Shown piece by piece: positions 1 to 36,534 of a DNA stretch of 36,534 nucleotides. The position numbers and the translations under genes were made by a program. The notes beneath the pieces were generated by a model. It saw only the letters and a program-made list of their open reading frames with translations, had not been told where the DNA came from and did no database searches. Within the stretch, counting starts at the first letter, position 1; each line of letters starts with the position of its first letter. Source of the DNA: a virus (taxonomy: Duplodnaviria; Heunggongvirae; Uroviricota; Caudoviricetes); the IMG/VR virus record IMGVR_UViG_3300028833_002293, positions 1 to 36,534 of that record; one strand, 5' to 3'.

Positions 1-86
1 ACCTTTTCAAATGTGCCACTAACTTCATTGTACTCTTTTTCTGTGAGCACTTTGTTTCCCTCTTTGTAAAATTCATTTCTATCCAT
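1..86 (-). CDS. hypothetical protein, runs off window start (MDRNEFYKEGNKVLTEKEYNEVSGTFEK...)
   Basis: Hand-translated; ATG at 86 lies just downstream of the promoter at 115-146. Confidence 0.7.
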   Translation of the reverse strand, partial: MDRNEFYKEGNKVLTEKEYNEVSGTFEK

Positions 87-114
87 AATCCAAATATTTA
101 ATTGTTTTGTGATG

Positions 115-146
115 CAAAGGTACGAAATTATTTTGAATTAACCAAA
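115..146 (-). promoter_or_regulatory. Bacteroidota sigmaA-type promoter
   Basis: Minus strand TTTG(146-143)-N20-TACCTTTG(122-115). Confidence 0.85.
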
Positions 147-195
147 CATTTTACCAATTATTTTCAATTTATTTTTAGAGAAGATTGTGAGTTTT

Positions 196-1098
196 TTACC
201 ACTCACAATCTTTATCGTTCACGTCTATAATGAAAGGACTTTTGGGAATACCTTTGAAATGATGTTTTCCGTTGATTTCTTCAAAATCATTTGCGCCAAC
301 CTTATAGATAAGACCTACAATTTGCTTTCCTTTTTGCAGCTTGTCCCAAACCCTATAATCGTAATCGTCACCGACAAGCACTTCAAAACCTTTCCACTTC
401 TTAGGTAACTCACTTGTCTTTGTCACACCAAACACGACCGCCACATTGTTGCCCATTCTAAGCCATTCCAAGCACTCCTTTTCGTTTTCAGCAGAACCAT
501 CCCTACTGAAAGTAAGATAGTAATTTTCATACTTGTTGGCTATCTTCCAATAATTCTTTACCTTTGTGTAATCATAGAAAGATACATTAGGGTACAATTC
601 CAAGATATTCTTTCCATTAAGATTGAAAGCCAATGGAGAAATGTCACTTGTACAATTCAACCTAACTGAAAACTCCATTCCAAGCCTTTTAGCCTTATTT
701 ATTGCTCTGTTTATCTCCATACACATCAACTTCATAAACAAAGGCTTGTTGGCGAAGAAAAGACGTGTTTTGAGTATTCTTGCGTCTTGAATACTTGTAT
801 TACCACTTAATGCGTTAATCTTAGCGTAGCCGCTACCAACAAGGCAACTTTCACGACACATAGAACTCTTTGGGCATACATTGATGTTTGAGGCATCAGC
901 AGAAGCCAAATAAACACCATAAGTGAGCATATTCAAAACCCCATTGTGGCTTAATTTCGTTGAATGATTGGTGTCACCAATATAAGATACACCAATCTCC
1001 TTTAAGGTCTTTTCATAACCTTTGTAAGTAATCTTGCTTAATCTGTTCATTTCATACTGAAACAAATTGTAGCCGATTGCATCATTTAACTTGCTCAT
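196..1098 (-). CDS. phage GP88-like protein (~300 aa)
   Basis: Motifs RLNCTSDI, FYDYTK, YYLTFS, VAVVF, GDDYDYR recognised as the GP88-type family. Start moved from TTG 1134 to ATG 1098, which follows AAGGAG. Confidence 0.7.
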   Translation of the reverse strand: MSKLNDAIGYNLFQYEMNRLSKITYKGYEKTLKEIGVSYIGDTNHSTKLSHNGVLNMLTYGVYLASADASNINVCPKSSMCRESCLVGSGYAKINALSGNTSIQDARILKTRLFFANKPLFMKLMCMEINRAINKAKRLGMEFSVRLNCTSDISPLAFNLNGKNILELYPNVSFYDYTKVKNYWKIANKYENYYLTFSRDGSAENEKECLEWLRMGNNVAVVFGVTKTSELPKKWKGFEVLVGDDYDYRVWDKLQKGKQIVGLIYKVGANDFEEINGKHHFKGIPKSPFIIDVNDKDCEW

Positions 1099-1156
1099 AA
1101 TCTCTATTCTCCTTTTTTTTTTATTGTTAGACAAGTTGTTTATCTCTTTCGTGATG

Positions 1157-1188
1157 CAAAGGTACGAAATTATTTTGAATTAGCCAAA
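1157..1188 (-). promoter_or_regulatory. sigmaA-type promoter
   Basis: TTTG-N20-TACCTTTG. Confidence 0.85.
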
Positions 1189-1240
1189 CAAAAAACAAAT
1201 TATTTTCAATTTATAATAATTTTTTTCTGAATTATTTACA

Positions 1241-1276
1241 AAAAAAAAAGAGGTGTGTCTATGGAAAGACAACACC
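1241..1276 (-). terminator. intrinsic terminator
   Basis: GGTG-T-TGTCT/TTCCAT/AGACA-CACC followed by TCTTTTTTTTT on minus strand. Confidence 0.7.
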
Positions 1277-1349
1277 AGTTCAACGAAGGGAATCGAACCC
1301 TTACATACACCTTTGCACCTCTTTTTATATATGCACAACTTCTTGATGG

Positions 1350-1574
1350 CTATTTTAGGCGTTTCGCCATCTTATAGTACTTTGAACAACCATCACTCGT
1401 TAAAGTGCCATTAAAAAATGCAATTAGTTTCTTTCTATTTGCTTTCTTTCTGCCAAGATTTCTTAACTTTGCGTTGTACTCGCTTCTTTCTTCATCAGTC
1501 GCATATTTACTTAACGGCTGAACCTTAATACCCTTTCTTACTTGATTTTTCATATTCTTGCTTGTATTATTCAT
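1350..1574 (-). CDS. hypothetical basic protein, 74 aa
   Basis: ORF track; 3 nt from upstream stop. Confidence 0.75.
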   Translation of the reverse strand: MNNTSKNMKNQVRKGIKVQPLSKYATDEERSEYNAKLRNLGRKKANRKKLIAFFNGTLTSDGCSKYYKMAKRLK

Positions 1575-1577
1575 AAC

Positions 1578-1946
1578 TTATTCTCCGATATATTTTACGT
1601 TTGCAGTCTGGCACCCACAATCTTTTCGGTTGCATAGAATGTTATATCCACTAAGCAACGTTTCATCATAGGTATTAAGTATCATTTCATCGTCAATTCT
1701 CTCACCACAATTAGGACAAGTTATAACAAAGTCCTCATAATTGTTTAATGGAAGATAGGCGATACCAAGCCCAATAAGGCATTTTAAGCCATTTTGAGAC
1801 ACTTTCCCATCATAGATAGCCAAACACCCATCTACCCCATCAAAACTCTGTGTAAGGGCAATCATATCAACATCTATTGCGTCATTGATAATCATACCAA
1901 TTTCCTCAGAAAAGATGTATATGCGTATTAAATATTTTTTATCCAT
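1578..1946 (-). CDS. hypothetical protein with C-terminal Zn-ribbon-like Cys motifs
   Basis: CPNCG ... CNRKDCGC; overlaps upstream stop. Confidence 0.75.
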   Translation of the reverse strand: MDKKYLIRIYIFSEEIGMIINDAIDVDMIALTQSFDGVDGCLAIYDGKVSQNGLKCLIGLGIAYLPLNNYEDFVITCPNCGERIDDEMILNTYDETLLSGYNILCNRKDCGCQTANVKYIGE

Positions 1947-2220
1947 AGTTTTCTTCCCACCAATTTTTAATATCTATATCAGCACCAAGGTATGTGCCTA
2001 ATTCGTTTTTATCCTCTTTGCTCAAAGAACTACAATTCAGAATTGCATCATCAATGGCATTGCACAAGTCATGCGCGTCAACAATGTTTTCATAGCAGTC
2101 ATCATATTCACCATCAACTTCTCCATCAATTTCAATACCATTATTTGTTGCGACAACATCAAGTTCTTCTGACGTGTTGCCAATGTTAAAGCGGAAATTT
2201 TCTAACTCTGTAAACTTCAT
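1939..2220 (-). CDS. acidic hypothetical protein, 93 aa (MKFTELENF...)
   Basis: True start is likely ATG 2220, downstream of promoter 2251-2281; the track extension to 2346 crosses the promoter and terminator. Confidence 0.75.
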   Translation of the reverse strand: MKFTELENFRFNIGNTSEELDVVATNNGIEIDGEVDGEYDDCYENIVDAHDLCNAIDDAILNCSSLSKEDKNELGTYLGADIDIKNWWEENYG

Positions 2221-2250
2221 AATCTTATCTCCTATATTTGTTTCGTGATG

Positions 2251-2281
2251 CAAAGGTACGAAAAAAAATTGAATTAGCAAA
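2251..2281 (-). promoter_or_regulatory. sigmaA-type promoter
   Basis: TTTG-N19-TACCTTTG. Confidence 0.8.
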
Positions 2282-2286
2282 ATAAA

Positions 2287-2311
2287 ACCCCAACTTTTTT
2301 TGAGTTGGGGT
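2287..2311 (-). terminator. intrinsic terminator of the DUF932 gene
   Basis: ACCCCAACT/CAAAAAA/AGTTGGGGT perfect 9-bp stem followed by TTTATTTT. Confidence 0.8.
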
Positions 2312-2324
2312 CTATTTTTAACAC

Positions 2325-3425
2325 TTAGGCTGCAATTTTCATGCACATATCGTATGCGCCTTGTACCTTGTTGTATATGTTTCCGTCTAAGATAGAATCA
2401 AACTTGATTTCTGCGCTGCGCTCTGTCGCTTCATTCTGAAAGTAACTTGTCAGTCCATTCATCAGCCACATGGCAGTACCCTTTTCTTGACCCTCTTGAC
2501 CTACACCACTCTCTAAACACTCACGCACACCAAGGAACAGATTACGTCCTCGCGTCTTAATGTCCTCATGGTTGATGTTTCGTGTCTCCATGAAAACCTT
2601 TGCAGCGTCCTTTGAGAGAACCGTCTGTGCAATAATGTTCTCCAAGTCTCTCTCTGCTAACTTGATGTTGCGAAGATGGTCGAAACACTCTTTCATCCCA
2701 TCAGTGTAAACCTTTGCCACGTTGAGAGCCTTATAAGCGAACTCTGCATTTTCTTGATTAAGCAAATCAAGTCTATCCATGACCTTAGAAGAGTGACGAA
2801 AAGCAATACGTCCGATGTTGTCTTTCATTGCCCAATTAAGAGTATTGTTGCAGACCACACGCACTGGAGTAACCATACAACGAACTGAACCAGTGCCGTC
2901 ATGTGATGTGGTGAAAACCACATACATATCTACCAAATCGTCACGCTGCGCATCAAGAACAATCTGCTGTGGGAACTTTGCGGTAACGAACACACGCTCG
3001 CCTTGACCAAGCACACCGCACGTCTCGATAACTGGGGTGTTGTCTCTGTCGGCAAACTTACCACTACAGAACATATCCACGAACTTGAAAGCGTCCTCGT
3101 TCTGCACGATACCATATTTGTCAGAGACGATACCAAGCGACTTGTTGGTGTCTGTGCGCATGGTGGCACGAGTGTTGCTAATCATCAGAGAGAGTAATTT
3201 GTCGGCTTCAATCTTCTCACCATTCTGAATGGCAGTCAGAATCTCGTCAGACAAGGCAACCACTGGTTGCAACTTCACATTATAGTCAGCATGGCATAAC
3301 TTCAAAGCGTCAGCCACGAACATAGGCTCATCTACCACTTGACCAAGCCCATGCCAAGCGCGTTCACGCTTTCCGTTCTCAGCGAAAGAAGCAACTCCGT
3401 TTACCATTTCAATCATTGCACTCAT
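2325..3425 (-). CDS. DUF932 family protein (TIGR03299-like phage/plasmid protein), 366 aa
   Basis: AWHGLG, IVQNEDAF, ETCGVLGQGERVF, TSHDGTGS, TPVRVVCNNTL, HS motifs. Confidence 0.9.
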   Translation of the reverse strand: MSAMIEMVNGVASFAENGKRERAWHGLGQVVDEPMFVADALKLCHADYNVKLQPVVALSDEILTAIQNGEKIEADKLLSLMISNTRATMRTDTNKSLGIVSDKYGIVQNEDAFKFVDMFCSGKFADRDNTPVIETCGVLGQGERVFVTAKFPQQIVLDAQRDDLVDMYVVFTTSHDGTGSVRCMVTPVRVVCNNTLNWAMKDNIGRIAFRHSSKVMDRLDLLNQENAEFAYKALNVAKVYTDGMKECFDHLRNIKLAERDLENIIAQTVLSKDAAKVFMETRNINHEDIKTRGRNLFLGVRECLESGVGQEGQEKGTAMWLMNGLTSYFQNEATERSAEIKFDSILDGNIYNKVQGAYDMCMKIAA

Positions 3426-3481
3426 AGTCTAAATCTCCTTTTAATTTAAGATGTTAATAACTTTGTTTCTTAATCACGATG

Positions 3482-3513
3482 CAAAGGTACGAAATTATTT
3501 TCAATCTACCAAA
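3482..3513 (-). promoter_or_regulatory. sigmaA-type promoter
   Basis: TTTG-N20-TACCTTTG. Confidence 0.85.
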
Positions 3514-3568
3514 CAAAAATCAAATTATTTTCAATTTATAATAATATTTTTCTTGTTTCTTGACAAAA

Positions 3569-3967
3569 TTACTTCTTTTTCTGTGGTTTTTTCACCACTT
3601 CTACCCTAATTTTATCCTTCTTGAAATTCTTTTGAGACTTATGCTGCAATATATCTATGTAATGATTAAACCTCTCATTCATGGTATCTCGCACTTCATA
3701 ATACCCATGTCCCTCAATATGAATTATACTCCCTAAAGGTATGCACCAAAGCAAATCTCTACTCACGGCACAATATTTAATTTTTCCCCTTTTTAGTTTT
3801 TTCATGTCAATCTTTGTACCATCAGCAGTAATCAATGGACTATCATCACATTGACTTGCAACTGCATTATAAGTAGTTAAAGTAACATGGGTGATAAATG
3901 GTTTATCTTTGGCAAAGGTGACAGATGCCACCAATGCTATTATACAAATAATGAATAACTTTCTCAT
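3569..3967 (-). CDS. secreted 3D-domain (double-psi beta-barrel, lytic transglycosylase-like) protein
   Basis: Signal peptide MRKLFIICIIALVASVTFA; T-TYN, TADG, AVSRDLL, GS-I-IEG-G-Y-V-DTM, YIDI motifs. Confidence 0.8.
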   Translation of the reverse strand: MRKLFIICIIALVASVTFAKDKPFITHVTLTTYNAVASQCDDSPLITADGTKIDMKKLKRGKIKYCAVSRDLLWCIPLGSIIHIEGHGYYEVRDTMNERFNHYIDILQHKSQKNFKKDKIRVEVVKKPQKKK

Positions 3968-3980
3968 ATACCTTATTATA

Positions 3981-4430
3981 TTAATAGGGATAATCAATTT
4001 CTTTAAAGTAATCTATAATCTTTTTAGAGGTCTGTGCAGCATACTGATTGCGAGGGTCAAACAACCCCTTTTCACAATTTTCAGCAAGCAACTTGATGTA
4101 CTCCAAGCACACCTTAAACATTTCGTTTTGTAGGTATCTGTGCTCACGACACATCACTTCTGCTACGTGCTTCTTGCTATGCAACTTACCATTGACAAAG
4201 TTGCCGAAAAAACGTGCAAACACATCGTCCATGTTCTCACCACATTTTGGGCAAAGGTCATACTTGAAACGTTCATATACCTTTTTCATGAGAAATTCTT
4301 TTTCGTCTGAATCTACATGGGTATCATCCATTTCCAAGTATTTACCATCAATCAAACGTGCAATCTGCTCATTTGACAACTCATAGGATGCGTATTCCCT
4401 ACCATCAATATTAAACTTTCTTTCTGCCAT
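3981..4430 (-). CDS. hypothetical protein, ~149 aa
   Basis: ORF track; ATG 4430 follows promoter 4457-4488. Confidence 0.8.
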   Translation of the reverse strand: MAERKFNIDGREYASYELSNEQIARLIDGKYLEMDDTHVDSDEKEFLMKKVYERFKYDLCPKCGENMDDVFARFFGNFVNGKLHSKKHVAEVMCREHRYLQNEMFKVCLEYIKLLAENCEKGLFDPRNQYAAQTSKKIIDYFKEIDYPY

Positions 4431-4456
4431 AATCACTTCATTTTTTAAATCTGCTG

Positions 4457-4488
4457 CAAAGGTACGAAATTATAATGAATCTACCAAA
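4457..4488 (-). promoter_or_regulatory. sigmaA-type promoter (left member of divergent pair)
   Basis: TTTG-N20-TACCTTTG. Confidence 0.85.
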
Positions 4489-4593
4489 AAAATTCTTATA
4501 AAAATACTGGCTATTAAGGTTTTTTAACACTTAGGGTCTTTTATATATTATAATAAGGTGAAAAGAAATAATTTCAAAAAAATCATTAAAACG

Positions 4594-4625
4594 TTTGGCT
4601 ATCTCGATTTTTTTTCTTACCTTTG
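4594..4625 (+). promoter_or_regulatory. sigmaA-type promoter (right member of divergent pair)
   Basis: TTTG(4594-4597)-N20-TACCTTTG(4618-4625). Confidence 0.85.
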
Positions 4626-4654
4626 CACCACGAAAACGATAAAACAAAAAGAAA

Positions 4655-4885
4655 ATGGATAAAAACTTGAATGTAAGAGTAATCGGAGTGCCAAAAAGTG
4701 CGTCCTACGACAAAAAGTGGATGGACACAATCTCTGACAAAGAAATGAGTGAACTTGCTCTTTCTGACGGAGATACGGCAATCTTTGAAAGTATGGAAGA
4801 GTTCAGTGAGGTTGTTTTGAACAATCCGAGCGCAAAAGAACAACTACTTAGTAATTGGTGGTATTTCTTAACTGACTTGGCATGA
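4655..4885 (+). CDS. hypothetical acidic protein, 76 aa
   Basis: ORF track; first gene after plus-strand promoter. Confidence 0.8.
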   Translation: MDKNLNVRVIGVPKSASYDKKWMDTISDKEMSELALSDGDTAIFESMEEFSEVVLNNPSAKEQLLSNWWYFLTDLA

Positions 4886-5226
4886 GAAAAGATTATCTAA
4901 AAGTAGCCAAGGCTCTCTATAAGCCTACACCAAAGGTTGAGGGTCTTGTGCTGAAGTTATGTGACTTGTTTGATAAGCCACTACCAAATGGTGTGACTAT
5001 AACATCCTTAACATTCAAGGAGGGTTCTCTAAAAGTTGGTGGTTTATCTGTCAAGGAACTCATCAGAGGTGGACAGCATTGCGGTATAGAGGTACATTGG
5101 TATCCAGATTTCACGAAGTCCACTAAGACTGACCCATTCTGTAGTGCTTTCATATTGCGCTACAACTCTCTCGAAAAACTCTACCGTGAGGTGGAAAAGG
5201 TACTCTCAGCAATGAGAGTTGCGTAA
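4882..5226 (+). CDS. hypothetical protein, 114 aa
   Basis: ATGA overlap with upstream stop. Confidence 0.8.
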   Translation: MRKDYLKVAKALYKPTPKVEGLVLKLCDLFDKPLPNGVTITSLTFKEGSLKVGGLSVKELIRGGQHCGIEVHWYPDFTKSTKTDPFCSAFILRYNSLEKLYREVEKVLSAMRVA

Positions 5227-5331
5227 ACAACATTTAAACTTAGTATTAATCTTAACAGTACTGACCCCATTGTTGTTGAAACAGTGGGGATGTACGTCAT
5301 TTCACTGACGTTCAATGGCAACAACTGCCGT

Positions 5332-5347
5332 TGTACTTTTTTAAGTC
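5332..5347 (+). repeat. 16-bp motif copy 1 (TGTACTTTTTTAAGTC)
   Basis: One mismatch to consensus TGTACTTATTTAAGTC. Confidence 0.9.
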
Positions 5348-5353
5348 TTTAAT

Positions 5354-5539
5354 ATGGCAAATAGAATTAATTATCACATCGGATTTTATACGAGAGACGG
5401 AATCTTTAGTGTATTAGGTAATAAGAAACGCTTTCGTAACTTTTTCCCTACAAGGGAAATGGCTGAAGAAAAACGCAAAGAACTTCAAAGAAACTACAAA
5501 CATAGACTAGAAATACAACCATTCCATTATAGTTTCTAA
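5354..5539 (+). CDS. hypothetical protein, 61 aa (between motif copies 1 and 2)
   Basis: ORF track; FFPTREMAEE motif. Confidence 0.75.
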   Translation: MANRINYHIGFYTRDGIFSVLGNKKRFRNFFPTREMAEEKRKELQRNYKHRLEIQPFHYSF

Positions 5540-5551
5540 ATAGACCCACGT

Positions 5552-5567
5552 TGTACTTATTTAAGTC
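5552..5567 (+). repeat. 16-bp motif copy 2
   Basis: TGTACTTATTTAAGTC exact. Confidence 0.95.
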
Positions 5568-5593
5568 TATTTAGAGATTTTTCCATACAATAA

Positions 5594-5625
5594 TTTGTTT
5601 ATTACAAATATTTTTCATATCTTTG
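5594..5625 (+). promoter_or_regulatory. sigmaA-type promoter
   Basis: TTTG-N20-TATCTTTG. Confidence 0.8.
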
Positions 5626-5676
5626 CACTGTATATGCGTATCCAATTGGATACAAACAGTTAATTAATTTTAATAT

Positions 5677-5892
5677 ATGGCAAAATATTATATTAATACA
5701 AATGATGGGCGTAAATATATTAAGGAAATTGATTACGCCCAAGGAAAACTCACATTCACAAACGATGTAAATGAGGCATACAGAGGTAGGGATGGATTCT
5801 ACGCCAATGCAACTAGGGATATGATACGTAGAGGATTCAGCGATGAGTATCCAGAGATAGAGAATCTACAGTGCGAAGCTCCATACTATTAA
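5677..5892 (+). CDS. hypothetical protein, 71 aa (paralogue of 5947-6177)
   Basis: KYIKEIDYAQGKLTFTNDVNEA vs EYLKTLDTAEGKIEFTKEPSEA. Confidence 0.8.
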   Translation: MAKYYINTNDGRKYIKEIDYAQGKLTFTNDVNEAYRGRDGFYANATRDMIRRGFSDEYPEIENLQCEAPYY

Positions 5893-5903
5893 ACACCCCT
5901 CGC

Positions 5904-5919
5904 TGTACTTATTTAAGTC
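5904..5919 (+). repeat. 16-bp motif copy 3
   Basis: TGTACTTATTTAAGTC exact. Confidence 0.95.
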
Positions 5920-5946
5920 TAATTATTAATAAACAGTATACTAAAT

Positions 5947-6177
5947 ATGGGAGGTTATCTATTACAGAATTCAAAAAAAGAGTATCTGAAGACTCTAGAT
6001 ACTGCGGAAGGTAAAATTGAATTTACCAAAGAACCAAGTGAAGCGAGAAACTACTCTGGCCGTCCAGGAGGTGGACAATGGGATGCTGACAATGAAAAAC
6101 AATACCTAGACTTCCACTTCGGAGAAGAGTATGGAGATAGAGTAAAATCATTACATTGTGTCTACCGTGAATGGTAG
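5947..6177 (+). CDS. hypothetical protein, 76 aa (paralogue of 5677-5892)
   Basis: ORF track; shared Y-x-K-x-L-D-x-x-x-GK-x-x-FT-x4-EA pattern. Confidence 0.8.
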   Translation: MGGYLLQNSKKEYLKTLDTAEGKIEFTKEPSEARNYSGRPGGGQWDADNEKQYLDFHFGEEYGDRVKSLHCVYREW

Positions 6178-6232
6178 TCACAACCCCCTACGTGTAGACC
6201 GCTTCAGCGGAATTCAGCGGCAACAGCCAAGC

Positions 6233-6248
6233 TGTACTTATTTAAGTC
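6233..6248 (+). repeat. 16-bp motif copy 4
   Basis: TGTACTTATTTAAGTC exact. Confidence 0.95.
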
Positions 6249-6255
6249 CATATAT

Positions 6256-6468
6256 ATGGGAAAAGCAATCTTAGAGTTTACTCTCAATGGGAGGAAACAT
6301 ACATACTTCAGAAGGAAAGACCTCTATGGGAAACCATTGACCACTACCAATAAGAATAGTGCTCGACATGTGAAAGAGTCTGACATCAAAGGTACAATAG
6401 CACTTCTGATAAAAGAATATGGTAAGAGTAATATAACAGACATGAATGTAATTAAGGATGAAGCATAA
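6256..6468 (+). CDS. hypothetical protein, 70 aa
   Basis: ORF track; GKPLTTTNKNSA weakly echoes neighbouring GKLTFTNDVNEA. Confidence 0.75.
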   Translation: MGKAILEFTLNGRKHTYFRRKDLYGKPLTTTNKNSARHVKESDIKGTIALLIKEYGKSNITDMNVIKDEA

Positions 6469-6484
6469 AGCCTCATCCTTTTTT
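6454..6484 (+). terminator. intrinsic terminator ending the plus-strand island
   Basis: AAGGATGAAGC/ATAAA/GCCTCATCCTT followed by TTTT. Confidence 0.7.
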
Positions 6485-6496
6485 AGTATATAAAAA

Positions 6497-6530
6497 AAGT
6501 ATCTACACGTTTCACAACGTATGGATACTT
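6497..6530 (-). terminator. GUGA(GNRA)-capped intrinsic terminator
   Basis: GTATCCATACGTT/GTGA/AACGTGTAGATAC followed by TTTTTTT on minus strand. Confidence 0.7.
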
Positions 6531-6681
6531 CCGCTTAAGCTAACCTTAAATCTAATACCATGAAAAACACATTTTTTGTCTCTGAAATTTAAGCTTTATG
6601 TCCAAAAAAACTAAACTTAAAACAAAAATAAAAATATATATTTCTACTAACCTTTAATATAAATATATCCTACCCCCTATT

Positions 6682-6697
6682 TGTACTTATTTAAGTC
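6682..6697 (+). repeat. 16-bp motif copy 5
   Basis: TGTACTTATTTAAGTC exact; no plus-strand ORF follows. Confidence 0.95.
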
Positions 6698-6706
6698 CAA
6701 TTTTTT

Positions 6707-7198
6707 TTAGCCAAAAAACGTCCCATCATTCTCTGGCCATCTATTCTGCGCCTCAAACACAAACTTGGGTTGCTGTATCTTAGGCACTAACCTCCTAGCA
6801 TCATGCTCACGTAAAGAATCAAGCAAGTTCTTATAAGTTGAACGTATATTAAGATTCTTAGTACCAGTGTAACATGTGATGTATACTGTACCTAAGTTCT
6901 TTATAATCTCTTTCTGATAAAACTCCATGTAAATACCATTCGTTTTCAAGAAATTATCAAATGCGTCCAACTGATAGAATGTACGTGGAACTTTACTTAG
7001 GTCAGACCACTCATAGAAATAAATCCTTACAGAGTCATCAGCATACTGGCTAGGAATCCTATGAACATTGTCCAATACACCACCGCCATATCTGTTACGA
7101 TAGTAATATGGTGAATGATTATAATCAGTCTTAGGACGCTTCCTCTCATTAATTAGAGATTGTCTAAACAAATCCCTTAAATCCTTACTTCTATTCAT
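6707..7198 (-). CDS. hypothetical protein, 163 aa
   Basis: ORF track; shares DLF N-terminus and IYFY...F..L..F domain with 7207-7926. Confidence 0.85.
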   Translation of the reverse strand: MNRSKDLRDLFRQSLINERKRPKTDYNHSPYYYRNRYGGGVLDNVHRIPSQYADDSVRIYFYEWSDLSKVPRTFYQLDAFDNFLKTNGIYMEFYQKEIIKNLGTVYITCYTGTKNLNIRSTYKNLLDSLREHDARRLVPKIQQPKFVFEAQNRWPENDGTFFG

Positions 7199-7206
7199 AG
7201 TCTATA

Positions 7207-7926
7207 TTAATCGCCTAATTCAGATTCTTCACAAGCATCATAAAACATTTCACCATAAGTGTGTTCACTCATAATCTCAAGTAATCCTATCTTCTCTGAC
7301 TCAGGATTCAAACAACAGTGACTCTCATATCTCCATGAAATATCAGCAGCTACCTCTGGGTCAACCCAATAGCCCATGTTTTCACAATAATCACTAAATT
7401 CTTTAAGTGAGTTAAATTCCAATTTATCATCCTTATAATGATAGTCTGGATAAAACCAAATCTCTTTCGACTCTGAATCATAGTCCTCAGTGGTGAAATC
7501 ATACTCATTTGGGTCAGTCTCATCCCCACTGTAAGGAACACTGATGTCAAATGTCTTGGATTTACTACCTTTCTTATTATGCTTGTGCTTACCCTTCTTG
7601 CCAAACTGCTCTTCACGCTCTTCTTGCCAAAAAGCATCGTATACAGTATTTTTATCTTTACCTTTCTTACCCTTTTTGGGCTTCATGTAAATAATATTGC
7701 TAGGAGGGAATACAACATCACCATCATCATCAAGGTCATCATCCCAACCAGGAAACATTTGGTCCCAATACTCTGCCATATCAGAATAGTCATCAAACAG
7801 ATAAGCTTCACGACCACCCATGCTTCTCTTTGGCTCTTTAGCTTTGCGAGACAAATATTCATGGAATAAATCAACCAAGTTAGGTCTAACCTTGTTCGGT
7901 ATCGTTATGTTAATCTTTTTCGACAT
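7207..7926 (-). CDS. hypothetical protein with alternating acidic and Lys-rich tracts, ~239 aa
   Basis: ATG 7926 after promoter 7955-7986. Confidence 0.85.
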   Translation of the reverse strand: MSKKINITIPNKVRPNLVDLFHEYLSRKAKEPKRSMGGREAYLFDDYSDMAEYWDQMFPGWDDDLDDDGDVVFPPSNIIYMKPKKGKKGKDKNTVYDAFWQEEREEQFGKKGKHKHNKKGSKSKTFDISVPYSGDETDPNEYDFTTEDYDSESKEIWFYPDYHYKDDKLEFNSLKEFSDYCENMGYWVDPEVAADISWRYESHCCLNPESEKIGLLEIMSEHTYGEMFYDACEESELGD

Positions 7927-7954
7927 ATTATTATGCACACTTTTTACTATAATG

Positions 7955-7986
7955 CAAATATATGAATTTTTTTTGAAATAACCAAA
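7955..7986 (-). promoter_or_regulatory. sigmaA-type promoter
   Basis: TTTG-N20-TATATTTG. Confidence 0.8.
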
Positions 7987-8385
7987 TTTTTTAAGTAAAA
8001 TTAACGCTGGAATAATTTTTGAAAATTTTTCTGGAAAATATAGACAACAGTTTTTTTCTTACATTTTTACTATTTTTTGTGCATGTTTTTATACATTAAC
8101 CTTGTAACTTACTTTATCTCAGTTCTTTAAAAATTTAAAAGAAAATTTTTATATAAATGCCTAATGAATACGCCTACTTATACACAATTTTTTCGTTAAT
8201 TTCAAGTAAAAAAAATCTCTCTGATTATCAGATAGTTACAAAGGTTTTTTAAAAATTTTTTTAGTAGTATTAAATTATTACCAGGCGTGCTGAGACATAT
8301 GGTTTATAGTTCAGCTATTTTCACTTCCCTTTCTTCGTCAAAATAGTTGTTATAGTCATGTTCTTTTATGGGGTAAAATTCATTT

Positions 8386-8880
8386 TCAATATTTGTTTTC
8401 TTTACAATAGATTTTTATATTATTTATACCTCTTTTTATAGTATCTTTTACATTGTTTTGTGTATATTGTCCGTACATTCTTCTTAGTTGTTCTTCTCTA
8501 TCGTTATAGTTATTATGTATTGCTTTTTCTAGTTTATTATTATGGTATATTAGTGTTATTATATCTTTATATTTTTGTCGTAGTTGGTATGGGTCTGTTG
8601 TGAAAAAGTATAGGTCTGTATCTCCATAGACTATTGAGTTATTTTTGATATTGTCTATGAGGTTTTGTGTAACTTGTACGAATCTCAAAATGTGTGAGTT
8701 TTCTAGTTTTAGTACCATTAGGAAATATTTTGGGTCTTCTATGTTGATATTGGGGAATATGACTTGTGTAATGGTAGCTTTTCTAGGTTCTATAGTATTA
8801 CATCCGATTTTTGTAATAACATATAGTACATTACCTTCTGTGAGCATATAGAATTTATTTAGTGTCTTAGGAATAATCAT
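8386..8880 (-). CDS. hypothetical protein, 164 aa
   Basis: ORF track; tightly packed operon. Confidence 0.8.
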   Translation of the reverse strand: MIIPKTLNKFYMLTEGNVLYVITKIGCNTIEPRKATITQVIFPNINIEDPKYFLMVLKLENSHILRFVQVTQNLIDNIKNNSIVYGDTDLYFFTTDPYQLRQKYKDIITLIYHNNKLEKAIHNNYNDREEQLRRMYGQYTQNNVKDTIKRGINNIKIYCKENKY

Positions 8881-8881
8881 A

Positions 8882-9289
8882 TCAATGCAATTGTTTAATT
8901 TTTTTCATTGAATCCCTATAGTAGGCAGCAGTTCGTAGTTTTGATTGAAAGTGGTTTGTGCCAGCGCAAAAGAATGGGTATGTTGAATATTTTGTTATTT
9001 GTGCTTTTACTGCTTTCATAAGTGCTTGTTTATTTGGTAGTGTGATGTATTCTTCTCCACCTAGCTTGATAAAGTATGGTGAATTGGATTCTTTTACGTT
9101 TCGTCTTTCATATATGGTTGTATATGAAATAAAATGAGAGTTGGGTATGGAGTATTTCATTTGGAAGATACCTTCTATATTTCCCCTAATGGCATCTATG
9201 TTTACCTTATTGAGTCCATAGATTTTTCCAGTTCTTGATATTCTCATTTGGTAGAATGTTTTTCCTTCCTTTATATCTATTACTTTCAT
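8882..9289 (-). CDS. hypothetical basic protein, 135 aa
   Basis: ORF track. Confidence 0.8.
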   Translation of the reverse strand: MKVIDIKEGKTFYQMRISRTGKIYGLNKVNIDAIRGNIEGIFQMKYSIPNSHFISYTTIYERRNVKESNSPYFIKLGGEEYITLPNKQALMKAVKAQITKYSTYPFFCAGTNHFQSKLRTAAYYRDSMKKIKQLH

Positions 9290-9298
9290 AGTTTATTA

Positions 9299-9745
9299 TT
9301 ACATGAGATGTTGTTTTATTTTGTTCAAGTATTGTTTATACATTTCTTGTATGTCCTTACTGTATCCTTTTGGATATACTAGTCCTTCTGTTTGTTTTAC
9401 AATATTGTATTGTTTTTTAAAAAACTTACGAATCAGTTGTGTCATTGTGGCTAGGTCGAATGCGATATAGTTAAGTTGGGATATATAGTGTAGGTTGAAT
9501 TTAATGTAGTGGTTTCCCACGTATATCTCTTCCTCTGGGTTTGCTAACAGTGATACAATTGGTTTATCCACGTATGTATATATATCTTGCAAGTGTGGGT
9601 GGATAACGAATTGGTCTTCCATAGAGAGGTATTTAGATTTCTCTAGTTTGGAATACTTTGTTTTTGCCACCAAGATATGATTAGTTATAGTATTGATTAC
9701 TACAACGTAGTGTGGTATATTTAGGTTTACATCTTTGAGTTTCAT
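9299..9745 (-). CDS. hypothetical protein, 148 aa
   Basis: ORF track; TAATG coupling. Confidence 0.8.
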   Translation of the reverse strand: MKLKDVNLNIPHYVVVINTITNHILVAKTKYSKLEKSKYLSMEDQFVIHPHLQDIYTYVDKPIVSLLANPEEEIYVGNHYIKFNLHYISQLNYIAFDLATMTQLIRKFFKKQYNIVKQTEGLVYPKGYSKDIQEMYKQYLNKIKQHLM

Positions 9746-9984
9746 TAGTCTTCAATTCCGTTAATGATATTTTCTATGCTCCTTACGGTTGTCTCTAGCA
9801 TAAACGCTCCATATTTATCTAGGTATTTATGTGTAGATTCTCTTGCGTTGATTGCTTCATTGATGGTATATTTCTTATCTTCAACGAATTGGTCGAAGGG
9901 TTTGAAATAGTCTTTCATCAGTGTTGCCACATTCTGGATATTTTTCAGTTTTTCTAGAATGAGTTTTTCTTTAACGTCATCCAT
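9745..9984 (-). CDS. hypothetical protein, 79 aa
   Basis: ORF track. Confidence 0.75.
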   Translation of the reverse strand: MDDVKEKLILEKLKNIQNVATLMKDYFKPFDQFVEDKKYTINEAINARESTHKYLDKYGAFMLETTVRSIENIINGIED

Positions 9985-9992
9985 ATAGGCAA

Positions 9993-10445
9993 TTATATTT
10001 CTTTTAGTTTCTCGTGTAATGTTTTGAAATAGCTATACATTTTTTTGAGTTCTGCTATATATATGTTTTTAGTTGCTTTTAATGTGTCTAGTGTTGTAAT
10101 GCTCTTGAAATAATATTTCTCAGTCCTCATTAGCATTGTTCTAACAGCATCTAGTAATATTTTCTTATCGCTAGCTATTATCCTAGTATTATTGAATAGG
10201 ATTGCGAACATATTTGGTTTTTCGCTTTTATACAGAATCTCCACTTCTAGGAGTCGTTTACTTATAAGGTGTTCTTTGTCATTTACAGAGCCTTTAACTA
10301 GTGTGGCTACGTTACCGCTTACAGAGAATAGGAGTATATCATTTGTCTTACTAATTTGGATGTCTCTAGTATAGGTGTGTGCTATAATGTCTTCAATTGA
10401 CAATAGGTATAGTGGTTTTGTATTGTCTTTATTAATCCAAATCAT
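9993..10445 (-). CDS. hypothetical protein, 150 aa
   Basis: ORF track; ATGA coupling. Confidence 0.8.
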   Translation of the reverse strand: MIWINKDNTKPLYLLSIEDIIAHTYTRDIQISKTNDILLFSVSGNVATLVKGSVNDKEHLISKRLLEVEILYKSEKPNMFAILFNNTRIIASDKKILLDAVRTMLMRTEKYYFKSITTLDTLKATKNIYIAELKKMYSYFKTLHEKLKEI

Positions 10446-10912
10446 AGTTTTTTGATTCTTTCTATGAGGTGTTTATATTGGGCTTCAGATTCTTTAATTC
10501 TTTGTTTAAGTCTTCCTATCTCTATTTTAGCCCAACAATACTCGTAATCTGAATGTATTGTTTGTGAACCTATGTTGGTGAGGTATTGTTCTGTTCTTTT
10601 CATTGCGGCATCAAGAACGCCTCTGTGTTTTTTAGCTGCTTCTCTATAATATATGCACAGTTCTTCTTTAGAGGTAGCATACACTTTTCGTCCTATGAAG
10701 AGTTTGCCTTTATGCTTTGGTGTTTGTTCTTTTACCATTCCTAGACAGTATATATCTAATGTATCTCCCACTAAGGCATAGATGTTATTACTTTTCTTAT
10801 CCTTATGTGATTTAGAAAATTGAACAATGTTTTCTACCTTACCAATTGAATTAGAAAATAGAAAATTTTGGTCACACCCACTGTTTTCCCTATATCCCCA
10901 ATATAATGTCAT
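10442..10912 (-). CDS. hypothetical protein, 156 aa, C-terminal coiled coil
   Basis: ORF track. Confidence 0.8.
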   Translation of the reverse strand: MTLYWGYRENSGCDQNFLFSNSIGKVENIVQFSKSHKDKKSNNIYALVGDTLDIYCLGMVKEQTPKHKGKLFIGRKVYATSKEELCIYYREAAKKHRGVLDAAMKRTEQYLTNIGSQTIHSDYEYCWAKIEIGRLKQRIKESEAQYKHLIERIKKL

Positions 10913-10974
10913 ATTTTTTTCAGTTTTTTTACAAAATTTTTATATGATTCCATAACGTATTTAGGCTGTGCCAT
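10909..10974 (-). CDS. micro-ORF, 21 aa (MAQPKYVMESYKNFVKKLKKI)
   Basis: Hand-translated; fills the gap exactly, TGA overlaps next ATG. Confidence 0.5.
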   Translation of the reverse strand: MAQPKYVMESYKNFVKKLKKI

Positions 10975-10984
10975 TATATTTTGT

Positions 10985-11467
10985 TCAAGCCAATGTGAAT
11001 TGTGACAGTAGCTTCATGTTATGTACGAATACTTGGTATCTGTCAGTTACTTTATATTTTGCTGCTGCAAAGAAATTTGGGTCATATTCATCACCAAATG
11101 CGTCTTTCAAGCGTTTATAGACATTCATTTCATTATCTATGTCAGCTTCCATCTTCTTACACATTTCCCTCATTTTATTCTTTAGGAATTTTTGTGTGGT
11201 TGATAGATAGCCTCTTGTGAATTTTACTGACAGTTCAATATCATTTTCTTCAATTTTTACAATCTGTCCTAATTCTTTTATACACTCTTCTCCGTTTAGG
11301 TCATAGATGAGATAATGCACAGTACCCTTATCGTTTGTGATAATGCGTATTGGCTTATCTATTTTAATAACCTTTGGAGGCATTAATTTGCTATTGAATT
11401 CTCTCCAAGGTAGTGATTCTATCTTGGAGAAAAATATGGATTGGTGTTTATTGTTTGTCCAGCGCAT
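10985..11467 (-). CDS. hypothetical protein, 160 aa
   Basis: ORF track. Confidence 0.8.
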   Translation of the reverse strand: MRWTNNKHQSIFFSKIESLPWREFNSKLMPPKVIKIDKPIRIITNDKGTVHYLIYDLNGEECIKELGQIVKIEENDIELSVKFTRGYLSTTQKFLKNKMREMCKKMEADIDNEMNVYKRLKDAFGDEYDPNFFAAAKYKVTDRYQVFVHNMKLLSQFTLA

Positions 11468-11468
11468 A

Positions 11469-11558
11469 TTATTTATCGTCTAATTCTCTGAATACGATTA
11501 TTCCGATGAATGCCACAACGAAAAATATGCACATGATTCTAATAGCCATCATAAACAT
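11469..11558 (-). CDS. small membrane peptide, ~29 aa (MFMMAIRIMCIFFVVAFIGIIVFRELDDK)
   Basis: Hydrophobic stretch; shortened from the track ORF to avoid ~80-nt overlap; exact Met uncertain. Confidence 0.55.
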   Translation of the reverse strand: MFMMAIRIMCIFFVVAFIGIIVFRELDDK

Positions 11559-11571
11559 AGTTGTATTGTAT

Positions 11572-11895
11572 TTAGAGTGAATAGACCTTGCTGTGGATGA
11601 ATTCGAGCATATTTTTTGATACCTCGTTGATGAAGAGGTTGCACCAAACTCCATTACGATTCTTTACGTTTACTCTAACGCTATCATTATTTGTAATGGC
11701 ATCAAATGAAGGTGTGTCATTTGTAACGCTCACACAGACAACTTCCATATCATCGTAATCAGAATTGATATTGATGCGTTTAGTATACACTTTGTCTTCC
11801 ATTGGATTATCGCCAAATATATCAGCTTTGGAAGACTCCACACCGTTATTGATAACGGCTTCAAAAATTGATTGTTTTAATTCGTTAATATTCAT
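11572..11895 (-). CDS. hypothetical protein, 107 aa
   Basis: ORF track. Confidence 0.8.
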   Translation of the reverse strand: MNINELKQSIFEAVINNGVESSKADIFGDNPMEDKVYTKRININSDYDDMEVVCVSVTNDTPSFDAITNNDSVRVNVKNRNGVWCNLFINEVSKNMLEFIHSKVYSL

Positions 11896-11924
11896 AATTG
11901 TTATAATTGTGTTTTATATTTTTA

Positions 11925-12308
11925 TTATCCCCATGTTTCTAGTGGTTTCTTGAGTTTTACGTTTTTGGGATTTGTTAGATGTTTGTCCAATTCCAATACG
12001 TTAAAGTCGTAGATATATGCTATAGGTACTCCGAAGAAATATCTTATATTGTGTTTATCTCTCTTTCTTTTATTGAGTCCATATACACAATCTATTTTGA
12101 GTCCCAACGAGATAATGTATGAGCATTTATTTAGGAAGTTGTTATATAAACCATATGGTGCTATATGTTGATAATTACTATATGCCACTATCATGCACAT
12201 TTTCTTGAACATATAGTAATCATTGATACCATATGTTTTTTTTATCTTATACGCAAGGTCTATGGTATCAAGGTATTCTTCGTGAGTTATATAGTTTTCT
12301 AGTCTCAT
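11925..12308 (-). CDS. hypothetical protein, 127 aa (paralogue of 12324-12701)
   Basis: YGINDYYMFKKMCMIV ... YFFGV. Confidence 0.85.
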   Translation of the reverse strand: MRLENYITHEEYLDTIDLAYKIKKTYGINDYYMFKKMCMIVAYSNYQHIAPYGLYNNFLNKCSYIISLGLKIDCVYGLNKRKRDKHNIRYFFGVPIAYIYDFNVLELDKHLTNPKNVKLKKPLETWG

Positions 12309-12323
12309 AGTTAAATTATTTTA

Positions 12324-12701
12324 TTAGAATGGAAATTGTTGTATTTCTTGGACTTTTAACATTTCTTCTCTTTTATTAGCCATCATATCTCTAACCTCAT
12401 TAAGAGAAGATTCACAGATAAATTTTTTAGTAACGCAAAAGAAATAGTCTGTCATTTCTCTATCTTTGAAACCGAATGTATTAATGGGAGATATATGGCA
12501 TAATTTAATTAAGTCATGTGCTGTATTAATAAACATTTGATAATTTATATATCCGTCAAGACCATGTATAAAACCTACCACCATCACCATTTTCTTAAAA
12601 AGGCAATAGTCATCTTGGCCAAACACAGTTTTAGTCATTTTTAGAACTTGCATTGTTGTTCTCCATTCTGATGGAGTTAATACATCTTTTAGTACAATCA
12701 T
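12324..12701 (-). CDS. hypothetical protein, 125 aa (paralogue of 11925-12308)
   Basis: FGQDDYCLFKKMVMVV ... YFFCV. Confidence 0.85.
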   Translation of the reverse strand: MIVLKDVLTPSEWRTTMQVLKMTKTVFGQDDYCLFKKMVMVVGFIHGLDGYINYQMFINTAHDLIKLCHISPINTFGFKDREMTDYFFCVTKKFICESSLNEVRDMMANKREEMLKVQEIQQFPF

Positions 12702-13261
12702 GCCATTTCAGCTATTTCCTCGTCTGTGAGGGCTTTTTGATACTGTGGTTTACCATCTTCAACCTTTCCCCCAAAATGAGAGAAATGTGACTTAAATAGA
12801 GAGCATAGTTTTCTTTTTGCAATTGTTTCTCTGCAAGCTATACGTTTGTTATCATAGATGATAACTTCTTCTTGGCTGCAAAGGTTATCTGGTTCTGATT
12901 TCAGTTTATACTGTATTTGAGCAATTTCGAATCCTTTCAGTTGGTAGAAATAGTTTCTAAGGTCATTGAAAGCACCACGAACAACTTCAGGAGCCAATAG
13001 GTCTGTATCAATCCATATTTCCTCTTCTGGAGTTTCTTTCAATGGCATTTCCATTGAGAACTCATTGGTCTTTATCATCAGTTGTTTGATGTGTTTCACG
13101 TGGGCTTCTATGAATGATATGCCGATGCGTCTGAAGCCAGTGATATACATATCTTTCTTGATTCTGATTGGTGCTACCTCAATACCAGTTACAAACATAT
13201 CTGTAACTTGGTTAAGGTATTTGAAAAATTCAACCAATCCTATGTCGTTATTTTCTATCAT
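12698..13261 (-). CDS. hypothetical protein, 187 aa
   Basis: ORF track; ATGA coupling. Confidence 0.85.
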   Translation of the reverse strand: MIENNDIGLVEFFKYLNQVTDMFVTGIEVAPIRIKKDMYITGFRRIGISFIEAHVKHIKQLMIKTNEFSMEMPLKETPEEEIWIDTDLLAPEVVRGAFNDLRNYFYQLKGFEIAQIQYKLKSEPDNLCSQEEVIIYDNKRIACRETIAKRKLCSLFKSHFSHFGGKVEDGKPQYQKALTDEEIAEMA

Positions 13262-13263
13262 TA

Positions 13264-13530
13264 TTATTTTGTTATGTTTCTAATAGCATTATATATGTAG
13301 TCTATAACTTCAGATACATCTTGGTTGGTCACATTACCACCTTTTGCTTGATAATCATTATCCATTTTAACTTTCACATTATCCATTAAGCGATAAATCA
13401 TTCTCCAAGCGTTAACTGATTGTCCACGCACAAGATTTGCTTCTCCTTGAGGGTTTGTAGGTACTAAATCCATTTCAGAAAGCACTTTTTTCTCACTTTC
13501 TTCTATAATTTTGTTAATATTTCTATTCAT
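13264..13530 (-). CDS. hypothetical protein, ~88 aa
   Basis: ATG 13530 lies 1 nt after upstream stop. Confidence 0.75.
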   Translation of the reverse strand: MNRNINKIIEESEKKVLSEMDLVPTNPQGEANLVRGQSVNAWRMIYRLMDNVKVKMDNDYQAKGGNVTNQDVSEVIDYIYNAIRNITK

Positions 13531-13531
13531 A

Positions 13532-13759
13532 TTACAATTCCCAATTATAATCAATCATTAATATTTCTTTTAGGTTTTTTCTAATTTTATTTTTAGTTAG
13601 TCCTTGCGGAAAATTATCATACATATATTTGATTATGATGAATTTCTCTAGGTCAAAATCATAAAATCCTCTTAGGACATTATGTTTGCCGCATGAGAGT
13701 TTGCAGAATATTCTGCTACCACTCTCGTTGCTTCCAATTGTGCTGAACTTAAACTTCAT
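13532..13759 (-). CDS. hypothetical protein, 75 aa
   Basis: ORF track. Confidence 0.7.
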   Translation of the reverse strand: MKFKFSTIGSNESGSRIFCKLSCGKHNVLRGFYDFDLEKFIIIKYMYDNFPQGLTKNKIRKNLKEILMIDYNWEL

Positions 13760-14102
13760 ATTTTACTAATGCCTTATCCAATGCATCAGCATAGAATTTA
13801 ATCCATGCTGCCAGATGCAATTTGCCATTATCTACTGTTGTGGCTGTGAGGTCTTGCAGTATACTGTCAATCCCCCATATATTTCGTTCAAGTTTCTCCA
13901 ATAGTATTTTAAGCTCCATGTCGTTCTTTTCGCATGAAGCAATAAGGTCATCAACCATTACAGCATTTAAATTAGTGGTGACGCTTTTTAAAGATGCTTT
14001 TTGATGCGATATATTACCACTTGTTAATTTTTTAACTCTATCTACAAGATTATCAAGTATTTGCTGAGTTGTTCTTGCTTTTTCCAATTTACACTTTTCC
14101 AT
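13749..14102 (-). CDS. hypothetical helical protein, 117 aa
   Basis: ATG 4 nt after -7 box. Confidence 0.8.
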   Translation of the reverse strand: MEKCKLEKARTTQQILDNLVDRVKKLTSGNISHQKASLKSVTTNLNAVMVDDLIASCEKNDMELKILLEKLERNIWGIDSILQDLTATTVDNGKLHLAAWIKFYADALDKALVKYEV

Positions 14103-14106
14103 AATG

Positions 14107-14138
14107 CAAATATATCAAAAAAAATGCTCAAAAGCAAA
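14107..14138 (-). promoter_or_regulatory. sigmaA-type promoter overlapping terminator
   Basis: TTTG-N20-TATATTTG. Confidence 0.8.
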
Positions 14139-14155
14139 AAAGCCTTGAGCATTTT
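14121..14155 (-). terminator. intrinsic terminator
   Basis: AAAATGCTCAA...TTGAGCATTTT stem followed by T-run. Confidence 0.75.
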
Positions 14156-14180
14156 AGTCATATTTAACAAATGTTAACTA

Positions 14181-15677
14181 TTATTTTCCTAATAGTCGTT
14201 CTTTGAGGGATTTTAGAAAATCAATTAATCTAATCATTTCCTCTCTTTCTATAAGTCGGTATTCTTTCCACCAGTTTTTTACCTCACTTGCATCAACAAG
14301 AATTGCAGATATTCTATTAAGAGCCTTAGTATCTTCTTCACTCCACTCTTGTTTCGGCTGTATCCTGTCTTTGAGAGATTTGAACCAATTATAGACATCA
14401 AATTCTCCGCTATTTTTACCATTATTCCCACAAGAGTTTTTTATATGCCATAATGCAGAATTATAAAGTTTTTCATCCTCTTCACTCCACTCTTGCTTTG
14501 GTTGAGGCTGTACTCTGTCTTTGAGAGATTTGAGCCAATGTTGTATTTTCTTACGAAACTCTTTTGATAATATATCTTTATCACCGATTTTTATTTCAGA
14601 GAAAAGTATATCTAAGTTTTTAACATAATCATTAAGTGCTTCTACAATTTCTTCATCTTCTTCACTCCAAGCAGGCTTCTGCTCAATCTTCTTCAACTCT
14701 TTCTTATCAGCATCCAATTCATAACATGCTTCTTTCATTACCATGAATAGAATTTCTTTTTGTTCTTTTGTTGCTGGAATAATATTATCTGGATAATCAA
14801 TATTTTCATTAATACCATAATCCTCTACACCATTAGAACATTTTGTTAGTACAAAGAAAGATGTATCAAGATTTTCAAACAATAATATTCTATCAAATTT
14901 AATTCCGTCTGAATACTTAACATTTCCCGTATAAAAAAGCACATCACCTTTCTTTGCATCTTGGATAGTCCAAAGATACATAGCAAGGTCACTTGTATAA
15001 ACGCTTTCATTTCTTGTGTACCCATCTTCTAAATCCAACAAAAGATATGTATCATAATTGGTGATTGCAGTAACTTTGTAAATATGCCTTCTGTCTTCTT
15101 CATCAGATACAAGTATATCGCCAACCTTGAACTTTGGCTCAACCTTATCAGTAAGGTTTTGTTCACTTCTTTTCATCTGGCAAGAACCTTTGCCTTGCTT
15201 TTCAAGCCAAGTTTGTTTCTTGAAAATTGTGTATAATTGGCAAGGAGTTATATGATACGTTTTGCCAAGAAGATTATTACTTCTTACGATATACCTATCG
15301 TCACCTACATATTCAAGCCAATAAGTATTCCCTTCTTTGAAATCAAGAAAATCTGCATGACATTTAATAAACCCATTACCTACATAATCACCCTTCTCTT
15401 TCTCTGCCTCATCATAGTTTTCAAGATATTCAGCTTGCTCTTCGAGCCAATCAATCCATCTTGCTCTTTCATTATCATCATCGTGAACATTATAAAGATA
15501 ATTGAGCAACTCTTTCCTTATCCTCTCACTCTCTTTGAGTTCTGGGAAAATTTTAGTTATATCTTCTTTCATTATTTCGCATTTTTCTTCATGAATACCT
15601 TTTAAAAGTCCTCTTAGTTTTTCAATAGCCTCGTCATAACGTTTTGCTTTTTCTTCAATCTTTTTTTTATCTGTCAT
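14181..15677 (-). CDS. mosaic repeat protein, 498 aa (KAKRYDEA/ESERIRK N-terminus, PKFKVGD SH3-like module, three WSEED repeats)
   Basis: Three [AE]WSEED...[WF]LKSLK[DE]R units; DNA-level repeats around 14341-14387 and 14485-14537. Confidence 0.9.
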   Translation of the reverse strand: MTDKKKIEEKAKRYDEAIEKLRGLLKGIHEEKCEIMKEDITKIFPELKESERIRKELLNYLYNVHDDDNERARWIDWLEEQAEYLENYDEAEKEKGDYVGNGFIKCHADFLDFKEGNTYWLEYVGDDRYIVRSNNLLGKTYHITPCQLYTIFKKQTWLEKQGKGSCQMKRSEQNLTDKVEPKFKVGDILVSDEEDRRHIYKVTAITNYDTYLLLDLEDGYTRNESVYTSDLAMYLWTIQDAKKGDVLFYTGNVKYSDGIKFDRILLFENLDTSFFVLTKCSNGVEDYGINENIDYPDNIIPATKEQKEILFMVMKEACYELDADKKELKKIEQKPAWSEEDEEIVEALNDYVKNLDILFSEIKIGDKDILSKEFRKKIQHWLKSLKDRVQPQPKQEWSEEDEKLYNSALWHIKNSCGNNGKNSGEFDVYNWFKSLKDRIQPKQEWSEEDTKALNRISAILVDASEVKNWWKEYRLIEREEMIRLIDFLKSLKERLLGK

Positions 15678-15678
15678 A

Positions 15679-15855
15679 CTATTCTCCTTTCTGTTCTTTA
15701 TTTTCTATATGAAAACCGACAGCCCATAACAACCAAAATATTCCAAATTCAACACTTTTGTCATTGTTAAAATGACCTATAACCAAAGACGGAATCAATA
15801 AAGCATACCACCCATCTTCTCTTTTCTGACTTATGAATTGAAATTTAACTTTCAT
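15679..15855 (-). CDS. small hydrophobic protein, 58 aa (MKVKFQFISQKREDGWYALLIPSLVIG...)
   Basis: Hand-translated; 2 nt after upstream stop, TAG 1 nt before next ATG. Confidence 0.75.
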   Translation of the reverse strand: MKVKFQFISQKREDGWYALLIPSLVIGHFNNDKSVEFGIFWLLWAVGFHIENKEQKGE

Positions 15856-15857
15856 GC

Positions 15858-16166
15858 CTATTCTCCTTTCCGTGCTTTATTACTTACCTGCATACCAAGT
15901 TCAAAGAAATGTTTGGCAGATTCACGAAACTTTGACGTAGAAAGATATTCACCTCTCCATCTTGTCTCTAATTCTTTATCTATTTCTTTCGTCAAGTCCA
16001 CCTCTTTAACCTCAAGTGTATTGTTAAGAATTGCCAATACATTACGGTAAGCATCAGCATTGGCATTCCAATAGTCAGAGTCAATAATTTTAGCTCTTTT
16101 AAGGCATTCATTATAACGATTCTCTATCTCCGCTACCATAGCGGATTTGTCAATGTACTGTGTCAT
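15858..16166 (-). CDS. hypothetical protein, 102 aa (MTQYIDKSA family)
   Basis: ORF track. Confidence 0.85.
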   Translation of the reverse strand: MTQYIDKSAMVAEIENRYNECLKRAKIIDSDYWNANADAYRNVLAILNNTLEVKEVDLTKEIDKELETRWRGEYLSTSKFRESAKHFFELGMQVSNKARKGE

Positions 16167-16408
16167 AAATAATTATAATTTAAATCTTCTAAATCAATAT
16201 TGTCTGATTCATTAACAATTTGATAGTCTTGACATCGCCATATAAATTCATCGTATGCTTTTTTTCTATCATCTTTCCATTGTTGAGGAACAGTCATCTC
16301 ACAACAAGCTATTTCTGCTTCATAATAATCGATAGCAGACTTTAAAAGAGCATTCTGAACCTTTTGGCGTAATTCAACTAAAGCGCCTTTGTCTATATAC
16401 TGTTCCAT
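16163..16408 (-). CDS. hypothetical protein, 81 aa (MEQYIDKGA)
   Basis: ORF track; N-terminus shared with 15858-16166. Confidence 0.75.
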   Translation of the reverse strand: MEQYIDKGALVELRQKVQNALLKSAIDYYEAEIACCEMTVPQQWKDDRKKAYDEFIWRCQDYQIVNESDNIDLEDLNYNYL

Positions 16409-16426
16409 AATTTATTATTTGATTTG

Positions 16427-16672
16427 TTACCATATAAAAAATCCACCATAAATAGCCCAAGCAAGAAGAATAGTCTTGAAGTGTTGAAATCCATACCACT
16501 TGAAATACCCTTTTAAAATATATTTCATTCTGTTTTTCCACCGCTTGAAATCATGCATCTTTCCTGTAGATGGTTTAGAATATGTAAAAGTTATTGATGT
16601 TGAATACAAGTATATTTTCCAAGCAATGTAGTACAATGACCACACAATCATAAAAATTAAATACCAAACCAT
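16427..16672 (-). CDS. small membrane protein, 81 aa
   Basis: Hydrophobic aromatic termini. Confidence 0.75.
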   Translation of the reverse strand: MVWYLIFMIVWSLYYIAWKIYLYSTSITFTYSKPSTGKMHDFKRWKNRMKYILKGYFKWYGFQHFKTILLAWAIYGGFFIW

Positions 16673-16675
16673 AGT

Positions 16676-16915
16676 TTACTCTCCTTTCATAAAATTCTCA
16701 AATTCTTTTAATACATAATTAACGTGATAATCAGAACCTTCAGTATGAGACCATATAAATTCTTTTGCCTTCTCAATAAAGGCATCTTTCTTGACGTACT
16801 CAATATGTTCATATAAAGAGCTTACAACTGGAGTTCTACCCCACAAATGATGTATTCTATCAGTTTCTTTTTATTTTTCGAGAAATATCCTATCTGGCCC
16901 TTCGTTTGCTTTCAT
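16676..16915 (-). pseudogene. 79-codon gene with one in-frame TAA (MKANEGPDRIFLEK*KETDRIHHLW...EYVKKDAFIEKAKEFIW...MKGE)
   Basis: Hand-translated; TAA at 16871-16873; start coupled to upstream stop (TAATG). Confidence 0.75.
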
Positions 16916-17040
16916 TATTTCTTTTTATTATTGTTAATACAAGCATATTTATTGCCACAAGCATATCCCTTCCCCCAAAAACCCATATATTTGCAATCAT
17001 AGCAATCTTTATTGATAGAATTTCTTTGTCCGTAGTCCAT
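16915..17040 (-). CDS. small Cys-containing protein, 41 aa (MDYGQRNSINKDCYDCKYMGFWGKGYACGNKYACINNNKKK)
   Basis: Hand-translated; CxxC...Cx5C; fills the gap between neighbours. Confidence 0.65.
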   Translation of the reverse strand: MDYGQRNSINKDCYDCKYMGFWGKGYACGNKYACINNNKKK

Positions 17041-17042
17041 AA

Positions 17043-17399
17043 TCACAGCATTTTAAGTTCATGTAGCTTCAATATAAGTTCGCAGCAAGCATCAACTGGA
17101 TTGTCATGCCAACAAGAGACATATCTGCAATCATTTGGGGAAGCATTTACTATCCATCCTGTTTTCCCACTACCTAATTTATCTTTATATAATTGTGGAT
17201 AAGGAAGTATATTAAGCAATGCTGCAAGACTCCAACAAGGAATCTTTTCTTTTAATGAATACGGATAAGGGCAGTCTTTATTAACAACATAATATCGTTC
17301 ATCATGCCAAGAATAATAATTATCCGCACTTTCAATCGGTAGAAATTCTGCCAACTTGAGGCTTTGTGAAACGTCCGTATTATTTTTAATTGTTGCCAT
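17043..17399 (-). CDS. hypothetical protein (MATIKNNTDVSQSLKLAEFLP...PCWSLAALL family), ~118 aa
   Basis: ATG 17399; pattern recalled from Bacteroidales phage proteins, not verified. Confidence 0.85.
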   Translation of the reverse strand: MATIKNNTDVSQSLKLAEFLPIESADNYYSWHDERYYVVNKDCPYPYSLKEKIPCWSLAALLNILPYPQLYKDKLGSGKTGWIVNASPNDCRYVSCWHDNPVDACCELILKLHELKML

Positions 17400-17413
17400 A
17401 GTTATTATATTTA

Positions 17414-17767
17414 TTACCAACAGATGCTTTCTTGGTACGGATGTGGTAAAAGCATTGAATTATCAAATTCAAACCTATAGTACCCACCGCAAGCATATCT
17501 ACTATTACTTTGATTTTTATAGTCTATGATATATATAATAATTCCAAAAACGGGTATATCATTTTCATTAACATATATACGTATTTTATAAGGTCTTAGT
17601 GTATTCTTGTCATAAAGTTCATCAAAAATATCTTTATGTGATATTTCAGCTTCCTGTAGAATCATTTTAACATCACGCCTAATTGCAAATTGGCAATCGT
17701 AATAATTTCCCAAATATTCAAATCTGTTATCTTTTATTGGATATTCTTCTTTCTTAATTGTTGCCAT
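17414..17767 (-). CDS. hypothetical protein, 117 aa
   Basis: ORF track; MATIK N-terminus shared with downstream gene. Confidence 0.8.
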   Translation of the reverse strand: MATIKKEEYPIKDNRFEYLGNYYDCQFAIRRDVKMILQEAEISHKDIFDELYDKNTLRPYKIRIYVNENDIPVFGIIIYIIDYKNQSNSRYACGGYYRFEFDNSMLLPHPYQESICW

Positions 17768-17805
17768 AATTATTTATACTTTATATTATACATTCCTTCT
17801 AGTAA

Positions 17806-18156
17806 TTAGTCATTATTAAAGTTATTAAGTAATTCACAATGATTGCGACCAATTTGCATAAGATGATACATACTTCTACGTACATGAGTCATTTCCCAAG
17901 GACAATCAGAAAGATTTCCAAAATTGTCCATTGTTATCTTTACTTCTTCACCCATCTTACCGTCATTTGTGTCTTTGTGACCAATGAAATAGAAACGATT
18001 GAGAATTGAAATATCCTTAGTATCTATAATATACTCCAATACATTTTCTCTAATTTTGTTTACCTCATCTACAGTCACATTGTCGATAAATTCACCATCA
18101 ACAAAATATTTTATTGTGGTATTTGTAATTCTTGGTATTTGTAAAATATTTTCCAT
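17806..18156 (-). CDS. hypothetical protein, 116 aa
   Basis: ORF track. Confidence 0.8.
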   Translation of the reverse strand: MENILQIPRITNTTIKYFVDGEFIDNVTVDEVNKIRENVLEYIIDTKDISILNRFYFIGHKDTNDGKMGEEVKITMDNFGNLSDCPWEMTHVRRSMYHLMQIGRNHCELLNNFNND

Positions 18157-18158
18157 TA

Positions 18159-18539
18159 TTATTTTTCTTTATAAGGATTATTTTCTTCTGTTACTGCAAT
18201 AGCAAGACCTTTCTCTATCAGCCCACGATAGTCAAAATGATGAGCATTGAGCCAATCTATATCACCAGATTCTGACGCAAACATATCACCATCATATTGT
18301 ATTCTATTATGATAAAAATCTTTTCTTTCTTCATCTGTCATACTTGACATTGGACGAAGATATGGCTTTATAGTTTCTATCCAATATGGTAAATGAGGGT
18401 AAGTTCTAGTGTATATCCCCTCATCTTTAATATAATGAATTTCTTGTAAATCTTCATCATATTCACCTTTAAATTTTACTCCATATGGTAACCTTGCATA
18501 GAGGTCCCTCAACAATAGTTCTTTATCTTCTTGTGTCAT
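18159..18539 (-). CDS. hypothetical protein, 126 aa (EDKELLL-DL..RLPY / PYLRPMSSMT / WLNAHHFDYRGLIEKGLA family)
   Basis: Near-identical motifs in 18765-19184. Confidence 0.9.
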   Translation of the reverse strand: MTQEDKELLLRDLYARLPYGVKFKGEYDEDLQEIHYIKDEGIYTRTYPHLPYWIETIKPYLRPMSSMTDEERKDFYHNRIQYDGDMFASESGDIDWLNAHHFDYRGLIEKGLAIAVTEENNPYKEK

Positions 18540-18542
18540 ACT

Positions 18543-18752
18543 TTATTCTGTTTTATACTTTTTGCCATATTTTTCTAGTTCTTCTGACGCTTGTTTTATG
18601 CTTTTCCATTCTTTCTCAAGATATGTTGCAACGTCATTACATAGGTCAGACACACGAATATTACCAGTATCAGTGGTTCGGTCTTTATTTTCTTTTGCGC
18701 ACTGCCGTAAAGCTGCAATAGCTTGATTCAAATTATTTATTGTAATCTCCAT
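18543..18752 (-). CDS. hypothetical protein, 69 aa
   Basis: ORF track. Confidence 0.75.
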   Translation of the reverse strand: MEITINNLNQAIAALRQCAKENKDRTTDTGNIRVSDLCNDVATYLEKEWKSIKQASEELEKYGKKYKTE

Positions 18753-18764
18753 AATTAATAAAAA

Positions 18765-19184
18765 TTAATACATTCCCTCTGGTGCTTCTAAAGCGAGTCC
18801 TTTTTCAATTAGACCACGATAGTCAAAATGATGAGCATTAAGCCAATCAACACCATCGAATACATTATATGAATTGTGATTCCACGGAGTATTGCCATCC
18901 ATTTCATCAATTCGCCACCCTAAAGATTCAAACTCTTTTCTTTCATCCTCAGTCATAGAAGACATTGGACGAAGATACGGTTTATATTCAAAAATACTTC
19001 TTTGTCCATCTTGAATAAAGTCTTTAAATGCTATACAGTCATATACTTCAACATAAGCAGCATATGTTTTTAAATTTATGAAATTCAATATACAATTGCT
19101 TCCTTGATAATGGCGCACTTTAATACTGTACGGCAACTTTGAACAAAGGTCTTTCAATAACAGTTCTTTATCTTCTCTATTCAT
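18765..19184 (-). CDS. hypothetical protein, 139 aa (paralogue of 18159-18539)
   Basis: KPYLRPMSSMTEDERK, DWLNAHHFDYRGLIEKGLA. Confidence 0.9.
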   Translation of the reverse strand: MNREDKELLLKDLCSKLPYSIKVRHYQGSNCILNFINLKTYAAYVEVYDCIAFKDFIQDGQRSIFEYKPYLRPMSSMTEDERKEFESLGWRIDEMDGNTPWNHNSYNVFDGVDWLNAHHFDYRGLIEKGLALEAPEGMY

Positions 19185-19252
19185 TTCGTTACATTATTTA
19201 TATATGCTATTGTCCATCCGACAACAGCTAGCGTTATTATAATTAATATCAT
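19181..19252 (-). CDS. micro membrane peptide, 23 aa (MILIIITLAVVGWTIAYINNVTK)
   Basis: Hand-translated; first ORF after promoter; TGA overlaps next ATG. Confidence 0.6.
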   Translation of the reverse strand: MILIIITLAVVGWTIAYINNVTK

Positions 19253-19282
19253 ATTTTTTAAAAAAATCTTATTTGTTTTTTG

Positions 19283-19313
19283 CAAAGATACGAAAAATAA
19301 TCATATTAGCAAA
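19283..19313 (-). promoter_or_regulatory. sigmaA-type promoter
   Basis: TTTG-N19-TATCTTTG. Confidence 0.8.
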
Positions 19314-19356
19314 ATATTTATAGGTAATTTAAATATTATTAACGTATATTGATAAA

Positions 19357-20472
19357 ATGAAAAAAATACATATTTTAGAGTCTCAGATATTAAATGAGGG
19401 TCAATATTTTGAAGCTGGAACTGACCACCCATATTTTGAGGATGAACGAACTGGTCAATCATATGAGGCTAATTGGAATTATGATTATGGTTTTCCGTTT
19501 GGGTATTGGCCAGAAACATATGGTGGAAGAGAAATTTTTTCAATTGGCGATTCTTATACTACACATGAAAATGCTTGTGGTAAGATGGCAAAAAAGTATT
19601 TCTATAACGCCAAAAAAGAAATCATGGAAGAAGTGATAACCGATTTCACGGATGCATTGGAAGATTTGATTGCTGATTTTAAAGAGTATGGGTACACTTA
19701 TGACGAAAATAATGATGTATATGTATCTAGTGATGGCTCTGATGAGATTGACCTTGACGAATGGGTAGATGACAATTGCTATTCATTGGGTAGGGATAAG
19801 GCAAAAGAAATAGCAGAAGACGTAATTAATGGTGGTTCAATACCTTATGCAGATGAGTTGGCTGAAGAAATAGCAAGCGATGATGCTGAGTATTATGACT
19901 TTAGTGATAGAAGAGGCATTGACCAAGCGTTAGAAGACATAGGCAGTAATTTTAATAGTTATTTTGAAAGTGGAAGAAATGAGGGTAGAATATGGCCTCA
20001 GTTAGGTATGATAGGATTCTATGTAACTGAGCAACCAGACCCACAAACTCTTACCGACATAATGAGAGATTTAGCTAATACTGGAATTGCTACATATGAA
20101 GATTTGTTACAATATGACATGGTATTTGAAGATTGGAGAAATGACGGTGAAGTAACTGCTTGCACTGTATCTGATTATATTGATGGAAACTATGGTCCAG
20201 ATTCTTATGAGGATGAAGAAGACGATGAAGAGGAAAATGAGATACAATATGCTAGGGATGGTAAAACACAATTTGTTCCTCACCTAGCCAATCAAGACCA
20301 GAAAAGAGAGTTTTTCAGGGATTTCAGAAACACAAGAGACCAAGCTGTATATGTTCCTAGGGAGAAGGGGGCTGGTTCTCTAGCACGTTATCACGCAATG
20401 CGTTATCCTTATGGAGAGAATAAAAAGAAATTAGGAAAAATAATTAGAGAAGAAATAAATAAAATATTATGA
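19357..20472 (+). CDS. highly acidic hypothetical protein, 371 aa; possible late/virion-associated protein
   Basis: Long intact ORF; termini MKKIHILESQILNE and KKLGKIIREEINKIL; function inferred. Confidence 0.9.
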   Translation: MKKIHILESQILNEGQYFEAGTDHPYFEDERTGQSYEANWNYDYGFPFGYWPETYGGREIFSIGDSYTTHENACGKMAKKYFYNAKKEIMEEVITDFTDALEDLIADFKEYGYTYDENNDVYVSSDGSDEIDLDEWVDDNCYSLGRDKAKEIAEDVINGGSIPYADELAEEIASDDAEYYDFSDRRGIDQALEDIGSNFNSYFESGRNEGRIWPQLGMIGFYVTEQPDPQTLTDIMRDLANTGIATYEDLLQYDMVFEDWRNDGEVTACTVSDYIDGNYGPDSYEDEEDDEEENEIQYARDGKTQFVPHLANQDQKREFFRDFRNTRDQAVYVPREKGAGSLARYHAMRYPYGENKKKLGKIIREEINKIL

Positions 20473-20669
20473 ACGGATTATTTGTATTTGGTTTAATTTT
20501 CTTGGTAATAACTTTATTTGTATATCCAAGATTGCAAAAGACTGTTGATAAGCCTTGGTGCCCAGAAGATGTTAAGAATGTATCTAACAATAAAAAATAT
20601 TTCAGAATATTCCTAATTGTATCAATAATAATGGTGGTTATTGGTGGAATGCTAATGCTTGCATCATAA
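20469..20669 (+). CDS. small membrane protein, 66 aa, two TM segments
   Basis: ATGA coupling; two hydrophobic stretches. Confidence 0.8.
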   Translation: MNGLFVFGLIFLVITLFVYPRLQKTVDKPWCPEDVKNVSNNKKYFRIFLIVSIIMVVIGGMLMLAS

Positions 20670-20696
20670 AATTCATACCAATGGAAATATACAATT

Positions 20697-20730
20697 AATG
20701 GAGAGACAGAAATAGCCTCTCCATTTTTAT
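20697..20730. terminator. probable bidirectional terminator between convergent genes
   Basis: AATGGAGAG...CTCTCCATT 9-bp stem; T-run on plus strand. Confidence 0.7.
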
Positions 20731-20745
20731 TTTAATACAAGCCCA

Positions 20746-21051
20746 TCAAAGTGGTTTATTTTTATATGCTCGATATAAAGAAGACATTTCAAAATAGTCC
20801 GTCATTGTTGGTTTTACAATGTAAGAATCTTTTGAAATTCCTATAAAATTTGATGGTTCTTTAGCTAGGTTAATTACGAAGGCGTTCATCAAACTGTTTA
20901 TACACAGAGAAGTTTTTTTAGTTAGCAATATCAACATATAATTTCTTAAAGTAGTTGTTGCTTTTGGACATATTAGTTTTATAAAAACTTTTTTCTTACC
21001 CTCCTTTAATAATGGGTCTTGTAATATCTTTTCTATCGTTTCCGTTGCCAT
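20746..21051 (-). CDS. hypothetical protein, ~101 aa
   Basis: ORF track; start ATG 21051 or 21063. Confidence 0.7.
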   Translation of the reverse strand: MATETIEKILQDPLLKEGKKKVFIKLICPKATTTLRNYMLILLTKKTSLCINSLMNAFVINLAKEPSNFIGISKDSYIVKPTMTDYFEMSSLYRAYKNKPL

Positions 21052-21154
21052 ATTTTCGTTCATACCATTTGAAAGTTTTAGTCATTATGTCAAATGTATA
21101 AGTTACAATTCCAATAATGGTAATGGCAGTATCAATTTTTTTTATTATTCCCAT
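20996..21154 (-). CDS. small protein, 52 aa (MGIIKKIDTAITIIGIVTYTFDIMTKTFKWYERKY...)
   Basis: Hand-translated; bridges the gap and overlaps both neighbours. Confidence 0.55.
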   Translation of the reverse strand: MGIIKKIDTAITIIGIVTYTFDIMTKTFKWYERKYGNGNDRKDITRPIIKGG

Positions 21155-21446
21155 GACTTTTTTTGTGATATTTTTTAATGTTCTTTAGTTCGTTGATAAA
21201 ATCATTCCATCCTTCAATCTCGTTATCATTGAATTTAATTCCCAATACTATATTATTAGATGGTATAGAATTGGGATTAAGTTTCATTGTAAGTATCTTA
21301 ACAAGAAGATTTGGATACCTTATATTTTTGTATCTATAAAGTATCCTATTCTTCTCTTTATCGCGTTTTGCGGTGAAACCAAAGAAGTTATTGTTCTTTA
21401 GAGTCTTCTCGACATCTTTGTAGTAAATGAATGTATTCTCTTCCAT
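21132..21446 (-). CDS. hypothetical protein, 104 aa
   Basis: ATG 4 nt after -7 box. Confidence 0.8.
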   Translation of the reverse strand: MEENTFIYYKDVEKTLKNNNFFGFTAKRDKEKNRILYRYKNIRYPNLLVKILTMKLNPNSIPSNNIVLGIKFNDNEIEGWNDFINELKNIKKYHKKSHGNNKKN

Positions 21447-21450
21447 GTTG

Positions 21451-21482
21451 CAAAGATACGAAAAATAATTTAAATGGCCAAA
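21451..21482 (-). promoter_or_regulatory. sigmaA-type promoter
   Basis: TTTG-N20-TATCTTTG. Confidence 0.8.
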
Positions 21483-21486
21483 TTAT

Positions 21487-21855
21487 TTAAGCTTTTTTGG
21501 TTTTTTCAAGCATTAAAGTCATAACGTATTGTGGTGTTTGTTCCAAATCAACATTCCCATTCTTGTTAAGAATATTTAATGACTTTATAATTGGTTCTAT
21601 AGCCCTAAACAAACTATTGGGTTGACCTTTTAGTAAGAGTTTACATACAACGTTATCCTCTTCTACCTTGGTTTCCTCAACCTTGTCTAATGGCATCATA
21701 TTATCCAATGCTTCAGAAACAAGGGAGTTTATATTATCCCTTTTTTCTTGCGTTAAAGATACAGAAGCAAGTTCTTGAGCTATTTTTCGCTTGTATATAG
21801 CAGAAAGGTCTTTGTTTTGTTGCCTTAATAAAGCATTTTTTTCTGATTCATTCAT
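21487..21855 (-). CDS. hypothetical protein, 122 aa
   Basis: ORF track. Confidence 0.8.
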   Translation of the reverse strand: MNESEKNALLRQQNKDLSAIYKRKIAQELASVSLTQEKRDNINSLVSEALDNMMPLDKVEETKVEEDNVVCKLLLKGQPNSLFRAIEPIIKSLNILNKNGNVDLEQTPQYVMTLMLEKTKKA

Positions 21856-21856
21856 A

Positions 21857-22414
21857 TTATCCCAACAGTGTTTTCCTGATTATATTACCGTCAACATTAG
21901 GAAACTTAGCCTTAACCTTTGGCACAATCTGACCCATATCCCTCATTGTAGGAGTGTAGCCCTCTTCCTTTGTTGCAAGGTACTCTGCGATTACCTCCTT
22001 AGTGAAGTTTACAATATCTTCCTCAGTTGGCTGTTTAGGAGTAAACTGCTCGATAACCGCAAGCTCTGCCTTTTCCTTTTCATAGGCTTCTGTATTACTA
22101 GCTTTCTGATAGGCTTCCATTGTCTCTTTATGGTTGCTAGCCATCCTAAGAAGCACCTTAACCTCTTGGTCTTGTGTGTTCTTATACTCCTTATTGGTGT
22201 TATAGTTGATATTGCTCTCACGGATAAGCTCTGCTTTAATGAGCTTGATTGCATCAAGCATACCTTTCAGTTTTACTTCCTCAAACAATTCCTCTGGAGT
22301 CTTGTCCTCATTCTTTATCTGAGTGTACTGTGTAAGCTCTTTAGCCACCTTATTAAAACTTGTGTCTATTACTCTTAGTATAGAGTTCTCGTACTCTTTA
22401 GTATTGAAATTCAT
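21857..22414 (-). CDS. GatB/YqeY domain protein, 185 aa
   Basis: EAYQKA...EKEKAELAVIEQFTPKQPTEEDI...MRDMGQIVPKVKAKFPNVDG matches the YqeY pattern. Confidence 0.85.
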   Translation of the reverse strand: MNFNTKEYENSILRVIDTSFNKVAKELTQYTQIKNEDKTPEELFEEVKLKGMLDAIKLIKAELIRESNINYNTNKEYKNTQDQEVKVLLRMASNHKETMEAYQKASNTEAYEKEKAELAVIEQFTPKQPTEEDIVNFTKEVIAEYLATKEEGYTPTMRDMGQIVPKVKAKFPNVDGNIIRKTLLG

Positions 22415-22833
22415 GACATATAATTTTTTAGTGCTTTAAATATATTTTCTAATCTTTTATCGTTTCTTGTTCCTTCTTTTTTCAATTCAGATACAAGTTG
22501 TTTTTCGCCAATGTAGCTTCTGAAATACGGTGGTATATTTTTCTGATGTGTTATAAGGAAATATTTCCACATAAAATTCCTGTAGAATACACGACTACAA
22601 TATATTTCTCCATAGTTATAATGGTTTAATATATTTTCTATTGGTTCAAAATATACTACTGTATCACTAATACTTCTTGGATTTCTAATTAGCCAATTAA
22701 ATCTTTCTCTTCGGCTCATTACACTAGATTCAAACATCAAAATCTGACATTTGTATTCATGACAAAACTGTAAGAATAATTTAGCTAGCCATCTTGAATG
22801 GTCTGAATAGTATTTTATATGTTCGATATACAT
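22411..22833 (-). CDS. hypothetical basic protein, 140 aa
   Basis: ORF track; coupled at both ends. Confidence 0.8.
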   Translation of the reverse strand: MYIEHIKYYSDHSRWLAKLFLQFCHEYKCQILMFESSVMSRRERFNWLIRNPRSISDTVVYFEPIENILNHYNYGEIYCSRVFYRNFMWKYFLITHQKNIPPYFRSYIGEKQLVSELKKEGTRNDKRLENIFKALKNYMS

Positions 22834-23687
22834 TAGCCGAATACATTTTTAAATGGTTGGAAATTGCCATGTGGATTATGCTCTCCATTTGTTGATGGAA
22901 CATTCAAGATAGCAAAATGTATCACCTTAAATAATCCTTGGTATTTCTCCGAAGCCAAGACATCAGCGAAGAACTTTGCCATTTGTTCTGGAGGTGTTCC
23001 ATAAGCACCGCATCCAAATGCACTGAGAACCAATGAATCATTGCCATTCTCCAATGCGATGTTAATTATTTGTTTAATCTTATTTTTTATAACAGTTTCA
23101 GCCCAAGGAACAATCTTACCATTCTCTACCCTAGGATTCTTAACTGCTGGCAGTGTGATTATATCCACGTAGAACGGTTCTTCCATTAGTTGATAGTCAA
23201 CATCATCACTTCCTCTGAAAACGATTACCTTGGGGGTATAAATACCTCCATAGTTCATTTCTAATGGGTATCTTTCATCCCTCTGCTCAATTCCATATTC
23301 ATCACCTACATGGTGGAACTGATAGAGTGATTTAAAGAGATTGGTTCTTCTAAACAAGTTTTCTTCTTGTGCCGCAGAACCATTGATTACACCACCTCCA
23401 GGGGTGTGGAATGAAGCCATATTTAAGACTGCTGGTTTCAGCCCATTATCAATCATATTTTTAGCTTCATAGAGACAGTCATTGTTAATGACTTTGATTT
23501 CTGTTTCGTAGCGTGGTAGTGTATTGTATTTCAATACGACTTTTTTTCCATAAAACTTTGTGCCTTGAATCATATAATCATCAAGACCATCTATGCGAAT
23601 CTCCTTACCATTAGGAGAGGTGTAGATGCCTTTCTTGCATAATTCTACTGTATTCGCATATAGTTCGGCTCTCTTTTGTTTATTCAT
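22833..23687 (-). CDS. TIGR02452/DUF2263 macrodomain protein (bacterial-type PARG, ADP-ribose glycohydrolase), ~284 aa
   Basis: VLNMASFHTPGGGVINGSAAQEENLFRRT, GIYTPKVIVFR, LVLSAFGCGAYG motifs; ATG 23687 overlaps upstream stop. Confidence 0.9.
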   Translation of the reverse strand: MNKQKRAELYANTVELCKKGIYTSPNGKEIRIDGLDDYMIQGTKFYGKKVVLKYNTLPRYETEIKVINNDCLYEAKNMIDNGLKPAVLNMASFHTPGGGVINGSAAQEENLFRRTNLFKSLYQFHHVGDEYGIEQRDERYPLEMNYGGIYTPKVIVFRGSDDVDYQLMEEPFYVDIITLPAVKNPRVENGKIVPWAETVIKNKIKQIINIALENGNDSLVLSAFGCGAYGTPPEQMAKFFADVLASEKYQGLFKVIHFAILNVPSTNGEHNPHGNFQPFKNVFG

Positions 23688-23859
23688 CGTGTTCAAGTCT
23701 AAATTTATAGTCAAGAATCATTGCTTCGTTTCTCTTAATCTCTTTCAAGCATTCGTCAGCTTTCTTCTTGTCTGAAAGAGTATGTATTTTTTCCCTTAAA
23801 GCTGCGTTTGCATTGACTAATTTAGTGATAGCCTCAGTTAGTACATTTTTTGATGCCAT
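23680..23859 (-). CDS. small coiled-coil protein, 59 aa (MASKNVLTEAITKLVNANAALREK...)
   Basis: Hand-translated; first ORF after promoter 23888. Confidence 0.75.
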   Translation of the reverse strand: MASKNVLTEAITKLVNANAALREKIHTLSDKKKADECLKEIKRNEAMILDYKFRLEHDE

Positions 23860-23887
23860 ATTTTATTACTTTTTGGTTTGTTTTTGG

Positions 23888-23919
23888 CAAATATATAAAA
23901 AAAAATTCACAATACCAAG
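23888..23919 (-). promoter_or_regulatory. sigmaA-type promoter (CTTG -33 variant)
   Basis: CTTG-N20-TATATTTG. Confidence 0.65.
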
Positions 23920-23954
23920 TTATTTCTTTAGTATTATGAGTTTTTTAATCAGTT

Positions 23955-24326
23955 TTAACATAAATTTGTCTCTATATGGTTATTCAGAAGGTCGAATTTT
24001 CTACTGATAACTTTCAAATCCTCTTGAATTGATGGTATCTTAGATTCAATCATACCTTTCAGCTTATTAAGGTTCTTGAGAAGGGTCTCATTCTCCTTAT
24101 ATAGCTGTGCATTATCTTCTAACAGCTTGTTAATATCAATTGGCTCACCGCCACGTCTTCTAGTTTGTTCATTGTGGCTACTTTCCCATGCTTTAACAAG
24201 GTCTAATTCTTGCTTGATAATATATCCAAGCTCCAATATGAGGCTTTTATCCCTCTTATTGTTTGCATTGGCATTAAGCTCAGATAGAATATCAATACAC
24301 CTACTTAAATCCCTACCGTTAATCAT
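23955..24326 (-). CDS. coiled-coil hypothetical protein, 123 aa
   Basis: ORF track; heptad-like Leu pattern. Confidence 0.8.
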   Translation of the reverse strand: MINGRDLSRCIDILSELNANANNKRDKSLILELGYIIKQELDLVKAWESSHNEQTRRRGGEPIDINKLLEDNAQLYKENETLLKNLNKLKGMIESKIPSIQEDLKVISRKFDLLNNHIETNLC

Positions 24327-24333
24327 TACCTTA

Positions 24334-24501
24334 TTAAACTTTATAAATTCCTCTATTAATCAACCTACGCATTTCTTGCTCGAAATACTGTAACTGGGTT
24401 TCAGTTACGTTGTATAACCAATCATTTAGATAGTGTTGATATTGATTGCGGTTATTAACTCTAAATCTCCACTGGAGATATGTCTCTAATTCCTTAGTCA
24501 T
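24334..24501 (-). CDS. hypothetical protein, 55 aa
   Basis: ATG 24501. Confidence 0.75.
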   Translation of the reverse strand: MTKELETYLQWRFRVNNRNQYQHYLNDWLYNVTETQLQYFEQEMRRLINRGIYKV

Positions 24502-24506
24502 ATATA

Positions 24507-25109
24507 TTAATCCCAATTTTCTTCATCGTATTGGTCATAACCATTATAGCCATAGCAACCATATTGTGGATTACCACGATAGTTTGTGCCGCTATAAGAT
24601 GGTTTTGCCTTGTCAATAATTGACTTCTTCAGTTTGCTCTTGTATTCCTCACATATTGGCTTGATGGTCTCACCGTTATACTCAATCTTAGGGATAATTA
24701 TTTTGTGAACAATTTCACCAGTGTTCATATCCACCAAAGCTAACAGTTCCTCATTCCATTCATAACCATAGCTAGCAAGGATTTCAATAGCTTCTCTTTT
24801 CTCAAGAGGTGTGCAAAGACTCCACCAACTGTCTTCTACAAGTGTGTCGATAGTCTTTTCGCATGGTTTGTCTTTGGTTGCTACATCTAATGAGGGCGCA
24901 TAACCCCAACCAACTCCATTGTCGAGATTGCTACAATACTTGTAAGAATCGTAGTATGCCGCCAAGGAGAACTTTTTGGTATATTGGTATTCAGGAGCTA
25001 AGTCTACACCTTCAAAGATACCAAAAGTTGTTTTGTTTTCAGTAGCACCATTGTATGTGCTATACTTAATGAAATCTCCCTTATTGAATGCTTTTTTTGT
25101 CTCTTCCAT
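24507..25109 (-). CDS. hypothetical protein, 200 aa, Tyr/Gly/Asn-rich C-tail
   Basis: ORF track. Confidence 0.85.
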   Translation of the reverse strand: MEETKKAFNKGDFIKYSTYNGATENKTTFGIFEGVDLAPEYQYTKKFSLAAYYDSYKYCSNLDNGVGWGYAPSLDVATKDKPCEKTIDTLVEDSWWSLCTPLEKREAIEILASYGYEWNEELLALVDMNTGEIVHKIIIPKIEYNGETIKPICEEYKSKLKKSIIDKAKPSYSGTNYRGNPQYGCYGYNGYDQYDEENWD

Positions 25110-25725
25110 CTGTATATAAGTTGTATCTTTTAATTATTCTCAATACGTCTTGATTTACATAGGGATAAGGATTCATCCCCTTGCTTATCATACTTCTAAC
25201 TAGCGTTGAAGATGCGTCCATTCTTTGCATCTTCACATACCAAAATCCTTTTGTTGTGTAACTATTCCTACTTCCCTTATGTATACTGAACGGTCTAGTA
25301 GGAATATAAATTTCAGCACCATTACCTCTTTTAATCTCAATGAAACCAACTTTATCTTTAATCTCTGTTTCAAAGTTCTTCCAATTTGGAATAGCATCAA
25401 TAGTATCGCTTCCACAGATTAAGAAGAGTTCATCGTTGGGGTATATCTCACGAAGCTTCTCTAGAACCTTATAGGAGTACGTAGGAGGCTCTATGTCCTT
25501 TTCCAATTCGCATACTTCACACTTCCCATCAAACGCCTCTATTGAAGCATTTATCATATCACAGCGCACATCAAATGGTGCTGGATTATTCTCTTTCCAA
25601 GGGTTGTGCTGTGCAACAACGAATAATACTTTATCGCAAAGACCACTGTTCAATACGCAAGATGCTATATTGATGTGTGCGATATGAATTGGGTCAAATG
25701 AACCAAGTAGCAATCCTATTTTCAT
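25081..25725 (-). CDS. nadD: nicotinate/nicotinamide-nucleotide adenylyltransferase (NadD family)
   Basis: GSFDPIHIAH (HxGH-type), NPWK, TYSY, ICGSD...W, ASSTLVR, final YNLY. Confidence 0.9.
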   Translation of the reverse strand: MKIGLLLGSFDPIHIAHINIASCVLNSGLCDKVLFVVAQHNPWKENNPAPFDVRCDMINASIEAFDGKCEVCELEKDIEPPTYSYKVLEKLREIYPNDELFLICGSDTIDAIPNWKNFETEIKDKVGFIEIKRGNGAEIYIPTRPFSIHKGSRNSYTTKGFWYVKMQRMDASSTLVRSMISKGMNPYPYVNQDVLRIIKRYNLYTDGRDKKSIQ

Positions 25726-26002
25726 AATTATCTCCCACTAAAAGGTCATATATATCAGAACCGAATGATGCGCCAACACAAAATAGATAGTAAAGCGGCC
25801 ATGCTATTGCTCCGAAAGTAATAATTGTTTTCTTGTTATTTGTTAATTTTGCTACGAGAGCATTATCTACGATGCCCTCTTTCCAAACGGTTTCTTTCCC
25901 ATATCCTTTTATTCTAGTCTCAACATCTTTCCTAACGATTAGGCATGCTGCTACATATACCAAAATGGCTAAAAGGATAAAAATAAATGTCATTATCGTC
26001 AT
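25694..26002 (-). CDS. membrane protein, ~102 aa
   Basis: Two hydrophobic segments; track start 26011 lies inside the promoter. Confidence 0.75.
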   Translation of the reverse strand: MTIMTFIFILLAILVYVAACLIVRKDVETRIKGYGKETVWKEGIVDNALVAKLTNNKKTIITFGAIAWPLYYLFCVGASFGSDIYDLLVGDNYENRIATWFI

Positions 26003-26008
26003 TTTTTG

Positions 26009-26040
26009 CAAATATATGAAAAAAAACTTAATTATCCAAA
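26009..26040 (-). promoter_or_regulatory. sigmaA-type promoter
   Basis: TTTG-N20-TATATTTG. Confidence 0.8.
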
Positions 26041-26060
26041 TTTTTTAAGTTTTTTTAGTA

Positions 26061-26387
26061 TTAAAAGAACTTGTTAACGTCATCCACATAAACCGAATGT
26101 ATCTCTCTATCTGGTGTTATTCTATCTAATGGTTTAATAGAAGATTTTTCAACATAGGAATTGATTATGTCATCGCAATCTTTCATGGATTTATAGGGAC
26201 CAATCCAGATTGTTTCAGCCCATTCCTCATGTCTCACGTAATACTTACCATCTTTCGCTTTTCTAGATGTAAATGCACCACGTTCAATGGGTCTTCTATA
26301 CCAAGGCAACTGTTTTACCTTCTCTTCAATTGAGATAGGTTTAACTTGCCTACGATGCTTTGCAACGAAACTTGAAAGGTCACTCAT
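26061..26387 (-). CDS. hypothetical protein, 108 aa
   Basis: ATG 26387 overlaps upstream TGA. Confidence 0.8.
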   Translation of the reverse strand: MSDLSSFVAKHRRQVKPISIEEKVKQLPWYRRPIERGAFTSRKAKDGKYYVRHEEWAETIWIGPYKSMKDCDDIINSYVEKSSIKPLDRITPDREIHSVYVDDVNKFF

Positions 26388-26617
26388 AATCCTAACCAAA
26401 TTAAAAATCCACCAATACTGCAATATGGATTAATTTTATTATACAAAAGGAATAGCCATAATAAGGTTGTTATGACCATTATTATTATCCAACAAAACGG
26501 CATAAAAATTTTCAATAGTTTTAAACTGCTACAATAAAAATGTATAATACATAGCAATGTAAGCAATAAAACTGAACATATCAATCCACAAAATGCTAAA
26601 ATGCTATTTAATATCAT
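26384..26617 (-). CDS. very hydrophobic membrane protein, 77 aa
   Basis: Two to three TM-like stretches. Confidence 0.7.
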   Translation of the reverse strand: MILNSILAFCGLICSVLLLTLLCIIHFYCSSLKLLKIFMPFCWIIIMVITTLLWLFLLYNKINPYCSIGGFLIWLGL

Positions 26618-26679
26618 AAAACAGTAAAAAAATAAATGACTAGCCTTTCATTGAAAAAAAAGCTAGCCGTGAGAGTATG

Positions 26680-27012
26680 TCAATTTTCGAGTAGTTTGGC
26701 TAATTTCTCGTCATACTCTTGTAAAATAAGCGGATAATACATCGAATAGAACTCACGAATATCATCCAGTGAGTAGTCTTTCTTCATCTGTCTCAGAATA
26801 CATTTAGCTTCCAAGATGATAATCTTCTGGATATGTATCTCTGGAACCTTACCATCACACCAATCTTCAGCCATCTTATTGAAGATGCTGACATATCCCA
26901 AATACTCTGCAAAAAGGATAAACAAAGGTGCTTCTACAATTATCACCTCTTCATTTGGCTGCTTATTTGTCTTAGTAGCAACCTCAACTACTGTTTTTGT
27001 TTCTGTACTCAT
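26680..27012 (-). CDS. hypothetical protein, ~110 aa
   Basis: ATG 27012. Confidence 0.75.
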   Translation of the reverse strand: MSTETKTVVEVATKTNKQPNEEVIIVEAPLFILFAEYLGYVSIFNKMAEDWCDGKVPEIHIQKIIILEAKCILRQMKKDYSLDDIREFYSMYYPLILQEYDEKLAKLLEN

Positions 27013-27029
27013 ATTTTTATGTAATTTAT

Positions 27030-27242
27030 TCACCAACTATCTACGTCTGTGATATTCTTAACTTTTCCACAATAAGGACATACGATGTCAACACCACTAC
27101 CTATTCCAGTAGGAGTGAAGATATATTTGAAAGGTGCATACTGTTCCAATGCATGATGTGGTTTTGGTCTACACCTTTTATGCCATTGCTTAAAGTCATT
27201 GGCTCTTTTTTCTTCTACTTCATTTAATATAAACTCTGTCAT
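27030..27242 (-). CDS. small Zn-binding-like protein, 70 aa
   Basis: H-x-x-C ... FTPTGIG...CPYCG. Confidence 0.8.
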   Translation of the reverse strand: MTEFILNEVEEKRANDFKQWHKRCRPKPHHALEQYAPFKYIFTPTGIGSGVDIVCPYCGKVKNITDVDSW

Positions 27243-27382
27243 TAATAAAATAACTCTGGATATGAATAGTCAAAGCTATTCTTATTTTCTGAGTCAGTGT
27301 GCGTATTAATAGTTTCTTCATCAGCACTAAAAATTGTGGATGCTGAGATAAATGCAACGTCATTGCGATTGTTCTGTACCAT
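27242..27382 (-). CDS. small acidic protein, 46 aa (MVQNNRNDVAFISASTIFSADEETIN...)
   Basis: Hand-translated; TAATG coupling to next gene. Confidence 0.65.
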   Translation of the reverse strand: MVQNNRNDVAFISASTIFSADEETINTHTDSENKNSFDYSYPELFY

Positions 27383-27848
27383 TTTCTGTAACCTCTTCTT
27401 TTGATACCGTTATTTTAAAATTCCTTTTGCACTTATCCTTCAATGATTTATATACTGGATTGCTATACTCCCTATATCCGTAATATGAACCTTGTGGAGC
27501 ATATCTAGCATATTGCGTATCTGCACCCATATTTCCACTATAACTAGAACTGTTAGTTCTAGCTGGGTAACTTCTTCTATAGTTACCGCTTGTACGATTT
27601 ATGGTACTATGATTATCCCTAACCGCACCATAGTCTTCGTAATCAGGAAAGAACCATGATATTTCATCTGGGTCGATTCCATTTCTTCTCAAATATTCTC
27701 TATCGTTTTCATCGAAAAACGTATAGACAGCCCATATAATGATGGCAATTGGGAAGAAAATGTATATGAATGAACCCTCTGCAATCATGTGTAACAATCC
27801 TAATATAGCAGCAACCATGACTGTTGCTCTAAAGCTAGTATAAAGCAT
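27360..27848 (-). CDS. membrane-anchored protein with Tyr/Ser/Gly-rich low-complexity region, 162 aa
   Basis: Two N-terminal TM segments. Confidence 0.8.
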   Translation of the reverse strand: MLYTSFRATVMVAAILGLLHMIAEGSFIYIFFPIAIIIWAVYTFFDENDREYLRRNGIDPDEISWFFPDYEDYGAVRDNHSTINRTSGNYRRSYPARTNSSSYSGNMGADTQYARYAPQGSYYGYREYSNPVYKSLKDKCKRNFKITVSKEEVTENGTEQSQ

Positions 27849-27865
27849 GTTTTATTCTTTTTCTG

Positions 27866-27897
27866 CAAAGATACAAAAATTTTTTGTAATATTTAAA
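27866..27897 (-). promoter_or_regulatory. sigmaA-type promoter (TTTA -33 variant)
   Basis: TTTA-N20-TATCTTTG. Confidence 0.6.
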
Positions 27898-27916
27898 TTT
27901 TCTATCTTAAAAAAAG

Positions 27917-28177
27917 TTAATATTTTTTTCTTTTAACAAGGAACTTTGCAAACACACTAGTTTTCATCATTGTGCGCTCTTTCTGTTCTTTATCACCAAT
28001 TCTACGATAGGTAGCAGAATCTCCATCCTTTGTAAGTATAAAAATCTCTCTTCTCTCAAGAGTCACAAGAGGTGGAACATGGTAAACAGTATTTACTTCT
28101 ATCGACTCCCAAGGAGTAACACTCTTGAGGCTGTCAATTTTTTCCTTCAATTCAGATACTGTATGTAGTTTCGCCAT
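27917..28177 (-). CDS. hypothetical protein, 86 aa (SH3-like; homologous to C-terminus of 28182-28886)
   Basis: WESIEVNTVYHVPP...R...K...FLVKRKKY. Confidence 0.85.
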   Translation of the reverse strand: MAKLHTVSELKEKIDSLKSVTPWESIEVNTVYHVPPLVTLERREIFILTKDGDSATYRRIGDKEQKERTMMKTSVFAKFLVKRKKY

Positions 28178-28181
28178 ACCT

Positions 28182-28886
28182 TTAATATTTTAATACTTTT
28201 GTTATAAATACGACATCAATATCTCTAGGATAAACTGAGCACAATGTTTGGCTCTCCTTGCCGTATTCGTCTATTTCACTACAACGTAGCAGAGTGTCGC
28301 TTTTCATAACAACTCTTACTACCTTTCTTGCTTGAGAGAGTATCTTTGGAATAACGTAAATCTCACCCTCTACAATATCATCCCACTCTAGATGCTTTGG
28401 GAGTGCCATAAGTTTCTCCCTTCTTTCAGTATAGGTCATTGTCTTATATGTTTTAACTACTGGTTCTACTGTATCTTTTGGTGTTGATACTTGTGATGGC
28501 GCTGGTAATGCCTTATTCACGTTTTTAGTTAACATATCAGATGAAACACTCATACTTGTGATTCCTCTGTTTTTAGGACACCACTCTGGTGGTGGCAGAG
28601 GAACCATCGGTCCAGTTTTAGCTTTAATGATTCTAGGTCTTGAATAGGTATTAAACAACACCTTAAACCTACCACAGCAAGCATTAAACTGAAGTCTATC
28701 ATCGTCTATGTAATTCTTAATTAAATTGCCACAAAGGTGACAAGATGTGCAAACGTCCATATCTTTTTTATCTTTATGTTTTTCTAAAAACAAATCTTGG
28801 TCGAATATACAAGTTTCACACTCATTACAGTTTTTATCTGCACAAGGGTGATTCGGATTAATTTCAGAATTTAAAACATGTGCCAT
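28182..28886 (-). CDS. Cys-rich N-terminal plus SH3-like C-terminal protein, 234 aa
   Basis: C-x4-CxxCxxC, CxxCxxC, CC and WCP motifs; WDDIVEGEIYVIP domain. Confidence 0.85.
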   Translation of the reverse strand: MAHVLNSEINPNHPCADKNCNECETCIFDQDLFLEKHKDKKDMDVCTSCHLCGNLIKNYIDDDRLQFNACCGRFKVLFNTYSRPRIIKAKTGPMVPLPPPEWCPKNRGITSMSVSSDMLTKNVNKALPAPSQVSTPKDTVEPVVKTYKTMTYTERREKLMALPKHLEWDDIVEGEIYVIPKILSQARKVVRVVMKSDTLLRCSEIDEYGKESQTLCSVYPRDIDVVFITKVLKY

Positions 28887-28901
28887 TTTATTTTTTTTTG
28901 G

Positions 28902-29672
28902 TTAAATCCATTCATCATCATCAATGCATTCCCACTCATCAAACCCCAAGTCGTAATCTGTTGGTTGATACCACTGTGATAATGAGTCATCTGAATTAGG
29001 TCTTTCCAATCTATCAAGTGTTGGCGGCATCATTCTAATTGGTCTTCTTCTGCGACCATTTTCATCAATAACACCCCTCTCTTTCAAGAACTCTATGAAA
29101 CGTGGGTCTCCAGTCAAACCTCTTGGGTCAACCATTCCATTACACTCTAGATATTCTCTCTGAGCATCTATCATCCTTTTGACTTCCTCTGGGATGTTAT
29201 TTTCTGTTTCATCAACAAAATCGTCACCATAGATTTCTTTACAAACCATGTTAAAGGTTTCTTGACCGATACGCTCAATCTCTGAGAAATTACCAACTGT
29301 TTTTTCAACGCAAGAATGTAACAAAGTATTCAATAGTTGGGTGATACGCATTTGTACCTTACCCATATCCCCATTGTTTTCCTTTGTTATCATGTTGTCT
29401 TTACCAACCAATAGTCTTAGGATAGAAAAGATGTCTTCTTTATTAGATGCATTACAGAATGGGTTATCTCCTTGCTGTGCATCCCTTACATAAGGCTGCA
29501 TACATTCTAATATAGTATATACACTAGTGGTTAAATCGTGACTGTAAATTGATTTGCCACAAACCCCTATGAAGCATCTAAATCTGTGATATATCTTTCG
29601 GTTTTTAAGTACCCTACACAAGCACCTAAATACCATATCCATCAATACGTTGTCATCCAATTTGGTATTCAT
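28902..29672 (-). CDS. hypothetical protein, up to 256 aa, acidic C-tail
   Basis: ORF track; first ATG is only 2 nt after the -7 box, so start is uncertain. Confidence 0.8.
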   Translation of the reverse strand: MNTKLDDNVLMDMVFRCLCRVLKNRKIYHRFRCFIGVCGKSIYSHDLTTSVYTILECMQPYVRDAQQGDNPFCNASNKEDIFSILRLLVGKDNMITKENNGDMGKVQMRITQLLNTLLHSCVEKTVGNFSEIERIGQETFNMVCKEIYGDDFVDETENNIPEEVKRMIDAQREYLECNGMVDPRGLTGDPRFIEFLKERGVIDENGRRRRPIRMMPPTLDRLERPNSDDSLSQWYQPTDYDLGFDEWECIDDDEWI

Positions 29673-29674
29673 TG

Positions 29675-29705
29675 CAAATATATAAGTTTTTAGTTGAAAT
29701 TCAAA
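29675..29705 (-). promoter_or_regulatory. sigmaA-type promoter
   Basis: TTTG-N19-TATATTTG. Confidence 0.75.
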
Positions 29706-29715
29706 ATATATAAAG

Positions 29716-29892
29716 TTAATTAATCCTAAAATTCTCTAGGTTATCATAATGTCTACAATTAGGACAATATACATATGGCTGCATATTGTTCTGCGGAAGC
29801 GTGACCATAAGGCACTTCCAAGGAAGGAACTTATGACCGCACTCCCTACACTGTATGACATATTTTATTTCTGTTTTATCGAATTCTTCCAT
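29716..29892 (-). CDS. Zn-ribbon protein, 58 aa (CRECG...CPNCR)
   Basis: Hand-translated MEEFDKTEIKYVIQCRECGHKF...YCPNCRHYDNLENFRIN; TAATG coupling. Confidence 0.8.
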   Translation of the reverse strand: MEEFDKTEIKYVIQCRECGHKFLPWKCLMVTLPQNNMQPYVYCPNCRHYDNLENFRIN

Positions 29893-30572
29893 TAAATCTC
29901 GAAATATTGTGGTTCGAAGCTCATTTTGTAATCTTCATCAAGTAGAGATATATTGTATACCTCAGTCTCACCTAACATTTCCTTTTCATGGTTTGTTGAA
30001 TGTAAATGACCATGCAGATTCATCTTAGGCTGTGCCTTTTCTAAGAAGGTTTTGAGAGATTCATTTCCGATATGGCTACCATCAGCCCACCAACAATCTT
30101 TCTGTAATATTACATCGCTAACGCCATAAGGCGCATCATGTGAGAGAACAATATCAATCTTTCCTATAATGTTCAGATGTCTCTCATACCTTTCGTCTTG
30201 TTCCTCATAACTAGGCATGAAAGCCCATCTTCCAAATGGCTTACATAACGGTGTACCATAAATGACCTTTCCTTCATATTCAAATGTTTCACAATCCAAA
30301 TATGTTATCTTGTCTTGACCTTGCAGTAACAGTCTCATTCTATCTGGATGCCTTTCTAACCAATGGTCATGATTTCCAGCAACGAATAAAACCTTTTCAC
30401 AAGGTAAATTGGTACACCAAGGTATGAATACTGTTTTAAACCATTTCTCTGATGGTGTACTATAGCTTTGTATATTAAGTGGAACTATATCCCCACCAAT
30501 CAAAACTATGTCGCATGGCTCAACTTTAAAATCCAATTTCCCATGCATGTCTGAGAATGCACATATTTTCAT
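29892..30572 (-). CDS. calcineurin-like metallophosphoesterase, 226 aa
   Basis: SDMHG, GGDI, AGNHD, LSHDAP, HGHLH motifs. Confidence 0.92.
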   Translation of the reverse strand: MKICAFSDMHGKLDFKVEPCDIVLIGGDIVPLNIQSYSTPSEKWFKTVFIPWCTNLPCEKVLFVAGNHDHWLERHPDRMRLLLQGQDKITYLDCETFEYEGKVIYGTPLCKPFGRWAFMPSYEEQDERYERHLNIIGKIDIVLSHDAPYGVSDVILQKDCWWADGSHIGNESLKTFLEKAQPKMNLHGHLHSTNHEKEMLGETEVYNISLLDEDYKMSFEPQYFEI

Positions 30573-30588
30573 TTTTTAAGCTTTTTGG

Positions 30589-30620
30589 CAAAGATATATA
30601 AAATATTTTAAAATTCCAAA
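30589..30620 (-). promoter_or_regulatory. sigmaA-type promoter
   Basis: TTTG-N20-TATCTTTG. Confidence 0.8.
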
Positions 30621-31010
30621 TTATTCTCTATTTCTAATGTGTATAATATATGCTCTATTATCCTTCACGTCTATTGTTATTCTAGGAGAAACTTGTATTT
30701 CTATCAGTTCCTTGGAATAAAAGAAATTCATAATTTGAAGGATAAAATCGGCTAATATTGATATTGGATTCCAATCAATTGAATGAAATGAAACGAATCT
30801 TCTTGTCTCTCTACCCACCAAAGAATAAATAGACCTTACCTCATACTGATAGAATCTAACTTGAAAGCATCCAAGAAGATAGAATACAAACAGCACAAAA
30901 CGATAGAATGTTTCAATTTCACCATACCATATTACTCTGATACCATCAGTAAACCTAGGCATTACGAATCCTTTCTCCAATATGTTTTTATCTAAATCAT
31001 CTATAAGCAT
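30621..31010 (-). CDS. hypothetical protein, 129 aa
   Basis: ORF track. Confidence 0.7.
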   Translation of the reverse strand: MLIDDLDKNILEKGFVMPRFTDGIRVIWYGEIETFYRFVLFVFYLLGCFQVRFYQYEVRSIYSLVGRETRRFVSFHSIDWNPISILADFILQIMNFFYSKELIEIQVSPRITIDVKDNRAYIIHIRNRE

Positions 31011-31027
31011 AATACACAGTCTTTATG

Positions 31028-31058
31028 CAAATATATATAAAAAAATTCGAGAAGCAAA
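31028..31058 (-). promoter_or_regulatory. sigmaA-type promoter overlapping terminator
   Basis: TTTG-N19-TATATTTG. Confidence 0.75.
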
Positions 31059-31071
31059 ATGCCTCTCGAAT
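31045..31071 (-). terminator. intrinsic terminator
   Basis: ATTCGAGAGGC/ATTTT/GCTTCTCGAAT followed by T-run. Confidence 0.75.
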
Positions 31072-31090
31072 CTTTTAACATTTATTATAT

Positions 31091-31816
31091 TTAAGCAAAT
31101 GCCATTGCTTCAACCATCTTTTTTTCTATCTTGGAAATTCGGTTCTCGTAATCCTCTTTAAGATTCCGTAAATCTTTCAAACAAGATTCCTTGGCACTTT
31201 CCAAAGATAAACACACTGTTTTGTCACAATAAGAATCACAAGAGCCATCTTCTTTTATTCTAGCTATGGCAAACTTGTTTTCTCTTTCCTTTGTACCAAC
31301 TTCAACAACAAAAAGTTCATAACAATCTAACCCAATGTAGTTAATTGTTTCAGATGATAAGGTGTGTTCACTATAATCTTTGAAATAGATTTTATCGCCC
31401 ACCTTGAATGTGTTGAGGATTTTTTCTATCCTATCATCATCCCTGACAGTGTTGTAATACTCTATGAAGCATTTCTGTTTATCTTTGTTTGGTCTTCTGA
31501 AGGTAGTACAAGCAAAGCCACTTGAATATGTATCCATGTTGACTTCTACATTCTTGTGTGAGTCCCAGTTGTGCTCATAGTTCCAATGCTCAAAACACAT
31601 TAATGTTTTATGTGCTTCATCAGGAACTTTAATTGCAATCACTTTCTTAATGTAGTGAGAGCCACTTGTATTTGGATTAAAAGAATCTTTAAATCTTTCA
31701 TCTTTCAAAGCCCAATCTACTTCATCCTTTCCTAACTGTTCAGAAAGAATGCTAACCATTTCTTGCTCTGTCTCGTAAACTTCTACAATACCAGATTTAA
31801 AATTTAATGTTTTCAT
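31091..31816 (-). CDS. hypothetical protein, 241 aa (FKVGD SH3-like module plus coiled coil)
   Basis: ORF track. Confidence 0.85.
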   Translation of the reverse strand: MKTLNFKSGIVEVYETEQEMVSILSEQLGKDEVDWALKDERFKDSFNPNTSGSHYIKKVIAIKVPDEAHKTLMCFEHWNYEHNWDSHKNVEVNMDTYSSGFACTTFRRPNKDKQKCFIEYYNTVRDDDRIEKILNTFKVGDKIYFKDYSEHTLSSETINYIGLDCYELFVVEVGTKERENKFAIARIKEDGSCDSYCDKTVCLSLESAKESCLKDLRNLKEDYENRISKIEKKMVEAMAFA

Positions 31817-31879
31817 TTTTTGTCTTTTTAATTTGATGGTACTTTTATTTAAATTTCATATACAATAAAGCAGAACTTC

Positions 31880-32467
31880 TTAGAATGACTTAATTGTTAT
31901 ATATTTAGTATTATAAAATTTCATTGCATCTTCTATTGGAATAGTTACCTTTGTGGGAATATCTACTTCTTGCAATCGCCAACAAGCACATTTTACTGGC
32001 TCCTTGTATGTCCAATGTTTGCATTGACATTCCCTACATTTTGGTGCTGGATGCCCTACCTTGCAAATATGGTTTTCTGCAACAAAAGGCTCATCATCAT
32101 GGTATTTTTTCCAATTTTCTTCACATTCTTTTAAGCTACTTTCCTCATAATCTTCATGACCACAAGTAAAGTTAGAAAGGCGAAATAGATTACCAATTTT
32201 ATTGTCTATTTTTTTCTTGATGTTAGATAGTCTAAAAATTTTTTCCTCGTCAGAAATACCATCCATCCATCCATTACGTATGTAGGCTTCCTCTTGATAT
32301 GAATCATACCAAGATAAACATCTGTTATCGTGTGGTGCTCCAGTAAGAAAAGCATATTCCACGTAATAACCGTTTTTATCTTTTCTTAAGTAGACATACT
32401 TATCTAAAGTATTGCTTAACATAGCAGCAAACTTTATCTTCTCTATTTCTATGTTTGTAAGATTCAT
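31880..32467 (-). CDS. hypothetical protein, 195 aa, Cys-rich C-terminus
   Basis: HIC...CRECQC...CAC. Confidence 0.85.
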   Translation of the reverse strand: MNLTNIEIEKIKFAAMLSNTLDKYVYLRKDKNGYYVEYAFLTGAPHDNRCLSWYDSYQEEAYIRNGWMDGISDEEKIFRLSNIKKKIDNKIGNLFRLSNFTCGHEDYEESSLKECEENWKKYHDDEPFVAENHICKVGHPAPKCRECQCKHWTYKEPVKCACWRLQEVDIPTKVTIPIEDAMKFYNTKYITIKSF

Positions 32468-32477
32468 AACTTTAATA

Positions 32478-32609
32478 TTATTTTTTTCCTTTTCCTATAT
32501 ACAATGCTTTATTGAACCAAACTATAAATAAGCATCTATATTCTAAATCTATTCCAATAGTAGGAAAGAATACTTGCATTTGCTTTAAATTATGTAATTC
32601 GATTTTCAT
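32478..32609 (-). CDS. small hydrophobic protein, 43 aa (MKIELHNLKQMQVFFPTIGIDLEYRCLFIVWFNKALYIGKGKK)
   Basis: Hand-translated; fills gap; resembles 15679-15855 in pattern. Confidence 0.6.
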   Translation of the reverse strand: MKIELHNLKQMQVFFPTIGIDLEYRCLFIVWFNKALYIGKGKK

Positions 32610-32895
32610 TATTTTTATCTTTTATTATTTTAATTGCTTCATTTATTTTTTCAAGAGCCCAGCTTATATTCAAATTTTGTTTATGGCCTCTAAGCAAGTA
32701 TTTAGCAGTGTTTAACAGCTTAATTATTTCTTGGCTATTTTCAGTTAGTTCCCATTCATTTTCTGACTCAAATGGAAGAAGCCAATTCATTAGTTTACCT
32801 TCTATTACATAAGAAGCTTCAAGAACATCTGTTATAAGATACACCGTGCCATTATATTTGTTGCGAATGTGTTGCCCTTTTTTAAACTTTGCCAT
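32590..32895 (-). CDS. hypothetical protein, 101 aa (FKKG SH3-like N-terminus)
   Basis: ORF track. Confidence 0.8.
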   Translation of the reverse strand: MAKFKKGQHIRNKYNGTVYLITDVLEASYVIEGKLMNWLLPFESENEWELTENSQEIIKLLNTAKYLLRGHKQNLNISWALEKINEAIKIIKDKNNENRIT

Positions 32896-32901
32896 ATTAT
32901 T

Positions 32902-33234
32902 TTAACTATTTAACATTGCGATACAAAAATCCTTAACGGCTTGTTCATCATCGAAATTAGACCATTCATCTGATTCATAATAATCTATTAAGTGGTATTG
33001 AAGCCAACTACGAGCATCAGATAGCTTAATAAAAGCATCTTTATGCAATGCATTATATTCTTTTACTCTAATATCATTCTCATCTAAAAGGTCTTCTTCC
33101 ATTAAAGTAAGACAATCCCAATCTGACGGAGTAATCAATATTTTACCATCAATTTCAACCAACTCTTTTATCCTATCTATGTAGAAAGAGCCATTAATTT
33201 CAAAGAAAATTAAATCTCCAACTTTTTTATTCAT
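32902..33234 (-). CDS. hypothetical protein, 110 aa
   Basis: ORF track. Confidence 0.8.
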   Translation of the reverse strand: MNKKVGDLIFFEINGSFYIDRIKELVEIDGKILITPSDWDCLTLMEEDLLDENDIRVKEYNALHKDAFIKLSDARSWLQYHLIDYYESDEWSNFDDEQAVKDFCIAMLNS

Positions 33235-33235
33235 A

Positions 33236-33472
33236 TTATTTTAACTTTTTGCAGTCAGTAAACTTTTTTCTCTCATTCATAGGATTTGTGTTTGTAAGCT
33301 TCATAACAATATTGTCATTACGCTTCTGCGCATCCATTGGAGGAAAAACAATAGGACGATACTGCACGTCTGTATTCAATGCAGAGAAAAACTCAGATGA
33401 ATTAACCCCTACACTACCACTGTCAAGTCTAATACCATGACATAGAGGTGATAAACATAATATCTTTTTCAT
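33236..33472 (-). CDS. hypothetical protein, 78 aa
   Basis: ATG 4 nt after -7 box; stop 1 nt before next ATG. Confidence 0.65.
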   Translation of the reverse strand: MKKILCLSPLCHGIRLDSGSVGVNSSEFFSALNTDVQYRPIVFPPMDAQKRNDNIVMKLTNTNPMNERKKFTDCKKLK

Positions 33473-33476
33473 GTTG

Positions 33477-33508
33477 CAAAGGTACGAAAAAAAATTGAGA
33501 TAACCAAA
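33477..33508 (-). promoter_or_regulatory. sigmaA-type promoter overlapping terminator
   Basis: TTTG-N20-TACCTTTG. Confidence 0.85.
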
Positions 33509-33522
33509 TGGCTACCTCAATT
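33493..33522 (-). terminator. intrinsic terminator
   Basis: AATTGAGGTAGCC/ATTT/GGTTATCTCAATT 13-bp stem followed by T-run. Confidence 0.8.
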
Positions 33523-33532
33523 TTAATATACT

Positions 33533-33676
33533 TTAACATTCCTCAAACGTTTCAGATGCTCCACATACCTTTTTCCCATTGTCATTCACTGCCCACCATA
33601 CACGACCAGCAAACTCAACGTCATAGGTTTCTCCCCATGTGAAGCCATCAATACCTTTTACGCACTTACATTTCAT
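33533..33676 (-). CDS. small protein, 47 aa (MKCKCVKGIDGFTWGETYDV...)
   Basis: ATG 33676; the track extension to 33862 runs through the tRNA. Confidence 0.75.
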   Translation of the reverse strand: MKCKCVKGIDGFTWGETYDVEFAGRVWWAVNDNGKKVCGASETFEEC

Positions 33677-33703
33677 AATCAATAGGGTAATTATTAAATC
33701 CAG

Positions 33704-33796
33704 ACTCCACGGTCGGACTCGAACCGACATAAGCAGTTTATGCTGCCCTTTGACGCTTTTGCAGAGCGTTGGCTGAACCAGTTCACCCACGTGGAG
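33704..33796 (-). tRNA. tRNA-Cys(GCA), 93 nt, long variable arm, no encoded CCA
   Basis: Acceptor CTCCACG/CGTGGAG; D-loop AACTGGT; anticodon arm ACGCT-CTGCAAA-AGCGT; variable region CAAAGGGCAGCATAAACTGCTTAT; T-arm GTCGG-TTCGAGT-CCGAC; discriminator U. Confidence 0.9.
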
Positions 33797-33808
33797 ATTT
33801 AAAAAGAA

Positions 33809-33839
33809 GCCTAGTCTATTTTCACAAACGGAGCTAGGC
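33809..33839 (-). terminator. GUGA-capped terminator after Hsp20-like gene
   Basis: GCCTAGCTCCGTTT/GTGA/AAATAGACTAGGC followed by TTCTTTTT. Confidence 0.6.
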
Positions 33840-33880
33840 AATGTACCAATCAATATGAACAATAAGTTGTATGAGTTTCT

Positions 33881-34555
33881 TTACTCACCCTTCGGTGTTC
33901 TACGAACAAAGCGTCCGTTAGCACCACGATTCAAAATCTTGGCATACTTGCTGCCATTCTGATTGAGTTTCTGGGCGAGTTTACTTGAAATGTGAGTCAT
34001 TGTTTCATCACCATTTGATGGTGTTGCCTCTTCAGCAGCTTTCTTAGCAGCCTTTTTTCTCACCGTCTTTTTTTTAGGTTTTTCAGTTGGTGCTGCCTCT
34101 TCCTTAATAGGCTCAATCACCTTTTTAGGAATAGTTACTGTAGCTGTCTTCAGAGTGCTGTTTGAAGTGAAGCTTGCTTGCTCCAAGTCACAGTTAGTCG
34201 GAATAACTACAGAAGTCTTGTTGCTTCGTGTCTGTGATTCGTCAGCATATGAAACCTCAATTTCTAGCTTTCCGTCCTTTACCTCGTAGGAAATCTTCTC
34301 ACCGATGGACTCGTCAAAAGGAACAGTCACTGAGAAATCGGTAAGGCTTTCCTTAACTTGCTTCAAGAGTTCAGCGAAGTCACCAAAGAGTTCATTACCC
34401 CTCTTGATAAGCTCCTTCTTCTTCTCATTGAAGTACTCAATCTGTGCGTTCATGTCGAACGAATCGACAACATCGTTAAAACTCTCGATAAGACTCTTAG
34501 CTTGTGACGCACCATTGTCAATAAGACCTAAAAGTTTGTTTTTGAAATCTTTCAT
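33881..34555 (-). CDS. Hsp20/alpha-crystallin-like domain protein with N-terminal helical region and Lys/Ala-rich tail, 224 aa
   Basis: FSVTVPFD..GEKISYEVKDGKLEIEV...VVIPTNCD...ATVTIPK beta-sandwich pattern; KKKTVRKKAAKKAAE; terminal RGANGRFVRR. Confidence 0.65.
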   Translation of the reverse strand: MKDFKNKLLGLIDNGASQAKSLIESFNDVVDSFDMNAQIEYFNEKKKELIKRGNELFGDFAELLKQVKESLTDFSVTVPFDESIGEKISYEVKDGKLEIEVSYADESQTRSNKTSVVIPTNCDLEQASFTSNSTLKTATVTIPKKVIEPIKEEAAPTEKPKKKTVRKKAAKKAAEEATPSNGDETMTHISSKLAQKLNQNGSKYAKILNRGANGRFVRRTPKGE

Positions 34556-34573
34556 AATAATATAAATATAACG

Positions 34574-34678
34574 TTAGAATATGTTTGCTAATATCAGTAC
34601 CACCAACACTATAAATGTAACCAATCCGATTAGGTCAAACGTGCGGTATAGCAGTATAGAAAATTCGTCCTTTTTCAT
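34574..34678 (-). CDS. small membrane peptide, 34 aa (MKKDEFSILLYRTFDLIGLVTFIVLVVLILANIF)
   Basis: Hand-translated; first ORF after promoter 34687. Confidence 0.7.
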   Translation of the reverse strand: MKKDEFSILLYRTFDLIGLVTFIVLVVLILANIF

Positions 34679-34686
34679 AACTGTTG

Positions 34687-34718
34687 CAAAGATATAACTA
34701 TTTTTTCTAAAAACCAAA
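34687..34718 (-). promoter_or_regulatory. sigmaA-type promoter
   Basis: TTTG-N20-TATCTTTG. Confidence 0.8.
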
Positions 34719-34775
34719 TATATTAAAACTTTTTAACAATCATTCAAGCATTTTGCATTCTTCCTCTATACCCTT

Positions 34776-35417
34776 TCATAATCTTCCTCCAAAAACTCCC
34801 CTAGTCTCTATGTCATAAATATATTGATTACCTCCCATTAGGGTAGACCATTTATAGCTAGTTTCAATATTATTTTTAACTTTATTTATATATCTTTTTC
34901 TTAGTGCTATATAGGTATTATGCAACATTTCGTTTACTTGCTCCATCACGCCTATCAAAGATACCCATGTATAATATTTACCATTCAAAGTCATTTTCAA
35001 TGCCACCATATTATTAGGAAGGAAGTTAAACTGAAATGTCATTTTACTAGAGTTAATCTGTTTTTTCATGAATCTCTTTGAAATCTCATTCAGTCCTATC
35101 TCCACTTCCTCAAAACACTCAATTTCATTGCCATCAAGAGGGAATGTATAACCCATGTCATCATACAATGCTGTATTTGAAAATGCTTGATATATCCTAT
35201 CAAGTGTGAATCTTCTAGAAGTTTCCCACGAAGATGCGCTTGAAAACATTACATTTTTCCCACTATCGTAAGAAATAATGTATGAGTCATATATGCTGCT
35301 GTTTCCATAATAACTGTAATAAGCTGCGCCATTCCAATTAGGCGTTTGAAATAGTTGCTTCACTGGTATTTCTTTCGTCAGTTTATAAAAATGATTCTCA
35401 ATAAATTCCATAACCAT
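34776..35417 (-). CDS. hypothetical protein, ~213 aa (paralogue of 35398-35934)
   Basis: FY..KE, IY......ALYDDM, CFEEV. Confidence 0.85.
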   Translation of the reverse strand: MVMEFIENHFYKLTKEIPVKQLFQTPNWNGAAYYSYYGNSSIYDSYIISYDSGKNVMFSSASSWETSRRFTLDRIYQAFSNTALYDDMGYTFPLDGNEIECFEEVEIGLNEISKRFMKKQINSSKMTFQFNFLPNNMVALKMTLNGKYYTWVSLIGVMEQVNEMLHNTYIALRKRYINKVKNNIETSYKWSTLMGGNQYIYDIETRGVFGGRL

Positions 35418-35934
35418 CTAATGATTTGTATAGTTTGGTTTTAGTTAGTAAATTTTTTCTAGCTTCTCTGTATGCTAGTCTCAAACCGTTCATTTTATTC
35501 TCTGCAAGTGCCTCTCCTACTCCAATGTTTTTAAAACCAACTACTGTAACCTTACACCTATATAGAATCATGCTACCAATTTTTACTGATGGGATTACAG
35601 AAACAGAACAACGGCACTCTTCACGCAACTTAACTGCAATTGGCTCGATGTCTGAATTGTCAAATGGTACTTCCTCAAACTCATATCCACTAGTGTCACT
35701 AATTAATACAAGAGTATCCATATCATCTATCAATGCACCATCTGTAGGACAAGGGTATATATGGCTCTCGTGGAATAAACCAACTCTAAAGTTGTAATAC
35801 CTACCAAACCTACCGTCACTATTATACTCATTGCCATAACTGTTTCCAAATACAGCAGAGATAAAGGAATTGATGGATTCGCTTGAGGTGTCCATTTCCT
35901 TTATACAGAGATAAAACCTTCCAGCTTTAAACAT
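35398..35934 (-). CDS. hypothetical protein, 178 aa
   Basis: FY..KE, IY......ALIDDM, EFEEV. Confidence 0.85.
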   Translation of the reverse strand: MFKAGRFYLCIKEMDTSSESINSFISAVFGNSYGNEYNSDGRFGRYYNFRVGLFHESHIYPCPTDGALIDDMDTLVLISDTSGYEFEEVPFDNSDIEPIAVKLREECRCSVSVIPSVKIGSMILYRCKVTVVGFKNIGVGEALAENKMNGLRLAYREARKNLLTKTKLYKSLDGYGIY

Positions 35935-36106
35935 AATATCTTATCTTCTTAAAACTAATAGCTGCAACCATAAGACCTAACTTTTCTCCATGTATATTCT
36001 CCAAATGAATCTCTCAAGTAAGACTCTAGGAATATAAACCTACCAATTTTAAGAGCATAGGTACTACCATTCCTAGTTAACTTTATGCAGCTTCTTTTGA
36101 TGTCAT
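35927..36106 (-). pseudogene. probable decayed or frameshifted ~60-codon gene
   Basis: ATG overlaps upstream TGA, and an in-frame TAA overlaps the next gene's start, but that frame has 4 internal stops; a shifted frame is open across the middle. Confidence 0.4.
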
Positions 36107-36345
36107 AATTCAACTTCTTCTAATTGTTCATTTAGAAAATCAGCGTATTTCTCTTGATTCTTTTGCAGTGCTTCTTTCGACACATAATCGAAATGCAGAA
36201 ACTCTCTCGGACTACATTTCTCGCAACTGCAACAGCCGCTACCAAATGTTACGTCAGTCAAAATAAGATTGCCGCATTGCGGACATTCAACAACATATGG
36301 TGAAAAGAATGTCGTATGTCCGTTTCTTTTCTTCTTAACTTTCAT
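36103..36345 (-). CDS. Zn-ribbon protein, 80 aa
   Basis: CPQCG...CCSCEKC. Confidence 0.8.
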   Translation of the reverse strand: MKVKKKRNGHTTFFSPYVVECPQCGNLILTDVTFGSGCCSCEKCSPREFLHFDYVSKEALQKNQEKYADFLNEQLEEVEL

Positions 36346-36387
36346 TGTTTAATTAAGATTTAAACTTTGATACATTTTATTGTGATA

Positions 36388-36419
36388 CAAAGATACAAAA
36401 TAAAATTGGATTAACCAAA
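36388..36419 (-). promoter_or_regulatory. sigmaA-type promoter
   Basis: TTTG-N20-TATCTTTG. Confidence 0.75.
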
Positions 36420-36437
36420 TCTATTAAGAAATTTTAA

Positions 36438-36533
36438 CTACATCCATGCGTTTGACCAATAGTTGTCGAAATATGCACTTGGTCTGTGTACTTGCCTTAA
36501 CCCAAAATAGGTTTTAATCATTTCTATAGCATT
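36438..36533 (-). CDS. 3' end of a gene entering from beyond the window (...NAIEMIKTYFGLRQVHRPSAYFDNYWSNAWM)
   Basis: Hand-translated open frame ending in TAG at 36438-36440. Confidence 0.55.
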   Translation of the reverse strand, partial: NAIEMIKTYFGLRQVHRPSAYFDNYWSNAWM

Positions 36534-36534
36534 C

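Follow-up and report, generated by a model that had tools for sequence, protein, structure and literature searches.

The window, a stretch of 36,534 nucleotides of tailed-phage DNA, contains a plus-strand island (4594-6697) amid minus-strand genes on both sides, as described in an initial annotation; its features are collected in Table 1. Bacteroidota primary-sigma promoters consist of a -33 TTTG and a -7 TAnnTTTG element about 19-21 nt apart. A promoter of this host type opens the island, and the same pattern lies ahead of the f9/f10 genes in relatives L061 and L063. The two head genes have no Pfam or PHROG match, and a model of the f10 product reached a pLDDT of 85, yet gave no significant PDB match. 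The ORFs of the four cassettes that follow likewise belong to no Pfam or PHROG family. Those of cassettes 2 and 3 are paralogues (32% identity, E 2e-9), and the promoter previously noted after motif copy 2 proved to be of the Bacteroidota type (TTTG 5594-5597, TAtcTTTG 5618-5625). In cassette 4, the terminator of the f16 ORF comprises a stem (6454-6480) and a T run (-14 kcal/mol, z -3.79), and the adjoining minus-strand gene encodes an sRNA of the FopS family (Rfam RF04319; 58.5 bits versus a gathering score of 56, model positions 1-71 of 71), which has a host-type -7 box and ends with its own terminator hairpin and U run. Word depth in DNA run X1 shows a spike (3434) at 6520-6670.

Table 1. 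Features of the island and its right-hand border, in window coordinates.
Feature	Position	Strand	Remarks
Bacteroidota host-type promoter opening the island	4594..4625	+	-33 TTTG 4594-4597, 20-nt spacer, -7 TAccTTTG 4618-4625
Head gene 1, 76 aa, family f9	4655-4885	+	Not a cassette; in every relative
Head gene 2, 114 aa, family f10	4882-5226	+	Overlaps gene 1 by ATGA; not a cassette; in every relative
Conserved hairpin after gene 2	5265..5289	+	CCCCATTGTT...AACAGTGGGG; in all relatives; ends shortly before the first junction
Truncated junction start TGTAC	5291-5295	+	Runs straight into the motif in relatives (alignment)
36-bp two-hairpin insert	5296-5331	+	ACGTCA/TGACGT, then GGCA-acaac-TGCC
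Motif copy 1	5332-5347	+	TGTACTTTTTTAAGTC, 1 mismatch; cassette 1 ATG 6 nt downstream
Cassette 1	5348..5551	+	61-aa ORF 5354-5539, family f73; ACCC 5544-5547
Motif copy 2	5552-5567	+	Exact
Cassette 2	5568..5903	+	Own host-type promoter; 71-aa ORF 5677-5892, family f0
Motif copy 3	5904-5919	+	Exact
Cassette 3	5920..6192	+	76-aa ORF 5947-6177, family f0; ACCCCC box
40-bp hairpin insert	6193..6232	+	TGTAGACC...TTCAGCGGCAACAGCCAAGC, TGTA repeats on both sides
Motif copy 4	6233-6248	+	Exact; ATG 7 nt downstream
Cassette 4, part 1	6249..6488	+	70-aa ORF 6256-6468, family f16; intrinsic terminator
Cassette 4, part 2: FopS-family sRNA gene	6489..6591	-	sRNA 6489-6570; -7 box TAAATTTCA 6591-6583
Motif copy 5, terminal	6682-6697	+	Exact; 9 nt from the stop of a convergent minus-strand gene, no plus-strand gene after
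Right-hand anchor genes, 163 aa (f7) and 243 aa (f8)	6707..7938	-	Conserved, convergent on the island

The cassettes are separated by a 16-mer, TGTACTTATTTAAGTC, of which a scan of the window allowing up to three mismatches recovered five same-strand copies and no other match, versus a chance expectation of 1.19; none of 100 shuffles reached five. The scan reproduced the annotated picture of four exact copies and one with a single mismatch, spaced 220, 352, 329 and 449 bp apart, with one plus-strand ORF per interval (61, 71, 76 and 70 aa); the fourth interval additionally holds the sRNA gene, absent from the initial annotation. That the window has no more copies holds for the whole 104,891-bp contig, scanned with up to two mismatches. 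As also noted before, the motif contains a dyad, ACTTA-TT-TAAGT. Its core reads as a 14-bp inverted repeat around a 2-bp centre. The motif alone does not fold (copies 2, 3 and 5, 0 to -2.4 kcal/mol, z about 0). Copy 5 indeed has no plus-strand gene behind it, and a terminal copy of this kind is also present in L034, L046, G001 and G004.

The 16-mer forms the invariant core of a longer junction, AACCC-N3-4-T-TGTACTTWWWTAAGTM-YAW, which spans about 29 bp. In a logo built from 90 non-redundant contexts, CCC stands at -7 to -5, T at -1 and Y-A-W 3' of the motif, the region beyond being only AT-rich, and in alignments AACCC-N3-4-T ahead of the next copy is common to otherwise unrelated cassettes. 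In the window, ACCC(C) lies 3-4 nt 5' of copies 2, 3 and 5, and hairpin inserts of 36 and 40 bp intervene at copies 1 and 4; since ACCC adjoins the motif in relatives without inserts, the initial annotation described this run correctly.

Inserts of this kind, 36-44 bp long, sit within the junction between TGTA(C) repeats, and the copies they occupy vary by genome. The 40-bp insert is missing at copy 4 in L009, L023, L046 and rumen run X24, the empty joint (6192->6233) skipping 40 letters with 4 letters shared, and a 44-bp hairpin insert lies ahead of copy 3 in L034, L046 and the same rumen run. The second hairpin of the 36-bp insert, together with the T-rich motif behind it, has a terminator-like score (5313-5333), and the 40-bp insert is terminator-like at 6223-6235 plus ACTTATTTAA. 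Further upstream, the 96-nt stretch that includes the hairpin behind gene 2 has a folding energy of -34.7 kcal/mol (z -4.67). Many motif copies adjoin a hairpin or an intrinsic terminator; in the window, copies 2, 3 and 5 show just the ACCC(C) run.

Same-strand arrays of 2-6 motif copies occur in at least 15 IMG/VR contigs from related jumbo phages of 295-412 kb with Bacteroidota-type promoters. Complete genomes carry 6-8 copies, all forward and in two conserved islands, with none for a reversed-pattern control, and 596 Gb of prokaryote genomes contained merely single scattered matches. We regard the motif as genuine and as specific to a clade of rumen and gut jumbo phages with Bacteroidales-type hosts; it is kept in lineages whose flanking genes are just 65-75% identical in DNA. 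The island sites are hyperplastic regions in which small ORFans are flanked by junctions. Each cassette occupies the interval from one junction copy to the next and carries a 40-110-aa ORF, a tRNA or an sRNA; most have a terminator hairpin of their own, and some a host-type promoter. One motif copy lies 12 nt ahead of a plus-strand tRNA gene.

As the initial annotation had proposed, the motif delimits exchangeable cassettes, which have been inserted, lost, replaced and once inverted among relatives. Relatives with near-identical flanks have unrelated or inverted DNA, or none, between their motif copies, and gene order differs between relatives, with breakpoints at the motif. Unrelated cassettes occupy the same slot between flanks that are 85-99% identical, homology breaking at the junction, as in the pairs L060 and L049 (flanks 86% and 90% identical) and L062 and L006 (96% and 85%), in both of which the middle is unrelated. 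At slot 1, the window and L034 differ from L046, G001 and L009, the alternatives being an unrelated 46-aa ORF (f22; L046, L023 and G001) and ORF-less DNA (L009). One slot of the second island exists empty and with at least seven inserts that are unrelated to one another. Within the island, blastn HSPs end at 5295, 5539/5551, 6656 and 6670, six of eight ends lying within 0-26 nt of a junction, and homology to G001 restarts at 6670. Sheep-rumen contigs represent population variants with the same breakpoints: at copy 1 an extra 178-letter cassette replaces the 5291..5331 stretch, and at copies 3 and 4 inserts are present or absent. In L050, the f16 ORF and its terminator are inverted between two intact junctions (61% identity, E 8e-30). 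Gene turnover is not confined to junctions, since the genomes are mosaic throughout (G000 versus G002, 49 HSPs over 100 kb).

Within and around the 16-mer there is no -33 TTTG and -7 TAnnTTTG at the right spacing, nor any conserved element 20-35 nt upstream; TATTTAAG within the motif matches four of the six specified positions of TAnnTTTG. A signal that is conserved letter for letter over phages of 295-412 kb without being a host-type promoter points to a phage-specific DNA-binding activity, for which a sigma factor, a regulator or a nuclease would be candidates. Each complete genome has 2-4 Sigma70_r2 genes; in G001, G003 and G004 one of them (236 aa, regions r2 and r4) is located 1.5-2 kb away from an island, and it is also found near motif copies in L008, L027, L033 and L054. 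RNA polymerase subunits were absent in searches with PF00623 and PF00562, which matched their controls and which very divergent polymerases would escape; PF00940 gave no match, though its control matched nowhere either.

Based on these results, we give about an even chance to the reading that a PeSL-like junction bounds the cassettes of both islands, is read by a sequence-specific protein, probably in a regulatory capacity, and serves as a recombination patch for cassette turnover. We infer a sequence-specific reader because the junction is letter-perfect across diverged lineages, even where it faces only the 3' ends of convergent genes. Our best guess is that it would be a transcription-regulatory site for a phage-re-programmed host RNA polymerase, on the basis that the phages encode 2-4 sigma factors, one always near an island; such a site would turn on or gate the gene that begins 6-30 nt downstream. 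A regulatory role is further favoured by the closeness of downstream plus-strand starts (29 of 39 lie 6-31 nt from the motif), by the motif copy 12 nt ahead of a tRNA gene and by the negative searches for RNA polymerase subunits. With known recombinase families missing from the phage genomes searched, exchange would most likely run via general recombination of the phage on the short repeated junction, as in PeSL cassettes.

Several observations, among them the gene turnover outside the junctions, speak against this explanation. Sixteen to 29 bp is short for homologous recombination, and an inverted cassette between intact direct junctions is no product of simple recombination between junction copies. 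Besides lacking the host promoter elements, the motif shows no sigma-type bipartite layout, its conservation peaking where the free spacer of a sigma promoter would be. In addition, 30 of 108 copies lie behind a plus-strand terminator and face the stop of a convergent gene, and a further 17 lie antisense between minus-strand genes, positions at which a promoter would make antisense RNA only. The cassette ORF of the second island can lie on a transcript that begins at a host-type promoter further upstream, which makes a junction promoter unnecessary there. Assembled contigs of RNA libraries span the flanks as well as the island.

It is conceivable, if rather unlikely, that the junction is instead a dedicated insertion or recombination target, in which case an enzyme would read the near-palindrome, insert DNA and duplicate the site, with mobility primary and expression incidental. 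The enzyme, of phage or host origin, would be a nuclease or a member of an undescribed recombinase family, and the duplication would resemble a long target-site duplication or CRISPR-repeat or casposon-type integration. All contexts fit this idea equally: N cassettes have N+1 junctions, gene-less terminal copies are conserved in all lineages, copies also lie between minus-strand genes, cassettes of both orientations lie between intact direct copies, complete genomes have all copies on one strand, and the core is an inverted repeat. Moreover, a single site in G001 (f1> |M| <f21) corresponds to two copies around a minus-strand gene in G004, and the mini-inserts in the junction, flanked by TGTA(C), occupy varied copies. 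However, the uniform orientation is of little statistical weight because there are only two clusters per genome, and the variable positions often differ between the two junctions of one cassette (AAT..C versus ATT..A in L060), which argues against recent duplication. Circular or junction-to-junction joints were not convincingly found among assembled contigs; one backward joint (6236->5549) is accounted for by the hairpin insert and gives no evidence of a circle. The candidate enzymes of known families were also missing: tyrosine recombinases (PF00589; control matches in 14 of 14 genomes), serine recombinases (PF00239; 12 genomes) and Cas1 (PF01867; 7 genomes) had no match in G000, G001, G004 and G005, three of the relatives searched being complete genomes that carry the motif, and the Y1 transposase (PF01797) gave nothing above cut-off in the same four records. 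We likewise consider it unlikely that lytic jumbo phages possess an undescribed, recombinase-independent insertion system, whose enzyme opens the 16-mer, inserts DNA either way and duplicates the site; it would build integron- or CRISPR-like arrays of accessory genes, tRNAs and host-derived sRNAs. If the junction is an insertion target, it would represent a new route to gene-cassette arrays without an integrase.

We are more doubtful still that the motif acts only as a promoter or operator specific to the phage, with exchange occurring via the longer homology of conserved flanking genes and cassettes differing since variable genes happen to sit between conserved signals. Such a role would fit the encoded sigma factors and the proximity of downstream plus-strand starts. 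It would also fit the mosaic genomes, whose breakpoints between G000 and G001 are enriched near host-type promoters (15 versus 4.8 expected), and the fact that a host promoter can either follow or precede the motif, as expected of independent signals. Unrelated cassettes in one slot, however, need a joint at or inside the junction rather than in flanking genes; terminal copies behind terminators drive no gene, and cassette orientation can flip.

An RNA-level intercistronic element, a processing or translational-regulator site whose palindromic core works either way, seems improbable to us. Stop-start spacers in plus-strand arrays are short (the motif lies 2-15 nt past the stop and 6-31 nt ahead of the ATG), its reverse complement lies 5-10 nt before minus-strand ATGs in G005 and L050, and in the second island the motif shares transcripts with the genes ahead of it. 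But it forms no fold of its own, lies both before and after tRNA genes and in many copies follows an intrinsic terminator, beyond which RNA should be scarce; searches for a complementary RNA, for ribozyme arms and for an Rfam family gave none, and the phage has many other tightly packed genes that do without the motif. Finally, a leftover of tandem duplication of one small gene with its upstream spacer, suggested by the paralogous ORFs of cassettes 2 and 3 and by the recurrence of f0 behind the motif in several genomes, has hardly any probability, being contradicted by unrelated cassettes (many unrelated ORFs, tRNAs, an sRNA) between identical junctions, and the motif is identical while the paralogues have diverged and is conserved where flanking genes have too.

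To our knowledge, no jumbo phage of Prevotella-type rumen and gut bacteria has been brought into culture, and we know of no account of how they acquire and regulate accessory genes. The junction provides a concrete, searchable marker of plastic islands in these phages, places for the uptake of counter-defence or host-takeover genes and even of a host-like FopS sRNA.

Among known systems, the array resembles integrons in its direct site-cassette-site arrangement, with a site 3' of each ORF, compact and mostly promoterless cassettes, a terminal site past the last cassette and a conserved head upstream of the first site. Integron attC sites are 57-141 bp long, variable in sequence and composed of imperfect inverted repeats, and are defined by a folded bottom strand (a bulged hairpin); integron cassettes lack promoters, share one orientation and are expressed from a common promoter. 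The phage site, in contrast, is 16 bp (conserved unit 16-29 bp), nearly invariant and unstructured. An integron-like mechanism, an analogy raised in the initial annotation, is unsupported, since IntI or any other tyrosine recombinase, serine recombinases, Cas1 and the Y1 transposase are missing from three complete relatives; we also reject it in view of the promoter of cassette 2, the inverted f16 cassette of L050 and the minus-strand cassettes of G004 and G005.

The 36-44-bp inserts are reminiscent of REP elements and their RAYT (Y1) transposases, being short extragenic hairpins at sites that vary across genomes and starting with GTAG in most copies. Unlike REP elements, they always occupy a single position, behind TGTA within the junction; some copies start with GTAC or GTGC, and the searched phage genomes have no Y1 transposase above cut-off.

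In T4-type phages (RB49/phi1, T4/PST, KVP40/nt-1), PeSL (promoter-early stem-loop) elements combine a stem-loop with G/C tracts and a conserved signal and flank ORFans; they have no dedicated recombinase, and indel or replacement joints between relatives fall at the element (PMC2839356, PMC4122927). The PeSL signal is an early promoter that fits the consensus of the host primary sigma factor and stands directly behind the stem-loop. The phage junction differs in that its conserved signal, a 16-bp near-palindrome, departs from the host consensus promoter, promoters of the host type lying separately within cassettes, and in that there are just 6-8 copies per genome in two islands, many of them without a hairpin and some antisense between genes. 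Its cassettes can be inverted and can carry tRNA or sRNA genes, and the phages are jumbo phages of 300-400 kb with a Bacteroidota host. Promoter and terminator activity and excised mini-circles, the latter arising by exchange between neighbouring elements, belong to PeSL. The PeSL analogy of the initial annotation fails for the host-consensus promoter and stands for the ORFans and the lack of a dedicated recombinase, and in part for the hairpin with a conserved signal, many copies having no hairpin. With short composite intergenic elements, hyperplastic regions, small ORFans and swap joints at the element in common, PeSL provides the closest analogy to the junction among known systems.

A pattern scan of the window located the near-palindromic 16-mer TGTACTTATTTAAGTC five times, always on the plus strand, at the positions the initial annotation had listed (see the table); allowing ≤3 mismatches, 1.19 occurrences would be expected by chance, and five were reached in 0 of 100 shuffles. 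The claim that the window holds no further copies extends to the surrounding 104,891-bp viral contig, in which no sixth was found at ≤2 mismatches. Also as annotated, each interval holds one small ORF and an ordinary promoter, of Bacteroidota type, follows copy 2; the description of the island was accurate in these respects but omitted a minus-strand sRNA gene in the last interval.

Table. Positions and layouts of features in the window and in related phage loci (M, motif copy)
Feature	Locus	Position	Strand	Detail
Bacteroidota-type promoter at island start	window	4594-4597, 4618-4625	+	TTTG, TAccTTTG
Two overlapping genes after opening promoter	window		+	76 and 114 aa
Motif copy 1	window	5332	+	1 mismatch
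Motif copies 2, 3, 4, 5	window	5552, 5904, 6233, 6682	+
Second Bacteroidota-type promoter	window	downstream of copy 2	+
ORFs in the four intervals	window		+	61, 71, 76, 70 aa
Family f0 cassette ORFs	window	5677-5892, 5947-6177
FopS-family sRNA gene	window	6489-6591	-	RF04319, 58.5 bits vs gathering score 56, full model
Island B (that of the window)				<f6 f9> f10> M cassettes M <f7 <f8
Island A				<sigma f1> M ... f14> f5> M cassette M <f11
UvrD-type helicase gene	L060	6925-8481	-	518 aa
UvrD-type helicase gene	L066	4881-6437	+	518 aa
Island-linked sigma gene	L060	3153-3863	-
Island-linked sigma gene	L062	2661-3374	-
Island-linked sigma gene	L066	2032-2748	-
DUF723/DUF4379 protein gene	L060	916-2829	-	637 aa
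Tandem paralogues, antisense motif (G005)	L065	4647-5873	-
Tandem paralogues, antisense motif (G005)	L064	3872-4605	-

The motif is not private to the window but characterizes a clade of phages. When IMG/VR was scanned for exact matches, the 16-mer was returned in 54 stretches. Many of these have a lone match in the coding sequence of an unrelated contig, which probably reflects the number expected by chance for a 16-mer in so large a database; single matches were set aside, and only multi-copy loci were analyzed. Many loci have 2-6 same-strand copies spaced over 1-3 kb. Their source contigs, of rumen and gut origin, reach 295-412 kb, and CheckV rates three as complete (G001, 295 kb; G004, 412 kb; G005, 312 kb). 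Copies of TGTACTTWWTTAAGTM number 6-8 in every complete genome, all of them forward (the reversed-pattern control gave 0), and form two clusters about 25 kb apart. The genome-wide scan proposed earlier yielded arrays in relatives and nothing additional in the window's own contig. A blastn search of window positions 4000-8000 against INPHARED phages gave no match, and the motif and its reverse complement were absent from the 8.4 million papers searched, chance 12-mers being the sole matches.

In a logo built from 90 non-redundant contexts, flanking conservation comprised CCC (-7 to -5), T (-1) and a trailing Y-A-W, and none was seen 20-35 nt upstream; variation inside the motif is confined to its final base (C or A) and the three central W positions. 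Copies that end in A have as their core the 14-bp inverted repeat TACTTAW-WTAAGTA. On its own the motif does not fold; an intrinsic terminator or other hairpin often lies upstream of it. Among 108 non-redundant copies in multi-copy loci, 36 have a plus-strand stop on one side and a plus-strand start on the other, 30 have a plus-strand stop upstream and the stop of a convergent minus-strand gene downstream, and 17 have minus-strand genes on both sides. Spacing to the downstream neighbor is tight (29 of 39 plus-strand starts lie 6-31 nt from the motif, and for 32 of 51 minus-strand stops the distance is between -7 and +9 nt), but upstream of the motif it is loose. Genes for tRNAs, on either strand, are found 11-12 nt from motif copies. 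G005 has two pairs of tandem paralogous genes on the minus strand in which every gene is followed by an antisense motif; hexapeptide/left-handed β-helix repeats occur in one of the pairs. These motif copies are the variant ending in A, then TG, and the 30-nt spacer between paralogues is almost wholly motif.

Some junctions (the ~29-bp element AACCC-N3-4-T-motif-YAW) contain a hairpin insert, and the eight distinct examples all follow the scheme ACCCC-N3-[TGTAGACC - variable hairpin - TTCAATGGCAACA(A/G)C - N5-8]-TGTACTT. The insert lies within the junction with TGTA(C) repeats at both sides, and occupies copies 1 and 4 of the window, 1, 3 and 4 of locus L034, and 3 of L046. Its second hairpin covaries (GGCAAC/GTTGCC, GGCA/TGCC, GGC/GCC, GGTAAC/GTTGCC), and together with the T-rich motif it attains a terminator-like score. 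In our view the insert is either an optional terminator module or a very small mobile hairpin. A σ54 reading (TGGCAA-N5-TTGC) fits three insert lineages, but its spacing fails in both window copies and the match overlaps the covarying hairpin (GGCAAC/GTTGCC, GGCA/TGCC, GGTAAC/GTTGCC); this reading is speculative.

ORF clustering over all loci resolved two syntenic islands, A and B, and in both the conserved junction bounds cassettes that turn over at it. Slot 1 of island B holds the 61-aa ORF in the window and L034, an unrelated 46-aa ORF in L046, L023 and G001, and about 140 ORF-less nt in L009. Alignments of this slot are near-identical through ...CAGTGGGG(A/T)TGTAC, then break, and resume at the AACCC-N3-4-T-TGTAC of the next copy. 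The island A slot has at least seven unrelated inserts and one empty form. In L060 versus L049 (flanks 86% and 90% identical) and L062 versus L006 (96% and 85%), the middles are unrelated and the break points are the motif edges. The suggestion that the motif delimits exchangeable cassettes was therefore borne out when relatives were aligned, with the caveat of general mosaicism. In whole-contig blastn, HSPs ended inside the island at 5295, 5539/5551, 6656 and 6670, the first being the end of a truncated TGTAC that starts copy 1 in relatives; two ends, 6150 and 6568, fell elsewhere. Variants of these kinds also occur in natural populations, as seen in rumen contigs: they include a further cassette of 178 letters at copy 1, the end of which matches the 46-aa cassette, and hairpin inserts at copies 3 and 4 that are present in some and absent in others. 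Between the window's contig and its close relative G002, blastn gave 49 collinear blocks (70-98% identity) over 100 kb, a highly mosaic pattern; in the comparison of the window's contig with G001, the ends of blocks lie near host-type promoter patterns about three times as often as expected. As the genomes are mosaic throughout, the junction is one class of exchange point and not the sole one.

The window's f16 cassette (ORF plus terminator) is inverted in L050 between two intact direct junctions (61% identity, E 8e-30). Simple inversion at the palindromic core was rejected as the origin of this cassette: it predicts the hybrids TGT-core-ACA and G-core-C, which were not seen. In a target-duplication comparison, the junction copies around one cassette were identical in L006, L049, L047 and L058, and different in L060, L062, L066 and L017. 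No convincing motif-to-motif circle joint was found in contigs; a backward joint, 6236->5549, was discarded because of the hairpin insert in it and its short sides. Separately, island A shows a single-gene inversion: its UvrD-type helicase gene, together with that gene's host-type promoter, has the same neighbors, f2 and f14, in close relatives but faces opposite ways (L060 versus L066; also L035 and L047 versus L039, L049, L058 and L059). The commonest cassette cargo is family f0 (65-111 aa), found in the window and relatives (at least eight genomes), where an island holds 1-3 copies in tandem; its N terminus follows Y-[IL]-K-x-[IV]-D-x-x-x-G-x-[LIV]-x-F-T...EA and matches no Pfam or PHROG family.

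The last cassette appears to carry a host-derived regulatory RNA. Between gene 6 (a 70-aa ORF) and copy 5 lies the FopS-family sRNA gene, with a Prevotella-type (host-type) -7 box (TAAATTTCA) and its own terminator. In DNA run X1, word depth spikes about 30-fold at 6520-6670 with many loose ends, suggesting that the sRNA sequence is shared with abundant host (Bacteroidales) genomes; many contigs diverge at 6540-6574, within the sRNA stretch. Contigs from RNA libraries X3, X4 and X24 cover island and flanks alike. Contig ends at 5904 and 6676/6677 coincide with strain divergence points and are thus unreadable as transcript ends. Adapter letters occur directly at 4645 (run X24 only), some 15 nt past the start predicted for the island's host-type promoter, and, in two separate studies (X4, X24), at ~6434-6439, within gene 6 near its 3' end; these may be defined RNA ends.

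Outside its center (and its last base, C/A), the motif is invariant across lineages whose flanking DNA is 65-90% identical, and this holds for terminal copies without a downstream gene; we infer that a sequence-specific protein reads the junction. Our best guess is that the junction would serve as a transcription-regulatory site, given that the motif lies just ahead of starts, also precedes a tRNA gene, and at many copies has a hairpin-plus-signal architecture resembling that of PeSLs, and that these phages encode sigma factors. The complete relatives each encode 2-4 σ70-family proteins, one of which, a ~236-aa protein with regions 2 and 4, is encoded 1.5-2 kb away from island A in G001, G003 and G004 and near motif copies in four more loci. 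RNA-polymerase subunits were undetectable in the three complete relatives and the window's contig; a T7-type polymerase search was silent, as was its control. The island-linked sigma gene invariably adjoins this second motif island and is divergent from the conserved 205-aa gene f1. Beside the sigma gene in G001 is a gene for a 637-aa protein that combines three DUF723 repeats with a treble-clef zinc finger (DUF4379), a possible sequence-specific DNA-binding protein or nuclease. The head genes f1 (pLDDT 86) and f10 (114 aa, pLDDT 85) have confident predicted folds; as candidate binders they gave no Foldseek match at E < 0.01 and no Pfam or PHROG family, and their VIA Z values (≤5.7, to an Sm/WYL-like barrel, and 4.9) are within noise.

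The main rival, that the motif is a dedicated insertion target, accounts for the N+1 rule, both cassette orientations and the TGTA-flanked inserts, but no enzyme was found, and we consider it unlikely. Searches of the three complete relatives and the window's contig for tyrosine recombinases, serine recombinases and Cas1 were negative with all controls responding, in line with the annotated lack of a recombinase in the window; the Y1 transposase search, whose control also responded, gave one sub-threshold match, in G004. A simple promoter is at odds with a conservation pattern that is not sigma-like and with antisense and terminal copies, and host-type promoters could co-transcribe the cassettes. 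An ECF-type reading (AAC ... GTC) is unconvincing, with 19-20 nt spacing, a weakly conserved -35-like part and an invariant "spacer". Pairing with the FopS-like sRNA is limited to complementary patches of just 4-5 nt; a ribozyme or antisense RNA acting on the motif was rejected, as no split complementary arms and, by Rfam, no ribozyme were found, and 11-mers of the motif's reverse complement were absent from the window's contig, G002 and 140 kb of G001. A host-factor site was dismissed, since 596 Gb of bacterial and archaeal genomes gave single scattered matches over all phyla, at about chance level for a 16-mer with two degenerate positions, and no arrays.

Of the known systems to which the island had been likened, the integron attC array is rejected: three tested features fail, and the tyrosine recombinase was not found although its control responded. 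The analogy with PeSLs (PMC2839356, PMC4122927) holds for location and breakpoint behavior but not for the host-consensus promoter; a hairpin or intrinsic terminator abuts the motif at many copies, though not at window copies 2, 3 and 5. We therefore class the junction as a PeSL-like element without that promoter.
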